Origin: a virus
Virus record (IMG/VR): IMGVR_UViG_3300045988_165974
Location: 32,001-96,000 of that record
Length of the DNA stretch: 64,000 bases
Direction: 5' to 3' (one strand)
Part shown: one piece after another, positions 1 to 64,000 of the stretch
Layout of the letters: each line of letters starts with the position of its first letter
How positions within the stretch are numbered: the first letter of the stretch is position 1
Made by a program: the position numbers and the translations under genes
The notes under the pieces: generated by a model
The model's input: the letters and a program-made list of their open reading frames with translations, nothing else
Databases searched by the model: none
What the model was told of the DNA's origin: nothing

Positions 1-353
1 TCAGTTTCTTCATCTGTTTCATAAGTTATTTCTGTACTTTCAGGAATTACTCCAATTGCTCTTTCTTCATAAAAAGTTCTTACTTCTAATCCTTCAGAGG
101 TTCTTGACAGTTTTAGATATATTTTATGTCCTCCAAAATCAATAGCCTCGTCATCTTCGTCTCTTTCTATGTATCCCACTATTGGAATATTTTTTAAACT
201 TTCTTTAGCATTTTCAATTGCATCTTCGGTAATATTAAGACCCTTGCTATTTTCCCCAGCATGGACAATTTGAAGTTTTACATTTTGGAATCTTGAATCT
301 TCATCTTCATTTGAGAAAAAAGTTAATTTACAATTTATATTTTTTGTTTCCAA
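1..353 (-). CDS. head-module protein, 5' part (gene continues past the window start)
   Basis: Open minus-strand frame from TTG at 353 (AGGAGGG just upstream) to nt 1. It has no stop in the window, so it is absent from the ORF track. It lies directly downstream of the portal gene. The scaffold/protease-like function is guessed from position only. Confidence 0.4.
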   Translation of the reverse strand, partial: METKNINCKLTFFSNEDEDSRFQNVKLQIVHAGENSKGLNITEDAIENAKESLKNIPIVGYIERDEDDEAIDFGGHKIYLKLSRTSEGLEVRTFYEERAIGVIPESTEITYETDEET

Positions 354-381
354 ATAGCACCCTCCTTTCTTCGGAGTTTAT

Positions 382-591
382 CTATTTAATATTTAATAGT
401 ATTTCCTTTATTTCCTCGTTTGACACTCCTATGAGAATATAAAGATATACTATTAAAAAGAAAATATTTACTAATGGTGTGAATATAATTAAACCTACTG
501 TCAATAGAGTTGCACATATGTTAGATTTGCTTTTCATCGGTATTTCATTTTCACTAGCAACATATCCTATTTTTAAACAAGTTGCAATCAC
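382..591 (-). CDS. small hydrophobic (membrane) protein
   Basis: 69-aa ORF. Most of it is one long hydrophobic run (TLLTVGLIIFTPLVNIFFLIVYLYILIGV). Confidence 0.3.
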   Translation of the reverse strand: MIATCLKIGYVASENEIPMKSKSNICATLLTVGLIIFTPLVNIFFLIVYLYILIGVSNEEIKEILLNIK

Positions 592-646
592 ACTTATTTG
601 TTGTTAGAATACATATCATTGCATATAATTTTCCCATATCATTCTC

Positions 647-829
647 CTATACAAACATAACATCCGTAAATAAAAATTTAGTTTTATCAGATAATTTAGA
701 AATTTTGTTTTTATCGTTTTCATAATAATAAAAAATATCATTATCTATTTTTTCAGATGTTATGTACTTAAAATTATAAAAATCTAATTCACTTTTATCT
801 CTTTTGTTTAATGCTACTATAAATTTCAT
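647..829 (-). CDS. hypothetical protein
   Basis: 60-aa ORF co-oriented with and packed against the portal gene. Confidence 0.3.
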   Translation of the reverse strand: MKFIVALNKRDKSELDFYNFKYITSEKIDNDIFYYYENDKNKISKLSDKTKFLFTDVMFV

Positions 830-839
830 CCAATCTCAC

Positions 840-2375
840 CTATTTTCCATTCTTTTCAGAATTAGATTCTCCTGTATCTGATTTAGAAGGTCTACCTCCT
901 TCATCTACTTTTGCAGAACTTGGAGTCTTATCACTCGAATCTTGATTTGAATCTGTACCACTTGTTTGATATGCACTTTCTAATGGTTTCATATCTTCGG
1001 CAACTTTTTCTAATTCTTCTATTTTAAGTGTATTCATAGCTCTAAGAGGAGTAAATCCCATTGTTGCAAAATATTTCCATTTAGAACCATATATAGTTAA
1101 ACCATCTTTTTCGTCCTTAGCCAATTGTCTCCAATTATGTTCAGTTGTTTTTACAAACTCTACCATCCAATTTCTAGTTTTTGAACTAGTTCTAAGTTCA
1201 TCATTTATCCAATTTTCTATTGATTTTTGAATAAATAATGGCAATAACACATCTACAGTTTCTCCATAACTTACTGCCTCTGTATTAGTTGAATTTCCAT
1301 TAAATATATCATTATTGATTCCTGCTGCATCATAAATAGTTTCTTTTACTTTATTAACATATTCAAGAGTTTTAGTTTGTGAATCACCTAATGTTATTTT
1401 TTCTAAAGGCATAGGAGTAGTAATTGCTCCACAACCTGTATTATTTAAGACTTTCTTTAAAGCTTCATGGAATTTTTGTAAAGTCTTTTTATCTAATTTC
1501 ATTCTACCTTTTTCATCGGTTTCTGCTTTTTGATATATTAAAATAAAGTTTTCTAATACTGCATTATTGTTTCGTAAATCTTCTAAATCTTCTAATGACA
1601 TTAAATTGTCAAATAAACTTGCAAAATAAGGAACTCCTTTTGTTCCCCAAACTTCTAATGAAAATGCAACTGCTTTATTATAATTACTTAAATCATACCA
1701 ACCATTATCAAAATTTTCATCATCAATTAATTGTCCATTAGTATATTTAATATATAGTTCCATAATTTCTTGAGGAAAATAGGCTAACTCTGTTGGAGAT
1801 ATGGCTGCTAAATTTATTTTATATCTTGAAACCATATTCCCAGTTTTGCTGCATATTTTACATAATTTATTAGGAATTTGTTGATATATAACACTATATC
1901 TATCCTTAATTATAAATAAAAAGATTTCTCCACAATCTAATATCTTTTCGGTAATCCATTTAGAATTATACTTTAAATTATATTTTTCTAATTCAGTAGC
2001 AGCCTTATATCTTGCCTCCCAAATATCTTCTTTTGTTTTATATTTACTTATATCTCTTGGAATTAAAAAATGGTCATATGTAAGAATTTTCGATTTGTAA
2101 TCTGTGAATTGTCTAACCATACCATTAGTATATTTAAATATTTCGGCTGCATCTTGCAATATTTCAATACTAGCAGTATTTGTTGGATTGGCTAAAGCTG
2201 TTCTTAATTGCTTTTTAGATATTTTTCTTCTTCTTGCTATTGAATCATATGTTGAGCCTATATATCCAACATTATTGTATACATAATTCGCAAAGGATTC
2301 GAATTCCTGTTTTTCAAAAGTAACTATATCACTTTCTGATTCGTTGATTTTCTTCTCTAAATCCAACTGATACAC
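840..2375 (-). CDS. portal protein (probable)
   Basis: 511-aa ORF starting 3 nt after the terminase large subunit stop. Its size and its Ser/Asp/Glu-rich C-terminal tail fit a portal. The GTG at 2375 overlaps the AGGAGG RBS, so TTG at 2366 is the likelier start. Confidence 0.65.
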   Translation of the reverse strand: MYQLDLEKKINESESDIVTFEKQEFESFANYVYNNVGYIGSTYDSIARRRKISKKQLRTALANPTNTASIEILQDAAEIFKYTNGMVRQFTDYKSKILTYDHFLIPRDISKYKTKEDIWEARYKAATELEKYNLKYNSKWITEKILDCGEIFLFIIKDRYSVIYQQIPNKLCKICSKTGNMVSRYKINLAAISPTELAYFPQEIMELYIKYTNGQLIDDENFDNGWYDLSNYNKAVAFSLEVWGTKGVPYFASLFDNLMSLEDLEDLRNNNAVLENFILIYQKAETDEKGRMKLDKKTLQKFHEALKKVLNNTGCGAITTPMPLEKITLGDSQTKTLEYVNKVKETIYDAAGINNDIFNGNSTNTEAVSYGETVDVLLPLFIQKSIENWINDELRTSSKTRNWMVEFVKTTEHNWRQLAKDEKDGLTIYGSKWKYFATMGFTPLRAMNTLKIEELEKVAEDMKPLESAYQTSGTDSNQDSSDKTPSSAKVDEGGRPSKSDTGESNSEKNGK

Positions 2376-2378
2376 CTC

Positions 2379-3490
2379 CTATGTTAAGAATACAAATGTA
2401 TCATCATCTGTGGTACTATTTGCATTTTCTTCTTCTTCTAGGTAGTCTGCTAAGAAGTTAGCATATCCAAGGCTAGAATATCTATCTTTTCTAGCTCTAC
2501 CTCTTTCTTTTATCTTGATGTATTTACCACCTTCAATACTATGGTCTAAATTTATAAGCTCATTAACTAAAGCTGTTGTTTGTAAAAATGGAGACATATA
2601 TTTAGCCTCTAATTCTGCTCTTAAATTAATATCTGTTATATCTCCTATCTTTTCTTCAAATATCATTTCCTTGGCATCTAAATGATTTAAAGGAAGTTCT
2701 ATTGTCTTATTCATAAGATTTTCTCTTAAACTCATAGCCACTTTATGATTTATTTCAGAATTTGGTTTCAATGAATATACAACAGGAAGGGAATTTCTTG
2801 CAGCAAATTCATCTACTGTATTGTCCTTATTAAAACAAGTAAAACCATCATACCAAACATCTCTTTCGTTATCATAATTGCTTTTTTGTAAATAACTCCA
2901 TACGGTTAACCCTAACCCTTGAGTATCTATTATCATATAATCTGCATCAAAATCATTAAATAATTGTTTTAATCTTATAGCTTGTGTTTCGGCTTCCATC
3001 CCATTATAACTTTCAATATTTACAACTATTCTTCTGAATTTTCCGTCAGAAGGAATTAATCTCATACAAGTATATACTGAGTTGTCATTTACAGAGCCTT
3101 TTGATAAAGCTATATCGGCAGATATTATTCTTATTTCTCCATTTAATTTTCTTAAATATCCTCTTTTATCTTTTTTCTTTTTCTTTTTATCCTCCATGTA
3201 CTCAATTGGAGTGGGAGGATAAAACATACTCTCTTGAGTTCTACAGTTATTGACAAATGAAGATTTAAAGAAAGCATCTTCTGATTCTCCATAGAATAAT
3301 CCACAATATTCCATAGCAAAACTTGCTTCTGTCATACTTTCTTTTTTCATTTCTCTTATTATTTTTTTCTTAGTTAATAATCCGTGGTCTAAACTACAAG
3401 TAAAAGGAATTGAACACATAAATGCATCTTCTCCTCTTACCATTGCATTTAAAACTTCCATACATTTAGCATAGCTCCAATGTCCTTTAT
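2379..3490 (-). CDS. terL: terminase large subunit, exon 4 (C-terminal/nuclease half)
   Basis: The frame continues from exon 3 across the junction ...LSSGW|YKGHWSYAKC. The four exons are 213+261+193+1112 nt, giving 593 in-frame codons. Confidence 0.8.
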
Positions 3491-4730
3491 CATATTGTTA
3501 TTAACCAATGGCTTTTTATCCATTGCTCTGGAGATTTCTCTCATTTGAAATTATCTTATCGGTTGGTCAATTCCAACCCAGATTGGCGTACATTTTTATT
3601 CTCTAATATTTATATGGCGAATATCGAATACTCTTGTTGATATTATATTCTGTGGAGGATGGCTATTCCCCAAACAGGTTCAATCAATACGCTCTACGAT
3701 ACTAATAACTCTTTAATTTTATTAGTTATCTCGGTATTTTCTTTTCTAATATTGAATTTATTTCTTTAACTTGTGAGTAATTAATCCTTATTAAATTAAT
3801 GTCATTCTTCTTACAAAAATTATTTTTTATGACATCATGCTTTTGTCTAATTTTAAATTTTTCTTTTCCTCCATAAAAATCGGTCGGTCTATAATGTTGT
3901 TCTCCATCAAATTCGATTGCAATATTAAAGTCATTTAAATAAAAATCAAAAGGGAGTGGACGAATATCTTTACAATACTTAAATTTATATTCTTTTTCAT
4001 ATTGTATATTATTCTTATCCAACCGTTCTGAAATTTTTATAACTCCAACACTTTCTTTTGATTGACAATTTGGACACTTTATTGTTTTCCCATTAAAATT
4101 TGAAAAAGCTCTAGTAAAAACACATCCACAATCTTCGTGTTTTAATGTTACTTTTCTTTGTGTATTAATTTCAATAATTTTAAATCCTTGATTATTTTTA
4201 TTTAAAACATTTTGCATATCTTCTATTGTTAATGTTTTATTTTTGCTTTCACATCTAGGACATATTACTTTTCTGTTTAAAAATCCTTTTAAATTTCTCT
4301 TAAAAACAAAATTACATTTCTTATGTTTTAAAGTTAAATAAGATTTATGAATACCATTGTATTCTAAATTAATTAATTCATAATCTTCTCCTATTTTTGA
4401 ATAAATATCTTCTAAAACTTTTTCAATAGGCTTGAACATTTTTGAGTTTGCATTTTCCTTAGAACAATCATTACATTGTATTTTATCTTGATTTTTAATG
4501 TTATAAAAATTTCTCTCAAAAATCTTTCCACATTTACATCTTAAAATTAATTTTTCAGAACCATTTTTATATTCTTTTGATAGCAACTCACAATCGGAAT
4601 TTTCTTCAATATAAGATTTTACTTGTTCATATGTAAATTTACTCATATTAACTCCTTTAAAGATTTTTACCGATATTACTCGATTACGGCTATAAGCACC
4701 CATATTTTACTTATAGCTAGGCAAAAGTTT
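3491..4730 (-). mobile_element. group I-like intron 3 of terL, carrying a homing endonuclease ORF
   Basis: The upstream exon ends in T and the intron ends ...TTAATAACAATATG (terminal G). A GC-richer structured core lies at 3491-3725, and its block at 3526-3563 is nearly identical to 6462-6499 in intron 1. Confidence 0.7.
3726..4703 (-). CDS. intron-encoded homing endonuclease: three Zn-ribbon repeats plus a DUF559/Vsr-like PD-(D/E)xK domain
   Basis: Repeated CxxC...CPxC units. C-terminal FDFYL..IAIEFDGEQH...K motif typical of Vsr/DUF559-fold nucleases. The ORF lies inside intron 3. Confidence 0.6.
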   Translation of the reverse strand: MGAYSRNRVISVKIFKGVNMSKFTYEQVKSYIEENSDCELLSKEYKNGSEKLILRCKCGKIFERNFYNIKNQDKIQCNDCSKENANSKMFKPIEKVLEDIYSKIGEDYELINLEYNGIHKSYLTLKHKKCNFVFKRNLKGFLNRKVICPRCESKNKTLTIEDMQNVLNKNNQGFKIIEINTQRKVTLKHEDCGCVFTRAFSNFNGKTIKCPNCQSKESVGVIKISERLDKNNIQYEKEYKFKYCKDIRPLPFDFYLNDFNIAIEFDGEQHYRPTDFYGGKEKFKIRQKHDVIKNNFCKKNDINLIRINYSQVKEINSILEKKIPR

Positions 4731-4923
4731 ACCATCCAGAACTTAAATATATCTCTTTGTTCTCTTCGATATATTTCTTCTTTAACATTGGATTATTTGC
4801 ATATTGAGGAAGACTTAAAAAACCTGGTTGTCTTGGATTTGTTAAGAAAGGTAATAAAACATCATCTAATATTTTTTGGTCTACCATTCTATATTCATCT
4901 ACAATCAAAATGTTGGCACGTTC
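4731..4923 (-). CDS. terL: terminase large subunit, exon 3 (Walker B)
   Basis: Encodes [13 protein letters not shown]... (Walker B ILIVDE). The junction DARG|ERAN with exon 2 is in frame. Confidence 0.8.
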
Positions 4924-6166
4924 CAATTTGTTATCCCATAAGCTCTTTATCTTATGGTTCTCATAAATTTCTTTATAAGTTCAGAGTACATTATCACTCT
5001 CATTTCATCTTAGCTCTCAATGAGTGTCGGAGGCTCTTGGAAGGATTATTGCTTTCATTTTGTCGCTCACCCTCTACTCGTTACGGACAATATTAGATAT
5101 TATTGCCCTCGGTATTACCACTACCCATTTTAGGGGTTAGGCTTTCTTACCAGTCTATCCCTCCTATTTCTAGGTTATATTTTTATGTACTTTCGACTAT
5201 GACCGATACACCCCGATTACGGCAATATGCACTTGAGAGTTTACATATTGCTAGGCTATTTGTAATATTTTGTTTGCTTTTATGTATTTTCTATCAAGAT
5301 AAATGGTTGCATTATCATACAATAAATGTACCAATTTCTTACATTCATTCTGTCGAGAAAAAGACAATTTATAACATGTATTGCTTAAATAAATTATTGA
5401 ATGTAATTCAAAATCTTTCTCCATTTTTTCTTTAATAAATTCAAAAATAGCTAAATTATTCCCTGCTATTGAGATATTAGGATATGATTTGTTTTTATTT
5501 TTCTTAAAACAATATGTACCATCTCCATCAATATACCCTCTTAGAAAATGTAAAAACAAAGTATTGTCTTCTATTCTTGGAAACACCTCTGAATAACTTT
5601 TATTTTGAACTATATTTTTATCTAATAAATCTAAATAAATTGATTTACTGTATACTCTAATAATGCAATTTACGCATTGTTTATTTCTAATTTTTTGGCC
5701 ATTTAAACGGTCAAGGGAATTATAATTACTAATTTTAGAATTAACTTTATAATAGTTATTAAAGTTTTTATTAAATTTATGTAAATGATTTATATCTTTA
5801 TAACTTAATTCTATTCCTAATTCATAGGTTCTATTTGAATGACTAATATATCCATCTGCATAAATAAATCCCAACCGATATGCTTTTTCTTCATTGTCAA
5901 TTTTATCAAAAAAACGTTGATTTCCTTTATCTTTATCAGAAATACTTTGTCTTAATTCTAGCTTGCCTTTTTGATAATCTATTGATTTTTCACTTCTTCC
6001 GATTAGTTTAGATAATTCTTTATTAGTATATTTTTTATAATTTTCTTTTAAAAATAAAATTTCTTCATCTTTCCGTTTTTTACTCACTTCGATTTCCTCC
6101 TAATTTTTTAAATTAGAAGGAATAAAGGCTTATACTCCTTTAAATTCCTAAGCAAACTTGAAAATA
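4924..6166 (-). mobile_element. group I-like intron 2 of terL, with a LAGLIDADG ORF
   Basis: The upstream exon ends ...AGAGGT and the intron ends ...GATAACAAATTG. A structured GC-richer core lies at 4924-5250. Confidence 0.7.
5251..6087 (-). CDS. LAGLIDADG homing endonuclease (double-motif)
   Basis: Two LAGLIDADG-type motifs (LGFIYADGYI and LRGYIDGDGT) in a 278-aa intron ORF. Confidence 0.85.
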   Translation of the reverse strand: MSKKRKDEEILFLKENYKKYTNKELSKLIGRSEKSIDYQKGKLELRQSISDKDKGNQRFFDKIDNEEKAYRLGFIYADGYISHSNRTYELGIELSYKDINHLHKFNKNFNNYYKVNSKISNYNSLDRLNGQKIRNKQCVNCIIRVYSKSIYLDLLDKNIVQNKSYSEVFPRIEDNTLFLHFLRGYIDGDGTYCFKKNKNKSYPNISIAGNNLAIFEFIKEKMEKDFELHSIIYLSNTCYKLSFSRQNECKKLVHLLYDNATIYLDRKYIKANKILQIA

Positions 6167-6427
6167 ACCTCTGGCATCTTGATTAGCTACAATAGCTTCT
6201 ATTCTACTTCCATTCCAAAATGTAATAGAAACCTCTTTACTATTAATCTGAATATCTTTAATTTCTTTTTGTAGAGCCTCGGATGTTTTATATAACTCTC
6301 CAATTATCTTATCTGTAATTATCTTTTGAGCTTGTTTCTTTCTCTTAGCTGCGACGATTATCTTTGTTCCTGGTTTTAAAGTGCAAATTAAAACTGAAAA
6401 AACTGAAATTAGCCACGTTTTGCCAAG
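6167..6427 (-). CDS. terL: terminase large subunit, exon 2 (Walker A)
   Basis: Minus-strand translation LGKTWLISVF...ANQDARG, 87 codons, with no ATG so it is not in the ORF track. It completes Walker A as CTRG|LGKTW. Confidence 0.8.
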
Positions 6428-7738
6428 CGATTGTTATTAACTGTAAGTTTTTTACCTTACACTCTGGAGGTTTCCCTCATTTGAAGTTATCTAATCGGTA
6501 TGTTAATTCATACCCAGTCTAGCATACACCTTCACCCTCGTTTAACGTTAGGAGATTAGATTTTACTCTATATCTAATAATTCTTTAAATTATTGTGTCG
6601 GAGGCTCGTGTTAGTATTATATTCTGCATAACAGTTTCAACTATAATGCGTTACGAATTCTAAATCCTTTTAAAGACTTAGTTCATCTCGGTATTAGCAT
6701 ATTTATTAATATAGAATCGAACAGTAGTATCACTAACATTCAATTCTTTTGATATTTCATCTATTGTATTATTCTTTTTAAAATACATGTCAATAATTTT
6801 ATTTTTTATTTTTGAAGTAATCTTTTGATTATAATTATAAGGATTAGAAACACCTCTAAGATAACCATTTACAGTACTACTAGGCAATTTTACAATATTT
6901 ATAATTTCACATTCTCTTAGTCCTTGTTCTTTTAATCTCATAACTTCATCATATTTTTTTAATCTTTCTTCATATGCTATTTGTTTTGTATTTCTATTTT
7001 CATATACAACCTTTTCTACAACACTTGAAGTATATCCTTCTGATGAAACTATTTCACAAATTCTCATACCACTATCATACAATTTTAAAATTTTTTCATT
7101 TCTTTCTTGTATAAGCTTCTTTTTCATTTTGTACATTAGTGGGTTTAATTCAGGATTTATATATTTAAAAATATTTCCTCTCGCAATTTTATCAATTTGA
7201 GATTTTGAGGTATTAAAAATTTTAGCAATTTCTTTTCTATCCATTAAGTTATATATTAAAAGTTTAATTCTTCTTATATCAGATTCAGATAGTTTGGAAT
7301 GTTTCATTCTTTTAGTATTACTTAACTTGATTCTACTTTCTATTGACATAGTTCCACCACCTTCTCCTCCTTCGGTAAGATTATACCCAAAATTTGGATT
7401 AGCAGTATTGAATTTATCAATATAAAACATTTCTTTATCATTTAATTCTTCTTTAGTTGTCTCTTCTAGTAATTCAAAAATAAAACTTTCTTTTCCATAT
7501 TTATCAAAAGCATTTTGTAAATGACAATTATAATGTTTACCTCTTCTTAACAGACCTTTATGTGCTAATATTCTGTCTTTAACATGAATTGATTGACCTA
7601 TGTATTTTTTATTATCTTTTATATTTGTTATACAATAAATTCCTACCATATTCCCTCCGATTACATTAATAAATTTAGCCTCCACCGATTCCCCCCGATT
7701 TATTACCCTTATATTTCTATAAGGGAGGGCATTGGTCT
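6428..7738 (-). mobile_element. group I-like intron 1 of terL, with a GIY-YIG ORF
   Basis: Exon 1 ends ...AGGGGT and the intron ends ...TTAATAACAATCG. It shares its 3' tail and core block with intron 3. Confidence 0.7.
6678..7685 (-). CDS. GIY-YIG homing endonuclease with C-terminal HTH repeats
   Basis: N-terminal GIYCITN...KYIGQS (GIY-YIG) and a conserved R/E/N core. The C-terminal half has repeated helix-turn-helix-like units. It is intron-encoded. Confidence 0.85.
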   Translation of the reverse strand: MEAKFINVIGGNMVGIYCITNIKDNKKYIGQSIHVKDRILAHKGLLRRGKHYNCHLQNAFDKYGKESFIFELLEETTKEELNDKEMFYIDKFNTANPNFGYNLTEGGEGGGTMSIESRIKLSNTKRMKHSKLSESDIRRIKLLIYNLMDRKEIAKIFNTSKSQIDKIARGNIFKYINPELNPLMYKMKKKLIQERNEKILKLYDSGMRICEIVSSEGYTSSVVEKVVYENRNTKQIAYEERLKKYDEVMRLKEQGLRECEIINIVKLPSSTVNGYLRGVSNPYNYNQKITSKIKNKIIDMYFKKNNTIDEISKELNVSDTTVRFYINKYANTEMN

Positions 7739-7951
7739 ACCCCTAGTACAGGACATTAAAAATTGGTCGCTTTTAAACATAAAGTATATTAATATCTGTT
7801 GGAATATATGAAGTGGAAATTCAAAATAATCCAAAGCGAATCTATGAGGGTTAGCTAAATAAAATCCACCCCAATATTCACCTATTCCTTCTAATAGATT
7901 TTCAGACGAATCATTAGATGTCAATTCTCTATCTTCATATTTAGTCCTCAT
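7739..7951 (-). CDS. terL: terminase large subunit, exon 1
   Basis: 71 codons, MRTKYED...ANPHRFALDYF...MSCTRG. Its start overlaps the stop of the upstream gene, the usual terS-terL arrangement. Confidence 0.8.
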
Positions 7952-8859
7952 TTACATCACTCGCTTTTTCTAATTCTTCTTCAAATTCTTTACTTAATTC
8001 AATGGCAGTATCTCCATCTTCAATTGTATATTCCCCTGTAGCAAGTCCTAAGAACTTAGCTAAAGGTTTTATAAGATATTTAGTTATATACTTTCCAATT
8101 CCATCTATATCTTCATACTCTTCTAATTTTACTAGGATTGGCTTCGTTCTTTCATAAATTTGCATTTTAGTACCAAAAGTTTCTCCTGCCGTTTCTCCAG
8201 CTTTTTTCTTTTGATTTGGTTTTACATCGGCATCTTGCATTTTAGAAGAAACTAATTTAGACATTTTTTCAAAGGTAGCCATATCTCCATTGATTCTAGC
8301 TTTCTGACCTTCTAATTCAATCACACACAGTTCCTTAAATAGTTTCTTTGTAGTAAGTTCTCTTGGAGCATAGAACTCGTCATACTCTTTATACGCCCTT
8401 TCTAGTATACGATATTCGTCATCCGTATACCCTTTGCCCCATTTAATTCTGATTGAATAGGTGATTGGAAATTCATCCTCTGCCCCTAATTCATCTAAAA
8501 TCTTTATTTCAAATAAACTATCTAAAGAAGTCTTTCCTTTATATTTCCTATGATTAGAACCCATTCTTCTCATGTAAACAACCATAAGAGGCTCACTACC
8601 ACCCCTCAACGGCTTTGCTAGTTCTTCATCATAATAAATATCAAAGTTCATGCAAAAGTGTCTTAAAGCCAGTAATTCATTCCCTTTATATAAACCTTCT
8701 AAAACTTTATATCTTTCAAGAAGGCAATCTTTACATATCGGAATCTTTTCATCTTCATATAAGGCACTATATGTACTGTAAAAATGTCTTTGCATTTCTT
8801 TTTCTTCTTTACAATCGTTGCATTTTAATTTTGGTTTTTCTACTCTTTTCTTCTTCAAT
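7941..8859 (-). CDS. possible terminase small subunit
   Basis: Lies immediately upstream of terL and overlaps it. The track ORF runs to 8969, but that extension crosses a terminator hairpin. TTG at 8859 with an AGAGGTGAG RBS is the plausible start. It carries CxxC...CxxC. Confidence 0.45.
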
Positions 8860-8873
8860 TGTTTCTCACCTCT

Positions 8874-8902
8874 AAAAAATAGACTGCCCAGAAGGGGCAG
8901 CC
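8874..8902 (-). terminator. intrinsic terminator after the ClpP-like gene
   Basis: Minus strand reads GGCTGCCC-CTTCT-GGGCAGTC followed by TATTTTTT. Confidence 0.6.
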
Positions 8903-8994
8903 TTGATAGGGAGATTGATATGATTAGTTCTACTTTAAGAACTAAAAAAAGCCTATGTAATATATACATAAGCTCGATTAATTCTTAAAATTAA

Positions 8995-9606
8995 TTAGTC
9001 TATTTCAGGATTCTCAAAATTATATACATCATGTGTATAAAATCCTTTTTTCTTAGCTTCTTTATATCCAAAGAATTTTAGACATGTTTCTGATTCTCTT
9101 AATTCTTTTCTTGTAAGTTTAGTTTTCTCTAACACTATACTATCTAACTCTCTTGATAGTTGTTTATCTGCTTTTATTATTGATTCCATTTCTTCTAAGT
9201 ATCCAGTCAATCCAAGTCCTTGATATCCTGTTCCATGTATTGCAATTTGAGAAAATCTAGTACCTGTTCTTATATCACATGATAAAAATAAATAAACTGC
9301 CATACTTGCACATTGTCCTATTATATGTCCAATTACAGGAGCTTCTAATTCTTCCATTATACTAAGTATTGCACATCCTGCATTTACACTTCCTCCTGGG
9401 GAATTAAAGTAAATTTCAACAGGTTCTAAAGACTCTTTATACTTATCTGTTTTTTCCATATTTCTAGCAACTATTTCTTCATCTTCATCTATAATATCTC
9501 TAAGCGATTTGATGATTTCAATTGCCATTTTATTATCTATTACTCCATATATTTCTAATCTTCTGTTAACTTTGTCTTTTATTTTATCTTTATTGCAATC
9601 ACTCAT
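8995..9606 (-). CDS. ClpP-family serine protease (prohead protease type)
   Basis: FNSPGGSVNAG, QCASMA (Ser) and IAIHG (His) match ClpP/S14 motifs. 203 aa, AGGAGG-type RBS. Confidence 0.85.
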   Translation of the reverse strand: MSDCNKDKIKDKVNRRLEIYGVIDNKMAIEIIKSLRDIIDEDEEIVARNMEKTDKYKESLEPVEIYFNSPGGSVNAGCAILSIMEELEAPVIGHIIGQCASMAVYLFLSCDIRTGTRFSQIAIHGTGYQGLGLTGYLEEMESIIKADKQLSRELDSIVLEKTKLTRKELRESETCLKFFGYKEAKKKGFYTHDVYNFENPEID

Positions 9607-9622
9607 ATAAATGCCTCCAATC

Positions 9623-9886
9623 TTAGTATTCTGTATCTACTGTTATTGATACATTTATTTTTTCTTTATCAATGTAATTTTTTAATATTTCTTTTATTTC
9701 ATGAACATCCATATCATTTTTTGTATCTATTGTTAATTTTAAATCTTCTTCTTTTTCTAATTTGTCTAAGACTTCATCTAATCCATAGACATTTTCTCCT
9801 ACTTTTGTTTTTTCTACAACAATTAGTTCTCCATTTTCTTCTCTAATTGTTGCATCTTTAATTGTTAATTTTGATACTTTTTTCAT
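9623..9886 (-). CDS. hypothetical acidic protein
   Basis: 87-aa ORF with an RBS, packed upstream of the protease gene. Confidence 0.45.
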   Translation of the reverse strand: MKKVSKLTIKDATIREENGELIVVEKTKVGENVYGLDEVLDKLEKEEDLKLTIDTKNDMDVHEIKEILKNYIDKEKINVSITVDTEY

Positions 9887-9912
9887 AACATCATTTCTCC
9901 CTATTTTTTATT

Positions 9913-9986
9913 TGGTAGCAGAAAAAGGATTCGAACCTTTAGTTTTGGATAATGAGTCCAATGTGTTACCATTACACTATTCTGCG
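9913..9986 (-). tRNA. tRNA with CAT anticodon (Met or Ile2)
   Basis: Cloverleaf read by hand: D arm GTGT-AATGGTA-ACAC, anticodon arm TTGGA-CTCATTA-TCCAA, T arm AAAGG-TTCGAAT-CCTTT. CCA is encoded. There is a C1:U72 mismatch. Confidence 0.8.
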
Positions 9987-9999
9987 ATAATATCTTTAT

Positions 10000-10031
10000 A
10001 AAAAAAGAGAAGGAGTTACCAGTTCCTTCTC
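10000..10031 (-). terminator. hairpin terminator between tRNA-Asp and tRNA-Met
   Basis: GAGAAGGA-N9-TCCTTCTC, with a T run on the minus strand. It adjoins the only opposite-orientation copy of the ACAGCAAT motif (10039-10046). Confidence 0.55.
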
Positions 10032-10102
10032 TTGTATAACAGCAATTTTTTAGATAATACTATTTACTTATTTAGCAACTTCAACTCAACTAAATAAGCG
10101 AA

Positions 10103-10177
10103 TGGCGACCTACAAGGGAATCGAACCCTTATCTTTGGATAGACAGTCCAACATAATAACCTTTATACGAGTAAGCC
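10103..10177 (-). tRNA. tRNA-Asp (GTC)
   Basis: Acceptor GGCTTAC/GTAGGTC, anticodon arm TTGGA-CTGTCTA-TCCAA, T arm AAGGG-TTCGATT-CCCTT, G73 and an encoded CCA. Confidence 0.8.
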
Positions 10178-10193
10178 ATAACTGGGATTGAAC

Positions 10194-10330
10194 TGGAAAC
10201 AGTTGGATTTGAACCAACACCCTCTTCTTGACCTATAAGATTTAATTTCTTCTTTTAAATATATTGCTGTATGTGTCCCATAATCCCACTAGACACATAA
10301 TTATTTGTGCTACCATTACACCATGTTTCC
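10194..10330 (-). ncRNA. tRNA-like gene with about 64 extra nt between D arm and T arm
   Basis: Acceptor GGAAACA/TGTTTCC, D arm GTGT-AATGGTA-GCAC and T arm GTTGG-TTCAAAT-CCAAC are intact. The middle holds the hairpin ATGTGTC..GGACACAT plus ACAGCAAT. No standard anticodon arm is present. Confidence 0.6.
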
Positions 10331-10476
10331 ATATTCGAGAGAGGAAATTATTCCTCTCTGTTTGTATATCTTGGAGGTTTTAAAATGATGAATAATAATT
10401 ACAATACACTTATTTATATTTTCAAAATGTTTTGTGGTTGAAAAATTAAATTAATATTGCTGTATGTGTATTTATA

Positions 10477-11991
10477 TTATACAGTTATGCAAGAATATCT
10501 TTCTTGATTTACTGCTTCCATCATTAATTCATACCCTGTTTTACCTGTTAATATTATTTCAAATGTAGATGGTGAAAATCCACTTACATATGAAATTCTT
10601 CCACTTCCTAGCATTGGAATATTATTTTGTCTTGCATCGACATTCCAATATATTAAATGTGGTATTTCATATCCATGTGATTGCCATTTTTTAGCTATTG
10701 ATTCCATTAATGTTTCATGTGAGCTATATTTTTGTTCACTTCTACTACTTCTCCAGCTCCAACAATTGAATTCATCAACTCCATTGTCAAATTCCATATC
10801 TGAAATTATAGCAATATTTTGTGGCAAATCTTCTTGAGATAAATTATTTTTTAATGCAGTATTTAATACTAAATCAAATACAGATTCAATATTTGTATTT
10901 TCACATAAATTAGTATCGTATATTCTTCTAACTTTATCTACAAAGTCAATTCCTTCAACTTCTACTAATCTAGCCTTTCTACTAAAACTTATGTAATGGT
11001 CTTTAAATGGACCTTTATTTCTTTCTGCACAATAAATTCCAAGTGAAATTGCTACATTTATTGGAGTCCCCCACATAGAACCTGATGTATCTACAACAGG
11101 TAATAAACTACAAGATTTCCCATTAAAGTAATCTTTTAAATTATCCCAATATTTATTTACAACATTTCTTTCAGTAGTTGAAGTTGAGAAACTATGTCTT
11201 AGTCCAATAGCTTTTTCTACGACTTCATAAGGATATAATGTAGCTGCATTTACAGTAGTCTTATCACTATTCATAAAAGCACTATATCTTTCTTCACAAT
11301 GTCTTTCAAAAGCTTTTCTATATTTAAGTCCTGCTTTACTTGGAAGTTTATCAAATTCTATTTCATGCCAATTATTAGAACTCATTTGTGTTTCAACTAA
11401 TCTTATATGATTTCTTAATTTCACTAATGTTTTTCTATATTTTTTAGCATTCATATTCAACTTTTTAGCAAAATATTTAGCTTTAAGTTTAGTATTAACA
11501 CTACTTGCTCCAAGTGAAGGCATCCACTTAGCTAATAAAGATATTGGTTTATTATTGTTCATATCTTTAAGGTCTGTTTCTAATTGATTTTTAACAATAG
11601 ATAAAACTTCTTTTTCGAACTTAGAACCTTTATATCCTAATTCTAATAAATCGTCCCATCTCCCAAACTCTGCAAAATAAATTAAATTCTTTTTTAATGC
11701 TTTAGAATTATTTTTTTCTAACCATTTTGTTATAACTCTAAATAATCTTCTTTCACCTTGTCCTCCTCGGACATCTCTAAAATAAAATAATAATTTCATT
11801 GATATTAAAGGATTTTCTTTATATGCTTTTTTAAATTGTAAAATTACATCTTCTTCACTACGATTTCTCATAGCTCCCCCAAAAGCGAAAAAATCTAAAC
11901 AATTACTAAAAGTAGTAACATGAGTAGTAGCTCCGTTTTCAGTTAAAGTATAATTTTCTTCTTCTTTTAAATTTCTTAAAAGTTTATTCAT
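10477..11991 (-). CDS. vWA-domain protein with an N-terminal DUF2828/TROVE-like region
   Basis: MIDAS motif VVDTSGSM in the C-terminal half. The N-terminus (TENGA..T..N.LDFF..GGAMR...LFYFRDVRGGQGERRLF) matches my memory of DUF2828 proteins, which are Ro60-like (TROVE + vWA). Confidence 0.55.
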   Translation of the reverse strand: MNKLLRNLKEEENYTLTENGATTHVTTFSNCLDFFAFGGAMRNRSEEDVILQFKKAYKENPLISMKLLFYFRDVRGGQGERRLFRVITKWLEKNNSKALKKNLIYFAEFGRWDDLLELGYKGSKFEKEVLSIVKNQLETDLKDMNNNKPISLLAKWMPSLGASSVNTKLKAKYFAKKLNMNAKKYRKTLVKLRNHIRLVETQMSSNNWHEIEFDKLPSKAGLKYRKAFERHCEERYSAFMNSDKTTVNAATLYPYEVVEKAIGLRHSFSTSTTERNVVNKYWDNLKDYFNGKSCSLLPVVDTSGSMWGTPINVAISLGIYCAERNKGPFKDHYISFSRKARLVEVEGIDFVDKVRRIYDTNLCENTNIESVFDLVLNTALKNNLSQEDLPQNIAIISDMEFDNGVDEFNCWSWRSSRSEQKYSSHETLMESIAKKWQSHGYEIPHLIYWNVDARQNNIPMLGSGRISYVSGFSPSTFEIILTGKTGYELMMEAVNQERYSCITV

Positions 11992-12058
11992 ATCATCTCT
12001 CCAATCAAGATACCTTTGTGTTTCCCTTTTGCTGATTGTATCTTTATATTATTTTTTA

Positions 12059-12132
12059 TGGCAGACTAAAATGGATTTGAACCATTATCTTCAAGATTCG
12101 GAGTCTCGATGTTTTACTTAAACCATTAGCCT
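12059..12132 (-). tRNA. tRNA-Arg (CCG)
   Basis: Acceptor AGGCTAA/TTAGTCT, anticodon arm CGAGA-CTCCGAA-TCTTG, T arm AATGG-TTCAAAT-CCATT, CCA encoded. Confidence 0.75.
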
Positions 12133-12453
12133 ATAAAAATTTCTAGCTAGAAAATAATTAAAATTAATTAGATTAAAATTCATTATACTTGGTTAACTCC
12201 CTGATTTCTTTTAGTTGTGTATCAGGGGAAAACAACAAGTAATTACTATATTAACTTAATAGGATATTATACTTCCGACATTCTTATTAATCGCTATCGG
12301 ATGTGCGATTTATTTTGTTTGCAAACATCTTTAGTGTAGTTCCCGTAAAAAACTTACTTGCTATAAAAAAAACTTTCAGAAATCACTACACATGACAGAT
12401 TATGTAGGTGGGGTCTGTCTCCATACACCATACAAACGAGATGATTTTTTCTT

Positions 12454-12519
12454 TGGACTTAATCGGAATTGAACCGATAACATCATGCCTGATAATTTTC
12501 CCCATTAAACTATAAGTCC
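12454..12519 (-). ncRNA. tRNA-like gene lacking an anticodon (4-nt loop)
   Basis: Acceptor GGACTTA/TAAGTCC, a D arm, and T arm ATCGG-TTCAATT-CCGAT. The anticodon arm is only TATCA-GGCA-TGATG. Total length is 66 nt. Confidence 0.55.
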
Positions 12520-12525
12520 ATATAA

Positions 12526-12597
12526 TGACCTATGAGGGAATTGAACCCTCGCCCTCACCGTGAAAGGGTGATGTCTTAGCCACTTGACTAATAGGTC
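12526..12597 (-). tRNA. tRNA-Glu (TTC)
   Basis: Acceptor GACCTAT/ATAGGTC, anticodon arm TCACC-CTTTCAC-GGTGA, T arm GAGGG-TTCAATT-CCCTC. Confidence 0.8.
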
Positions 12598-12602
12598 ATG
12601 CT

Positions 12603-12679
12603 TGGTCTAAGTAGAGGGACTCGAACCCCCAGTCTCCACATCCCAAATGTGGCGGTCTACCAAATTAACCTATACCTAG
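12603..12679 (-). tRNA. tRNA-Pro (TGG)
   Basis: Acceptor CTAGGTA/TACTTAG, anticodon arm CCACA-TTTGGGA-TGTGG, T arm GGGGG-TTCGAGT-CCCTC, A73 and an encoded CCA. Confidence 0.8.
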
Positions 12680-12851
12680 ATATTAGAGTCTAGCATCAAA
12701 ATACTAGGCTTAATCATAACAATAATTTTTAATCAAGACTCTATTTAATACTCGTTTTTAACAGAAACGTAATTAATAAATTGCTGTTAGAGTCTTTTTA
12801 TAAATATTTAGCCAGAAAACCCATTCCCTTTAGGTGATGGGATGAATGGCG

Positions 12852-14114
12852 TTAAATTGCTACTGTCTGTACCATTTGTGATGTTCTTGCAGTGACTCGC
12901 TTACAGTTACTTAACTTTGGCGTTTTAAAACCTCTTGGCATTGCTGAAAAAACAATCTTATTCCCATCAATGTCCATAAGAATTGCATATCCTGTAAACA
13001 TTCTTCCCTTAATAAAGTATTCCTTGCCAAAGTATTTTACTTTGTCATATTTTCTAAAACCGTATATTTTACCAGTTGTAATAGGCTGTTCTGAACGAAC
13101 ACCTTTTGTTTTTCGAAAATCACCATCAGAAACACATTTCTTTTTGTAAAGATTACTCCTTACATAAAAAGCATTCCCTTGTGTTGATATAGTACAAGCA
13201 TCATAATAATGTTTTTTGTCTATCCCTAAATGTAAACGATTAGTCTTTGTCACATATCCAAAAGTTTCAATAGCATTTGGATAGAATCTGAAAAGCTGCT
13301 TACGGATAGAATTCATTTGCGTAGCATATTTAAGATTACCCTTAACTTTACCGCTTAATTTAGGGTTAATCTTCTCACTATGTAAATCTTTATGACAGGT
13401 GTGACATAAAGTAATTAAATTACTTTCTTCGTCAGAACCACCTTGACTACGAAATACAATATGATGAACTTCTAATTTGCTATCCTTATGCTTGCCTTTA
13501 CAATATTGACAAGTATAGTTATCTCTATTAAGTACCATTGCTTTTGTATTTTCAAATCCATAGTTAACACCTTTCTGATACCCCCAATGTCTAACCTTGG
13601 AATTTGCAAGTATTGGATTTTTCATTAAATGCATATCAAACTTCCCTGTTTCAAATACTAAAGTTGTAATTGGTAAAATAGATTTAATATATTCTATTTC
13701 CTTTACATGACTATGAAGTTTGCTCTGCATTGTAGGACTAAATCTATCCTTTCTAATAGAATTTGCACGATTTAACCATCTTGCTTTTCTATAACGAGTT
13801 TTACGATTTCGTCTGTTTCTACGATACTTTGCTCTTTGTGTCATTTTGTTAGTAATGTCGTTTCTTACAACAATTTCCGACATATAAACAATATTTCCTT
13901 TTTCATCTGATACTGCTGTTCCTATTGTTCCACTACCTGTATCTACACCTAAAATTAAATCTTGAGTGTAGTTTGTACTGTCATACAATAGTTTAATTGT
14001 AAACGGACAACGACTAACAACTTTAGCTTTTCTATCTTTTAACAGATGTCTGATTTTCCCATACCTATTCGTAGGCATAAGTGGTTGTCCATCTTTGTTT
14101 AATACATATACCAT
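12852..14114 (-). CDS. iscB: IscB RNA-guided nuclease (RuvC + HNH; OMEGA system)
   Basis: N-terminal PLMP motif (DGQPLMPT). RuvC-I GVDTGSGTIG. Arg-rich bridge helix RRNRRNRKTRYRKARW. RuvC-II LVFETGKFD. HNH CQYC...HHIVFRSQGGSDEESNLITLCHTCH. RuvC-III HYYDAC. 420 aa. Confidence 0.9.
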   Translation of the reverse strand: MVYVLNKDGQPLMPTNRYGKIRHLLKDRKAKVVSRCPFTIKLLYDSTNYTQDLILGVDTGSGTIGTAVSDEKGNIVYMSEIVVRNDITNKMTQRAKYRRNRRNRKTRYRKARWLNRANSIRKDRFSPTMQSKLHSHVKEIEYIKSILPITTLVFETGKFDMHLMKNPILANSKVRHWGYQKGVNYGFENTKAMVLNRDNYTCQYCKGKHKDSKLEVHHIVFRSQGGSDEESNLITLCHTCHKDLHSEKINPKLSGKVKGNLKYATQMNSIRKQLFRFYPNAIETFGYVTKTNRLHLGIDKKHYYDACTISTQGNAFYVRSNLYKKKCVSDGDFRKTKGVRSEQPITTGKIYGFRKYDKVKYFGKEYFIKGRMFTGYAILMDIDGNKIVFSAMPRGFKTPKLSNCKRVTARTSQMVQTVAI

Positions 14115-14425
14115 AAACAGATATTCCTTTCATTAAATTAAATTAATAACTCAGCTACACAAGTAACTGTTATGCGTACTATACTGTACTGTTACCATAC
14201 AGTTGTTTCGACTTCAACTCGACAATGATATAAAGGCTTTTTACATATACATTACAAGGCTGTTCTTACTCTGACCTAACTTAAATGTATACGATAGAGC
14301 AATGGTCTGTTGCGTCAACCAAAGGTATCATGACTTAAATATCGTAGCCATCATTTCTGTGGCTTAGTCTGGTGAACCATTTAACAGAAGCCCATAAGCT
14401 TTAGCTTGTGGGTAGTTCACTTAAT
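14115..14425 (-). ncRNA. putative IscB omega-RNA scaffold
   Basis: About 300 nt directly 5' of iscB, locally GC-richer and ORF-free. It has several helices, e.g. GTGAAC..GTTCAC and CCCACAAGCT-AA-AGCTTATGGG. The position matches published IscB omega-RNAs. Confidence 0.65.
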
Positions 14426-14695
14426 TATTCCTGGAAGGAGATTTTTCAATTACAATGCACAAATATTATTAATAAAATCCTTTTTTTATCATAAACATAA
14501 TTGCTGTATGTGCATTTAATTATATTAACTTTAAGAAGGTACTTATCAAGACACTAAACATTATAAATATGAAACTTCCTAGAATTGTTCAATTTATTTT
14601 GAGGATTTGAACCTCTAAAGCACTTGTTTATTGACTTATTTACCTATTTGAATTAATTGCTGTAAGTGTCTTTTGAATGTATATTTTTAGAACAG

Positions 14696-14811
14696 GACGG
14701 GAAGTAGGAGTCGAATCTACAACCTACGGCTTAAATGGCAAATTAAAATGCTGTTAGTGTATCCCTTCTATACACATATTACGTTGCTCTACCCGTTGAG
14801 CTATTCCCGTC
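14696..14811 (-). ncRNA. tRNA-His-like gene with about 45 extra nt and degenerate anticodon and T arms
   Basis: G-1 plus ACGGGAA/TTCCCGT plus C73 (His signature). D arm GCTC-AACGGGTA-GAGC. Then hairpin GTGTAT-AGAAGGG-ATACAC followed by TAACAGCATT. Only 3 bp of anticodon stem remain. Confidence 0.5.
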
Positions 14812-14818
14812 ATAATGT

Positions 14819-14936
14819 TGCCGAAGAATAGATTTGAACTATTATCCTATAGCTTCCCTGTTTGAAATTGCTGCTTATGTATTTATCAATACATCTATTT
14901 ATTGGCTATTGCTCCAACCATTTGAGCTACTTCGGC
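14819..14936 (-). ncRNA. tRNA-like gene with a 51-nt anticodon loop
   Basis: Perfect acceptor GCCGAAG/CTTCGGC, D arm GCTC/GAGC, anticodon stem ATAGC/GCTAT and T arm AATAG-TTCAAAT-CTATT. The loop holds hairpin ATGTATT-GATA-AATACAT plus AAGCAGCAAT. Confidence 0.65.
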
Positions 14937-15002
14937 ATATTCTAGGGTAGAATTCCTCTACCCCATTTTTTAAACAAACAAAGAAAGAAACAGTAATAAC
15001 TT

Positions 15003-15043
15003 TGAGGTCTGTAGGATTTGAACCTACTGAAACCTTCGACCTC
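15003..15043 (-). ncRNA. acceptor/T-arm minihelix (tRNA top half only)
   Basis: GAGGTCG-AAGGTTTCA-GTAGG-TTCAAAT-CCTAC-AGACCTC-A. There is no D arm and no anticodon arm. Confidence 0.4.
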
Positions 15044-15205
15044 ACATTACTAGGGAAATTAATCCCTAGCATTCAAAAAGGGGAACAAAGAAATCAAACA
15101 ATGCACTATTTACATTCTTGCCAGTCATGTGGCATTTTTCAAAATCCAATTTGTTTTATTTTCTTCTCTTGTATATGTAATAATTGCTGTGAGTGCATTT
15201 ACCCC

Positions 15206-15490
15206 TTATATTTCTTTAGTTAATCTTTCTTTTGTACTCTTAGTGAATTTTATATAAGGTACTATTTTATCAGGTGTTTCATATTCATAACAACCTATTT
15301 GATTATCTATTTTACCTGCTCTACCTTTTCTTTCTTTAGTACCTATTTTTATACCACAAATTATTACTTCATCTCTATTTTCGATTACTCTATTTAATAA
15401 TCTTTCTAATCCGTCTACTACCTCTGCTGCTCTAACTTGTGTTATATCTAGTTCACTAGCTATTTCTTTTAACATATCTTTTTTTGTCAT
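15206..15490 (-). CDS. HU/IHF-family DNA-binding protein
   Basis: MTKKDMLKEIASELDITQ...GIKIGTKERKGRAGK...PYIKFTKSTKE follows the HU/IHF pattern. The ATG at 15490 has the best spacing from the AGGAG RBS; the track ORF starts at 15508. Confidence 0.75.
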   Translation of the reverse strand: MTKKDMLKEIASELDITQVRAAEVVDGLERLLNRVIENRDEVIICGIKIGTKERKGRAGKIDNQIGCYEYETPDKIVPYIKFTKSTKERLTKEI

Positions 15491-15592
15491 ATTCATTTCT
15501 CCTATCATTAAAAATTTTTAGAACTTCATTTCGGTAAGGAAAATACCGTCTTTTATCGTTCTTACATTTTTAATAAGGAGTTTTACTACCTT

Positions 15593-16786
15593 TTAACAAT
15601 GTTGCTTTGCACTATGTTTTTTATGTCTTTCCTCTGTCTCGCATTTTTTACACTTCGGTCTATATCTATCTTTGTTTTTTGAAAAGTGATGTATTAGTTT
15701 AGTTTCTCCACATTTAGAGCATTTTTTCCATGTTCCTTTTACAACATAAGTGTAATACCGTTCTCGGTACTCCTCCCAATATTTCTTCTCTATTACCTTA
15801 CAAATACTATTTATTGTTATGTTAACCAATTGTTGTTTCATATGTAAGATTTCTATTATCTGATAAGGTTTTACATTTCTTCTGTATAGATTTAAAACAT
15901 TCTGTTGATTCTTTGTAAAAGTACACCTACTAAGTACATCTTCAAAATCCATCATGACACAAACCATATCTGTATCATCTATTCCTTCATACTTCATTCT
16001 AAGTAAGCTTCTTATCTCTTTTTCTGTCGGAATATCAATTTCTTTAAACATCTGTGAACCAGTTGGGACTAAAGGACTTTTAAATGTTATTGGTCTTTCT
16101 AGCAATAATTTGCCATTATTTAAATCGTCTTTAACTCCATGAACTAGATAACTAAGTTCCATAGTTCCGTTTCCACTTTTCATTTTATCAATTAAGTGGA
16201 CATATAAATCGTAATAATTTTTTAAGACCTCGTGTTTTTCAATATCTTTCTTTTCAAACACAACATCTTTTACTTTATTATAATTATGTTCTACTGCTTG
16301 AAATATTGGAAAAGCTTCCCCATTATATGTTTCTTTATTATTTATATAAGGAACTCCTCCATTTCCTATCGCTAATTGATTCATAACTTTTTCTTCTTTG
16401 CAAGCTCTTCTAAACAGCTCTTTACTATTATAGATTTTATACTTTAATTCTTTCTTTTGTTGAACCTCTCCGTCTATTATGTGTTCCTTAGAATTAAGAA
16501 TATAAGTACCTAACCTCTCTAAATAGATTGCTACATTAGAAGTTGAATATAAGCTATCCTCTTTTGATAAGTGAATTTTTATTTTCTGTCTTTCTTCTGT
16601 ATCAAAAAGTTCCTCAAAGAATTCGTCATAAAACTCTTTTCCATTTATCTCATAAGTGCCTAACATATCTTTCACATATTTAACTCTATTGTCACTTCTT
16701 TGGATTGTATAGTCTAATTCATAATAATCTCTGATTGACTTCCCACACAGTTTTCCATAAAAATTGTTATTATGAAATTCATTCAA
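15593..16786 (-). CDS. hypothetical protein with a sigma-region-4-like HTH and a C-terminal Zn ribbon
   Basis: 397-aa ORF behind two TTGACA-17-TATAAT promoters. It carries an HTH-like LSRCTFTKNQQNVLNLYRRNVKPYQIIEIL and CSKCG...CKKC. Confidence 0.5.
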   Translation of the reverse strand: MNEFHNNNFYGKLCGKSIRDYYELDYTIQRSDNRVKYVKDMLGTYEINGKEFYDEFFEELFDTEERQKIKIHLSKEDSLYSTSNVAIYLERLGTYILNSKEHIIDGEVQQKKELKYKIYNSKELFRRACKEEKVMNQLAIGNGGVPYINNKETYNGEAFPIFQAVEHNYNKVKDVVFEKKDIEKHEVLKNYYDLYVHLIDKMKSGNGTMELSYLVHGVKDDLNNGKLLLERPITFKSPLVPTGSQMFKEIDIPTEKEIRSLLRMKYEGIDDTDMVCVMMDFEDVLSRCTFTKNQQNVLNLYRRNVKPYQIIEILHMKQQLVNITINSICKVIEKKYWEEYRERYYTYVVKGTWKKCSKCGETKLIHHFSKNKDRYRPKCKKCETEERHKKHSAKQHC

Positions 16787-16822
16787 TCATGTCCTCTTCT
16801 CTGTTGCCAACTTTATATCTTT

Positions 16823-16851
16823 ATTATAACAATTTTATTTCAGTATGTCAA
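16823..16851 (-). promoter_or_regulatory. sigma70-type promoter
   Basis: Minus strand reads TTGACA, a 17-nt spacer, then TATAAT. It lies about 35 nt upstream of the start at 16786. Confidence 0.6.
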
Positions 16852-16910
16852 CTTATTTTTTATTTAGTTGTTTTATTTAATTTTCTGATGTTGTTTAACT
16901 TTATACTTAC

Positions 16911-16939
16911 ATTATATATATTTAATATTAGTCTGTCAA
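16911..16939 (-). promoter_or_regulatory. sigma70-type promoter
   Basis: Minus strand reads TTGACA, a 17-nt spacer, then TATAAT. Confidence 0.55.
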
Positions 16940-16958
16940 CTACTTTTTTAAATATTTT

Positions 16959-17348
16959 CTATTTTTTCTTAAATATTCCTGCATAATCTACATCAATAAT
17001 TTCAAACAAAGGTAAATTGTTATGTATTTTTGAGTCAACTTCAATAAAAGTACTATTTATGATTTTACATTTATATTTTGTTTTTATATAACGCTTCTCA
17101 GACTCTCCAGGACTTGCTATGTTTGTGTCTATAATTATATCATAGATAATATCTTCCATTGATATACAACTCTTTAGGCATTGAATTACAAGTTCATATG
17201 ATTTAATAGTTAAAAATTCTACATTAATTTCTAAATATAATTTGTCATCCATTGAATATACTTTGTAAAAATTTGGAGATGGTATATCAATTCCATTTAT
17301 ACAAATATTCTTTATATCTCGCAAAATAAACATTTCTCTATTATCCAT
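16959..17348 (-). CDS. hypothetical protein
   Basis: 129-aa ORF, co-oriented and tightly packed. Confidence 0.45.
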   Translation of the reverse strand: MDNREMFILRDIKNICINGIDIPSPNFYKVYSMDDKLYLEINVEFLTIKSYELVIQCLKSCISMEDIIYDIIIDTNIASPGESEKRYIKTKYKCKIINSTFIEVDSKIHNNLPLFEIIDVDYAGIFKKK

Positions 17349-17360
17349 ATAAATCTCCTC

Positions 17361-17690
17361 CTATAATATATTTTCTTTTTTCATACAGTCTAACGAAATT
17401 GTTTGAAAATGTTTCATCAGTTTATTAATATGTATAGAAAGAAGTTCTGACTTAAGGTCTCTTTCTTTTAAACTATTTAAATATTCTATATTTTCTTCGG
17501 CATCTTGAGAGACTATGTTCATAAGGTTAGTATTGTCTTGATTCATTTCAATTACTTTAATAACAGAATCATTCATAAGAGCTGTTCTACATAGTTTTCT
17601 AAAATTATGATTTGAATCATCGTATCCTTGATTTTTCATATCCTCTATACATTGATTTATTTCATGTTGAAATTCTTTTACATGGTCCAT
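17361..17690 (-). CDS. hypothetical protein
   Basis: 109-aa ORF, co-oriented, with AGGAGAA upstream. Confidence 0.45.
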   Translation of the reverse strand: MDHVKEFQHEINQCIEDMKNQGYDDSNHNFRKLCRTALMNDSVIKVIEMNQDNTNLMNIVSQDAEENIEYLNSLKERDLKSELLSIHINKLMKHFQTISLDCMKKENIL

Positions 17691-17834
17691 GTTGTTCTCC
17701 TTTCGTAATATAAGGCTCTACAAGAGACATAGAGCTATTCCATTTTATTTCTTGACCATTTTATTGATGAATGATTTTAATTTGCTTAAAACAGATACAG
17801 GGCGATGCCCTGCATGTCATAAGATAAGTGTGAA

Positions 17835-18596
17835 TTATTTTTCTAAGTATTTCACGAACTCTTCTCCATTTGTGCAGAAAGTTTTTATCATAGCCTTCAT
17901 TAAGCTATATGACATTTCAGAATGATTTTGGCTGTCTAATTCTGCACTTGCTTGTTTGAAACTATCTTCTGTATTTTTCTTTAATATTTCTTCTATAAAT
18001 AAAGTACAACTTAACTCCATTCCTTCATAAAGGTCACTGGCTCTGATTGGAACTACTTTATCCCACTCTTCCCATTTGTCATGAGAAAGAACTTTATGAC
18101 CTTCTTCAATCCATTTCTCAATATCTTTAACTCCTTCTAAACTTTTTAGGCACATCTTCTTATTTAAATAATTAGCAACTTCTTCTAATGAATTAAAATA
18201 TTTCCCACCATTTCTTTTTACCATTTTTCCAACTTTATCTAAAGACTTTAATTCATCTTCATCAAAATATAATTCAGTTTCATCTAGTTCATCTAAGTCA
18301 TGTGGTAATATTTTATCATCATCTGCAAAATCTCTATCTAATATACAAAATATTGTTTTTGCTGGTCTTTTGTTGCTATCATCTATTACTTCTGCAATAG
18401 AATATACTCCATTCATTCTAGGAGTTATAACATATAGACAATAATCACACATTTCTCTTTGTCTTAACTCTTCTTGATAACATTCTTCTGTCCAATCGTC
18501 TACGACTGGATTGAAATAATCCACTTTCAACATTGGAATTAATTTTTCTCTCCATTTACTATTATTGCATGTTCCGCCTAAAAATACTTTACTCAT
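17835..18596 (-). CDS. nucleoside 2-deoxyribosyltransferase-like domain protein
   Basis: The N-terminal pattern VFLGGTCNNSKWR..LIP.L..DYFNP......DYCLYVITP...G.YSIAEV resembles the Nuc_deoxyri_tr2 family. The C-terminal half is unknown. Confidence 0.45.
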   Translation of the reverse strand: MSKVFLGGTCNNSKWREKLIPMLKVDYFNPVVDDWTEECYQEELRQREMCDYCLYVITPRMNGVYSIAEVIDDSNKRPAKTIFCILDRDFADDDKILPHDLDELDETELYFDEDELKSLDKVGKMVKRNGGKYFNSLEEVANYLNKKMCLKSLEGVKDIEKWIEEGHKVLSHDKWEEWDKVVPIRASDLYEGMELSCTLFIEEILKKNTEDSFKQASAELDSQNHSEMSYSLMKAMIKTFCTNGEEFVKYLEK

Positions 18597-18630
18597 TGTT
18601 ATCTCCTTTCATTTATTGAATTTTATATTG

Positions 18631-18680
18631 TGTCCAAAAAATGTAGCGCCTCTATATTAGGTGCTACAAAAATGGACATT
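18631..18680. repeat. 50-bp quasi-palindromic element, copy 1
   Basis: TCCAAAAAATGTAGC-GCCTCTATATTAGGT-GCTACAAAAATGGA. See the finding for the pair. Confidence 0.7.
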
Positions 18681-19170
18681 TTAATTTTTTATAATTGTTT
18701 TATGACTTTTTATATACTCTCTTTTAAGGAATGTAAAAATTAGACTATCATTTTAGGTAAGTTTTTTCTATCTAAAACACATTTGTAAAATCGCATTTAT
18801 GCATTTTATTTTCTTAACCATTCTTGTAATAAATTTCTCATTCTCTTTGAAGGTATGTATAAATTAATTTCATTTTCTTCTCTTATAGCACTTCTAAATA
18901 GCCATTGTATTAATTCAGATAATGCCCATGTTTCTTCATCAATGTTTACACCCTTTTTTCTGTAAAAGTTTAAATAAGTTTAACCGTTTCTGTCGTGGTA
19001 CATAATACATAACAGTCAAACTACAAAAAAGTGTATTTTAGATAGGATTTTTCTATTTAAAATGTATTTTAAAATACTGTGCCTAATACCATGCGCTACT
19101 TAATCATACAGTATTTTATGGTTTTGATATTTTTTACACTTTCTCTGCAAAGAATCTATTTGTCGATTTT

Positions 19171-19228
19171 TGTCATATCCAAAAAATGTAGCACCTAATA
19201 TAGAGGCGCTACAAAAAATGGATATTTT
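19171..19228. repeat. 50-bp quasi-palindromic element, copy 2 (core inverted)
   Basis: TCCAAAAAATGTAGC-ACCTAATATAGAGGC-GCTACAAAAAATGGA. The flanks are direct repeats of copy 1; the core is its reverse complement. Confidence 0.7.
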
Positions 19229-19255
19229 AGCCTTATAGGTAATAATTTTCTATCT

Positions 19256-20494
19256 CTATTTTTTTATTATTTCACAATTAACTTGTTTTCCGTTTATAAC
19301 AGGTTTAACCTTTTTAATAATATATCCATTATTCAACAAAATTTCTTTTACAGTAGTCCATTTAAGTTGTCTCCTCGCTTCGTTGTATAAATTAAATTCT
19401 TTACATAATTGAGCTTTATCAATTCTTGTCAAAGGAATATCTAACCATTTTTTAGGTAGATTAACTATTTGACTTTCCATAACTTGTGTTGGATTTTTAG
19501 TCCTCACGACAATCAAGTCTATATCATGTCTAACCCTACCTCTAGCTTGTATCTGTTCTGTGATATTGGTAGTATTTATAACAACTAATTCGATGTCTTT
19601 ATCTTTAATATTAACTCCTGTTTCCATAGATTTATTAATTATGATTACATTATAAGGTTCTATCACATACCCTGTCTGCAATAAATATTTTCTAGCTTCT
19701 TCTTGTTTTTCATTTAAAATGTGTTTAGTATTATTCTTAGACCAAATTGAAATAGGATTTAAATTAATCCTTTTACACATAGTTTCAATCTTTTTTATAT
19801 CAGAAATAGTTTTAGTATATATCAGGCATTTAAGTCCTCCATATTCAAAACCCTCTCTATATTGTTTAAGCTGTGTTTCTATTTGACTTATGTGGTTTAT
19901 ATATACTTTTCTTTTGTTTATATATCTCACTATATTTTTGTTTTCATCAAAATCAAACACTTCAAAACTAGATAAAGTTGAAGGAAACTTACTTTGTATA
20001 TTTTCTATATAATAAGGCGTTGCTGTCAATAATACAATTGTTGCATTTTCATATTCTTTAGTAAAAAGCAACTCCATAAGCCTCCATAAATTTTTGTTGT
20101 CTGTAAAATTTTGATAATCAACTAAACTATGAATTTCATCTGCTATAATTAAATCATACTTTTCAAATATTTTCATGCTTTCACAAATATCTAAATTAGC
20201 AACCCTTTTTGCAAAAGAATTATAACACACAACTTCAACTTGAGTTTCCGAATCAATAAATTCATTTTCGTATTCTGATTTTCTGCTAAATGTTTCTTTT
20301 CTTTTGCTATTTAAAACCTGTTCTTCTAAATTACAGTTGTCACATAAATAGAGTTTTTTACCATTATATCTTGGAATTAATTTATTGAATATAAATTCTG
20401 TTTTCCCACTTCCCACAGGAGATATAATGATATTATTGTTTTTGATTTTACTCATGTCAAATAATTCTGATAAATAAAATTTGTCTCTTTTCAA
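19256..20494 (-). CDS. superfamily-2 DEAD/DEAH-box helicase
   Basis: Walker A SPVGSGKT, motif II ADEIH, motif III TAT, motif VI QARGRVRH. TTG start. Confidence 0.8.
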   Translation of the reverse strand: MKRDKFYLSELFDMSKIKNNNIIISPVGSGKTEFIFNKLIPRYNGKKLYLCDNCNLEEQVLNSKRKETFSRKSEYENEFIDSETQVEVVCYNSFAKRVANLDICESMKIFEKYDLIIADEIHSLVDYQNFTDNKNLWRLMELLFTKEYENATIVLLTATPYYIENIQSKFPSTLSSFEVFDFDENKNIVRYINKRKVYINHISQIETQLKQYREGFEYGGLKCLIYTKTISDIKKIETMCKRINLNPISIWSKNNTKHILNEKQEEARKYLLQTGYVIEPYNVIIINKSMETGVNIKDKDIELVVINTTNITEQIQARGRVRHDIDLIVVRTKNPTQVMESQIVNLPKKWLDIPLTRIDKAQLCKEFNLYNEARRQLKWTTVKEILLNNGYIIKKVKPVINGKQVNCEIIKK

Positions 20495-20576
20495 GATTTT
20501 TCTCCTTTTCTATGTATCTTCCTTTATTTGTATAGGATTTTTCTATCTTAAAAAACAATAAATTTATTTAAATTTG

Positions 20577-20837
20577 TCAACTAACATATTCTTCGAATCC
20601 ATCGAAATATAATTCTCCGTCTATAATTCCTGCCCATGCATAACAGTTTATATCACAACCAGGAGAATCGAACCCTCCTATGTATTTAAAATCTAATTCA
20701 ACATCAAACATTTTCTCAACATGAATTATTACATCATCTACTGTTTCTATTCCATTTTCTTCATCTATTCTTATATATCCAGTTTCATCATCTAAATAAT
20801 AAGAAATTTCTGTTTTTATTCTTTCTATTTTATTCAT
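20577..20837 (-). CDS. hypothetical protein
   Basis: 86-aa co-oriented ORF. Confidence 0.4.
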   Translation of the reverse strand: MNKIERIKTEISYYLDDETGYIRIDEENGIETVDDVIIHVEKMFDVELDFKYIGGFDSPGCDINCYAWAGIIDGELYFDGFEEYVS

Positions 20838-20954
20838 TATGTTATCCTCTTTCTTTATAGATTTTAACTTCCTTCCTCATTTTTACCTTACATACCTAAT
20901 TTACTTATTATCCATAATACTATGATAAATATAATTATTACATCTGCTATTGCT

Positions 20955-21140
20955 CTATTCATGAAATCCTCCTCTTATAATCCAATCCTCTGGAACTTCC
21001 TCTTGAGTACAATCTCCTAATATTTCACATATAGGACAATTCCCAAATTTTCGCATATTATTGCAATCCTTGCTTGGTACAGATTTACAAGTTTTCTTAA
21101 TTAATTCAAGTGCTTTTATTAACTCTTTTCTATCTTCCAT
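20955..21140 (-). CDS. hypothetical Cys-rich protein
   Basis: 61-aa co-oriented ORF with AGGTG upstream. Confidence 0.4.
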   Translation of the reverse strand: MEDRKELIKALELIKKTCKSVPSKDCNNMRKFGNCPICEILGDCTQEEVPEDWIIRGGFHE

Positions 21141-21158
21141 TATTTCACCTCCAATATT

Positions 21159-21998
21159 TTATTTAACATATTTTGTTCTCTCTTTCGATAATTCTTCTTT
21201 AGTTATTTTTCTAAGTAATTTAACCCTTTCACAACGAATTTTCCCATCTGTATTATACGGAACACAAACTCCACTTAGCCATTCAAATGGTATTAATACT
21301 TTCCAAATATTTGTTTCTTCGTTGTTAGAGAAAATCTTATATAAATTATTAAAAGAAATTAAATTTTCTTCTATCCATTCTAATGTTGCAACATTTATTC
21401 CATAACTGCAAGTATCAAACCTGTTGGCATCAACTACTTCATTAAGAATCCCATTTTCTTTTATGTCCCAATATTCAGGAATTTTATATTGAAATTCAAA
21501 TAATTTATATGCAATATATCCTTCTTTTGTTTTTTCGAAATTTTTATTTAAATAATCTATTGAATTGATTAATCCTTTTGCATTTGAAAGTTGGCTAGAT
21601 ATAAAGGAACAATGCGAAAATTCTGTATTTGTAAAATCTATTTCTCTAGTTCTTATAAAATCAAAATTACTAGCTGCTAAAGATGCATTTAAAAAATTTA
21701 CATTATCAATTTCTGCTCCTTTAAATAAAGTTCCATCTATAACAGAAGATGAAAAAGAACAATTTTTTATCATAGAATAAGATAGATTTGTATTAATGAT
21801 AAATGAATCATTAAAATCAACATTTTTAAAAATTGCATCTGTTAAGTCTAAGTTTTCAATTCTTTTTTTAGATAAATCTATATTAATCAATGTTAGTCTG
21901 CTAGATTCTTCTGCTTGTCCATTTAACCATTTTTTATGCTCTTTCGCTCTTTCTATGAATTCGTTTATTGACATTTTTGTTTTCATACTTACCTCCAA
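21159..21998 (-). CDS. pentapeptide-repeat protein with an extra C-terminal domain
   Basis: Residues ~40-145 are tandem A(D/N)LxX-type pentapeptides (LDLTDAIFKNVDFNDSFIINTNLSYSMIKNCSFSSS...). Confidence 0.65.
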   Translation of the reverse strand: MEVSMKTKMSINEFIERAKEHKKWLNGQAEESSRLTLINIDLSKKRIENLDLTDAIFKNVDFNDSFIINTNLSYSMIKNCSFSSSVIDGTLFKGAEIDNVNFLNASLAASNFDFIRTREIDFTNTEFSHCSFISSQLSNAKGLINSIDYLNKNFEKTKEGYIAYKLFEFQYKIPEYWDIKENGILNEVVDANRFDTCSYGINVATLEWIEENLISFNNLYKIFSNNEETNIWKVLIPFEWLSGVCVPYNTDGKIRCERVKLLRKITKEELSKERTKYVK

Positions 21999-22820
21999 TC
22001 ATATAGCTTCTTTAGCTAAATTTTCTTTTAATATTTTTCTTACTTTATCTAAGCCTTTTGTTCCATAAGTTCTATATACTCTTGATTTAATAGATTTAGG
22101 AGATTTTTTATTTATCTCTCTAGCTATTGATAAATAATCATACCCTTGCAGTATTAAATTCTCCAAAGTATCTACTTCATTGTCTGTCCAAAATTCCATT
22201 TCTTTTTTTATTGGTCTTGCTTTTGTGTTCATTCTTTTCACTTTTTGGAGTATCCCATCTTCTGTTCTGCATAGTCTTTGAGCTATCTCATAACAAGAGT
22301 ATTTATATTCATTCACTAAGAAAAATAAGTATTCTTCATCTTTTTGAGTCCATTCTCTATTGTATTTTGATATTTCTACTTGATTCATTCTATCTCTGTT
22401 TCTTTTTGGTTCTACCCAATCTGGTTCTTTTCCTAACATAAATCTATCGAACTTAGAGAAGTCAAGAAATACTTGATTATCTTCTGCCCACTTCCAAAAG
22501 TTTTTTATATGTACACATTTAACCTTTTTGCTTTCTATTGTTTTAGTTAAAATTGGAAAGTCCCTCTTTATCCAAGCTTTTATGGAATTAGGAGAAGGAC
22601 TATCACAATATCCTGTATATCCTAGTGTCTCAAATAATTCTCTTAAAGTTATATAGTCACTACCTTTAAGGAATGGCCCTAGATTTAATCTACTTCTTCT
22701 TCTTTTAATGCCAGGTATTGTTCTTTCTAATTTTTTAGACAATTGAGGAAGGCTCATGACTCCCCAATTTTCTGCCAGATATTCATCTTCTTCTTTTGTC
22801 CACTTTTTATATGTTCTCAT
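21999..22820 (-). CDS. DNA-binding protein with three Myb/SANT-like repeats
   Basis: Three W-x-x-x-E-(D/E)-x-x-L units (WTKEEDEYL, WTQKDEEYL, WTDNEVDTL), each followed by an HTH-like segment. Confidence 0.5.
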   Translation of the reverse strand: MRTYKKWTKEEDEYLAENWGVMSLPQLSKKLERTIPGIKRRRSRLNLGPFLKGSDYITLRELFETLGYTGYCDSPSPNSIKAWIKRDFPILTKTIESKKVKCVHIKNFWKWAEDNQVFLDFSKFDRFMLGKEPDWVEPKRNRDRMNQVEISKYNREWTQKDEEYLFFLVNEYKYSCYEIAQRLCRTEDGILQKVKRMNTKARPIKKEMEFWTDNEVDTLENLILQGYDYLSIAREINKKSPKSIKSRVYRTYGTKGLDKVRKILKENLAKEAI

Positions 22821-22838
22821 TTTGTCCCCCTTTATTAA

Positions 22839-23264
22839 TTATTGAATAAGTCTTGCCTTATCGTAAAAATTACAAGAATTAGTCATTTCATTATATACAT
22901 AATAACTTTTAGCAAATTCGTCATATTTTATAAATCGAACTTTGGTCCACTTATTTTCTTCATTTAATATTTCTATCTTGTCTCCAAACTTTAAATTGTT
23001 TAAAAATTTAACTTCAACTCTTTCCCAGATAAGTCGTTCTCCTAAATATATTTTCATTATGTCATATTCTGAACGGAATCTATGAGTGAAATCGTTTTTA
23101 TACTCTCCTAAATCTCCTAATATACAGATATCTCCAGTAGTTGTTGGATTCCCCGTAAAACGAGTTATATTAGGAATACTAATTATTTCTCCTTTTATTA
23201 AAAAGTAATTAAAGCCATTTCTAAGTTTTAATTCCATACCATTTTTTAAGTCATTAAGTTTCAA
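22839..23264 (-). CDS. hypothetical protein
   Basis: 141-aa co-oriented ORF. Confidence 0.45.
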   Translation of the reverse strand: MKLNDLKNGMELKLRNGFNYFLIKGEIISIPNITRFTGNPTTTGDICILGDLGEYKNDFTHRFRSEYDIMKIYLGERLIWERVEVKFLNNLKFGDKIEILNEENKWTKVRFIKYDEFAKSYYVYNEMTNSCNFYDKARLIQ

Positions 23265-23270
23265 AACCTA

Positions 23271-23501
23271 TCACCCCACGGTATAATATTTGCATAATTT
23301 TGCATTTAATCCTTTAAATAGGATATATGTTTCTTTAATGGGACACCCAACATTCCCTACGGCATCTTCTTCATGAAATACGCAATTATTACATTTTCTT
23401 TTAACTCTAAATCTAAAAGGATGTTTATTTCTATAATCTTGTTTTGCTTTTTCTAAGGTCCATGTTTCTTTCTTAGGTTCTTTATCTTCAATAATAATCA
23501 T
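23271..23501 (-). CDS. hypothetical Cys-containing protein
   Basis: 76-aa ORF abutting its neighbours. Confidence 0.4.
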   Translation of the reverse strand: MIIIEDKEPKKETWTLEKAKQDYRNKHPFRFRVKRKCNNCVFHEEDAVGNVGCPIKETYILFKGLNAKLCKYYTVG

Positions 23502-23502
23502 T

Positions 23503-23751
23503 TTAAAATCCTTTCTTTATAGTTCCATCTGCCTTATATACAGGACACATAAATCCTTCATGAGAAGATGTATTTACATAATAATGAATCTTTGTTTCAT
23601 TATCCATAACTTCTGTTACAGGGAAGCCATCTATCTTCTTTTCTTCTGAAATAATAGTAAATCCTTTTGTTTCAGTCATTCCTTTACATCCTGTTGTACT
23701 AAAACAGAATATACCAATTATTCCAATTAGTAATATTTTTTTGATTTTCAT
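23503..23751 (-). CDS. lipoprotein (probable)
   Basis: Signal peptide MKIKKILLIGIIGIFCFSTTGC with a lipobox Cys. Confidence 0.65.
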   Translation of the reverse strand: MKIKKILLIGIIGIFCFSTTGCKGMTETKGFTIISEEKKIDGFPVTEVMDNETKIHYYVNTSSHEGFMCPVYKADGTIKKGF

Positions 23752-23767
23752 GTTTATTTCCTTTCTG

Positions 23768-23953
23768 TTAAACTAAAATACATATTGTTTTGCCACATTT
23801 TGAACATGTGATATAAATACAATATTCACCTTTTGTTATTTCAAAGTTCTTTACATTTCCTAATTGAACTTCTCCATATTCATCAAAGCTATTTGTTTCT
23901 TTTATTTCACTTTCATTTCCACAGTCACATATAATTTTCATATCATTCACCAT
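23768..23953 (-). CDS. hypothetical Zn-ribbon-like protein
   Basis: 61 aa with CDCG...CSKCG. Overlaps the upstream gene. Confidence 0.4.
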   Translation of the reverse strand: MVNDMKIICDCGNESEIKETNSFDEYGEVQLGNVKNFEITKGEYCIYITCSKCGKTICILV

Positions 23954-24143
23954 TATCTGTACTATAATAAATTAAAATTATTCTTCCATATCTTAAACTA
24001 TTATCACACAATATTGAAATTATTGATTTAGGATATATTTTATTTTCATTTAAATAATCTTTTAAATCCATATAATCATCAAAATATTCTACTTTATATT
24101 CCATAAGACACCCCCTATTTCTTAGATAAATTGTAATTATCAA
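23943..24143 (-). CDS. hypothetical protein
   Basis: 66-aa ORF in a chain of overlapping genes. Confidence 0.35.
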   Translation of the reverse strand: MIITIYLRNRGCLMEYKVEYFDDYMDLKDYLNENKIYPKSIISILCDNSLRYGRIILIYYSTDNGE

Positions 24144-24513
24144 CTAGCCAACTGAAACGGCAATTGCATTCGTTGTTTTTACTTGAGCTATAATCACATT
24201 TAGAACAATATGTTTCATAACAGTATGTTCTAAATTCATCATCTATTTCTTTATTTATTGTCTTCTCATTAGGAGCTAATTTAGCATACTTCCAAGAGAC
24301 TACAATAAGATTGTTTGGACGTGAAGTACTCCAAGATGTAGCTCCATTTGTAAAAGTGAAAACTTTCCCATTTTCATATTTAGCAAAGTATCGTCTATCC
24401 CATTTTACATTTTCGCTATTCTTTACTAAAACTTTTGTATCGACTGGGATTTTACTCCAATCTATTTCATCTCTTTTCCAAATCGTTTTACCCCTATTAT
24501 CAAATATTTTCAC
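24115..24513 (-). CDS. hypothetical protein
   Basis: 132-aa ORF in a chain of overlapping genes. Confidence 0.45.
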   Translation of the reverse strand: MKIFDNRGKTIWKRDEIDWSKIPVDTKVLVKNSENVKWDRRYFAKYENGKVFTFTNGATSWSTSRPNNLIVVSWKYAKLAPNEKTINKEIDDEFRTYCYETYCSKCDYSSSKNNECNCRFSWLVDNYNLSKK

Positions 24514-24743
24514 TATATCGAAATTAGATGATTTTTTTTTGAGATTAAGTCATCTTCATAAGTTTCTAAGAAGTCCCACAATGTTTCACATGGAACTAAA
24601 GTATGTTCAATAGTTTTAATATATACCATGCCTTCAATAACATAATAAGTACTACCCATTCTTAATTCAAAAAGCATTCCATTTGTTATTTGTGATTTTT
24701 GCATATTAAACCTCCTTTGTAACATCGTTAATACTTCCACCAA
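24513..24743 (-). CDS. hypothetical protein
   Basis: 76-aa ORF sharing 1 nt with the next gene. Confidence 0.4.
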   Translation of the reverse strand: MVEVLTMLQRRFNMQKSQITNGMLFELRMGSTYYVIEGMVYIKTIEHTLVPCETLWDFLETYEDDLISKKNHLISI

Positions 24744-25404
24744 AAGAACTATCTTGGCTTTCTATGAAATCTATAAATTTTTCATAAAAATCTCTTAGAG
24801 ACAAATCTGTATTTATTGTTCCTGATATTTCCAACATATTTTTTGGATTAATCCATTCTACTATTGTAAATCCTTCGCTTTGATAAAATCCTTTGGAAGA
24901 ATATTCTATGTTTTGTCTTTCTTTTATATATTCAAAACATACTTTATCATTGTAATCTCGCCATCCAAAATAACACGAACTAATTAATTTTCCTGTCTTT
25001 TGGTCTCTGACTTTTAGAACCCAAGCTAGGAATTCTTCTATTTCGGATTGTGTTTTACAGTGAATTGCAACGCTTTCAGAAACAAATATATCCCATGTTA
25101 AATTTTTTCTAGTTATGGCTTTATCTGGTCTCCATTCATAATAAGTTTTCTCAAAATCATCCATCAATCCCCAACTTACTCTTTTATTTAGTCTATTAAC
25201 ATTATAAAATGTTTTTCCCTTGTATGTATTCCAATAAGTATTATTTAATGTTTCAAAGTCATTTCCAGTTACTGCCCACTTGAAACCATTTTCACCTAAG
25301 AAGTTCAATAAATCCATAGCTTCTCTTTCTGTTTTACAGTTGATATTAACTTCTGTTAAATCACCAGTAAATTCTTTAAATATATTCCTATTTAATATTG
25401 CCAT
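24706..25404 (-). CDS. hypothetical protein
   Basis: 232-aa ORF in a chain of overlapping genes. Confidence 0.5.
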   Translation of the reverse strand: MAILNRNIFKEFTGDLTEVNINCKTEREAMDLLNFLGENGFKWAVTGNDFETLNNTYWNTYKGKTFYNVNRLNKRVSWGLMDDFEKTYYEWRPDKAITRKNLTWDIFVSESVAIHCKTQSEIEEFLAWVLKVRDQKTGKLISSCYFGWRDYNDKVCFEYIKERQNIEYSSKGFYQSEGFTIVEWINPKNMLEISGTINTDLSLRDFYEKFIDFIESQDSSFGGSINDVTKEV

Positions 25405-25967
25405 TTTCCTACCTCTTTCTTATACACATAGTAATAAAAAATATTATCAATAGCTATTCCAATAAACATTAGAAAGAATCCTAACTTTGTTGGTAATACT
25501 ATTAAAGAACTAAATGCATATCCAATAATACAAGCTATATTATTATAATAAACAGTCTTGTTATCAAATTTTTCCCTGTCTTCTCCTTCGTATCTTAACG
25601 ATTTTAAACGAACTCCTGCACATATGATATTTCTTGTTATTAAGGAGCTTAATATAGCATCTGACATAAAGAAGAATAATGGAGATATTCCATCTACTAT
25701 AAACAAATAAATCAATATGCCATATAGAATAACTTCTATTGATAAGAAAAAGGAAAAAGCTCTATAAAGAACTTTTCCTTTAGATAACCAAATCTTTGTT
25801 ATTAATACAGTAAGAACACAATTTAACAAACTAGCTATGCTAAGAAGATTAGAAGTTATTGCACTTACAGTTACTGTATGAACAATTGGATATGTAATAG
25901 AATAAAACAAGCTACTAGAAAATCCTGCTATTAATAGCTTATCTTTATTTTTATTTATTTGCACCAA
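25392..25967 (-). CDS. polytopic membrane protein
   Basis: 191 aa with at least 5 hydrophobic segments. Confidence 0.5.
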   Translation of the reverse strand: MVQINKNKDKLLIAGFSSSLFYSITYPIVHTVTVSAITSNLLSIASLLNCVLTVLITKIWLSKGKVLYRAFSFFLSIEVILYGILIYLFIVDGISPLFFFMSDAILSSLITRNIICAGVRLKSLRYEGEDREKFDNKTVYYNNIACIIGYAFSSLIVLPTKLGFFLMFIGIAIDNIFYYYVYKKEVGKWQY

Positions 25968-26133
25968 ACCACCATACTCCCATTATGAATCCTATACATA
26001 TTCCAATTATAAGTTTAATCATATTATCACCTCTTTAGTTAGTATTTTTATATCTATTCTTATGATTTAATTATATAATTTTAATATTAATGTGTCAACA
26101 TAAAAATGGTAAGAAAAGAGAGGAAATTCCTCT

Positions 26134-26403
26134 CTAATCCTTCATGCTATCATATATATTACTTATAGTCTTTTTAAAAGCATTATCTTTATTCTCTTTT
26201 GGTTTAGTAACCTTTGTAACAGGCTTACTCTTTTGAGGGGGAGTAGCTGCTAAAACTACCCCCTTAAGCATAAACTTTCTTTCTAATAACATTCTTTCAA
26301 GTGCTTGACTGTTTGTAGAAAGTCCATTTTCCTCTTTATAAGCTTTCACATCCTCATACAAGTCTTTAGAGAGAGAATAACTAGTCGTTATCTTCTTCGC
26401 CAT
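26134..26403 (-). CDS. parR: ParR-like centromere-binding protein (probable ribbon-helix-helix)
   Basis: 89-aa basic protein that overlaps the parM stop. This is the typical parM-parR order. Confidence 0.5.
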   Translation of the reverse strand: MAKKITTSYSLSKDLYEDVKAYKEENGLSTNSQALERMLLERKFMLKGVVLAATPPQKSKPVTKVTKPKENKDNAFKKTISNIYDSMKD

Positions 26404-27334
26404 CTATCTCGCCTCCAAACTGCTCTGAACAGATGTAATAAAGTCCTTCGGCAGTAGCCATTTGAGGATTCTCTATCATCTTATATTTATTGTCAAAATT
26501 AAGTCTCATAGAAGTTCCTCCTGCTATTCTAATATCCATTTCATCTGTATTCTTCCAGATGTCAGAAATGTATTGATTAAGTTTTTCTGACATAAGTTCA
26601 TAAGCAGATTCTTTCATTTCTTCTGTGGCTGGCTCTGTATCGAAGTCTATTTCAAAAGTTTCCTTAGAAAGATTCTTCTTCATAAGTCTATCTCTAACTA
26701 TCTTTAATGCATCTTTATTCCCATATTCCAATGTAGAAGATAAGCTATCTCTAAATCTACCCCCTCTTTCAAAATAACTAAATTCAGAAGTATTAAAACC
26801 AACTGAAACAAGACCAACATGATTATGCTCATTATCTATAAGTCCTTTGTATCTAAGTCCCATAAGAGCAGCATCTGCTTCTCTGAATATATTTATATTA
26901 TTTACAGTAACTCTCTTAGTAGTATTATTTATAGCATCTTGTATTTCAAATGTTTTCCCTTGATATTTATTTATTACCTTATGCATCTCTGATTTTCTAA
27001 AACTCTTATTAGGGACTCCTAGCATGATAGAAACATTATCTTCAACTGCTGCTTGAAGAAGTCCTGTAACAAATAATAATTCAGCAGTTCTTGAAACCTT
27101 AGAATCATTGTTATTTCTGATTGGTGAATAGCTTTCTTTTTCAGATAGTTCTCCTACAAAATACTTCTTACTTTCATATCCTATACAGATAGGAGCTTCA
27201 TATTTATCAAAATCTATATCTTCTGTTCTTCCATCTCCCACGATACTTTTGAATACAAATTCTTTAGGTTTGTTGTTAATAACTGTAAATATCTTTACAA
27301 ACCCTCTCCCAATATCCATACCTATATATTGCAT
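26381..27334 (-). CDS. parM: ParM/Alp-family actin-like segregation ATPase
   Basis: MQYIGMDIGRGFVKI (phosphate-1), VGFNTSEF and IAGGTS (actin-fold motifs). ATG at 27334 follows a GGAGG RBS; the track ORF's upstream extension is unlikely. Confidence 0.75.
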   Translation of the reverse strand: MQYIGMDIGRGFVKIFTVINNKPKEFVFKSIVGDGRTEDIDFDKYEAPICIGYESKKYFVGELSEKESYSPIRNNNDSKVSRTAELLFVTGLLQAAVEDNVSIMLGVPNKSFRKSEMHKVINKYQGKTFEIQDAINNTTKRVTVNNINIFREADAALMGLRYKGLIDNEHNHVGLVSVGFNTSEFSYFERGGRFRDSLSSTLEYGNKDALKIVRDRLMKKNLSKETFEIDFDTEPATEEMKESAYELMSEKLNQYISDIWKNTDEMDIRIAGGTSMRLNFDNKYKMIENPQMATAEGLYYICSEQFGGEIDGEEDND

Positions 27335-27362
27335 ATTATTACCTCCAATATGTTTTTCTTTA

Positions 27363-27391
27363 ATAGTAGCATATATAATTTTTATTCGCAA
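27363..27391 (-). promoter_or_regulatory. parM promoter
   Basis: Minus strand reads TTGCGA, a 17-nt spacer, then TACTAT. It abuts the iterons. Confidence 0.5.
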
Positions 27392-27401
27392 TAATTTTTT
27401 G

Positions 27402-27531
27402 TTAATATATCGTTAATTTTTCATTAGTGTTTTTTAAACATATTAATATATCATTGAGAAACAATTAATATCTTGTGAATATATCATTAACATTCCTGAT
27501 GCACTATATTTTTCTGTGAATATATCATTAG
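27402..27531. repeat. parC-like centromere iterons
   Basis: (T/G)(T/G)AATATATC(G/A)TT(A/G)A at 27402, 27442, 27475 and 27516, plus a degenerate copy near 27464. Spacing is 33-41 bp. Confidence 0.6.
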
Positions 27532-27740
27532 TAAACCATGAGTATATAACTGACACTCTCTATACAAGATTTAGAGCGTTTTGTTTTTCTTCCCTTTGTA
27601 ATTTATCAATGTTATTATAGTTAAACTCTTAGAATGGCTCTGACAGGGTTGTATAGGAAGTATGTAAACATTCTATTTTCCATATAGATTTTGCCGTTTT
27701 TAAATTATGAATTTTATAATATCATTTCTTGCATTTTTTA

Positions 27741-27897
27741 TTTGGGGATTTGGGATTAGGAGGAGATGTGTGGGGTTTTATTGAGTGTTGGAGGGGTGAT
27801 TTTGTAGTGTGTCTGCTGTGTGTCTGCTGTGTAAACAACTGTTGTCTCCTGCCTGAAATACTCGGAAAAAAAATCCTAAAAGTAGGGGGGAGGGGGA
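27741..27897 (+). other. G/T-rich strand-biased island with G runs
   Basis: TTTGGGGATTTGGGA...GTGTGGGG...GGAGGGG...a tandem 11-mer GTGTCTGCTGT x2 (27809-27830)...GTAGGGGGGAGGGGG. It sits in an otherwise AT-rich hub. Confidence 0.6.
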
Positions 27898-28526
27898 TAA
27901 ATTCTATATAATAATTATATTATATCTACTATTTGAAAATAGGAGCATGATTTTTAAAAAAGGCTACTGGGGAGTGTTCTAAATTTTTTCATGCATTTTT
28001 TATAGGGAATAATGGAAAAATTGCAATTGTTTATAAATTGAAACCTCTTACAATTTTCCCGTCAATTTACTTCAATTGTCAGAAAACTTACTACAATTGC
28101 ATAATCCACTCTTAAACTTGCATTTTTAAAACTCCAATAATTCCAATAAAAAATATAACAATACTTAATAATTTATTTAAAAAAATAATCCCTTTATTGT
28201 CTAAAATTCTATATAATCCTTCTATATAACTTTATTGATTTTATGATATAATATAGACAATATAATATATTATTTTTACATTTATTCATAGAATTAAAAT
28301 ACTAATATAATATACTATTATAATTTATAATTAAATATTAAACAATAACTCATATTATATAATAAAGTGTCGAATATATATAACATTTATTAAAAATAGT
28401 AACTGTCTATATGGCTTTTTAAAGTCCTTGTATTCACTTCTTAATACATCTATACCTTTAAAGCTTTAAACTCTTTATAAGCTTAATAACAGGTCATAAG
28501 GTTAATAACCTATAATTTACTATTTA

Positions 28527-28700
28527 TAAACAAATAGTTTACTAATACTATACTTTAAAAAAAATTAGTATTTATATACTAAAAGTTTACTAATACTATA
28601 CTAAAATAAGTTTAATATTTTTAAACAAATAGTATAGTATTAGTAAACTTTAAACAAGTATATTTATATTAAACAAATAGTATATAAATATTAAACTTTA
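28527..28700. repeat. iteron cluster in the hub
   Basis: AGTTTACTAATACTATACT at 28536 and 28584, with its inverted copy at 28631. TAAACAAATAGT occurs three times (plus a degenerate TAAACAAGTA copy at 28651). AGTATAT(TT/AA)ATATTAAAC occurs twice. Confidence 0.6.
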
Positions 28701-29441
28701 AAATTGGGTTTTTACCTTCTAAAATCCAGTTTAAAAAGCCTATTTTATAAAGGTATAAAAGTACTATATATATTTATAGTACTTTTATATTGTCAATTAA
28801 GGAATATATAACAGGCTTTTTATCCCTGTTATATTATATCTAACAACTAACTGGTAAAAGATTATATATTAATAGAGGGGATATATAATTATATAAGTAT
28901 GATAACAATATAAGGCTTTACAATGTAAATAATATAAATAATCTAGTTATCGTCCATTTTTAGATCAATGGACGATAACTAGGCTTTTTACCGACTAATT
29001 ACCTAATAGACTATACATTACATAATTAACATTAGGTTAATAGGTTAATCAATGCATTAGAGGGAATATTGTAGCTTTATAGCCTGTTATATAGATAACT
29101 CTAATTATTTACAACTGGATAATAGATTAACACTAGTTAATAACTAGTACTCTATATAAGAATATAATAGCCTTATGCTTTATTAATAATATAAATTATC
29201 CATAAGCTATATAAAACCTCTTACATTGGCAATACGGGGATATTTTAACCTATATAGTATTTTCAGGAATATATGACCATACCATATAAATTTATTTTTA
29301 TGGATAAATAAAGTTTTTTAAGAAATTTTATTTTTATTATTGAAATACTAGAATAAAAGTAGTACTATATAAATATCTTAATTGATAAAACATCTTATAT
29401 TAATAGCTTAAAACTTTTTTAAAAACTTTTTTATAAAGTAG

Positions 29442-29470
29442 TTGACAATATAAAGTATATAAGCTACAAT
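29442..29470 (+). promoter_or_regulatory. early promoter 1
   Basis: TTGACA, a 17-nt spacer, then TACAAT. An AAAACTTTT-rich UP-like tract lies upstream. Confidence 0.6.
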
Positions 29471-29542
29471 ATAAGAAACAGTACTTTTAATATATTAGTT
29501 AACAGGCTTTTAAAAAAAGTTTAAAAACTTTTAAAAAAGTAG

Positions 29543-29571
29543 TTGACAGAGGATTAAAAAAGTACTATACT
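29543..29571 (+). promoter_or_regulatory. early promoter 2
   Basis: TTGACA, a 17-nt spacer, then TATACT, with the same UP-like tract upstream. Confidence 0.6.
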
Positions 29572-29637
29572 TAAATTAATAAATGAGTTGATAGTTTTAC
29601 ACTAAAAACTTATTTATTACATATTAACCATAGGAAG

Positions 29638-29667
29638 TTGACTTATTCAACTACTATACTTTATAAT
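29638..29667 (+). promoter_or_regulatory. early promoter 3
   Basis: TTGACT, a 17/18-nt spacer, then TATAAT. Confidence 0.5.
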
Positions 29668-30042
29668 AAAGGGGACTAGTAAAGTATTAGTTATCTTATA
29701 TCCTCACCTAAACAACTTGTAGCTTTATAACTTGTACGGTAAAATAAAATATTCGACAACTTTGGGAAATCCTTCAATATACCGACTACTCTTTTATGTA
29801 GTAGCTCATTTCAGTATATTAAAAGCCTGTATCTTGAAGTGCTTAAGAGTGCTTGGAGTTAGGAGTATAAGAGTAACAACTCTTTGGATTAAGAATAAAT
29901 TTTTATCTTTAACCTTTTAACCCTTTTTAAAGGTGTGTGGGTTACCTATTGAAAACCCACTAACATTTTAAAATTAATCTTTGGGTATAAGGTGACAACT
30001 TTATACTCAAACACTAGTTTTAAAATAAAAGGGGGATATAAA

Positions 30043-30246
30043 ATGATAAATTTAAGAAAAAAACCAGTAGAGACTAAAAATTATAGTGTGGAATTAGACA
30101 ATAACAACTCTATGTTATTTAAAAATTTCTTACATGGATTAGGAGCAACTTTTGAAACAAGTTCATGTTATAATCTTGTACATTTTAGTTTAAATTTAAC
30201 TCATAGACAATATGTAAGAGTTAGTAACTTTTTAGATTTATTATAA
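30043..30246 (+). CDS. small hypothetical protein
   Basis: ATG 7 nt after AAAGGGGGA. The track ORF's upstream extension lacks an RBS. Confidence 0.5.
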   Translation: MINLRKKPVETKNYSVELDNNNSMLFKNFLHGLGATFETSSCYNLVHFSLNLTHRQYVRVSNFLDLL

Positions 30247-30254
30247 TTATTCAA

Positions 30255-30335
30255 GGGACTTTAAAAGTCCCTTCATGGTATTAGTGGTTGATAACCTTCT
30301 CGTGGTGATACCGTTTAAACTAATTTTAATCAACC
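30255..30335 (+). ncRNA. cap hairpin + HDV-like ribozyme candidate (copy A1, most divergent)
   Basis: Hairpin GGGACTTTAAAAGTCCC. P1 GGTATTA/TGATACC, P2 GGTTGAT/ATCAACC, L3 TTCTCGT, J4/2 CTAA. It lacks the G1.U wobble and the GG for P1.1. Confidence 0.5.
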
Positions 30336-30362
30336 AAATTTTAAGATAAAAGGGGATAAAAA

Positions 30363-30494
30363 ATGAAAAAATCATTAATTTTAGCTTTAATCATAACTAT
30401 ATTTTGCATGAGTTTAACTTGCTATCAAGTTTCAAGTGATGAAATTCAAGCAACTTTTTTAAACGGATTATTTGATATTACAATTTCATTATAA
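30363..30494 (+). CDS. small secreted/lipoprotein-like peptide (43 aa)
   Basis: ATG after AAAAGGGGA. MKKSLILALIITIFCMSLTC... Below the ORF-track length cutoff. Confidence 0.45.
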   Translation: MKKSLILALIITIFCMSLTCYQVSSDEIQATFLNGLFDITISL

Positions 30495-30507
30495 GGGGGA
30501 TAAAAAA

Positions 30508-30807
30508 ATGAAAACTATGCTAGATATTAATACAAGTGGAGATTATAGAATACATTTAGGACTTGACAAAGGATTTTTAGTAGTGCTAGATAATCAACCT
30601 GTAAATACTATAGGAGTTAAACCAATAAATTGTTGTATTTATAAATTTCCTGAAAATGCGAACTTTGAAGAGTCTGAAATTGTTGAAAATATGCAAGACT
30701 ATATTTTCGTTGCTCCAGTTCGATTTTATGTAGACTTTGATAAAATTGACACTAACATGATGGAGAAAATAACAACTCGAGCATTAAATCATGTTGGTAG
30801 ATATTAA
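30508..30807 (+). CDS. small hypothetical protein
   Basis: ATG after AAGGGGGA. Confidence 0.5.
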   Translation: MKTMLDINTSGDYRIHLGLDKGFLVVLDNQPVNTIGVKPINCCIYKFPENANFEESEIVENMQDYIFVAPVRFYVDFDKIDTNMMEKITTRALNHVGRY

Positions 30808-30812
30808 ATGAG

Positions 30813-30886
30813 GGGACTTTAAAAGTCCCATATGGTAACAAGAGTCAACCTCCCCGTGGTGTTACTGGATAACCAACTAATGACTC
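30813..30886 (+). ncRNA. cap hairpin + HDV-like ribozyme candidate (A2)
   Basis: P1 GGTAACA/TGTTACT (G1.U), P2 GAGTCA/TGACTC, P3/L3 ACC-TCCCCGT-GGT, GG for P1.1, CTAA. Predicted cut at 30833/30834. Confidence 0.65.
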
Positions 30887-30914
30887 AAATATAATAAAGT
30901 AAAGGGGATTAAAG

Positions 30915-31256
30915 ATGATGTTAAAAGAAAAATTAAACGAAATGAAAGCTAATTCAGAAGGAATAAAACTATTTGTAATTGACGATATTTTAAAATTCAA
31001 CGAAAGTGATGACGATATAAAAGCATATATTAACGATGCATTAACTTATGGTTGTTCTAGTGGTTGTGTATCTTGTTTAATCTACTATGTAGATACTCAA
31101 AAATTCTTTGATAAATATCAAGACGAAATTCTTGAAATGCTTGAAAATGCTAAAGTTGAATATGGAATAACTTTCGAAATTAATTCAAATAATCTAGCAT
31201 GGTTTGGCTATGAAGAGACTTTACGAAACATAGCAACTGAATTAGGTATTTGGTAA
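30915..31256 (+). CDS. small acidic hypothetical protein
   Basis: AAAGGGGA RBS, ATGATG start. Confidence 0.55.
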   Translation: MMLKEKLNEMKANSEGIKLFVIDDILKFNESDDDIKAYINDALTYGCSSGCVSCLIYYVDTQKFFDKYQDEILEMLENAKVEYGITFEINSNNLAWFGYEETLRNIATELGIW

Positions 31257-31262
31257 AATGAA

Positions 31263-31345
31263 GGGACTTTTAAAGTCCCTAAATGATAACAAGAGTTTAC
31301 CTCCCCGTGGTGTTATTGGAAACAAGGAAACTTGGCTAAAAACTC
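31263..31345 (+). ncRNA. cap hairpin + HDV-like ribozyme candidate (A3)
   Basis: P1 GATAACA/TGTTATT (G1.U), P2 GAGTTT/AAACTC, the same L3, P4 CAAG-GAAA-CTTG, GGCTAA. Predicted cut at 31284/31285. Confidence 0.65.
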
Positions 31346-31374
31346 AAATTTAAGATAAAAAGGGGATAAAAAAG

Positions 31375-31929
31375 ATGATGAAAAATTTAGTAAATTTAAA
31401 CGAGTTTGAATTGAATAGGGATAATGTAAAAGCTATACTTGAAAATAATTCAGAGTTTAGAAATAGCCTTGAAAGTGATTATTTTGATAGTGAAGTTTAT
31501 TATTATACAACTGAGTTATTAGACAGAATAGATGGCATAAACTGGAGAATAGATTTTGGTTCAGTTGAAATTTGGAAAGGTTTTAGCTCAAATATACTTG
31601 ATATTGTAAAAAGCATATTAGATATTGATTATTTCTTTATAAATGATACGGATATTCTTTTACAAAAATTAGAAGTTTTCTATAATGCTTTATACACTTG
31701 TCCACAGTATGGTAATCGTTTCGATAGACTAGAAGGAAGAACAGAGCAACTTTTAGAAATATTATTTACTAAAATAGAAGATAGCATTAAATCAAGTTTA
31801 GATTACATGGATGATATTGATAATCTTACAGACTGGTATATTGATTCAGGCTATGATGAAAGTTTAACTTGGAGTGGAATGTATATCAATCCAAAGACTT
31901 TCGAATTGTACGAGTTAAAACATTTATAG
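31375..31929 (+). CDS. acidic hypothetical protein
   Basis: 184 aa. RBS AAAGGGGA, ATGATG start. Confidence 0.55.
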   Translation: MMKNLVNLNEFELNRDNVKAILENNSEFRNSLESDYFDSEVYYYTTELLDRIDGINWRIDFGSVEIWKGFSSNILDIVKSILDIDYFFINDTDILLQKLEVFYNALYTCPQYGNRFDRLEGRTEQLLEILFTKIEDSIKSSLDYMDDIDNLTDWYIDSGYDESLTWSGMYINPKTFELYELKHL

Positions 31930-31971
31930 AAATGAAGGTAAAAATCATGACAAGGGCTGCGGTCCTTGTCT

Positions 31972-32025
31972 ATTTGTAAACCTACCGAGGGCGGTCCAAA
32001 GTCCGTGTAAAAGGTGATGGCAAAT
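31972..32025 (+). ncRNA. twister ribozyme candidate (C1)
   Basis: P1 ATTTG/CAAAT, T|AA, P2 ACCT/AGGT, P4 GCGG/CCGT with loop TCCAAAGT, then GATGG. Predicted cut at 31977/31978. Confidence 0.7.
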
Positions 32026-32045
32026 TATAAAGGGGGATAAAAAAG

Positions 32046-32213
32046 ATGAAAAAAAGAATTATAGCAATTTCAGGATTATTAGTAATAGGAATGATGGTAT
32101 TTCATAAGCCATTAAGCTTAAAAGCTATGGATATAGTAGACTATTATGGAGAAAAAACTGGTAAAAATGTTGTATCCGTGATAGACTTTTTAAATGAAGT
32201 TTATTATCTATAA
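32046..32213 (+). CDS. small membrane/secreted peptide (55 aa)
   Basis: ATG after AAAGGGGGA. Hydrophobic N-terminus. Below the ORF-track cutoff. Confidence 0.45.
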   Translation: MKKRIIAISGLLVIGMMVFHKPLSLKAMDIVDYYGEKTGKNVVSVIDFLNEVYYL

Positions 32214-32218
32214 ATGAT

Positions 32219-32303
32219 GGGACTTTCAAAGTCCCTATATGGTAGTAATTGGTTCGCCTCCACGTGGCACTACTGGAAACAAGTTTACTTGGCTAAGAAC
32301 CAA
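32219..32303 (+). ncRNA. cap hairpin + HDV-like ribozyme candidate (A4)
   Basis: P1 GGTAGT/ACTACT (G1.U), P2 TTGGTTC/GAACCAA, L3 TCCACGT, P4 CAAG-TTTA-CTTG, GGCTAA. Predicted cut at 32240/32241. Confidence 0.65.
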
Positions 32304-32323
32304 AAAAAGAAGGGATAAAAAAG

Positions 32324-32644
32324 ATGATAAAAAAGATTGAAGAAAAAATTAAAGAATTAGGCTTCGTTGTAGGTTGTTACAATGATAAAATTGATGACAT
32401 TTTAACTCCAGGAGCAACACGTAAAGTTTGTGGGTTACTAGAAGAAGAATACACAGACGAATTGATGCGAATTAGAGGTAAACTATATAAAGTCTGTATA
32501 GCAACTGTTGACAATGAAAAAGATATCAATATATATCATGCATTAGACTATTACAGACAATACGGAGAAGAACATCTGGATAATGACTATGAAGAAAAAA
32601 TGATGACTTTAAAGGAATATAAAGCTTTAAAAATGATGGTATAA
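32324..32644 (+). CDS. small acidic hypothetical protein
   Basis: RBS AAGGGA. Confidence 0.5.
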   Translation: MIKKIEEKIKELGFVVGCYNDKIDDILTPGATRKVCGLLEEEYTDELMRIRGKLYKVCIATVDNEKDINIYHALDYYRQYGEEHLDNDYEEKMMTLKEYKALKMMV

Positions 32645-32723
32645 GGCAAAAAATTCGAAACCGTGGGTTTTCCACGGTCTACAAATGATAGGCTAATTGT
32701 ACTGACGAGATAGCCTTTGTCTT
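32643..32723 (+). ncRNA. type II hammerhead ribozyme candidate (B1)
   Basis: Open stem II AAGGCAA/TTGTCTT. CGAAAC-stem III-GTC. Stem I TACAA/TTGTA. CTGACGAG. Loop I/stem II pseudoknot TAGGCT/AGCCTA. Predicted cut at 32679/32680. Confidence 0.75.
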
Positions 32724-32754
32724 TTGTAAAAATGATGATGAAAAGGGGATAAGA

Positions 32755-33042
32755 ATGATGAGAGAACATGCAATATATAAAGATTATATCAGATATATAG
32801 GAGATGGATTTAATTTTTCAGAATTATATTCATATGAAGACGGTAAAGAATTACATTTCAATAAATTTATGGATTATTGGGAAGACTCTAAAACTGGTAG
32901 ATTTTATCGTTGGAAAAATTCAAAAGATAATAAAATTATAAAAGAATGTCATGAAGAAACGCTTGATTATTTTGGATTTAAATCTAGTCGACTAAATGAT
33001 GATAAAGAATCTTTAGAAGATGAAGAATATCTACCATTCTAA
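32755..33042 (+). CDS. small hypothetical protein
   Basis: RBS AAAGGGGA, ATGATG start. Confidence 0.5.
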   Translation: MMREHAIYKDYIRYIGDGFNFSELYSYEDGKELHFNKFMDYWEDSKTGRFYRWKNSKDNKIIKECHEETLDYFGFKSSRLNDDKESLEDEEYLPF

Positions 33043-33044
33043 TG

Positions 33045-33126
33045 AAGGTAATAAATTCGAAACAAGGGATTTTCCCTTGTCTGTAAATGATAGGCTCTTT
33101 ATACTGACGAGATAGCCTATTACCTT
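33045..33126 (+). ncRNA. type II hammerhead ribozyme candidate (B2)
   Basis: Stem II AAGGTAAT/ATTACCTT, stem III AAGGGA/CCCTT, stem I TGTAAA/TTTATA, CTGACGAG. Predicted cut at 33081/33082. Confidence 0.75.
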
Positions 33127-33153
33127 TACAATAGAAATGAAGGGGGATTAAAG

Positions 33154-33408
33154 ATGATGAAAAATTTAGAGTGTGTATATGATAGCAGAAAATCATTTTA
33201 TGGAAAGGCAAAAGTTGAAACTAATTCAAATGAAGGTATAATTACTTTATATAGCTACGGAACAAAAGTAGCTTGTATAAAAGATGGTAAACCAGAACTT
33301 TTATGGAATGGATATTCCCAAACAACTTACAGACATATAGCCGAATTCTTTAAACAAAATGGTTTTATGGAATATAGTTCAAAAGCAGTAATTCAAACTT
33401 TATTGTAA
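33154..33408 (+). CDS. small hypothetical protein
   Basis: RBS AAGGGGGA, ATGATG start. Confidence 0.5.
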   Translation: MMKNLECVYDSRKSFYGKAKVETNSNEGIITLYSYGTKVACIKDGKPELLWNGYSQTTYRHIAEFFKQNGFMEYSSKAVIQTLL

Positions 33409-33416
33409 TTTTTTAA

Positions 33417-33445
33417 TTGACATTTTTACACAAAAATGATACTAT
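33417..33445 (+). promoter_or_regulatory. internal promoter of the early operon
   Basis: TTGACA, a 17-nt spacer, then TACTAT. Confidence 0.6.
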
Positions 33446-33448
33446 TAA

Positions 33449-33551
33449 ATCAAGAGGAGTAATCCCCTGGTTCTTAATGCAGTAGCTAATAGCTAGAGGT
33501 CGCAACTCCTCATAAAACATATGCAGAGCGAGAAAATGAAAGGGGATAAAG
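33449..33551 (+). promoter_or_regulatory. structured 5' leader (riboswitch-like?)
   Basis: GAGGAGT...ACTCCTC and GAGG..CCTC are competing helices. TCCCCT is complementary to the downstream SD AGGGGA. See the finding. Confidence 0.4.
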
Positions 33552-33998
33552 ATGATGAAAATAAAAGAATTATATGAAAACATTAGTAACTGTTTAGATT
33601 GGATTAAAATCAATAATAGTGATTTAAAAGACATATTTGAAGGTGCTAAGGCATTAAGAAGAGGAATTCAAGTCCTAGAATATGACAAAGAAATGATAGG
33701 CAAAATTGATGATAACTATTTTATTTCAAATTTTATTATGGATATTTTAGAAAAAAATCTTCCAGAGTACCAATTAAGTTTAGACATGATTGATGACATT
33801 TTAGAAGAACTAGATATAGATGATGATACTTTAGAAGAATTAGATGAAAGCGAATTTGAAAATCATGTTATAATCAAAAATACTTTCGTAGATGTAAAAG
33901 AGTCAATTTCTTTTGATGATTACTGGGATGGATTAGACTTTGATAGTCTTTTAAAAAGATTTGAGTTTGCAAAAGAGGAAATTGGTTACTTATTATAA
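33552..33998 (+). CDS. very acidic hypothetical protein
   Basis: 148 aa, rich in D/E. Confidence 0.55.
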   Translation: MMKIKELYENISNCLDWIKINNSDLKDIFEGAKALRRGIQVLEYDKEMIGKIDDNYFISNFIMDILEKNLPEYQLSLDMIDDILEELDIDDDTLEELDESEFENHVIIKNTFVDVKESISFDDYWDGLDFDSLLKRFEFAKEEIGYLL

Positions 33999-34090
33999 GT
34001 TTAAATTCGAAACAGGGAATACAGGAAATCCTGTATTGCTTGTCTATAAGTAACAGGCTGCTTGTACTGATGATGATAGCCTAAGCTTAT
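33995..34090 (+). ncRNA. type II hammerhead ribozyme candidate (B3)
   Basis: Stem II ATAAGTTTA/TAAGCTTAT, a 14-bp stem III, stem I TATAAG/CTTGTA, CTGATGA+T. Predicted cut at 34044/34045. Confidence 0.7.
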
Positions 34091-34115
34091 AAATATAACG
34101 ATAAAAGGGGATAAA

Positions 34116-34373
34116 ATGATGAACAATTTAAAATGGCAAAAACTTATAAGTAATTTGGATACAGAAGAAGGTAGACAAGAGTTTATAAAAATTGCTTCTT
34201 CTGGAATGTATTCAGGTGAAAATATTGATGGTGAAAAAGTCATAACCATTGTTTCTCAGGGAGTGGGAATGATAGTAAAAACTAAACATCACGAAAAGCC
34301 AAACTGGTGGGAATGTGTTGATTATGACGAACTTGGCTGCATGGAGTGTGTAACATACGAAAGAGCCGAATAA
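34116..34373 (+). CDS. small hypothetical protein
   Basis: RBS AAAGGGGA, ATGATG start. Confidence 0.5.
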   Translation: MMNNLKWQKLISNLDTEEGRQEFIKIASSGMYSGENIDGEKVITIVSQGVGMIVKTKHHEKPNWWECVDYDELGCMECVTYERAE

Positions 34374-34376
34374 ATT

Positions 34377-34468
34377 GAAGGATAAATTCGAAACAAGTGA
34401 TACGGGTTTTCTGTATTACTTGTCTATAAGGTTAAGCTACTTATACTGACGAGATAGCTTAATCCTTC
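34377..34468 (+). ncRNA. type II hammerhead ribozyme candidate (B4)
   Basis: Stem II GAAGGAT/ATCCTTC, stem I TATAAG/CTTATA. The pseudoknot covaries here to TAAGCT/AGCTTA. Predicted cut at 34424/34425. Confidence 0.75.
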
Positions 34469-34491
34469 TAAAATGAAAGGGGATAAAAAAG

Positions 34492-35019
34492 ATGATGAAA
34501 AAAGAAAACATTGAAAGATTTTTAAAGTTATTAAATTCAGAAGAAATAAGCGATAAAATAAAAGATATGTATCTTGACTTACTAGAGAGTCATATAGATG
34601 ATGACCTTGGAGTCAAAATAGAAATCATATTAAGCCTAGATGGAGAAGTAGATAACAGATTTTTTACAGGTAATTCAACTAGAATGGACGTATATGAAGG
34701 CAACTCAATTGTTGTGGCAGCCATCAGACATGATGTAAATATTACTGATGAAATGATGGGAGAAATAGTCGATGTATTAAGTAATGATGTATATGAAGAA
34801 TTTGTTCAATATCTTTATGGATTAGACGATATTCCAGAAGAAGAGCAAGAAGAATATCTTGAAGAAAATCTTACTTGGGATAATTTCTATGACTTTGATT
34901 CTATAATATATGGAGAAATTCAGAGAGAAGCTTGGGAAAACAATGTTGACTACTATGGAAATGAAGAAATTGACCAAAAGCTTTATGAATGTATTCAACA
35001 ATTAGAAAATCTTTTATAG
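34492..35019 (+). CDS. very acidic hypothetical protein
   Basis: 175 aa, rich in D/E. Confidence 0.55.
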   Translation: MMKKENIERFLKLLNSEEISDKIKDMYLDLLESHIDDDLGVKIEIILSLDGEVDNRFFTGNSTRMDVYEGNSIVVAAIRHDVNITDEMMGEIVDVLSNDVYEEFVQYLYGLDDIPEEEQEEYLEENLTWDNFYDFDSIIYGEIQREAWENNVDYYGNEEIDQKLYECIQQLENLL

Positions 35020-35034
35020 GAGCAGCAATGCTCC

Positions 35035-35095
35035 ACTCTAAACTCACTTGGCACATGTCAAAAGGTCCAAAGTCCTTGAAAAGAGTGATGGGAGT
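35035..35095 (+). ncRNA. twister ribozyme candidate (C2)
   Basis: Preceded by hairpin GGAGCA-GCAA-TGCTCC. P1 ACTC/GAGT, P2 ACTC/GAGT, P3 TGGC-ACAT-GTCA, P4 AAGG/CCTT with loop TCCAAAGT. Predicted cut at 35039/35040. Confidence 0.7.
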
Positions 35096-35156
35096 AAAGG
35101 CGAAGTTACCAAAATGCTCGTCTAAATATAATGGTAACAATAAAAAGGGGGTAAAT

Positions 35157-35471
35157 ATGAAGGTATATTTAGGAAATGCATTTAGTTTGCAAATGATAAG
35201 TACAACAAAGGATACAGACATAAGAGTTTCACCAGTTGATGTTCAAACTGTAAAAGATAGTGATTTTATATCAATTGTAGGTCATCAAGATACTGCATCT
35301 GTAGTTGGAAACATCTTAGGAAAAGATGTACCTTGCAATCGAGTTTCTGTTAGTTTGAGTAAAGGAGATATTTTATATGTAGCACAAATTGTTGGTGGCA
35401 GACTTCCTGTGGGAGCTACTTGTTTACCAAACGGCTTTAAATTAACATTCTTGAAAGTAACTATCTTGTAA
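35157..35471 (+). CDS. DUF1874 / AcrIII-1-family ring nuclease (cyclic tetra-adenylate degrading anti-CRISPR)
   Basis: MKVYLGNAFSLQMI...IVGHQDTA...NRVSVSLSKGDILYVAQ...GRLPVG parallels SIRV1 gp29 as I remember it (KVYLANAFSINML...SIGHDST...NRVEIKLEKEDKLYVVQ...RLEEG). ATG at 35157 follows AAAGGGGG. Confidence 0.8.
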   Translation: MKVYLGNAFSLQMISTTKDTDIRVSPVDVQTVKDSDFISIVGHQDTASVVGNILGKDVPCNRVSVSLSKGDILYVAQIVGGRLPVGATCLPNGFKLTFLKVTIL

Positions 35472-35537
35472 ATAATATGAGGTTTGGGAGTCCTTTTAAA
35501 ACTCCCCCTAAATATGAAAATGAAGGGAGAAATAAAA

Positions 35538-35675
35538 ATGGAAGAAAAAAGAGAAATGACAATAGAAGAAGAATTTGAAAAACATATGAAGACTATGGAA
35601 GGACATGTATGCTACGGTTGTAGTGGTTGTAAATTTGCTTTCTATGGAGTTTGTCCATATGCTTTAGAGGGGTAA
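35538..35675 (+). CDS. small Cys-rich peptide (45 aa)
   Basis: ATG after AAGGGAGA. Contains CYGCSGC...C. Confidence 0.4.
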   Translation: MEEKREMTIEEEFEKHMKTMEGHVCYGCSGCKFAFYGVCPYALEG

Positions 35676-35683
35676 AACCTCTC

Positions 35684-35746
35684 TTGCTTTAAACTAGCCA
35701 CCAGAAGGTGAGAGTCCAAAGCCTCTGTGAATAGTGATGGGAGTAA
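35684..35746 (+). ncRNA. twister ribozyme candidate (C3)
   Basis: P1 TTGCTT/GAGTAA (with G.U pairs), P2 ACTA/TAGT, P3 CACC-AGAA-GGTG, P4 AGAG/CTCT with loop TCCAAAGC. Predicted cut at 35690/35691. Confidence 0.7.
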
Positions 35747-35766
35747 ATAAAAGGGGGTAAACGATA

Positions 35767-35967
35767 ATGATGAAGAATGAAAATAATTTTGAAAGGATAA
35801 TATGTGATAGCTTATGGGACATAAAACAGAATTATCCAAATATTGAATTGTCTAAACATCTATTCTATATAGACACCTTTGAAAGATTAGGATATGGCAA
35901 AAAAGGAATAGAAATAACTTTAAATAACAATGATAAGTATATTATTACTAAAGTTGAAAATGATTAA
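35767..35967 (+). CDS. small hypothetical protein
   Basis: RBS AAGGGGG, ATGATG start. Confidence 0.5.
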   Translation: MMKNENNFERIICDSLWDIKQNYPNIELSKHLFYIDTFERLGYGKKGIEITLNNNDKYIITKVEND

Positions 35968-35968
35968 T

Positions 35969-36063
35969 ATAGTCTAAATTCGAAACAGAGGAAAGAATGA
36001 AGGTTCTTTTCTTTGTCTATAATAAGATAGGCTCTTTATACTGATGATGATAGCCTAGACTAT
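35969..36063 (+). ncRNA. type II hammerhead ribozyme candidate (B5)
   Basis: Stem II ATAGTCT/AGACTAT, stem I TATAA/TTATA, CTGATGA+T. Predicted cut at 36017/36018. It is the last element before the operon terminator. Confidence 0.7.
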
Positions 36064-36205
36064 TATAAAAGGTTAGATAAAATGCTATCAAGAACTCATG
36101 AAAGTGAGTGTTGAATATATTATCATTTTTTGGGAGAGGGTTGCCCTCTCCTATCCCCAATATAGTAGATAAATGATAGTGATATCATTAAATATATATT
36201 ATGTA

Positions 36206-36236
36206 ATCTCTCCAATTGAGAGGTTATTTTTTTTTA
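36206..36236 (+). terminator. intrinsic terminator of the early operon
   Basis: CTCTC-CAATT-GAGAG followed by T10. Confidence 0.7.
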
Positions 36237-36256
36237 CTTAAATTTATAAAAAGTAC

Positions 36257-36285
36257 TTGCAAGTCTTACACAAAAATGCTACAAT
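36257..36285 (+). promoter_or_regulatory. promoter
   Basis: TTGCAA, a 17-nt spacer, then TACAAT. Confidence 0.55.
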
Positions 36286-36307
36286 TAAATCAAAGGTGGT
36301 GAAGAAT

Positions 36308-36631
36308 ATGAAATACAATTCAATGGAAATACATGACAGAACTTGGAACTTATTTAATCCAAATAAAAAATATAAATGGAGTGACATTTACAAAAATGAA
36401 GAAGAAATGATAGCAGATTTACATTATGTTGAATCAGATGCTTATGAAAAGGTACTTAATCCATCTGCTCCAATTTATGTTGGTTATCAATATATTCACT
36501 CTTTTGCAAAACAAGTAAAAGAAGGTAAAGAATTAAGTAAAAAACAAATAACTCAATGTAAAAGATTAGCAAAAGAAATTAAAAAGGCTAGAGTATTTGG
36601 AGAATATATAAGAGAAATAAAAGAACAATAA
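36308..36631 (+). CDS. hypothetical protein
   Basis: ATG after GGTGGTGA. Confidence 0.5.
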   Translation: MKYNSMEIHDRTWNLFNPNKKYKWSDIYKNEEEMIADLHYVESDAYEKVLNPSAPIYVGYQYIHSFAKQVKEGKELSKKQITQCKRLAKEIKKARVFGEYIREIKEQ

Positions 36632-36667
36632 CAGAGCCCTCATTAGGGGGTTCTTAGGAGGTATAAT

Positions 36668-36958
36668 ATGAACAATATTTCTTTAGTGCAGCTTAGAAAA
36701 GATTATGATTATCTAAATAGCAAAATTTCTTATCATGTGTTAAATGAAGACGAATTATTAAATGAAGTTGTTCCTAAAATGTTGAGTGGGAAAATGGATT
36801 TAAAAAACTTTATTCTGTGGGCAATAAAAGATACGATAAAATATGTAGTAGAAGACAGAGAGGCAATGAACACAAAAGAAGACATTGAATTTATTGAATC
36901 AGATAAAAGATTTAAAAGGATTCTTGACAGATACGATATTGATATAGAGGAGGTTTAA
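36668..36958 (+). CDS. hypothetical protein (paralogue of the next gene)
   Basis: LRKDYDYLN...LKNFILWAIKD...SDKRFKRILDRY aligns with the following ORF. Confidence 0.5.
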   Translation: MNNISLVQLRKDYDYLNSKISYHVLNEDELLNEVVPKMLSGKMDLKNFILWAIKDTIKYVVEDREAMNTKEDIEFIESDKRFKRILDRYDIDIEEV

Positions 36959-36959
36959 T

Positions 36960-37280
36960 ATGAATATAGAGCAACAATTAAAAGGATTAGAAATAAAACA
37001 ATCTACAACTACTCTAAGAGCAGATTTTGAATATTTAGATGATAATATCAATTGGTATCTAATTGATGAAGCAATATTAGTAACAGAAATTGCTCCAGGA
37101 TTGCAATATGGAACATTAAATCTAAAACAATTTTTGCTTTGGAGCATCTGGGACATTATTGCTTTTGTTATTATAGAAAATCATGACGAAGATGATGTTA
37201 ATTTTGTTAAAACAGACAGTAGGGTTAAAAGAATCATAAGAAAATATGGTTTAAAAGAAAGCATAGAAGAATTAATATAG
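36960..37280 (+). CDS. hypothetical protein (tandem paralogue)
   Basis: LRADFEYLD...LKQFLLWSIWD...TDSRVKRIIRKY. Confidence 0.5.
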   Translation: MNIEQQLKGLEIKQSTTTLRADFEYLDDNINWYLIDEAILVTEIAPGLQYGTLNLKQFLLWSIWDIIAFVIIENHDEDDVNFVKTDSRVKRIIRKYGLKESIEELI

Positions 37281-37291
37281 GAGGAGTAGAT

Positions 37292-37579
37292 ATGAAATAT
37301 AGAATATGGTGGATACCGCAAGTAGGATATGAAGGTACTTTTTATGTACCTGTAAATTCTCCAGAAGAAGGATTAAAAATGATGTCAGTTTTAGGAGCAT
37401 ATGATTTATTTCAATTAAAGAATAATATTAAACCAGACTTTTCAAATACAGGTGGCTTAGAAGTCTTTGAAAACGGAGAATGGGTAGATTACTATGACGA
37501 AGACGGCAGAGATATAGATGAACATTTTGAAGAAGATGTGGATATGCAAGACTTTATAGAAAAAGTTTATAATTTTTAA
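37292..37579 (+). CDS. hypothetical protein
   Basis: 95-aa ORF with a GGAGGAG RBS. Confidence 0.5.
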   Translation: MKYRIWWIPQVGYEGTFYVPVNSPEEGLKMMSVLGAYDLFQLKNNIKPDFSNTGGLEVFENGEWVDYYDEDGRDIDEHFEEDVDMQDFIEKVYNF

Positions 37580-37613
37580 AAGGAATAATTACAAAAGGGG
37601 TGGGGGTAAGACT

Positions 37614-38453
37614 ATGAAACAATTAGAGGATTTAACAGGAATGAAGTTTGGACTATTAACTGTAATAGAACTCGACCATAGAGAAAATGGTCACTCATAT
37701 TATAAATGCAAATGTGAGTGTGGCAATGAATGTATTATATATTCATATAGCCTTAAAAATGGGAATACAAGAAGTTGTGGCTGTTTAAGAAAAAAGGAAT
37801 CAGAAGATTTAACTGGTAAAAAATTTGGTATGCTTACAGCTATAGAAAAGGTTAAATCTAATGATGATAGTCATAAAAGCTATTGGAAGTGGCAATGTGA
37901 GTGTGGTAATCAAAAAATTATAAGAGCTGACTCAGTTAAAAGTGGTTACGTAAAGAGCTGTGGTTGTTTAAATAAAAAAAATCAACTTGATATTCCAGAA
38001 GGTAGTAGATACGGGAAACTTACAGTTATTAAAAAAGTAGGACAAAATAAACAAAATTATATTATGTATAAATGCAAATGTGATTGTGGTAATACAGTAA
38101 TTGTTAAAGGTTCTAGTTTATGTAGGGGAGCAACTCAATCTTGTGGATGTATAGCTACAGAACGTATTAAAAAGATGCAGCCTATTGCAAAAGACGTCGG
38201 AAGATATGCTGGAACTAAAATTGGTATTATTAGTAATAATAAACTGAATAGGAACAACACTAGCGGAACAAAAGGTGTTTACTACATTAAACAACGTGAT
38301 AAATGGAGAGCCGCTATAGGGTTTAGGGGTAAAACTATACATTTAGGAGAGTTTAAAAACAAAGAAGATGCTATTGAAGCTAGAAAAAAAGCAGAATTAA
38401 AATATTTCAAGCCAATAATAGAAGAATATAACGAGATTAAAGGAAATAATTAA
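37614..38453 (+). CDS. free-standing homing-endonuclease-like DNA-binding protein: three Cys-cluster repeats + AP2 domain
   Basis: Three LT(V/A)I...C(K/E)C(E/D)CGN...SCGC repeats. The C-terminal TSGTKGVYY...WRAAIGFRGKTIHLGEFKNKEDAIEARKKAE resembles an AP2/ERF-type domain. No catalytic motif was seen. Confidence 0.5.
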   Translation: MKQLEDLTGMKFGLLTVIELDHRENGHSYYKCKCECGNECIIYSYSLKNGNTRSCGCLRKKESEDLTGKKFGMLTAIEKVKSNDDSHKSYWKWQCECGNQKIIRADSVKSGYVKSCGCLNKKNQLDIPEGSRYGKLTVIKKVGQNKQNYIMYKCKCDCGNTVIVKGSSLCRGATQSCGCIATERIKKMQPIAKDVGRYAGTKIGIISNNKLNRNNTSGTKGVYYIKQRDKWRAAIGFRGKTIHLGEFKNKEDAIEARKKAELKYFKPIIEEYNEIKGNN

Positions 38454-38489
38454 TATTCCAAAATAAAAAATAAAATATATAAGGGATAG

Positions 38490-38519
38490 AGCAGCTTAAT
38501 TGCTGCTTTATTTTTTTTT
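38490..38519 (+). terminator. intrinsic terminator
   Basis: AGCAGC-TTAATT-GCTGCT followed by a T run. Confidence 0.7.
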
Positions 38520-38539
38520 ATAAAAATTCCATATAATAG

Positions 38540-38568
38540 TTGACATACTTACATAAAAGTATTAATAT
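38540..38568 (+). promoter_or_regulatory. promoter
   Basis: TTGACA, a 17-nt spacer, then TAATAT. Confidence 0.55.
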
Positions 38569-38622
38569 ATAAATATAGTTAGTTTTACACAAAAACAAAA
38601 TTTCTAAAAGGGGGATGGAGAT

Positions 38623-39357
38623 ATGTTTACACTAGGCAACAGTAAAATTAAAACGGCACTAAGAAATATATCACAAAGGAAGTATGATTGTGATGTGTTT
38701 AAAATGGAAGTAAATAGTATATCAGAAATATGTAAAAAAGAATTTCAAGCAGAATATAGTAAGATGGAAAAATTCTCTTTCAACAAAGGATATCTTGAAT
38801 TTACATTTAAAGACCAAGCAGTAATTGGCTATTTTGAAATACAAGGATTTAATATAAGTTTAATTATTGCTCCCACAAATAATGTTTATGGCAGTAGTTT
38901 TATCTTTAATGCAAATATAAAAGATATGCAAGGAGAAGTTGGATATGTAAAGAATTCTTTATTAATATTAGTGGAAGAAGATGAATCTTTGCATAAGAAA
39001 ATTAGTGCAATTGGAAAGACATTATGCGAAGGAATCTTAGTTGCAAATTATTTAGCTCAAACAAATCCAACAATAATAAAAGACAATGAAACTAGGATTG
39101 TTAAAAAGTCAAATAAAAAGAGAAAACATAAAAATAAAACTATCAGGAAAATAAACCTTACTAATATAAGACATGTAAAAGAATACAGTAATACTAATAT
39201 AAATACAGATAAAAGAAATTACGAAAGACATACTGAATCTTGGACTGTAAGAGGGCATTACAGACATTATAAAAGTGGTAAGGTAGTTTGGATAGAACCA
39301 TCTACTAGAGGGACTGGAAAACCTCAAGGAAAAGTTTACAATATAAATGTTGAATAA
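38623..39357 (+). CDS. hypothetical protein with a basic C-terminal region
   Basis: 244-aa ORF with a GGGGGATGGAG RBS. Confidence 0.5.
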   Translation: MFTLGNSKIKTALRNISQRKYDCDVFKMEVNSISEICKKEFQAEYSKMEKFSFNKGYLEFTFKDQAVIGYFEIQGFNISLIIAPTNNVYGSSFIFNANIKDMQGEVGYVKNSLLILVEEDESLHKKISAIGKTLCEGILVANYLAQTNPTIIKDNETRIVKKSNKKRKHKNKTIRKINLTNIRHVKEYSNTNINTDKRNYERHTESWTVRGHYRHYKSGKVVWIEPSTRGTGKPQGKVYNINVE

Positions 39358-39370
39358 GGGGGACTAAAAC

Positions 39371-39745
39371 ATGGTAGAAGTAAATAAATTATACAGATGC
39401 AGACAAGATATAGTTTTAAATCCAAGTACAGTTGATAAAATCAATATATCATTAGACTTAGATATGGGAAATACAGTTATGGCAACTATTGATGATGTTG
39501 GGATATATAAACCTATAACAATTTCAGAATTTAATTTAGCAAAAGAAATACTTAAGAAAAAAGCAGAGCAGCTAATTATAGAGAATAAAGAAGTGGACCA
39601 TGTAATATACTCTATAGTAGAAACTGACTATGAAGGTTATTGTAATCGAATAATTATATGTCTTATTCCTCTTACTCATGAAGAATATGTTAGAAGAATG
39701 AGACTTTTAAACGACACAACAAAGTGTTTTGTATTAAATAGATAA
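39371..39745 (+). CDS. hypothetical protein
   Basis: 124-aa ORF. Confidence 0.45.
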   Translation: MVEVNKLYRCRQDIVLNPSTVDKINISLDLDMGNTVMATIDDVGIYKPITISEFNLAKEILKKKAEQLIIENKEVDHVIYSIVETDYEGYCNRIIICLIPLTHEEYVRRMRLLNDTTKCFVLNR

Positions 39746-39759
39746 TAGGAGGGTTTTAT

Positions 39760-40707
39760 ATGAGTAATTGTTATAAAGAGTTTTTAGGATATATGAAAGA
39801 TGTGCAAGGAGTTGATAATAAAACTCTAGTATGTTACGAAAAAAATTTAAAAGACTTTAACGAGTATATTTTTGGTGGGAAAGCAGATACTACTTTTGAA
39901 GAAATAGCAAACTTAAAAGTATCTGAAATACAAACAAAATGGCTCAATAGACTTAAAGATGAAAAAGGATATAAATCAAATACCTTAAACAACCGCATAA
40001 TTACACTTACAAGACTTTACACATATATGGTAGGAGAAAACTATACTACTGTAAATAAAGGCAAACTAATACCTCATTACAAAGGCGACAAGAAAGTTAA
40101 AAAAGAAATATCAACTGATGATTATATATCTTTATTAGAAGAACTTAGAAAAAATAGAGATAAAAACTTCACTAGTCTTAGAAATTGGTTTATGGTAGAA
40201 TTCTTTTTAGCAACTGGACTTCGTAGAGCGGAAATCATAGCATTAGACATCGAAGATGTAAATATTCTTACTGGTGAAATAAAAGTCACTAGAAAATATG
40301 ACGAAGGTGTTAAATTTGGTAAAGAAAGAATAGAGTATCTTCCAGAAATACTTTTAGATGATTTACACTATTATCTTTCACATAGATTAGACATAGAAAC
40401 AGATAGTGATGCTTTCTTTATTTCTACTCATAAAAAAAGAATGTGCGCATCTAATATCAATAAGCTGCTTAATAAGATAGCAGATAATAACGGCATGAAA
40501 ATACACCCTCATATGCTTAGAGCGGGATTTTCAAGCAATACCATTAATAGTGGTAGGGTAGAATCATATGAAGTCGCAGAAGCGATGGGACACAGTAATA
40601 AGACTACTACTTTGAACTATTATCATAAGTCTAATACAGAAGTATTAAAGAAAGTTGCCAACAGTAATATGATATTTGACAAAAGACAAGATGATAATGT
40701 AATATAA
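39760..40707 (+). CDS. tyrosine recombinase / integrase (XerC/D-like)
   Basis: TGLRRAEIIALDIEDV (Arg I), HPHMLRAGF (H-x-x-R), GHSN (His) and TTLNYYH (Tyr). Confidence 0.85.
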   Translation: MSNCYKEFLGYMKDVQGVDNKTLVCYEKNLKDFNEYIFGGKADTTFEEIANLKVSEIQTKWLNRLKDEKGYKSNTLNNRIITLTRLYTYMVGENYTTVNKGKLIPHYKGDKKVKKEISTDDYISLLEELRKNRDKNFTSLRNWFMVEFFLATGLRRAEIIALDIEDVNILTGEIKVTRKYDEGVKFGKERIEYLPEILLDDLHYYLSHRLDIETDSDAFFISTHKKRMCASNINKLLNKIADNNGMKIHPHMLRAGFSSNTINSGRVESYEVAEAMGHSNKTTTLNYYHKSNTEVLKKVANSNMIFDKRQDDNVI

Positions 40708-40731
40708 AAATAGTATAAATAAAATATAGAG

Positions 40732-41430
40732 GTGATTAATATGATGAAAAACAAAAACTCAATTGGGTTCTATATAGAAAGTTTAGGATTCGATTTAGAT
40801 AAAGTTTGGGATTTTGAAAAGAATACAAAAAATCCTGATGAAGTTACAAAAATGTCAAATGTTGAAATATGGTTAAAATGTGTTAATCATGATTATCACG
40901 GCAGCTATAAAACAACTGCTAAGGCTTACTATTATTCCTCTTCTACAGAGGGATATGGTTGCCCTTACTGTTCTAAAATAAGTCCAAATAGAAAGGTCCA
41001 TATACTTGATAGTTTTGCATATAAACATCAAGATTGGGCAAAATGGTGGGATAGTTCTAATAAGAAAACTCCTTTTGAATGCAAAGGAAATGAACAACAT
41101 GAGACATTTAAATTTACTTGTCCTGTTTGTGGCTACAGTTTTGAAAGTACATTAATGTTCCTTTCTGATTTAAAATTTAAACATGTATGTGAATCAGATA
41201 AAACAAGAGGTAAGGGGTATGATGAATATCAAGATTACAGAAAACAACAACAGTTTGAAAGAGCAGCAAAGCACATAAAGAAATCTGGTAAAGGAGAATG
41301 GGAACTTATAGAATTCAATGGAACAAACAGACCTGGTACTGTTAAGCATCATTGTGGAGCAACTAAGACAGTTACTAGAATATCTTCTTTATATAATAAA
41401 AATATAGTTTGTCCTAATTGTGATAAATAG
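40732..41430 (+). CDS. multi-Zn-ribbon protein
   Basis: GCPYCSK, CPVCGY and CPNCDK ribbons, similar to the N-terminal repeats of the intron ORF at 3726-4703. Confidence 0.45.
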   Translation: MINMMKNKNSIGFYIESLGFDLDKVWDFEKNTKNPDEVTKMSNVEIWLKCVNHDYHGSYKTTAKAYYYSSSTEGYGCPYCSKISPNRKVHILDSFAYKHQDWAKWWDSSNKKTPFECKGNEQHETFKFTCPVCGYSFESTLMFLSDLKFKHVCESDKTRGKGYDEYQDYRKQQQFERAAKHIKKSGKGEWELIEFNGTNRPGTVKHHCGATKTVTRISSLYNKNIVCPNCDK

Positions 41431-41459
41431 TTGACATACTTATAAAAAAATAGTAAGAT
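41431..41459 (+). promoter_or_regulatory. promoter
   Basis: TTGACA, a 17-nt spacer, then TAAGAT. Confidence 0.5.
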
Positions 41460-41620
41460 AAAAAAAAGAGGTAGATGTCGAACCCATCTACCTTAAACAA
41501 TATTGATATAATCAATCTTTAGAATTGTTTTTAGAGTTAATCTTTTTAAATTGTATTTTTATAATACCATAAAAGGATTGATTATGTCAAGAAGTACTGC
41601 TATTTTTTAAGGAGAATTTT

Positions 41621-42577
41621 ATGAAAAAAAAGGAAGAGAAATTAGAACACTTAAGAGAATACGGCATAGTCAATTTAAATGACGGCAGATTAGTATTTTC
41701 GGCTTGTCATGATGTATCAAAAGAAGAAAATCTTACGATAATTAACGATTTAAACAAAGAAGACAAAGAAAAGAGAAACAAAATATTAGAATTCAAAAGA
41801 TTTAATAGAAAGTTAGGAGGATTTTATTTTATGGTTTACAGTAATAACAAAGCTTTATTTTCTGAAATTCCAGAAGTTAAAAATGAGGACTTACCTAAAT
41901 TGCTTTATTTAGCCTCATACATGGATTATGAGAATAGACATGGTAATAAGGTATGTAAGGTAATAGGAGGAAATAAAAAAGTCCCTATGCCTAAGAGAGA
42001 AGTTTTTAAGCTAATAAGATTTGCAGATTCAACAAAGGCAAAAAATTGGTTTTTAAAAATGGAGAAATTAGGACTATTATATATTTATGATGATTCAGTA
42101 GAACTAAATGAAAAATATTTTATTAAAGGCTGTACTGGAACAGAATATAAATATAGTCGAGTTTATATTAACACGATAAGGGGATTATATACTAATTGTG
42201 ATTTAAGAAAACATAGACAAATTGGCTTAATATTAAGACTATTGCCTTATATGAATATAAATTCAAATATACTTTGTAGCACTAGTGAAGATGAAATTCA
42301 CAAACTAGATAGATATGAAATTGCAGAAATACTTGATGTAAAAGACGATAAGAGAAATTTATCTAAAATGATAAGAACTCTTTTAAATCTTAAAGTTGAT
42401 TTTGAAAATTATAAATTGCAGGTATTTAAATTAGTAAAAGTATATGACACCAATTTTGTTGAAGAATATTTTGTAGTCAATCCAATTTTAGCATATAAAG
42501 GAGATGACTATTATAAGATGCAAGAAATCCTAAAAACATATTTCTTTGATGAAGATGATATTAAAGTAATAAGATAA
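41621..42577 (+). CDS. Rep-like protein, paralogue 1 (possible replication initiator)
   Basis: 318 aa, collinear with the ORF at 50510-51445 (LGGF..., L(L/I)YLA(S/T)Y(M/I)DY(E/N)NR, ...NP(I/L)L..KG). It is followed by an iteron field. Confidence 0.45.
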   Translation: MKKKEEKLEHLREYGIVNLNDGRLVFSACHDVSKEENLTIINDLNKEDKEKRNKILEFKRFNRKLGGFYFMVYSNNKALFSEIPEVKNEDLPKLLYLASYMDYENRHGNKVCKVIGGNKKVPMPKREVFKLIRFADSTKAKNWFLKMEKLGLLYIYDDSVELNEKYFIKGCTGTEYKYSRVYINTIRGLYTNCDLRKHRQIGLILRLLPYMNINSNILCSTSEDEIHKLDRYEIAEILDVKDDKRNLSKMIRTLLNLKVDFENYKLQVFKLVKVYDTNFVEEYFVVNPILAYKGDDYYKMQEILKTYFFDEDDIKVIR

Positions 42578-42596
42578 ATAGATTCGCTCTGATTAA

Positions 42597-43060
42597 TTTC
42601 AGGGCGATTTTTAATATTTTTGAACATTGGTGTATTTGAGGACGATTTTAAAAAATAAAAAACCACTCAAATGCCGATAAGAGTGGTTTAAACTAAAAAA
42701 CTTTTCATCTTAAGGAACTATCACTCTACGACCAAATAGATTACAGTTCTCTTATTTTTATTATATCATGTATAGAAAAATTTTGCAAGAATTTATTTTT
42801 TAAACAACTTCATGTTTTTGAACATCGGTGTATTTGAGGCAGACTTTTTATATAAAATCCATGTTTTTAAACATTAGTGTATTTGAGGACGATTTTAGAA
42901 AAAAACACATTAAAAACATTGATATTTCAACGATTGCATAGCAATAGGATTTGATTAGGTTAAATTTAATGGTCTACTTTGAGGCAGAAAAAAACAACGA
43001 TTTTGACACTTTGAGGCAGATTTTTAAAATGGCAGAGAATGTTGATATTTCAACAATAAC
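42597..43060. repeat. iteron field (candidate origin)
   Basis: TTTTTGAACATTGGTGTATTTGAGGACGATTTTA-type 34-mers at 42617, 42815 and 42864. Short TTTGAGGCAGA copies at 42978 and 43010. TTGATATTTCAAC occurs twice. Confidence 0.6.
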
Positions 43061-43310
43061 TCCAATTTTAGGTAGTTGCATCATTATTATTATTCTCTCT
43101 ATATAGCTAACGCCAAATTCTTTTCCGATAAACGAGAAATATTCTTTAAATTTTCCCAAGTGATTAATTAGTTTTCGTGATATAAAAACACATGGAAAAT
43201 TCTGTTCAGATTTATTTTTATCTTCCCTCACTTCATAACAAATAGATAAGATAGAAACAACTAGATGTTCAGTCCAGCTAAAAAAACATCTGAACTTTTA
43301 CAAATTATTC

Positions 43311-43339
43311 TTGACATTTTTATATTAAAATACTATAAT
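43311..43339 (+). promoter_or_regulatory. promoter
   Basis: TTGACA, a 17-nt spacer, then TATAAT. Confidence 0.6.
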
Positions 43340-43451
43340 CTACTTATAAACAGTAAAGGAGAGATTCAATCATGAAAAATAACTCTTCATTTTATAGGAA
43401 ATAAGGGTTTTATACTTGTTGTATAATTCCCAAATAAAAAGGAGAAGGAAA

Positions 43452-44369
43452 ATGAAAGAAATCAATATTTATAACGAAAAAAAAGTAGAAGAAGTTATGT
43501 CAACATGGAAACCAACTGCAAGAAATTCTGCTAAAGGTGGTTATAAAAAATTACTTTTTTACTTAAAAAGAGAAGGTTCTTTAAAAGTAAAAGGGAAAAA
43601 CTATTATACAACAAAAGACATGTTAGACAGATATTTAGAAGAGACAACAAATAAGAGTTCGTATCAGGCTATGAGTATTATTAAAACTTATATGAACAAA
43701 CTGTTTAGAGAGTTGGAAATTGATTATCAATTCGAAGCAATATCTAGTAAGCAATACATTAGAAATACAGACTTTTACAACAAAGAAGAAGTAAAACAAA
43801 TAGCTCTATTAACTAGAAATGCACAGGATAGATTTATAATCTACGGACTGTTTAGCGGTCTAAAAGGCAGCAAGTTTTGTGAGTTATTAGATTTAAAAAC
43901 GAAAGACATAGATTTTAAGCACAATCTAATTAAAATAAACAATAGAAAAATAGAAATGGATGAATTCATGACTATGATAGCTAAAGATACAGTTAATCAA
44001 GAAATTTATTATAAGAAAGGGGAGAAAGAAAACACTAGTAAGTCATCTATGTTTTATGAACTTAATATGCATAGTGAATATGTTTTAAAACCAAAGCCAT
44101 ACGCTAAAAACAATAAAGGTTTAAAGCCATTTAGTTTATGTGGATTTAAAACAAAGCTAGAAAAAATAAGTGCAGATTTAGAGGGTTCTAGTTTTTATCC
44201 AGTTTTAGCAGACAAACTGTATAAGTCAGGAATCTTATATCAAATGAAAAAAATAGAAGAAGAAACAGGTATAGTATGGAAAAATAAAAATCTTGATGAC
44301 TGGAAAAAAACAGAAGGCTTAATTTTTGGTACTTCTGAAATTCTAAATATCTATAGACAAATGAATTAA
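43452..44369 (+). CDS. hypothetical protein (degenerate integrase-like N-terminus?)
   Basis: ATG after AAAGGAGAAGG. The box-I-like GLKGSKFCELLDLKTKDIDF lacks the catalytic Arg, and no H-x-x-R or Tyr was seen. Confidence 0.45.
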   Translation: MKEINIYNEKKVEEVMSTWKPTARNSAKGGYKKLLFYLKREGSLKVKGKNYYTTKDMLDRYLEETTNKSSYQAMSIIKTYMNKLFRELEIDYQFEAISSKQYIRNTDFYNKEEVKQIALLTRNAQDRFIIYGLFSGLKGSKFCELLDLKTKDIDFKHNLIKINNRKIEMDEFMTMIAKDTVNQEIYYKKGEKENTSKSSMFYELNMHSEYVLKPKPYAKNNKGLKPFSLCGFKTKLEKISADLEGSSFYPVLADKLYKSGILYQMKKIEEETGIVWKNKNLDDWKKTEGLIFGTSEILNIYRQMN

Positions 44370-44392
44370 CATTTCGGAAAGGGTTTTGTTGT

Positions 44393-44734
44393 ATGTTAAG
44401 AAATATTGAGGGAAATAATGTTTTAGATATGCTAAAAACATTAGAAAGAGTAGAAAAAAATAAAACAAATGAGGAATATTATATTCCTAAGTTTGAGCAA
44501 CTAAAAGGGTTTTTATACAGAAAAGAAATATTTAAAGCAATAGAAGTATTTGAAGAACTTTTTAGTGAAAAAATCAATATCTGTTTTAGAGACATACTAA
44601 CACAATATTTAAGAAACAAAACTAAGGCAGATATTGACAAAGACATTCAAAGATGGATGACAGAATACAAAAATAGAGCCGAATGGGGTTTCATAACCTG
44701 TATAGGAGCAGAAATGCATAAAAACATAGGCTAG
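44393..44734 (+). CDS. hypothetical protein
   Basis: 113-aa ORF. Confidence 0.45.
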   Translation: MLRNIEGNNVLDMLKTLERVEKNKTNEEYYIPKFEQLKGFLYRKEIFKAIEVFEELFSEKINICFRDILTQYLRNKTKADIDKDIQRWMTEYKNRAEWGFITCIGAEMHKNIG

Positions 44735-44802
44735 GGTTCTCCCTAGTCTTTAGGAGGTAATTATAAGAACTTTTAAATTTAGTAAGAAATGGAGATGATT
44801 AG

Positions 44803-45723
44803 ATGAATAATTACAGTACAGAAGTTAAGAAAAGATTTTGTAAAGACTTTGACATTCCAATTAAGATATATAGCGAGCCTTACTGGAGTTACTTGACAAA
44901 CTTATATGAAAACTATTTTGGATTGTCAGATAAGTTTATTTTACTAGATGAAGAAATCAGTAAATGCAATTCAGAGCAAGAGTTTTTAGATAAAATGTTT
45001 CATCTTAGAGACGATATTATAACAAAAACAAAAGAGACGGATGCTTATAAACATTTTTTAGAAATGGATATGAATAAATATGGGGTTAAATCAAAATTTT
45101 CAAGTAAGCACATTTATAATAATCAAAATGTTGGAAAAGTCTTTATATCAATTGACTTGATAAAAGCAAACTTTCAAGCATTAAAATATATTGATAAAGA
45201 CCTCGTATTTGGCTCTGAGACATACGGAGAGTACCTTGACGGGTTTACCGATAGTAAGTATCTAAAAGAGAGTAAAAGGCTAAGACAGGTCATTTTTGGG
45301 AATATGAATCCTAAGCGACAAGTTACAGTAGAAAAATTTCTAATGAATCAAGTCCTAGGCTTATTGGAAAGAAAATATGAATTAGGGACAATAGTTTCTT
45401 TTTCCAATGATGAAATCATATATCAAGCAGATGATTTTGTTGCAGAATATTTAACTAATTTTCTTCCTGAAAATATAAAAAACATAGTAAAGGCAAATTT
45501 AGGATTAGATGTTCGTGTTGAAATATTTAAACTTTGCAAAATAGAAAATTCAGACTTCTATGTAAAAGAGGATTTAAATACAAATGGATATAAATTGATG
45601 TGTGTTCCAGCGAATTACTTTTCTCAAGCATATAAAAAATATAACGGATTACAAATTGTTGATATGGATTTAACTTTCTGGTATGAAAATCAATTGTGTA
45701 AATTTATAAATCCATTGTTTTAG
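44803..45723 (+). CDS. hypothetical protein with faint family-A polymerase-like motifs
   Basis: SIDLIKANFQAL resembles motif A, KRLRQVIFGNMN motif B, and FSNDEIIY motif C. The resemblance is weak. Confidence 0.45.
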   Translation: MNNYSTEVKKRFCKDFDIPIKIYSEPYWSYLTNLYENYFGLSDKFILLDEEISKCNSEQEFLDKMFHLRDDIITKTKETDAYKHFLEMDMNKYGVKSKFSSKHIYNNQNVGKVFISIDLIKANFQALKYIDKDLVFGSETYGEYLDGFTDSKYLKESKRLRQVIFGNMNPKRQVTVEKFLMNQVLGLLERKYELGTIVSFSNDEIIYQADDFVAEYLTNFLPENIKNIVKANLGLDVRVEIFKLCKIENSDFYVKEDLNTNGYKLMCVPANYFSQAYKKYNGLQIVDMDLTFWYENQLCKFINPLF

Positions 45724-45733
45724 GAGGAAGAAA

Positions 45734-46903
45734 TTGCTAAAGAGTTACAAAACGGAAATAAACCCAACACAGGAACAAATACAAAAGATAAATAAAACAA
45801 TTGGAACTTGTAGATTTATTTATAATTTTTACATCGCTCATAATAAAGAACTCTATAACAAGGGCGAAAAATTTATGACGGCAAAATCATTCAGTGTTTG
45901 GTTAAATAATGAATTTCTACCAAATAATCCGAATTATTCATGGATAAAAGAAGTAAGTTCTAAATCAGTTAAAAAATCTATGGAAAATGCTTATACTGCT
46001 TTTAATAAGTTTTTTAAGAAACAAAGTAAGTTTCCTAGATTTAAGAAAAAGAATAAATCTGATGTAAAAATGTACTTTGTAAAAAATAATCCAAAAGATT
46101 GTTTCTGTGAAAGACATAGAATTAATATTCCTACTCTTGGATGGATTAAATTAAAAGAAAAGGGATATATTCCTACTACTAAAGACGGATATGTAATTAA
46201 AAGTGGTACGGTTTCTTGCAAAGCTGGAAGATATTATGTATCAGTTTTAATTGATACTTCTGATACAGAAAAACCACAATTAAATGACTTTGGATTAGGA
46301 ATTGATTTAGGTGTTAAAGAATTTGCGGTAATTAGTAATGGAACTATAAAGAAAAATATAAATAAAACTGCTAAATTAAAAAAAATAGAAAAACAATTAA
46401 AAAGAGAACAGCGTTGCCTATCGAGAAAATACGAAGGATTAAAGAAACGCAACAATAAAATGAAAGGAGAAGCCACTAGGCAAAATATTAAAAAACAAGT
46501 CTTAAAGGTACAGAAACTTCATCAAAGAATGGATAATATTCGTACTGATTATATCAATAAATGTGTAAATGAGATAGTGAAAACCAAGCCATCTTATATT
46601 ACCATTGAAGATTTGAATGTAAAAGGAATGATGAAGAATAAACATCTCTCTAAGGCAGTTGCTTCACAGAAATTCTATGAATTTAGAACTAAACTTGAAA
46701 CAAAATGCAAAGAATTAGGAATTGAATTAAGAATTGTAAATAGGTGGTATCCATCGAGTAAATTGTGTCATGAATGTGGTTGTATCAATAAAGATTTAAA
46801 ACTTTCTGACAGAGAATATATTTGTGGATGTGGATACCATGCTGATAGAGATTATAATGCAAGTCTTAATTTGAGAGATGCAATATCCTACAAAATAGCA
46901 TAA
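45734..46903 (+). CDS. tnpB: TnpB RNA-guided nuclease (IS200/IS605 OrfB family)
   Basis: RuvC D (GIDLGVKEFAV), E (ITIEDLNVKGM), Zn finger CHECG...CGCG, and DRDYNASLNL. TTG start. Confidence 0.9.
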   Translation: MLKSYKTEINPTQEQIQKINKTIGTCRFIYNFYIAHNKELYNKGEKFMTAKSFSVWLNNEFLPNNPNYSWIKEVSSKSVKKSMENAYTAFNKFFKKQSKFPRFKKKNKSDVKMYFVKNNPKDCFCERHRINIPTLGWIKLKEKGYIPTTKDGYVIKSGTVSCKAGRYYVSVLIDTSDTEKPQLNDFGLGIDLGVKEFAVISNGTIKKNINKTAKLKKIEKQLKREQRCLSRKYEGLKKRNNKMKGEATRQNIKKQVLKVQKLHQRMDNIRTDYINKCVNEIVKTKPSYITIEDLNVKGMMKNKHLSKAVASQKFYEFRTKLETKCKELGIELRIVNRWYPSSKLCHECGCINKDLKLSDREYICGCGYHADRDYNASLNLRDAISYKIA

Positions 46904-47090
46904 ACAAGCATTTGTAGGTATGTACCGATGGCTTTAGTCGGGAATTTACGACTGTGGACTGTACAAGAACTTGTGAGTAGTGTATTACTTTGTAATCACA
47001 AAAGCATACAGGATGAAACAGTAAGAAAAGTTTGTGAAAACTTTCAATATCTCGATATGGGTATATTTGTCCATATTTTGAGTGGCAGGA
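46780..47090 (+). ncRNA. putative TnpB omega/reRNA scaffold and right end
   Basis: ORF-free, GC-richer stretch overlapping and following the tnpB 3' end. Hairpin CCGATGGCTTTAGTCGG (46925-46941) and AATTTACGAC..TGGA, also seen after the second tnpB. Ends are uncertain. Confidence 0.45.
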
Positions 47091-47094
47091 AGAC

Positions 47095-47349
47095 ATGCAG
47101 CTATATAGAACAAAGAGAAATGAGTTAAATGATAAGTTAAGAAATACAAAAACTATGGACCAGTTGTTATCTCTTGAAGGAGAAACTCTGTGTCATGGGT
47201 TTGGTTTCTATTCAAAACGTTGCCAAGATAGACAAATAAGTAATTTCAGAAATGGAGTTGACGGCAAAGTCCAATATCTATATGTTGATGACAAGAAGTT
47301 AGGATATTCTCAAATAAAAAATCTATATAAATATTTTGAAATCAGATAA
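47095..47349 (+). CDS. hypothetical protein
   Basis: 84-aa ORF upstream of the sigma factor gene. Confidence 0.4.
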   Translation: MQLYRTKRNELNDKLRNTKTMDQLLSLEGETLCHGFGFYSKRCQDRQISNFRNGVDGKVQYLYVDDKKLGYSQIKNLYKYFEIR

Positions 47350-47360
47350 AGGAGGCTATT

Positions 47361-48059
47361 ATGAATTTTAAAACAGATGAAGAAAGAAATAACTTTGTAA
47401 CAGATAATATGAGCCTTGTACCATTTTTAGTAAATAGATATTTCATGAATTATGTTGGAATAGATTCCGCATGGGAATATGAGGATATTTTACAGCTTGG
47501 ATATATTTCATTAATAAAAGCTACAAATAAATTTGATGAAAATGTAAATATAAAATTTTCATATTGGCTAAGACTTTTCATGAAAAGAGAATTTCAAAAC
47601 ACTTTTAGAGAAGTCAGATGTGGAATTAGATATAAGAGAGACATACCTAAGAAAAGAGATATGGTAATTAAATTAGCAAATAATGGTTTTACAGATAAAG
47701 AAATATCTAAAAAGACAGGAATGTCTTTAAAAGATATAGATAGCATGAAACAAATCTCATATAATGGCATTAGTTTAGATGCATTAGACGATGACGGAGA
47801 AGAAACAGATTTTACATCTATTGATAGACTTATGTACAAATCTAAGAATTATTCTACTTTGGATATAGAAGAGGATATTTTAGAAGGCTTTTCAGAAAGA
47901 GATAAAGACATTTTTAAATTAGCTAAAATAGGTGGGTTTACACATAAAGAAATTGCTAAAAAATATAATATGTCTGCCAAGAATGTTGGAAGAATAATAT
48001 GTGATATAAAAAAAGGAATGAAAGAAAAGGCAAATCCAGATATGAAAAAAGTTAGCTAA
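47361..48059 (+). CDS. sigma-70 family (group 4-like) sigma factor
   Basis: Region 2-like LQLGYISLIKATNKFD...FSYWLRLFMKREF. Region 4 HTH FTHKEIAKKYNMSAKNVGRIICDIKK. Confidence 0.75.
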   Translation: MNFKTDEERNNFVTDNMSLVPFLVNRYFMNYVGIDSAWEYEDILQLGYISLIKATNKFDENVNIKFSYWLRLFMKREFQNTFREVRCGIRYKRDIPKKRDMVIKLANNGFTDKEISKKTGMSLKDIDSMKQISYNGISLDALDDDGEETDFTSIDRLMYKSKNYSTLDIEEDILEGFSERDKDIFKLAKIGGFTHKEIAKKYNMSAKNVGRIICDIKKGMKEKANPDMKKVS

Positions 48060-48074
48060 ATTTAAAAAATAATG

Positions 48075-48103
48075 TTGACAAACTAGTATAAAAAACATAT
48101 AAT
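48075..48103 (+). promoter_or_regulatory. promoter
   Basis: TTGACA, a 17-nt spacer, then TATAAT. Confidence 0.6.
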
Positions 48104-48170
48104 ATAATTAAGTTAAATACTTAATAGAATTTAACAAATAACAAATTTCCTCATATATCTTATCTATCTC

Positions 48171-48205
48171 GGCTCAAGATTATCCCCCTTGAGCCTATTT
48201 TTTTT
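48171..48205 (+). terminator. leader terminator/attenuator
   Basis: GGCTCAAG-ATTATCCCC-CTTGAGCC followed by T8. It lies between the promoter and the antirepressor RBS. Confidence 0.65.
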
Positions 48206-48244
48206 AAGTATTTGACTAAACTATAAAGATTGGAGAAGACAAAA

Positions 48245-49078
48245 ATGAATGAATTAATAAAAGTATTTAATTTTGAAGGAAAAGAATTAGAAGTATTAAT
48301 GTATAACAATGAAGCTCTATTTAATCCAAGAGATGTTGGAAGATGCTTAGAAATCTCTGATGTAACAGTTAGAAGACATATGCAAAATATGAATCAAAAA
48401 CAATTTATTAAGCTTACAAATTCAGATGTTCAAGATATGAACTTCCGAAAATTAAATAATGCAGGAGAAAACTTCTTAACAGAATCTGGTGTTTATAAGC
48501 TTATTTTTAAGTCCCATAAAGAATCCGCAGAGAAATTTCAAGACTGGATAACAGATGAAGTTCTTCCAAGTATAAGAAAACATGGAACATATATGACGGA
48601 TAATGTATTAGAACAAGCAATATCAAACCCAGATTTTTTAATAGGATTACTACAAAATTTAAAGGAAGAACAACAACAAAGAAAAATAGCAGAAGAAAAA
48701 GCTAAAGTATTAGAAATTGAAGTAGACCATAAAGAGGATGTTATTGTTGGTCTTTGTCAAGATATATCTTTAGCAGAAAAAAGACAAAGAATAAAACAAA
48801 TTATAAATCATAATTCAAACGGTAGATATTCAGACAGATATAATCTTTTATATAAAGAATTCCAAGACAAATACCACATAGATTTAAAAAGACGTATGAA
48901 TAATCTTGAAGTCAAATCAATTAATGAAAATAGACATCATGAATATATTAAAATTACATCAAAAATTAAAACTAATAAAATGGAATATATAGATAAAATA
49001 TTATGCATGATTCCTGAACTGTACGAAATCAGCTGCAAGATATTTGAAAACGATGTCGCAGAACTAATGAAAGAATAG
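48245..49078 (+). CDS. Bro-N / antirepressor (Ant-like)
   Basis: FNFEGKELEVL...FNPRDVGRCLEI...FLTESGVYKLIFKS...KFQDWITDEVLPSIRKHG is the Bro-N pattern. The C-terminal half is Ant-like. Confidence 0.85.
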   Translation: MNELIKVFNFEGKELEVLMYNNEALFNPRDVGRCLEISDVTVRRHMQNMNQKQFIKLTNSDVQDMNFRKLNNAGENFLTESGVYKLIFKSHKESAEKFQDWITDEVLPSIRKHGTYMTDNVLEQAISNPDFLIGLLQNLKEEQQQRKIAEEKAKVLEIEVDHKEDVIVGLCQDISLAEKRQRIKQIINHNSNGRYSDRYNLLYKEFQDKYHIDLKRRMNNLEVKSINENRHHEYIKITSKIKTNKMEYIDKILCMIPELYEISCKIFENDVAELMKE

Positions 49079-49109
49079 GAAACAACAATAATATAAATTG
49101 GAGGACAAA

Positions 49110-49436
49110 ATGAGAAAAGAAATAACTAAAGAAGAATGGTTTCAATATGAATTAAAGGTACATTTTTCGGATGGAGCATACAGAAAAAGAACCTTAGAAA
49201 GATACAGCCCGTTAGACGAAGAGAATTTTTTATATTACCAAATGAAATTACCAATTTGGAAAATGGACACAGGAGAATATTACAATACGAATTTTATTAC
49301 ATCTATAGAAATTGGAATTAAAGATATTCAAAATGTAATTGGAGATTCAGAATTGGGCCTTGGATTATATGCAACGTTAGAAGGAATAGAGAAATATAAC
49401 GAGGAGGTTTTGAAAAAGAAAAAATGGCAATTTTAA
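49110..49436 (+). CDS. hypothetical protein
   Basis: ATG after GGAGGA. Confidence 0.45.
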   Translation: MRKEITKEEWFQYELKVHFSDGAYRKRTLERYSPLDEENFLYYQMKLPIWKMDTGEYYNTNFITSIEIGIKDIQNVIGDSELGLGLYATLEGIEKYNEEVLKKKKWQF

Positions 49437-50362
49437 CGATAACTCAAAAAGATTACGATTTAATTAAGATTAAAAAGGGGAAAAGAGGTTATACAACACT
49501 TGAAGATTTTTTAGATTATGGAAAAGAAAAATTTAATTTAGAAGAAGAAAGAATTAAAGGAATATTTTTTGAAAACATTCAAGCAAAAATTTCAGATTTA
49601 ATTTATTTAGATAATGAGAATAAATCAATTTGTGAAATTCATATAACTCATTGTGAAATAGAGAATATAAAATTAGAAGGAATCAAACATTTAAGAATAA
49701 AAAAATCTAAAATAGGAACAGTTTGTGCAGAAGAAATAAAAACAATAGGTCTTCTTAATTCAACAATTTTCTTTTTACAATTGTCTGAAAGTATTGTGAA
49801 CATAACTCTTTCAGATACTACAAATATAGGAACATTACATTTATTTTGTTGTATTTATAAAATTTTTACTGATTCTCCCTTCTGTACGCTAGAAAAGATT
49901 CATGTAGAAAATAGTTATGTTACAAATATATGTAGGAACACTTCTTTATTAATGAAGGAAAGTAAGAAAATAACTAATTGTGGAAACAATCTATATCCTA
50001 TAGTTCCAGAAACGGGTTCTTTTATTGGATACAAAAAAGCACTTAGTTGTATTACTCCAGGAAGACATTTTCCTGTAATTATAAAGCTGGAAATACAAGA
50101 AGATAGTTTAAGAAATTCTGCTTGTGGTAGAAAATGCAGAGCAAGTAAGGTAAAGGTTTTAGATATTTATAGTATTAAAGATAAAAATATAAAATACGAA
50201 ATTGCTTATAGTAAATTTGGTTTATGTTCCGAAAATTCATTAAAATATGAAATTGGGAAAATAGTTGAGCCAAATTCTTTTGAAGAAGACAGATGGATTG
50301 AGTGTGCTCCAGGTATTCATTTCTTTATAACAGAAGAAGAAGCAATAAATTATGATTTTTAG
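49424..50362 (+). CDS. repeat protein with a C-terminal CAPGIHFF domain
   Basis: Loosely repetitive N-terminal half. The C-terminus is GSFIGYKKA...CGRKCRASKVKVL...ECAPGIHFFITEEEA. Possibly related to the C-terminal domain of 21159-21998. Confidence 0.5.
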   Translation: MAILTITQKDYDLIKIKKGKRGYTTLEDFLDYGKEKFNLEEERIKGIFFENIQAKISDLIYLDNENKSICEIHITHCEIENIKLEGIKHLRIKKSKIGTVCAEEIKTIGLLNSTIFFLQLSESIVNITLSDTTNIGTLHLFCCIYKIFTDSPFCTLEKIHVENSYVTNICRNTSLLMKESKKITNCGNNLYPIVPETGSFIGYKKALSCITPGRHFPVIIKLEIQEDSLRNSACGRKCRASKVKVLDIYSIKDKNIKYEIAYSKFGLCSENSLKYEIGKIVEPNSFEEDRWIECAPGIHFFITEEEAINYDF

Positions 50363-50391
50363 TTGACAAACTTAAATAAAAAATATATAAT
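50363..50391 (+). promoter_or_regulatory. promoter
   Basis: TTGACA, a 17-nt spacer, then TATAAT. Confidence 0.6.
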
Positions 50392-50463
50392 GTATATATA
50401 TTCAATTAAATACTCTCCCCAGTATTTAGTTATCAATAATATATATCATTAATATATTCCTCA

Positions 50464-50495
50464 GACCCAAGAATTCCCCTTGGGTCCATTTTTTT
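50464..50495 (+). terminator. leader terminator/attenuator
   Basis: GACCCAAG-AATTCCC-CTTGGGTC followed by T7, immediately before the RBS of Rep-like paralogue 2. Confidence 0.65.
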
Positions 50496-50509
50496 AAGGA
50501 GATGAACAG

Positions 50510-51445
50510 ATGCCAAACTACAAAAGAATTTACAAAGAAAATGAAACAGGAGGGCAAGATGTTATTGGTTATATAAAACCCAATGAAACAGTAAGAGTTG
50601 TAAAGAATCTAACTCCTCAACAAATAGCTATTATAAATCAAAAAGACGAACTTAAAGAGCATTGTAGAGAATTAGGTGGATTTATTCATGTTTGTTATGT
50701 AAAAAATGAATTGCTATTTAATAATTTAAATTTAACAAGACCCACAATCACGAGACTAATTTACTTAGCTACATATATTGATTATAATAACAGGGATTCA
50801 AATTTATTAGTAAAATACGGAAAGAATCACAAATTAGAACCATTGAAGAAAAAAGATATAGAAAATCTAATGAGACTTTCAAACCCATCTTTTCTTAAAT
50901 TTTTTAATGAAATAAAAGAAAAGGGAATATTATTTGAAGACAATAAGAAATATTATTTATCAAATAAATATTTTTCTAAAGGGCAAAGTATTTATAAAAA
51001 GAAAGAATATACTAGAATTTTTATTGACTCTACCAGATTTTTCTATCAAAATTCAACTAGTAGGCAACACACACAATTGTCATATGTTTTTCAATTAATT
51101 CCATTTTTGCATTACGAAACAAATATTTTATGTAGAAATCCAGATGAACTAGATATAGATAATTTAGATATATTATCTTTGAGGGATATATGTGAATTAC
51201 TTAAAATTAAAACAAGCTACGAACAAATGAGTAGAGTTGAAAATTCTTTATTAAAATTCAAGTTAATATTTAACGATAAAAAATACCATTTATTTAAAAG
51301 AATAATAGTCAAAGGAGAAGATGAAAAAGTAGATTATTTTATAACTAATCCGCTATTGATTTGGAAAGGAAGTGATGTGGATAAAAACAAAGAAACTATT
51401 GAAAAATTGTATTTTTCTAACAAAAAGAACAAGGTTTCACACTAA
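50510..51445 (+). CDS. Rep-like protein, paralogue 2
   Basis: 311 aa, collinear with the ORF at 41621-42577. Confidence 0.45.
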   Translation: MPNYKRIYKENETGGQDVIGYIKPNETVRVVKNLTPQQIAIINQKDELKEHCRELGGFIHVCYVKNELLFNNLNLTRPTITRLIYLATYIDYNNRDSNLLVKYGKNHKLEPLKKKDIENLMRLSNPSFLKFFNEIKEKGILFEDNKKYYLSNKYFSKGQSIYKKKEYTRIFIDSTRFFYQNSTSRQHTQLSYVFQLIPFLHYETNILCRNPDELDIDNLDILSLRDICELLKIKTSYEQMSRVENSLLKFKLIFNDKKYHLFKRIIVKGEDEKVDYFITNPLLIWKGSDVDKNKETIEKLYFSNKKNKVSH

Positions 51446-51613
51446 GTTTTGAAAAATAGCCTAAAACCTCACACTAAATTTTATGTTAAAAACAGTTAAT
51501 TAGATAGAAAAATATAACCAGATAGTATATTTTTTATTGCTCGACTGTTATTATTATTAGACTACATACTACTAAACCATTCATACAGTATAATATTTTT
51601 AAGGAGGAAAATT

Positions 51614-52579
51614 ATGAATAAATTTTTAAAAGAAATTGAGAAAACAAATAAAATAGCCTTATTAACTTACGGAGGTAGCTATGCATATGGAACAAATGTA
51701 GAGGGCTCTGACATTGATTTAAGGGGCATATTTTTACCATCTAAATTAGAAATACTATCTATGACTTGCTGCGACAAGGCTCTTACGGATAATGAAACAG
51801 ATACTGTTATGTATCCCTTAAAACAAATGATTCAATTATTATGTAATGCAAATCCTAATACAATTGAAATATTAGGGACTAGAGAACAGGATATATTTAA
51901 GATATCTAAAGAGGGACAAATGCTTAAAGATAATGTAGATTTATTTTTAACAAAAGGAAAAGTTCATTCTGCACTCTTAGGATATGCTCAAAATCAATTG
52001 AGAAGATTAAAAAATGCAATAGCTCGAGATGATTTAGAACAGACAGAAAAAGAGAAACATATTTTACAGTCTGTTGAAAAGAGAATGTCTACTTTCGAGC
52101 AATCATATGCTCCAATAACAAACGGAGAATTAAAGCTGCACATAGAAAAATCAAATAAAGAAGATTTAGAAGAGGAAATTATGATAGACATGTGCTTAAA
52201 AAATTATCCATTACGAGACTGTAAAAAAATGTTAGATGAAATGGCAATAACCTTAAAACAATATGGAAAATTAAATCACAGAAATAAAAAGAAAGACGAA
52301 CAACATCTTCTGAAACATTCTATGCACCTTGTGAGACTTTATTTAATGGGAATTGATATATTACAAGGAAATGGAATTAAAACTTACAGAGAGGACGACA
52401 GGGAGTTATTATTAGATATTAGAAATGGCAAATATTCTTATGAACAAATTTATAATATGGCAGAAAAATTAGAAGAAGAATTTAAAGATGCATTACAGAC
52501 AAGCAGCTTACCTGAGAAATTAGATTATGATAAAATAAATAATTTAGTTGCAGAAATAAACAAACAAATATTGAAATAA
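51614..52579 (+). CDS. Pol-beta-fold nucleotidyltransferase, RlaP-like (RNA-ligase-associated family)
   Basis: LLTYGGSYAYGTNVEGSDIDLRGIF is the GS...SD.D signature of the PF10127-type predicted nucleotidyltransferases. Confidence 0.6.
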   Translation: MNKFLKEIEKTNKIALLTYGGSYAYGTNVEGSDIDLRGIFLPSKLEILSMTCCDKALTDNETDTVMYPLKQMIQLLCNANPNTIEILGTREQDIFKISKEGQMLKDNVDLFLTKGKVHSALLGYAQNQLRRLKNAIARDDLEQTEKEKHILQSVEKRMSTFEQSYAPITNGELKLHIEKSNKEDLEEEIMIDMCLKNYPLRDCKKMLDEMAITLKQYGKLNHRNKKKDEQHLLKHSMHLVRLYLMGIDILQGNGIKTYREDDRELLLDIRNGKYSYEQIYNMAEKLEEEFKDALQTSSLPEKLDYDKINNLVAEINKQILK

Positions 52580-52604
52580 AAATATTATTTTTTTAGAAAT
52601 CCAC

Positions 52605-52633
52605 TTGATAGTTTAATATAAAAATGCTATTAT
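52605..52633 (+). promoter_or_regulatory. promoter
   Basis: TTGATA, a 17-nt spacer, then TATTAT. Confidence 0.45.
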
Positions 52634-52658
52634 TTATGTATGTAGAGGGGGTTATAAA

Positions 52659-52916
52659 ATGAGAATGACAAGTAGAAGATTCAATAATATGGTTAAGAAA
52701 GTCATCGAAAGAAAAAAAGATAAATTAAAGGACTACAGAGTTGACGATGTTGCTTTTTATAATGTAAACATCAGAAAACAATATAAAAAAGACGAATATG
52801 AAATTATCGTATCTGTTGATGAAATAGAAGTACCAAATATACTTATTCGTGATATCGTAGAAGAAACAGCAGAAATATTAGGGATTAAGGTATATCGAAT
52901 ATTAGTAGAATTATAA
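52659..52916 (+). CDS. hypothetical protein
   Basis: 85-aa ORF with a GAGGGGG RBS. Confidence 0.45.
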   Translation: MRMTSRRFNNMVKKVIERKKDKLKDYRVDDVAFYNVNIRKQYKKDEYEIIVSVDEIEVPNILIRDIVEETAEILGIKVYRILVEL

Positions 52917-52957
52917 AAGTAAGGAGGAGATTTTCTCCTCTTTATTAAAAAAAGAAG

Positions 52958-52986
52958 TTGACATATTATTATAAAAATGCTAATAT
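52958..52986 (+). promoter_or_regulatory. promoter
   Basis: TTGACA, a 17-nt spacer, then TAATAT. A hairpin AGGAGA-TTT-TCTCCT lies upstream. Confidence 0.55.
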
Positions 52987-53004
52987 ATAAATATACAAGG
53001 GAGG

Positions 53005-53961
53005 TTGAAAATGCTAAAACTTATAACTCATAATGATTTAGATGGAGTTGGGTGTGGGATTATTGCAAGCTACATACTAGGGAATGGAATAGACATAAGT
53101 TATTGCAGTAATCATCAGGTCGATAAAGTTTTTTCAGATACATTATCTAGTGGAGAATATGAAATGATAATTTTAACAGATGTAAGTATCAATAAAGAAA
53201 ATGCAGAAAAAGTTAAAGAATCAGATATGAATGTTCTTTTATTAGACCATCATCCAACTGCACTTTGGTTAAATGAATATCCGTTTGCTAAAGTTCTTAT
53301 AGGAGATACAGATGGAACAAAGACTTGTGGAACTCAATTATTTGCAAGTTTCCTTTATCAATCAATGGAGGAAGATAAAGATTTCCACAAAGGTAGAAAA
53401 ATGTTTGAAATGGTTACAAATAAAGTTCTTTGGAAATTTGTAAAACTAGTAACCTATTGGGACACATGGCAATGGAAAGAAGAAAATATATTAGAAGCAA
53501 AAGAGCTTAATATGTTATTTGACATTTATGGACTTGAAGAATTTTCAAAGTTAATTAAAAAGAAATTTGAAAACTATGAACTATATGGAGACGATTCTAG
53601 TTTCTTTGGAATGGCAGAAAGGCATGTATTAAAATTAAGACAAAGAGAAATAGATGATTTGTTCAAAAAGAAAAACAAATCACTAAAGAAAACTAAATTC
53701 GAAGGTTATAATGTTGGAGTTATATTCTGTGATAGATTTTATTCAGAAATAGGAAATAGAATTTGTGAAGAGAATTCTGACATAGATTTTGTAGTTATGT
53801 TACAAGACCATACTACAAGCCTTAGAGGTATAGATAAAGTTAATTTAGGAGATATCGCCAAAAAATATGGTGGTGGAGGACATAATAATGCCGCAGGATT
53901 CCCAATTGGTGCGGTAAATTTTATAGATGAAATATTGGGTGATATGAATGATTTCTTATAA
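53005..53961 (+). CDS. DHH/DHHA1-family phosphoesterase (NrnA-like)
   Basis: ITHNDLDGVGCG (motif I), TDVS, LLLDHHP (DHH), GGGHNNAAGF (DHHA1). Confidence 0.85.
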   Translation: MKMLKLITHNDLDGVGCGIIASYILGNGIDISYCSNHQVDKVFSDTLSSGEYEMIILTDVSINKENAEKVKESDMNVLLLDHHPTALWLNEYPFAKVLIGDTDGTKTCGTQLFASFLYQSMEEDKDFHKGRKMFEMVTNKVLWKFVKLVTYWDTWQWKEENILEAKELNMLFDIYGLEEFSKLIKKKFENYELYGDDSSFFGMAERHVLKLRQREIDDLFKKKNKSLKKTKFEGYNVGVIFCDRFYSEIGNRICEENSDIDFVVMLQDHTTSLRGIDKVNLGDIAKKYGGGGHNNAAGFPIGAVNFIDEILGDMNDFL

Positions 53962-54514
53962 GGTTGCATTTACTGGACATAGACCAAATGGTTTATATGG
54001 GTATGATATGAATGCCTATAAATATATTGAATTAGAACTTAAAATTGAGCAAATTATCAGATGGTTAATTCAAAAGTATGGTTCTAATGATTTTTATACA
54101 GGTGGAGCTTTAGGATTTGATACACTTGTAGCAAAAATCTTAATAAACTTTAGAAAAAATGAATATCCAAATATTCAAGATTATGTATGTGTTCCTTTTA
54201 AAGAGCAATATAAGGCTTGGAGTAAAGAACAAATAAAAGAATGGTTATATATTGTAAATAATTGTTATAAATCATTTGCAATTGATACAATAGAAGGTTA
54301 TACTTGTAATAAGGCAGAAATTGGAAAATATCATCCATATAAAATGGAATTAAGAAACCAATATATGGTAGATAATTGCGATATTCTTATTGCTTGTTGG
54401 AATGAGGAGAAACATGGAGGAACTTACAACTGTGTTAGATATGCTTTAGAGAATAATAAAAAAGTTTTAGTCATAAACCCTCAAACCTTAAAAACAAATA
54501 AAATTAACTTTTAG
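53948..54514 (+). CDS. SLOG-fold DUF1273 (YpsA/YoqJ-like) protein
   Basis: VAFTGHRP...YTGGALGFDTL...CDILIACWN..KHGGTYN fits the DUF1273 pattern. Confidence 0.65.
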   Translation: MISYKVAFTGHRPNGLYGYDMNAYKYIELELKIEQIIRWLIQKYGSNDFYTGGALGFDTLVAKILINFRKNEYPNIQDYVCVPFKEQYKAWSKEQIKEWLYIVNNCYKSFAIDTIEGYTCNKAEIGKYHPYKMELRNQYMVDNCDILIACWNEEKHGGTYNCVRYALENNKKVLVINPQTLKTNKINF

Positions 54515-54528
54515 GAGGAGACAAAGAA

Positions 54529-55035
54529 ATGGAAGTTTACAAATTATTAGAAAAAGGAATTGGAAGTTTCCCAGGAGATAATGGGACAGAATGGATGAAT
54601 AAAGAATTCGCCCTTATACACAAAGGAGCTATAGCTACTACATTATTTGGGCCACTAGAGTCATCTGATGCAGAATTATTTGGAATTTCAGAACTTACAT
54701 TCAAAAATCACTTTGTAAGAACTGGAGAAACAAATAATCCAATAGTAGAAAAAATAGCAACAATGTATAAAGAAATTTCAACAGATATAGAAAAAGATAT
54801 ATTGTCTGATATGTTAAAAACAAAATTAGAAATATCTGATAAAGAAGAAAAGAAAAAGGAAACAGTAAATAAGAGTTTAGATTTCTTAGACTTTTTAAAT
54901 AAAATATTTGATGTAGATACTGATTCAGATGAAGAATGTGATGTAGATATAGAAGAAAGATTAGACAGAATGGAGCAAAAATTAGATAGAATAGAATCTG
55001 TAATAGATAGAATTGCAGCTTTCTGTAAGCTATAA
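54529..55035 (+). CDS. acidic hypothetical protein
   Basis: 168-aa ORF with a GGAGGAG RBS. Confidence 0.5.
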   Translation: MEVYKLLEKGIGSFPGDNGTEWMNKEFALIHKGAIATTLFGPLESSDAELFGISELTFKNHFVRTGETNNPIVEKIATMYKEISTDIEKDILSDMLKTKLEISDKEEKKKETVNKSLDFLDFLNKIFDVDTDSDEECDVDIEERLDRMEQKLDRIESVIDRIAAFCKL

Positions 55036-55046
55036 GATGTTTTCTA

Positions 55047-55076
55047 GGTAACTAAAATTTTAGTTACCATTTTTTT
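55047..55076 (+). terminator. intrinsic terminator
   Basis: GGTAACTAAA-ATTT-TAGTTACC followed by T7. Confidence 0.75.
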
Positions 55077-55086
55077 ATAAATTAAG

Positions 55087-55115
55087 TTGACATACTGATA
55101 TAAAAAATATATAAT
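55087..55115 (+). promoter_or_regulatory. promoter
   Basis: TTGACA, a 17-nt spacer, then TATAAT. Confidence 0.6.
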
Positions 55116-55145
55116 TAATATATAAAGATTGGAAGGAGGGCAAAA

Positions 55146-55943
55146 ATGTTAAAAGTTTTATATTGTAATGAAAACTTAATAATAGATTCTTTAGCAGAAA
55201 GCTTAGTCATAGGGGGATTGCCTATGTATGATAAAGTTCCTACTAAAGAAGGACTAGAAGATGAAATACAATCTTTAAAATGGAAATTAAAAGTTATATG
55301 GAAAAATAAAGTATATTTTACTTTCAATAAGGAAGTAAAACAAATAAGACTTAATAAATCTATTTTAGATATGGATTTAAATTATTTATCTAATGAATTT
55401 GGGATTGTAGGAATAAATTTAGAACAAAAAATGGACAAAATAAATTCAATATGTGAATCCTTAGATGTATATTGTAAAAGAGGTAGAACATTAGGTAATG
55501 TTTCAGTAGGAAGTGGGCATAATTCTTTATTTAAAGGGGTTCAATTTAACATGATTATTAACTTCCCATTATATTGGCTAAAGGAACTACAGAGGTATCA
55601 TTTTACAGATATAATATCAAGCCAATCTACTATGCATAAAGTTTTAAAATTTAATTTAAACGATATGTTTAGTGATGAAGTTGACCCAAGATGTATTGCA
55701 GTTATTGAAGATTTAAAAGAAAAATATAATATGGAATCAGATAAAGATAAGAAAAAACAAATATGGAGAAGAATTATTAACAGTTTGCCAGATGGGTTTA
55801 GTATGGCAATGGGCATCACAATGAATTATTTACAATTAACAACTATGATTCCCCAAAGAGAAAAACATAAGCTAAGTGAATGGTCCGAAGATTTAATTCC
55901 TTTCTTTAAATCTTTACCATATTATGATTTCTTTATACAATAA
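55146..55943 (+). CDS. divergent ThyX-like protein
   Basis: GHNSLFKGVQFNMIINFPLYWLKELQRYHFTDIISSQSTMH parallels the ThyX GH.S..E...F.F.I...SR....EL.RHR..S.SQ.SQRY, but the RHR arginines are replaced. Confidence 0.4.
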   Translation: MLKVLYCNENLIIDSLAESLVIGGLPMYDKVPTKEGLEDEIQSLKWKLKVIWKNKVYFTFNKEVKQIRLNKSILDMDLNYLSNEFGIVGINLEQKMDKINSICESLDVYCKRGRTLGNVSVGSGHNSLFKGVQFNMIINFPLYWLKELQRYHFTDIISSQSTMHKVLKFNLNDMFSDEVDPRCIAVIEDLKEKYNMESDKDKKKQIWRRIINSLPDGFSMAMGITMNYLQLTTMIPQREKHKLSEWSEDLIPFFKSLPYYDFFIQ

Positions 55944-55980
55944 ATAAAAAATATTTAGAAAGAAATTAGGAGGTAAAAAA

Positions 55981-56844
55981 ATGGCAAAAGTAAACATGAA
56001 GTCAACAAAAGCAGAAATATTTGAAAAATTACAAGAAGTTGAAAAGCAACTTGAAGTAGAAAGAAACTCTAAGAAAACAGCAGTAGATGTAGCTCAAGAA
56101 AAAGTTGCTACAGAAAGAAAAGTAAAAGCGAATAACCTAGTAGGGAAAGAAATTCTTTCACAAGAAATAATAGACGGATATAATGCTTTAAAAGAAGAAG
56201 AAGTGTCTATAAAGAAAAGAATAAAAGATTTATATGACATAGAAGTTAATTTAAATACTTTAGATGCTTTAAAAATAGTACATAAAGAAGAACTAGAAAA
56301 ACATAAAGCAGAATTAGAATCTATTAACGAAGAAATAAAAACTTCAAAACTTGAAACTCAAAGAGAAAGAGAAGAGGAAGAAAAAGAATATATATTCCAA
56401 AGAGATAAAAAGAGAAAAGCAGAACAAAGAGAATATGAAACTCAAAAGACAGAAAGAGAAATTGCTATCAGAGAAAAAGAAAGAGCAGTTGAAGTTAGGG
56501 AAAATGACATAGCAAATAAAGAAGAAGAAATTTCTAATTTATATAAAGAAATAACAGAGTTAAAACTTCTTGCAGAAGAAAAATACAAAGAAGGTTTAGA
56601 AAAAGGTAAGAAAGACGAATCTAAATCAAATGTGTTTGAAAAGAGAACTTTAGAAAATAAACATAGTGCTGAAATAGAAAAAATGCAAAATAAAATAGAA
56701 ATCTTAGAAGATAGCTTATCAACTGAAAAACAAAGAAATGTAGATTTATCTTCTAAGTTAGATAAAGCTTATGAAAAAATAAATAATACTGCTTTAGAAG
56801 TCGCTAAAAACTCAGGGACTAAAATCTTAAATGACAATAAATAA
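55981..56844 (+). CDS. coiled-coil protein
   Basis: 287 aa, rich in E/K with heptad character. Confidence 0.5.
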   Translation: MAKVNMKSTKAEIFEKLQEVEKQLEVERNSKKTAVDVAQEKVATERKVKANNLVGKEILSQEIIDGYNALKEEEVSIKKRIKDLYDIEVNLNTLDALKIVHKEELEKHKAELESINEEIKTSKLETQREREEEEKEYIFQRDKKRKAEQREYETQKTEREIAIREKERAVEVRENDIANKEEEISNLYKEITELKLLAEEKYKEGLEKGKKDESKSNVFEKRTLENKHSAEIEKMQNKIEILEDSLSTEKQRNVDLSSKLDKAYEKINNTALEVAKNSGTKILNDNK

Positions 56845-56867
56845 TATTTAGATGGGAGCTGATATAT

Positions 56868-57815
56868 TTGGCTAAAATAAAATTTAATGAAGTAGTTATA
56901 TCTGGGGAAGTTCTTGATTTATTTAATCCAAGAATAACTCCAATTAAATCTAAAGATGCAGATGGAGTTGAATTTGACAATGAAATGTTATCATATCAAA
57001 TTCAAGTAGAAACAGGAAAAGACGAAAGTAAAGTTGTTGATATTAATTCAAGAAAATTTAACTTTGACGGAACACCTTCTCAAGATTATATGAGAAAGAA
57101 AACTTTAGGGAATGACCTAGAAACTAGAGCAGAAAATGAAGAAGGTGGAGAATTAGTTAGATGTACAGGTTCTTTAATAGGAAATGTTTACTACAATAAA
57201 GAGGGCGAATTAGTGCAAGGATATAGAATAGACTGCCAATTCTGTAATAGAAAATCAGACAGTAAATTCAATATCTATAAAACTCAAAACTGGAAAGCAT
57301 ATGCTCTTATAAAAGAAATTGTAGAAATGGAAGATTCTCTAAACGGACAACCTTATTTATTAGTTACTTTAGCTATAAACAAATGGGTTAAAAAAGACAG
57401 AACAAATGCTGCTTGGAGTATAGTTAAAGCTAGAACTTATGACAATATAGAAGTATTCAAAAAAATGTATAAAGTTGGAGATGTAGCTTTCTTTAAAGGA
57501 AAATTTAGTTCTCATATGGTAGAAGAAACAGGTGCATTTGGTGAATGTAACACTAGGAAAACAGAATCCTTTTTAGAAATAAAAGGAGGGAAACCACCTG
57601 TACAAGAAACTCTTGAAAATGGAGAATTTTCTATATTAGATAAAGAAATATGTTCAGATGAAAAATATCCTTTTACAAAAGAACTTGTTGAAATACAAGA
57701 AAAAGCCTATGAAGAAGAATTAGCTAGAGCTAAAGAGAAATGGGTTAAGAAGAAACAAGAAGAAGTAGACACATCATCACAAATGGAAATAACTGACGAT
57801 GACATACCATTCTAG
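56868..57815 (+). CDS. SSB-like protein with a canonical acidic C-terminal tip
   Basis: Ends ...EITDDDIPF, matching the conserved SSB tail D-D-D-I-P-F. It lies next to recombination genes. TTG start. At 315 aa it is large for an SSB. Confidence 0.55.
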   Translation: MAKIKFNEVVISGEVLDLFNPRITPIKSKDADGVEFDNEMLSYQIQVETGKDESKVVDINSRKFNFDGTPSQDYMRKKTLGNDLETRAENEEGGELVRCTGSLIGNVYYNKEGELVQGYRIDCQFCNRKSDSKFNIYKTQNWKAYALIKEIVEMEDSLNGQPYLLVTLAINKWVKKDRTNAAWSIVKARTYDNIEVFKKMYKVGDVAFFKGKFSSHMVEETGAFGECNTRKTESFLEIKGGKPPVQETLENGEFSILDKEICSDEKYPFTKELVEIQEKAYEEELARAKEKWVKKKQEEVDTSSQMEITDDDIPF

Positions 57816-57911
57816 GAAGGGTTTTAACAGTTAAATAAAATATATAAATATCTATAAATATATTGTAAAATTTTATAGATTTCGATATAATACTATTGAG
57901 GTGATAAATAA

Positions 57912-58538
57912 ATGAAATATTACTCAATAGGAGAATTTGCGAACCAAATAGGCAAGACGGTTCAAACACTTAGAAATTGGGATAATAAAGGAACTTTAAA
58001 ACCGCATCATGTAACAGTAGGCGGAACAAGGTATTATTCTCAAGAACAACTTAATCATTTCTTAGGACTTAAAAATATGGAATCTAAAAATAAAAAAATT
58101 ATTGGTTATTGCAGAGTTAGTTCTTATAAACAAAAAGACGACCTTGAAAGGCAAATTGAAAATGTAAAAACATATATGTATGCAAAAGGTTATCAATTCG
58201 AGATTATTTCTGATATTGGAAGTGGAATAAACTATAATAAAAAAGGATTAAATCAATTAATAGATATGATTACTAATTCAGAAATAGATAAGATAGTAGT
58301 CCTTCATAAAGATAGATTAATTAGATTTGGATATGAATTAATAAAAAATCTTTGTGATAAGTATGGGACTACTATTGAAATTATAGATAATACCGAGAGG
58401 ACAGAAGAACAAGAATTAGTTGAAGATTTAATTCAGATAATCACTGTATTTAGCTGTAGACTTCAAGGTAAAAGAGCTAATAAAGCTAAGAAAATGATTA
58501 AGGAGTTGATAGAAGATGATACTTGCAAAGAAAGTTAG
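57912..58538 (+). CDS. tnpA: IS607-type serine recombinase TnpA (MerR-like HTH + resolvase domain)
   Basis: YYSIGEFANQIGKTVQTLRNWDNKG (MerR-type HTH). IIGYCRVSSYKQKDDLERQ (catalytic Ser). Confidence 0.9.
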   Translation: MKYYSIGEFANQIGKTVQTLRNWDNKGTLKPHHVTVGGTRYYSQEQLNHFLGLKNMESKNKKIIGYCRVSSYKQKDDLERQIENVKTYMYAKGYQFEIISDIGSGINYNKKGLNQLIDMITNSEIDKIVVLHKDRLIRFGYELIKNLCDKYGTTIEIIDNTERTEEQELVEDLIQIITVFSCRLQGKRANKAKKMIKELIEDDTCKES

Positions 58539-59631
58539 ATTGTGCCCAAGTGAACTACAAGAAGAAAAAATATGGCAATCAGTAGGGACTGCAAGATTTA
58601 TTTATAATTGGACTTTAAATAGGCAAGATGAAAATTATAAAGGTGGTGGTAAATTCATACCTGATAGTGTTCTTAGAAAAGAAATAACTCAATTAAAGAA
58701 AACTGACTTAAGTTGGTTAAATGAAGTATCTAATAATGTTGCAAAACAAGCTGTAAAAGATGCCTGTGATTCATATAAAAGATTCTTTAAAGGATTGTCA
58801 GGTAAACCTAGATTTAAAAGTAGAAAAAGAAGTAAGAAGTCTTTTTATCATGACAATGTTAAACTTAAAGTCAAGGATAATAAATTAGTTAAGATTGAAA
58901 AGATAGGTTGGATTAAAACTAATGAGCAACTATCTATTGGAGCTAAATATAGCAATCCAAGAATAAGTTATGATAACAAATATTGGTATTTATCAGTAGG
59001 TATAGAACAGGAAGAAATCCAAGAAGAATTAACAGATGCATCATTAGGAATAGATTTAGGATTGAAAAACTTAGCAATCTGTTCTGATGGCACAGTATAT
59101 AAAAATATAAATAAAACTTGTACAGTCAAAAAAATCGAAAAGAAACTAAAAAGATTACAAAGACAAATAAGTAGAAAGTATGAAAAAAATAAAAAAGGAA
59201 AGGAGTATGTCAAAACTAAAAATATTATAAAACTTGAAAAGCAGATACAACAGACACATAGAAGATTAGCTAATATTAGAAATAACTATCTTCATCAAAC
59301 TACTACAAGTATAGTGAAAACCAAACCATACAGAGTTGTAATAGAAGATTTAGCAGTTTCTGATATGATGAAAAATAAACATTTATCTGATGCTATAAGA
59401 AAACAAGGATTCTATGAATTTAGAAGACAACTTGAATACAAGTGCAATTTTAGAGGAATTAAGTTAGTCGTAGCAGATAGATTTTATCCATCGTCAAAAA
59501 TTTGTAGCCAATGTGGAGAGATTAAGAAGGATTTAAAGATATCCGATAGAGTATACAAGTGTAATTGTGGGCTTGTGATTGATAGAGATTTAAATGCAAG
59601 TATTAATCTTTCTAAATATAAATTAGCATAA
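58516..59631 (+). CDS. tnpB: TnpB RNA-guided nuclease
   Basis: GIDLGLKNLAI (D), VVIEDLAVSDM (E), CSQCG...CNCG, DRDLNASINL. Confidence 0.9.
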   Translation: MILAKKVRLCPSELQEEKIWQSVGTARFIYNWTLNRQDENYKGGGKFIPDSVLRKEITQLKKTDLSWLNEVSNNVAKQAVKDACDSYKRFFKGLSGKPRFKSRKRSKKSFYHDNVKLKVKDNKLVKIEKIGWIKTNEQLSIGAKYSNPRISYDNKYWYLSVGIEQEEIQEELTDASLGIDLGLKNLAICSDGTVYKNINKTCTVKKIEKKLKRLQRQISRKYEKNKKGKEYVKTKNIIKLEKQIQQTHRRLANIRNNYLHQTTTSIVKTKPYRVVIEDLAVSDMMKNKHLSDAIRKQGFYEFRRQLEYKCNFRGIKLVVADRFYPSSKICSQCGEIKKDLKISDRVYKCNCGLVIDRDLNASINLSKYKLA

Positions 59632-59806
59632 TATCATTAATAAGATAATGCTAATATGTAGGATGCGTTGTATCCAAATTTACGCCCTTGGAGAGTTATA
59701 TCAAACGAAAGTAGGTTGTTATTTATAATTTCCAAAATCGAATTCGTAGAACAGGGAATTAAACAAGATTTATAGATATTTATAGATTTTTGGCAACGGA
59801 GTAAAT

Positions 59807-60424
59807 ATGGAAGAAATAAAAGAAACACAAGTTGTTAATGAAGAATTAGAAAGCCTAAAAAAAGAAAAAGAAGCAACACTTAAAAGATTGACTGTTTTAT
59901 CACAAGAAAATGAAATGTTGAGTTCTATAATAGAAGATTATCAAAAAGAATCGGGAGTTAAATTCAATCTTAACAAAGGAAAATTACTTCCTGCTTTGGT
60001 AGCTACACAAATGGAATTAAAAGAGGTTGAAAAAAGTAGTGAAAACCCTTTCTTCAATTCTAGTTATGCAGATTTATCTACGATAATAAAAGAGACAAGA
60101 CCAATCCTAGCAAAACATGGCTTAGTAGTCGTACAAGCTCCGATTAATGGTAAAATGGGATTAGATAAGAAACCAACACTTACAGTAAAAACAATTCTTT
60201 TCCATGAGGATGGAGAATTTATAGAATATGATTCAACTACCTTTGCTCCAAAAAACCCAGCAGATATACAGGCTTGGGGTTCTGCTATGACTTATTTAAA
60301 ACGTTATACTTTGCAATCATTATTATGCATTTCTTTCAAAGTAGAGGACGATGACGGAAATTCAAATAGTGGAAAATCACCAGTTAAAGCTACTCCAACA
60401 AAGACAAAAGGTAATAGACTATAG
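59807..60424 (+). CDS. erf: ERF-family single-strand annealing protein
   Basis: NPFFNSSYADLSTIIKETRPILAKHGL...AWGSAMTYLKRYTLQSLL matches the ERF family core. Confidence 0.85.
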   Translation: MEEIKETQVVNEELESLKKEKEATLKRLTVLSQENEMLSSIIEDYQKESGVKFNLNKGKLLPALVATQMELKEVEKSSENPFFNSSYADLSTIIKETRPILAKHGLVVVQAPINGKMGLDKKPTLTVKTILFHEDGEFIEYDSTTFAPKNPADIQAWGSAMTYLKRYTLQSLLCISFKVEDDDGNSNSGKSPVKATPTKTKGNRL

Positions 60425-60435
60425 AAAAGGAATAG

Positions 60436-60999
60436 GTGAGCTTTCGGGTTCGCCTATTTTTTATGGCTAGAACTGTTAAATGTAAATATTGTAATAAAAA
60501 AATTTTAAATACAGAGGCTTTTAAGCAAGAAGTTTCTGTAGGGAGTAAAACTCAAAACTGGTATTTTTGCAATAAAGAAGAGGCAAGACAGTATAGAATA
60601 GATTTAGACACATGGAAAACTATCATGTTTGCACTTGATGTCTTAGCAAAAGACAAAATAGCACATAGCAGTAAAGCAAAGAAAATGAATGATATTTTGA
60701 ATCAAGGTTACACAAAAACAGATATATATTGTTGTTTAGTTGAAATGGTTAATGATATTTATCTTGAAAGTAAAATGAAGTATGACATAGAGACACCTTA
60801 TCAAAAATTGTGTTATCTTAGTGCAGTAATAGAAAACAACATAGCTAGGATTCACAAAGATAATACTAGAGCAGATATGGAGCAGCAATATACTCCAACT
60901 GTAGAAGTTTTTAAAGAGCAAACAAAGGTAAAAAATAATAGAAGAAAAACATTGAGGGATAAAATAAATGAAAAACTTCAAGATAATAACAAAGAATAG
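60436..60999 (+). CDS. hypothetical protein (N-terminal CxxC)
   Basis: Track ORF with a GTG start. An alternative ATG at 60463 follows a terminator-like hairpin, so the start is ambiguous. Confidence 0.45.
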   Translation: MSFRVRLFFMARTVKCKYCNKKILNTEAFKQEVSVGSKTQNWYFCNKEEARQYRIDLDTWKTIMFALDVLAKDKIAHSSKAKKMNDILNQGYTKTDIYCCLVEMVNDIYLESKMKYDIETPYQKLCYLSAVIENNIARIHKDNTRADMEQQYTPTVEVFKEQTKVKNNRRKTLRDKINEKLQDNNKE

Positions 61000-62548
61000 A
61001 AAACAAATAGAATCTCTTGTCTTAGGAGGTTTCTTAAGCAACTTAGATTTTTATGGAACTTACAATAAAATAAGTGACAAAGATTTTAGAATTGAAGAAA
61101 TTAAATTCTTTTTTAACATAGCAAAAACTATCAGTAAAAAATATAAAGAATTAGATGAATTTAGCATCATGGAATTAATTTCAGGGAACAAAGAATCTAA
61201 GATTAAATATGAAAAATATGGTGGTTGGGATGCAATAGAAGAATATATAGATAACTCAAATCCAAACAATATAGATGCATATATAGATAATTTAGCAAAA
61301 AATAATTATTTATTATATTTAGATGAAAAAGGCATTGATTTAGTTGAAGAAATTGAAATAGAGGGAACTATGATTTCTCCTTTAGATTTATTTTCTACAT
61401 GGACTTGTGCAGAAGTTGGAGCTTTTTACGAAGGAATAGTTGCAAAAGGAGAAGTTCAATCTATTAATAAAAAATACAAAAGAGAAAGTCTTCTGTTTAG
61501 TGATGAAGAAATAATAAACTTGCAAGATAAAGTCGAAGCAGGAACTCCATACAATGTCATATTTGAATATACAGACAAAGAAATCGGGATGGGAGATTCA
61601 GAAGAGCCAAGATATATTTATGGACTTCCTCTTACTTCTAATAAAACATCAGGAATGGGCAAAGGTGGAGGAGTTTCTTTTATAGCTGGTTATTCAGGTA
61701 TAGGGAAATCAACTTTAACTTTCATTGATATTATTCTACCGCTTATCTATCAAGGAGAGAAAATAGTTATGTTCTCCAATGAACAAGGCTCTTTATATTT
61801 TAAGACTATCTTATATTCATTTGTAGCTTATAATGTATTTGGATATAAAAACCTAAGAAGAAGTGACATTGTTAATGGAGAATTTGATGCCGAAAGTCTT
61901 GAAATTATGAAAAAAGTTAAAAAATTCCTTCAAGATAGAGAATATGACGAACTATTGACTTTTTATGAGTTAGAAGACTTTGACATTAGTGAAATTCTAA
62001 AAGTAGCAACAAGTTTAGTAACTCATGAAGGATATACTGGAATACTGGTAGATACTTTCAAAAGTGAAGATATGGCAGATGCACAATATGTTGGAAAAAT
62101 ATTAGAAAATGCGAAACAAATAGATAAATTTGGAAATAAATATAAAATATTAACTTTTTTAACTATGCAATTAACTCCCGCTACTACTGATAAAAACGCT
62201 TATTTGACCGTAGGAGAGCTTTCTGAATGTAAGGCAATAGTTACTGTGGCAGATTTATTATTTCTCGTTAGAAGGGTAATAAACGACTTAGAACTAGATG
62301 AAAAAAATAAAAAATATTATTTAAATCCATATAGGCTTAAATACAACGAAGCAACAGAAGAATATGAAAGAGAATATATACAATTTGATGAAGAAGATTT
62401 AAAGAAAGACTATAGACTTGTATTTCTTACAAAATCACGAAGAGGGGGAGATGGAATGATTATTTTATTAAGATTCAATGGGACAACAGGCTGGTTTAAA
62501 GAAATTGGCTATGTTAGTCATGTATATAGAGGGCCACTTAGTTATTGA
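60968..62548 (+). CDS. DnaB-like replicative helicase
   Basis: Walker A GYSGIGKSTL, Walker B GILVDTF, RecA-like C-terminal half. It overlaps the primase start. Confidence 0.75.
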   Translation: MKNFKIITKNRKQIESLVLGGFLSNLDFYGTYNKISDKDFRIEEIKFFFNIAKTISKKYKELDEFSIMELISGNKESKIKYEKYGGWDAIEEYIDNSNPNNIDAYIDNLAKNNYLLYLDEKGIDLVEEIEIEGTMISPLDLFSTWTCAEVGAFYEGIVAKGEVQSINKKYKRESLLFSDEEIINLQDKVEAGTPYNVIFEYTDKEIGMGDSEEPRYIYGLPLTSNKTSGMGKGGGVSFIAGYSGIGKSTLTFIDIILPLIYQGEKIVMFSNEQGSLYFKTILYSFVAYNVFGYKNLRRSDIVNGEFDAESLEIMKKVKKFLQDREYDELLTFYELEDFDISEILKVATSLVTHEGYTGILVDTFKSEDMADAQYVGKILENAKQIDKFGNKYKILTFLTMQLTPATTDKNAYLTVGELSECKAIVTVADLLFLVRRVINDLELDEKNKKYYLNPYRLKYNEATEEYEREYIQFDEEDLKKDYRLVFLTKSRRGGDGMIILLRFNGTTGWFKEIGYVSHVYRGPLSY

Positions 62549-63621
62549 TTGAACAAATAATAAATTCCTTCTCAAGTAACGATATCGTTAACTTCATGAA
62601 AATAGTCTTTGATGCCGACATTTTATTTGAAAATAACGAGAGATTAGTCTTTTCTACAGAAGTTTGTCATGGTGGAGATAGCCATAACTTAGTTTATTTT
62701 AAAAGTAATCATCTTTTCTTTTGTAGGACTCATTGTAATAATATCGGGTCACTTCTTGATTTAGTTATGAAAAATAAAAACTGTAATGAATCTGCTGCTA
62801 CTGATATTATATTAGAATTTGTAAATCTTAGAAGAGAAGGTTATGAGTTTGATTTTGATTCAAGTATAGAGAATGTTGAAAAACAAACTGTAGACGACAT
62901 TGAGATAGAATTTTTACCTACAATAGATAAACCATTCCTTCATAGAATATTTAGTAACAGAACTATTAAGTGTTGGGAATCTGAATTCATTACAAAAGAA
63001 ACTATGCAAAAATATGAAATAAGATATGACATAGAACGTAATCAAATTATAATTCCACACTTTTGTTGGAACTCTCGACATAGAGTGGTAGGGATTAGAG
63101 TTCGAAATTTAGATTCTAAGGTATCTGAAAAATATGGAAAGTATATTCCTTTGACTTATCATGGAGTATCTTATAATCATGCATTATCAAAGAATTTATA
63201 TGGATTTAATTTTAATAAAAAGTTCATTAAAAAAAAGAAAAAGGTAATTATTTTTGAAGGTGAGAAATCTGTTTTACAGATGGATTCATTTTATAGAGAT
63301 AAAAATTTAGCAGTAGCAGTTTGTGGAAGTGCTTTAAATATTTTTCAAAAGAAAATTCTTATAGACAATGGAGTTAAAGATATTACAATAGCTTTTGATA
63401 AGCAATTTCAAAAAACGGGGGACGAAGAATATTATATTTGGAAAGAAAAAATAAAGAAAATTACAATGGACTTAAGAGGGATTGTTGATGTTTATGTTAT
63501 TTGGGATACCAATAATATCCTCGATTATAAGGATAGTCCATCAGATAAAGGTAAGAAAATATTTGAACAATTGTACAAAGAAAGAATCAGATTGGAGGAT
63601 TTTTATGAGCAAGAGCTTTAA
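62545..63621 (+). CDS. DnaG-type primase (Zn-binding + TOPRIM)
   Basis: CHGGDSHNL...CRTHC zinc motif. TOPRIM IIFEGEKSVLQMDS and ...AFDKQ. TTG start. Confidence 0.75.
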   Translation: MIEQIINSFSSNDIVNFMKIVFDADILFENNERLVFSTEVCHGGDSHNLVYFKSNHLFFCRTHCNNIGSLLDLVMKNKNCNESAATDIILEFVNLRREGYEFDFDSSIENVEKQTVDDIEIEFLPTIDKPFLHRIFSNRTIKCWESEFITKETMQKYEIRYDIERNQIIIPHFCWNSRHRVVGIRVRNLDSKVSEKYGKYIPLTYHGVSYNHALSKNLYGFNFNKKFIKKKKKVIIFEGEKSVLQMDSFYRDKNLAVAVCGSALNIFQKKILIDNGVKDITIAFDKQFQKTGDEEYYIWKEKIKKITMDLRGIVDVYVIWDTNNILDYKDSPSDKGKKIFEQLYKERIRLEDFYEQEL

Positions 63622-63925
63622 GAAAATACCAATTTGTCTTGATAAAACAGGAAAGAAATATAAAAAATTAAGTAATAAAATCATTAGACGATATAATAGA
63701 GAGCTTGTACAAAATCTCCACTTAAACAACTATGATACAGATGATTATATTGGATTTTATGTAAAGGAAATTCCAAACGGAAATACATATAAACATGTGT
63801 TTCAAAGTTGGGATATTTGTGATTGGAAGATTGAAATATCTTTTGAGGAATATCTTGATTTTTGGAATATAGAATCCAATAAAGAGTCTTATAGGGATTG
63901 GTATACGAGATATATCATGAAATAG
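63605..63925 (+). CDS. hypothetical basic protein
   Basis: The ATG at 63605 overlaps the primase end. The track ORF's longer N-terminus lies inside the primase gene. Confidence 0.45.
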   Translation: MSKSFKKIPICLDKTGKKYKKLSNKIIRRYNRELVQNLHLNNYDTDDYIGFYVKEIPNGNTYKHVFQSWDICDWKIEISFEEYLDFWNIESNKESYRDWYTRYIMK

Positions 63926-64000
63926 TTGACAAACTTAAACGGAAAGGAAATAAAAAATGTATAATTATAAGTATGCTAGAATTATAGATTCTCTATGTAC

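Follow-up and report, generated by a model that had tools for sequence, protein, structure and literature searches.

The founding AcrIII-1 protein is gp29 (ORF114) of the archaeal rudivirus SIRV1, with solved structures of the apo form (2x4i) and of the H47A variant in complex with cyclic tetra-adenylate (cA4) (6scf). In this protein, H47 acts as the general acid, the closed dimer is locked by R85, a residue of the loop, and the side chains of N8, S11, N13, S49, T50, R66, and Q81 contact cA4 (10.1101/778746). Members of DUF1874 occur both as viral anti-CRISPR (Acr) proteins and as cellular Crn2 (10.1101/778746, 10.1101/2024.09.24.614671). AcrIII-1 is already known from tailed phages (10.1101/778746), and in a survey of 28,114 cultured phage genomes, it was present in 36 (10.1101/2024.09.24.614671). 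With the protein of Thermoanaerobacterium phage THSA-485A (Tsac_2833, DUF1874), type III immunity was lost where it depended on cA4 but not where it depended on cA6 (Athukoralage et al., 10.1101/778746). The SIRV2 homolog gp37 had no anti-CRISPR action in native infection and appeared to serve another role; its failure was ascribed to middle/late expression, and it interacts with a host methyltransferase, a partner restricted to Crenarchaeota (Martinez-Alvarez et al. 2023, 10.1101/2023.01.10.523387). With regard to genome organization, the closest parallels are the ribozyme-punctuated operons of gut Caudoviricetes, with twister, hammerhead, or HDV-like "theta" elements, in which, as at the locus studied here, self-cleaving candidates lie between small genes. 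The ribozymes dealt with in that work (Kienbeck et al. 2024, PMC10879173), however, are HDV-like elements beside tRNAs, in a setting of recoding.

The window analyzed here is a stretch of 64,000 nt, bases 32001-96000 of a complete virus record of 138,243 bp with direct terminal repeats. The record is a gut phage genome with a G+C content of ca. 28%, in which the coding strand switches at ca. 28 to 29.5 kb of the window, within a region of 21.8% GC. The AcrIII-1-like gene belongs to the small-gene operon that runs rightward from this switch, and the features of the operon that bear on it are given below in window positions.

29442-29470, 29543-29571, and 29638-29667 (+): three tandem near-consensus sigma-70-like promoters heading the rightward small-gene operon; each agrees with the consensus at 11 of 12 hexamer positions.
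33417-33445 (+): internal promoter-like site (TTGACA-17-TACTAT; extended -10 TG); no other such site lies closer upstream of the gene.
34492-35019 (+): upstream ORF of 175 aa, very acidic (pI 4.05; 26% D+E), which keeps its place beside the ring-nuclease gene in close relatives.
35020-35033 (+): cap hairpin (GAGCAGCAAUGCUC) directly 3' of the upstream stop codon, present in the MFE fold and similar in loci L017, L018, and L019.
35035-35095 (+): twister-P1-like candidate (Rfam RF03160, 45.4 bits, E 1.7e-7; model R1, 73 bits).
35097-35138 (+): 5' leader, made up of AAGGCGAAG and a hairpin (35105-35110/35133-35138), with a candidate pseudoknot GGCGA/UCGUC.
35145-35151 (+): Shine-Dalgarno sequence AAGGGGG, 5 nt before the ATG at 35157, at a site kept in homologous loci.
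35157-35471 (+): acrIII-1-like gene, coding for a 104-aa DUF1874 ring nuclease homolog with predicted catalytic H43 and lid R82.
35486-35506 (+): hairpin GGGAGU-loop-ACUCCC, 3' of the stop codon of the gene.
35538-35675 (+): Cys-rich mini-ORF of 45 aa (CYGCSGC...VCPYA), which in locus L014 lies upstream of the twister and the acr gene.
35686-35744 (+): second twister-P1-like candidate (Rfam, 44.8 bits, E 2.6e-7; model R1, 70.5 bits).
36203-36227 (+): hairpin resembling an intrinsic terminator, with a T8 run behind it, where the transcription unit probably ends.

The gene is a 104-codon ORF ending in TAA. Its start was assigned to the ATG at 35157, and not to 34989, on the grounds of the start and size shared by its homologs, the Shine-Dalgarno sequence, and the overlap of the longer frame with RNA elements. 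The 160-aa frame opening at 34989 was ruled out as a gene, since it would traverse the twister and the leader and its extension is absent from the homologs, which, across 84 homolog clusters in a large protein collection, are ca. 96 to 108 aa long and begin with the common M-x-x-Y-L-G-N-A-F-S. An ORF on the opposite strand (34901-35221) was likewise discarded, being without support and running against the composition skew of the strand. Besides these 84 clusters, the family gave 134 matches in IMG/VR and ten in species-representative genomes, the closest of the latter being Saccharibacteria metagenome-assembled genomes (MAGs) with 52 to 59% identity. These closest cellular relatives are held by loci L004-L008, which are Saccharibacteria/Nanosyncoccus MAG contigs from tiny CPR genomes.

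An earlier note on this DNA had read the product as a DUF1874/AcrIII-1 ring nuclease on the basis of a series of motifs, and had proposed a PF08960 profile search and a superposition on SIRV1 gp29 as checks. The motif series is there as described, with KVYLGNAFS at residues 2-10, GHQDTA at 42-47, NRVSVSLSKGDILYVAQ at 61-77, and RLPVG at 82-86. The Pfam profile PF08960 (STIV_B116-like, formerly DUF1874) matched the protein with 39.7 bits (E 5.7e-10; gathering score, 26) over profile positions 1-79 of 101, and when the whole genome was searched with the same profile, a single copy was recovered (38.8 bits). The protein also matched phrog_5063 (E 6.5e-18), while NCBIfam held no model for it. A sequence search of the PDB with phmmer returned only four entries, all solved members of the family: 2x4i, which is SIRV1 gp29 (2.4e-9); 2j6b, AFV3-109 (8.3e-8); 6scf, the gp29-H47A/cA4 complex (1.1e-7); and 2j85, STIV B116 (1.8e-5).

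An AlphaFold2 model built on 38 relatives (mean pLDDT, 95.8; pTM, 0.87) gave the same picture. When it was compared with the PDB by Foldseek, the best 17 matches were all AcrIII-1 or Csx1-Crn2 structures (6scf, 2x4i, 2j6b, 2j85, and 8y7f/g), and beyond these the match probability fell to 0.03 or less. The superposition on the SIRV1 gp29 structures gave TM-scores of 0.74 to 0.77 (0.76 for the cA4 complex 6scf), and the predicted structure has the characteristic AcrIII-1 fold. The ring-nuclease fold is also shared with Csx1-Crn2 of Marinitoga (8y7f/8y7g) and with cellular DUF1874 proteins (Foldseek E, 6e-4 to 2e-3; TM-score, 0.71 to 0.74), although identity to Crn2 is only ca. 14%. With the significant PF08960 match, the predicted fold, and the retention of the catalytic His and of the cA4-contacting residues detailed below, the identity proposed in the earlier note holds, and we regard it as virtually certain that the 104-aa protein is a bona fide DUF1874/AcrIII-1 family member. 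That it adds a further viral ring nuclease to an already described family is well supported.

At the level of the active site, pairwise and multiple alignments placed gp29 N8, S11, N13, H47, S49, T50, R66, Q81, and R85 at N7, S10, Q12, H43, D45, T46, R62, Q77, and R82 of the phage protein, respectively. Although it belongs to the same Pfam family as gp29, from an archaeal rudivirus, the phage protein is only ca. 33% identical to it overall; seven of the nine positions are nevertheless identical (H43, N7, S10, T46, R62, Q77, and R82), the two substitutions being N13 to Q and S49 to D. The lid also differs: in gp29, a longer loop is followed by a helix (82-94), whereas here, according to both the alignment and the predicted structure, the lid (GGRLPxG) is ca. 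6 residues shorter and without the helix. Both substitutions and the short lid are common to this protein and the active THSA-485A protein. The latter is the best match that the deposited phages offer (E 3e-23), with 49.5% identity across 97% of the length. The two proteins are alike in their length of ca. 102 to 104 aa, in the GGRLPxG lid, in all nine listed cA4-contact positions, including the catalytic His, and in being encoded by a stand-alone gene, in the case of THSA-485A in a tailed phage of a Firmicute, even though half of their residues differ.

Conservation across the family follows the same positions. Among the 38 aligned relatives, G6, N7, A8, F9, S10, M13, G42, D45, A47, N61, R62, and G86 were invariant, and H43, T46, and R82 were conserved in at least 90%. 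Pairwise dN/dS values among nine phage copies ranged from 0.16 to 0.42, indicating purifying selection. In one relative with 62% identity (cluster P0012), the catalytic His is replaced by Tyr (GYADTA). Judged from its sequence, the protein is very probably an active cA4 ring nuclease. As to the kind of ring nuclease, Crn2 is defined by its linkage or fusion to type III effectors, while the gene described here is a virus gene, and no cas families were found by Pfam or PHROG among the neighboring small phage ORFs. Being stand-alone, virus-encoded, and unlinked to a type III locus, it is a viral AcrIII-1 rather than a cellular Crn2.

By analogy with SIRV1 gp29, the protein would form a small homodimer burying cA4 at the dimer interface, with His43 as the general acid and the Arg82 loop closing over the ligand, and cA4 would be cut, independently of metal, into two linear A2>P halves. 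In this way, the second messenger that Cas10 of type III systems synthesizes would be removed, leaving the cA4-activated effectors (Csx1, Can1/2, Cam1, and the like) off, and replication of the phage would then become possible in a host with matching spacers. The gene would be transcribed by the host RNA polymerase within the long rightward small-gene operon; the candidate twister upstream would sever its message from the preceding RNA, and the hairpin leader and the strong Shine-Dalgarno sequence would then drive translation. Taken as a whole, the proposal that the gene encodes a functional AcrIII-1-type ring nuclease used against type III CRISPR is a probable one. With respect to the natural host in particular, we lean, with some reserve, toward an action as an anti-CRISPR.

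The timing of expression is relevant here, because the failure of SIRV2 gp37 was attributed to its middle/late expression. The sigma-70-like promoters and the position of the gene close to the strand switch suggest early expression by the host polymerase, a reading made from promoter-like sequences in a scan that, as a whole, was not enriched over shuffles. At the internal promoter-like site (33417-33445), a repeated promoter-like block was also recovered as a repeat family (D10).

These considerations bear directly on the alternative that the DUF1874 protein is able to cut cA4 in vitro but benefits the phage through some other activity, such as the binding and inhibition of a host protein, and is no anti-CRISPR in its native setting. 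The gp37 of SIRV2, with no native Acr activity and a separate methyltransferase interaction (Martinez-Alvarez et al. 2023), is the precedent, and it is joined by the close relatives in Saccharibacteria genomes without a Cas10 match, a negative result obtained in three MAGs carrying relatives with 52 to 59% identity (L004, L005, and L007), all of them incomplete. However, the failure of gp37 was attributed to its timing, whereas the gene here sits in an apparently early operon driven by the host polymerase, and the methyltransferase partner of gp37 is confined to Crenarchaeota. Moreover, cA4 contacts that are conserved throughout the clade under purifying selection are hard to explain unless the handling of the ligand matters. 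On balance, we consider this alternative unlikely.

It is more improbable still that the ligand bound or degraded by the protein is another oligonucleotide signal, cyclic or linear (e.g., CBASS-like or SAVED/CARF-based), or that the protein serves mainly as a sponge. The two contact positions that depart from SIRV1 gp29, together with the shorter lid, leave some room for such a change of ligand, and the Tyr-for-His replacement in P0012 indicates that the family explores other chemistries, but the His is kept in our protein, and its nine positions match those of the THSA-485A protein, which is specific for cA4- over cA6-dependent immunity. Finally, a role in lysogeny, with a Crn2-like damping of the host's own cA4 signaling from a prophage or phage-plasmid that spares the lysogen, is very hard to credit in spite of the tyrosine integrase 4 kb downstream (39760-40707), the affinity of the helicase to that of 130-kb Clostridioides phiCD211-type phages, and the dual viral (Acr) and cellular (Crn2) roles of DUF1874, given that the gene is not near the regulatory genes of the integrase module, that it lies in a multigene operon whose strong promoters are of the kind seen in early lytic genes, and that the type III locus linkage that defines Crn2 is absent here.

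An anti-CRISPR of the AcrIII-1 type presupposes a suitable host. A megablast search of the 30- to 40-kb region against phages gave no match. The helicase at 60968-62548 is 52% identical to its phiCD211-type counterpart, and an IS607/TnpB element at ca. 57.8 to 59.8 kb shows 75 to 80% DNA identity to plasmid copies of Clostridium botulinum, C. sporogenes, and C. tetani; on the grounds of these two affinities, a clostridial host is likely. Type III systems exist in Clostridia, those described in PMC10600005 signaling with SAM-AMP and not with cA4. Among the five cellular genomes with relatives that were considered, which include the three Saccharibacteria MAGs without a Cas10 match, an Aquificales MAG carries a full Csm1. 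It is a reasonable inference that the host may have a type III CRISPR system or some other cA4-dependent defense. The presence of the gene indicates that this large gut phage probably encounters cA4-signaling type III CRISPR, and it points to the ribozyme-punctuated operon around it as a likely counter-defense region.

The earlier note had also placed the gene inside a ribozyme array, and this location stands: twister-P1-like matches flank it at 35035-35095 and 35686-35744, both covering the full length of the RF03160 model but scoring below its gathering score of 67.2, for which reason we refer to them as twister-like candidates. Downstream of the first one, the parts of the leader follow in the order AAGGCGAAG, a covarying 6-bp hairpin with CUCGUCUA in its loop, the Shine-Dalgarno sequence, and the ATG. 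Over nine instances, the leader hairpin showed compensatory changes in five of its six pairs, with 97% of the cells paired, and its covariation score was reached by none of 500 shuffles. The candidate H-type pseudoknot GGCGA/UCGUC was invariant, so that covariation is uninformative in its case. The leader had no match to any Rfam family, and its motif occurs once in the window. In IMG/VR, where the leader pattern gave 77 matches, mostly by chance in GC-rich contigs, the motif also precedes unrelated small ORFs of other gut phages, namely in L023 (4522-4584), L112 (1120), L117, L127, L156, and L169. A regulatory RNA specific to acr was ruled out, since the same motif stands before at least five unrelated ORFs.

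In order to follow the association of twister and gene, the covariance model R1, built from 11 twister copies, was run over 93 sources, including 80 IMG/VR and 10 genome loci. R1 twisters were detected only beside copies of the gene with at least 67% identity (the window, L017, L177, L014, and L018-L022), which represent seven distinct loci. In all seven, the twister lies 60 to 120 nt upstream of the gene, and in most of them the covarying leader hairpin is present as well. In L018-L022, the sole twister match within 10 kb is the one by the gene. The more distant loci gave no R1 twister, and an Rfam scan of the five Saccharibacteria loci (L004-L008) found no ribozyme of any family near the gene. 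Since the twisters are confined to copies at least 67% identical, the ribozyme link is a property of a subclade and not of the family; a family-wide DUF1874-ribozyme link was unsupported in the loci searched. The THSA-485A gene stands among ordinary ORFs without annotated ribozymes, whereas here the gene stands behind a twister and a structured leader. No description of a twister that is specifically and conservedly paired with a gene for an anti-CRISPR was found in the literature, a search in which PMC10879173 was covered in part.

The boundaries of homology were determined by blastn of the 33.0- to 37.5-kb region against the relatives. In the syntenic loci L017, L177, and L178, the block at 34.1 to 35.8 kb was only 77 to 78% identical, compared with 93 to 97% for the flanks (33417-34121 and 36663-37280), a difference that could reflect either local replacement or faster evolution. 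The block (34101-35770) comprises the acr gene together with the acidic ORF before it and the Cys-rich ORF after it. Contigs L018, L019, and L021 are otherwise unrelated to the window; in these, homology starts at 35095-35097, the first bases past the twister, and stops with the ORF, at 35464-35465. The homologous stretches on the side of the relatives are L018:4940-5308, L019:4938-5309, and L014:5718-6305. In L014, two blocks, 35517-35750 (Cys-rich ORF and twister) and 35031-35464 (twister, leader, and gene), are joined via one shared twister.

From the boundaries in L018, L019, and L021, the fusion in L014, the leader before unrelated ORFs, and the acr block of 77% identity, we tentatively propose, on what is a small sample, that the ring-nuclease gene of this subclade may be a leader-plus-ORF cassette of ca. 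370 nt that docks behind twisters, the ribozymes being both mRNA-processing signals and recombination joints. We consider this possibility doubtful. As part of the same tentative proposal, the processing might give each small anti-defense gene its own stable, 5'-OH-capped message. If true, such cassettes, exchanged between unrelated phages, would correspond to integron-like gene cassettes, with ribozymes as their boundaries. If the pairing does reflect cassette exchange, it would also point to a biological function behind the clustering, so far unexplained, of self-cleaving ribozymes in the genomes of phages. The conserved twister-leader-acr pairing and the cassette-like homology boundaries are the only aspects of the locus that go beyond routine annotation.

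With regard to the neighboring genes, the order of the acidic ORF (34492-35019) followed by the ring nuclease is common to L177, L178, and L017. The product of this ORF has only four homolog clusters, and neither Pfam, PHROG, nor a PDB fold search gave a match (E < 1; model pLDDT, 77.8). It was consequently rejected as a recognizable DNA mimic or known anti-defense fold. The four neighbors that the earlier note had put forward as candidates for further anti-defense proteins (30915-31256, 31375-31929, 33552-33998, and 34492-35019) are acidic, with pI values of 4.05 to 4.25, and the support for that reading is circumstantial. The first of them, of 113 aa, belongs to DUF7222 (71 bits), of which no mention was found in the literature searched, while the other three were without a Pfam family, and any PHROG that they matched was of unknown function. 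The 45-aa Cys-rich mini-ORF had no family match in Pfam or PHROG either. Further downstream, the 95-aa ORF at 37292-37579 falls into the GP17 family PF17420, "superinfection exclusion gene product 17" (E 3.5e-19), and into the PHROG "superinfection exclusion" family (phrog_1510), which makes it the second gene of the region whose family name relates to defense. The family of this last ORF gives mild support to the view that the region around the gene may serve host takeover or counter-defense.

In other parts of the window, an RlaP-type nucleotidyltransferase, a stand-alone DHH/DHHA1 phosphoesterase (53005-53961), and a YpsA/SLOG protein are adjacent at 51614-54514. DHH-family NrN enzymes degrade SAM-AMP, a type III signal; the phosphoesterase gave only weak generic DHH/RecJ matches and is not put forward here as an NrN-like SAM-AMP phosphodiesterase. 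Two RAGATH-18 RNAs (46951-47024 and 59685-59758) were found, as well as a HEARO RNA (14207-14420) beside a 420-aa ORF. Together with the IS607/TnpB element, these RNAs and the 420-aa ORF indicate that the phage probably holds several RNA-guided transposon nucleases. Lastly, two Rfam tRNA matches on the minus strand, at 10194-10330 and 14819-14936, span 137 and 118 nt, respectively, and were not called by ARAGORN; these may represent genes of the phage's tRNA cluster that are interrupted, by an intron or in some other way.
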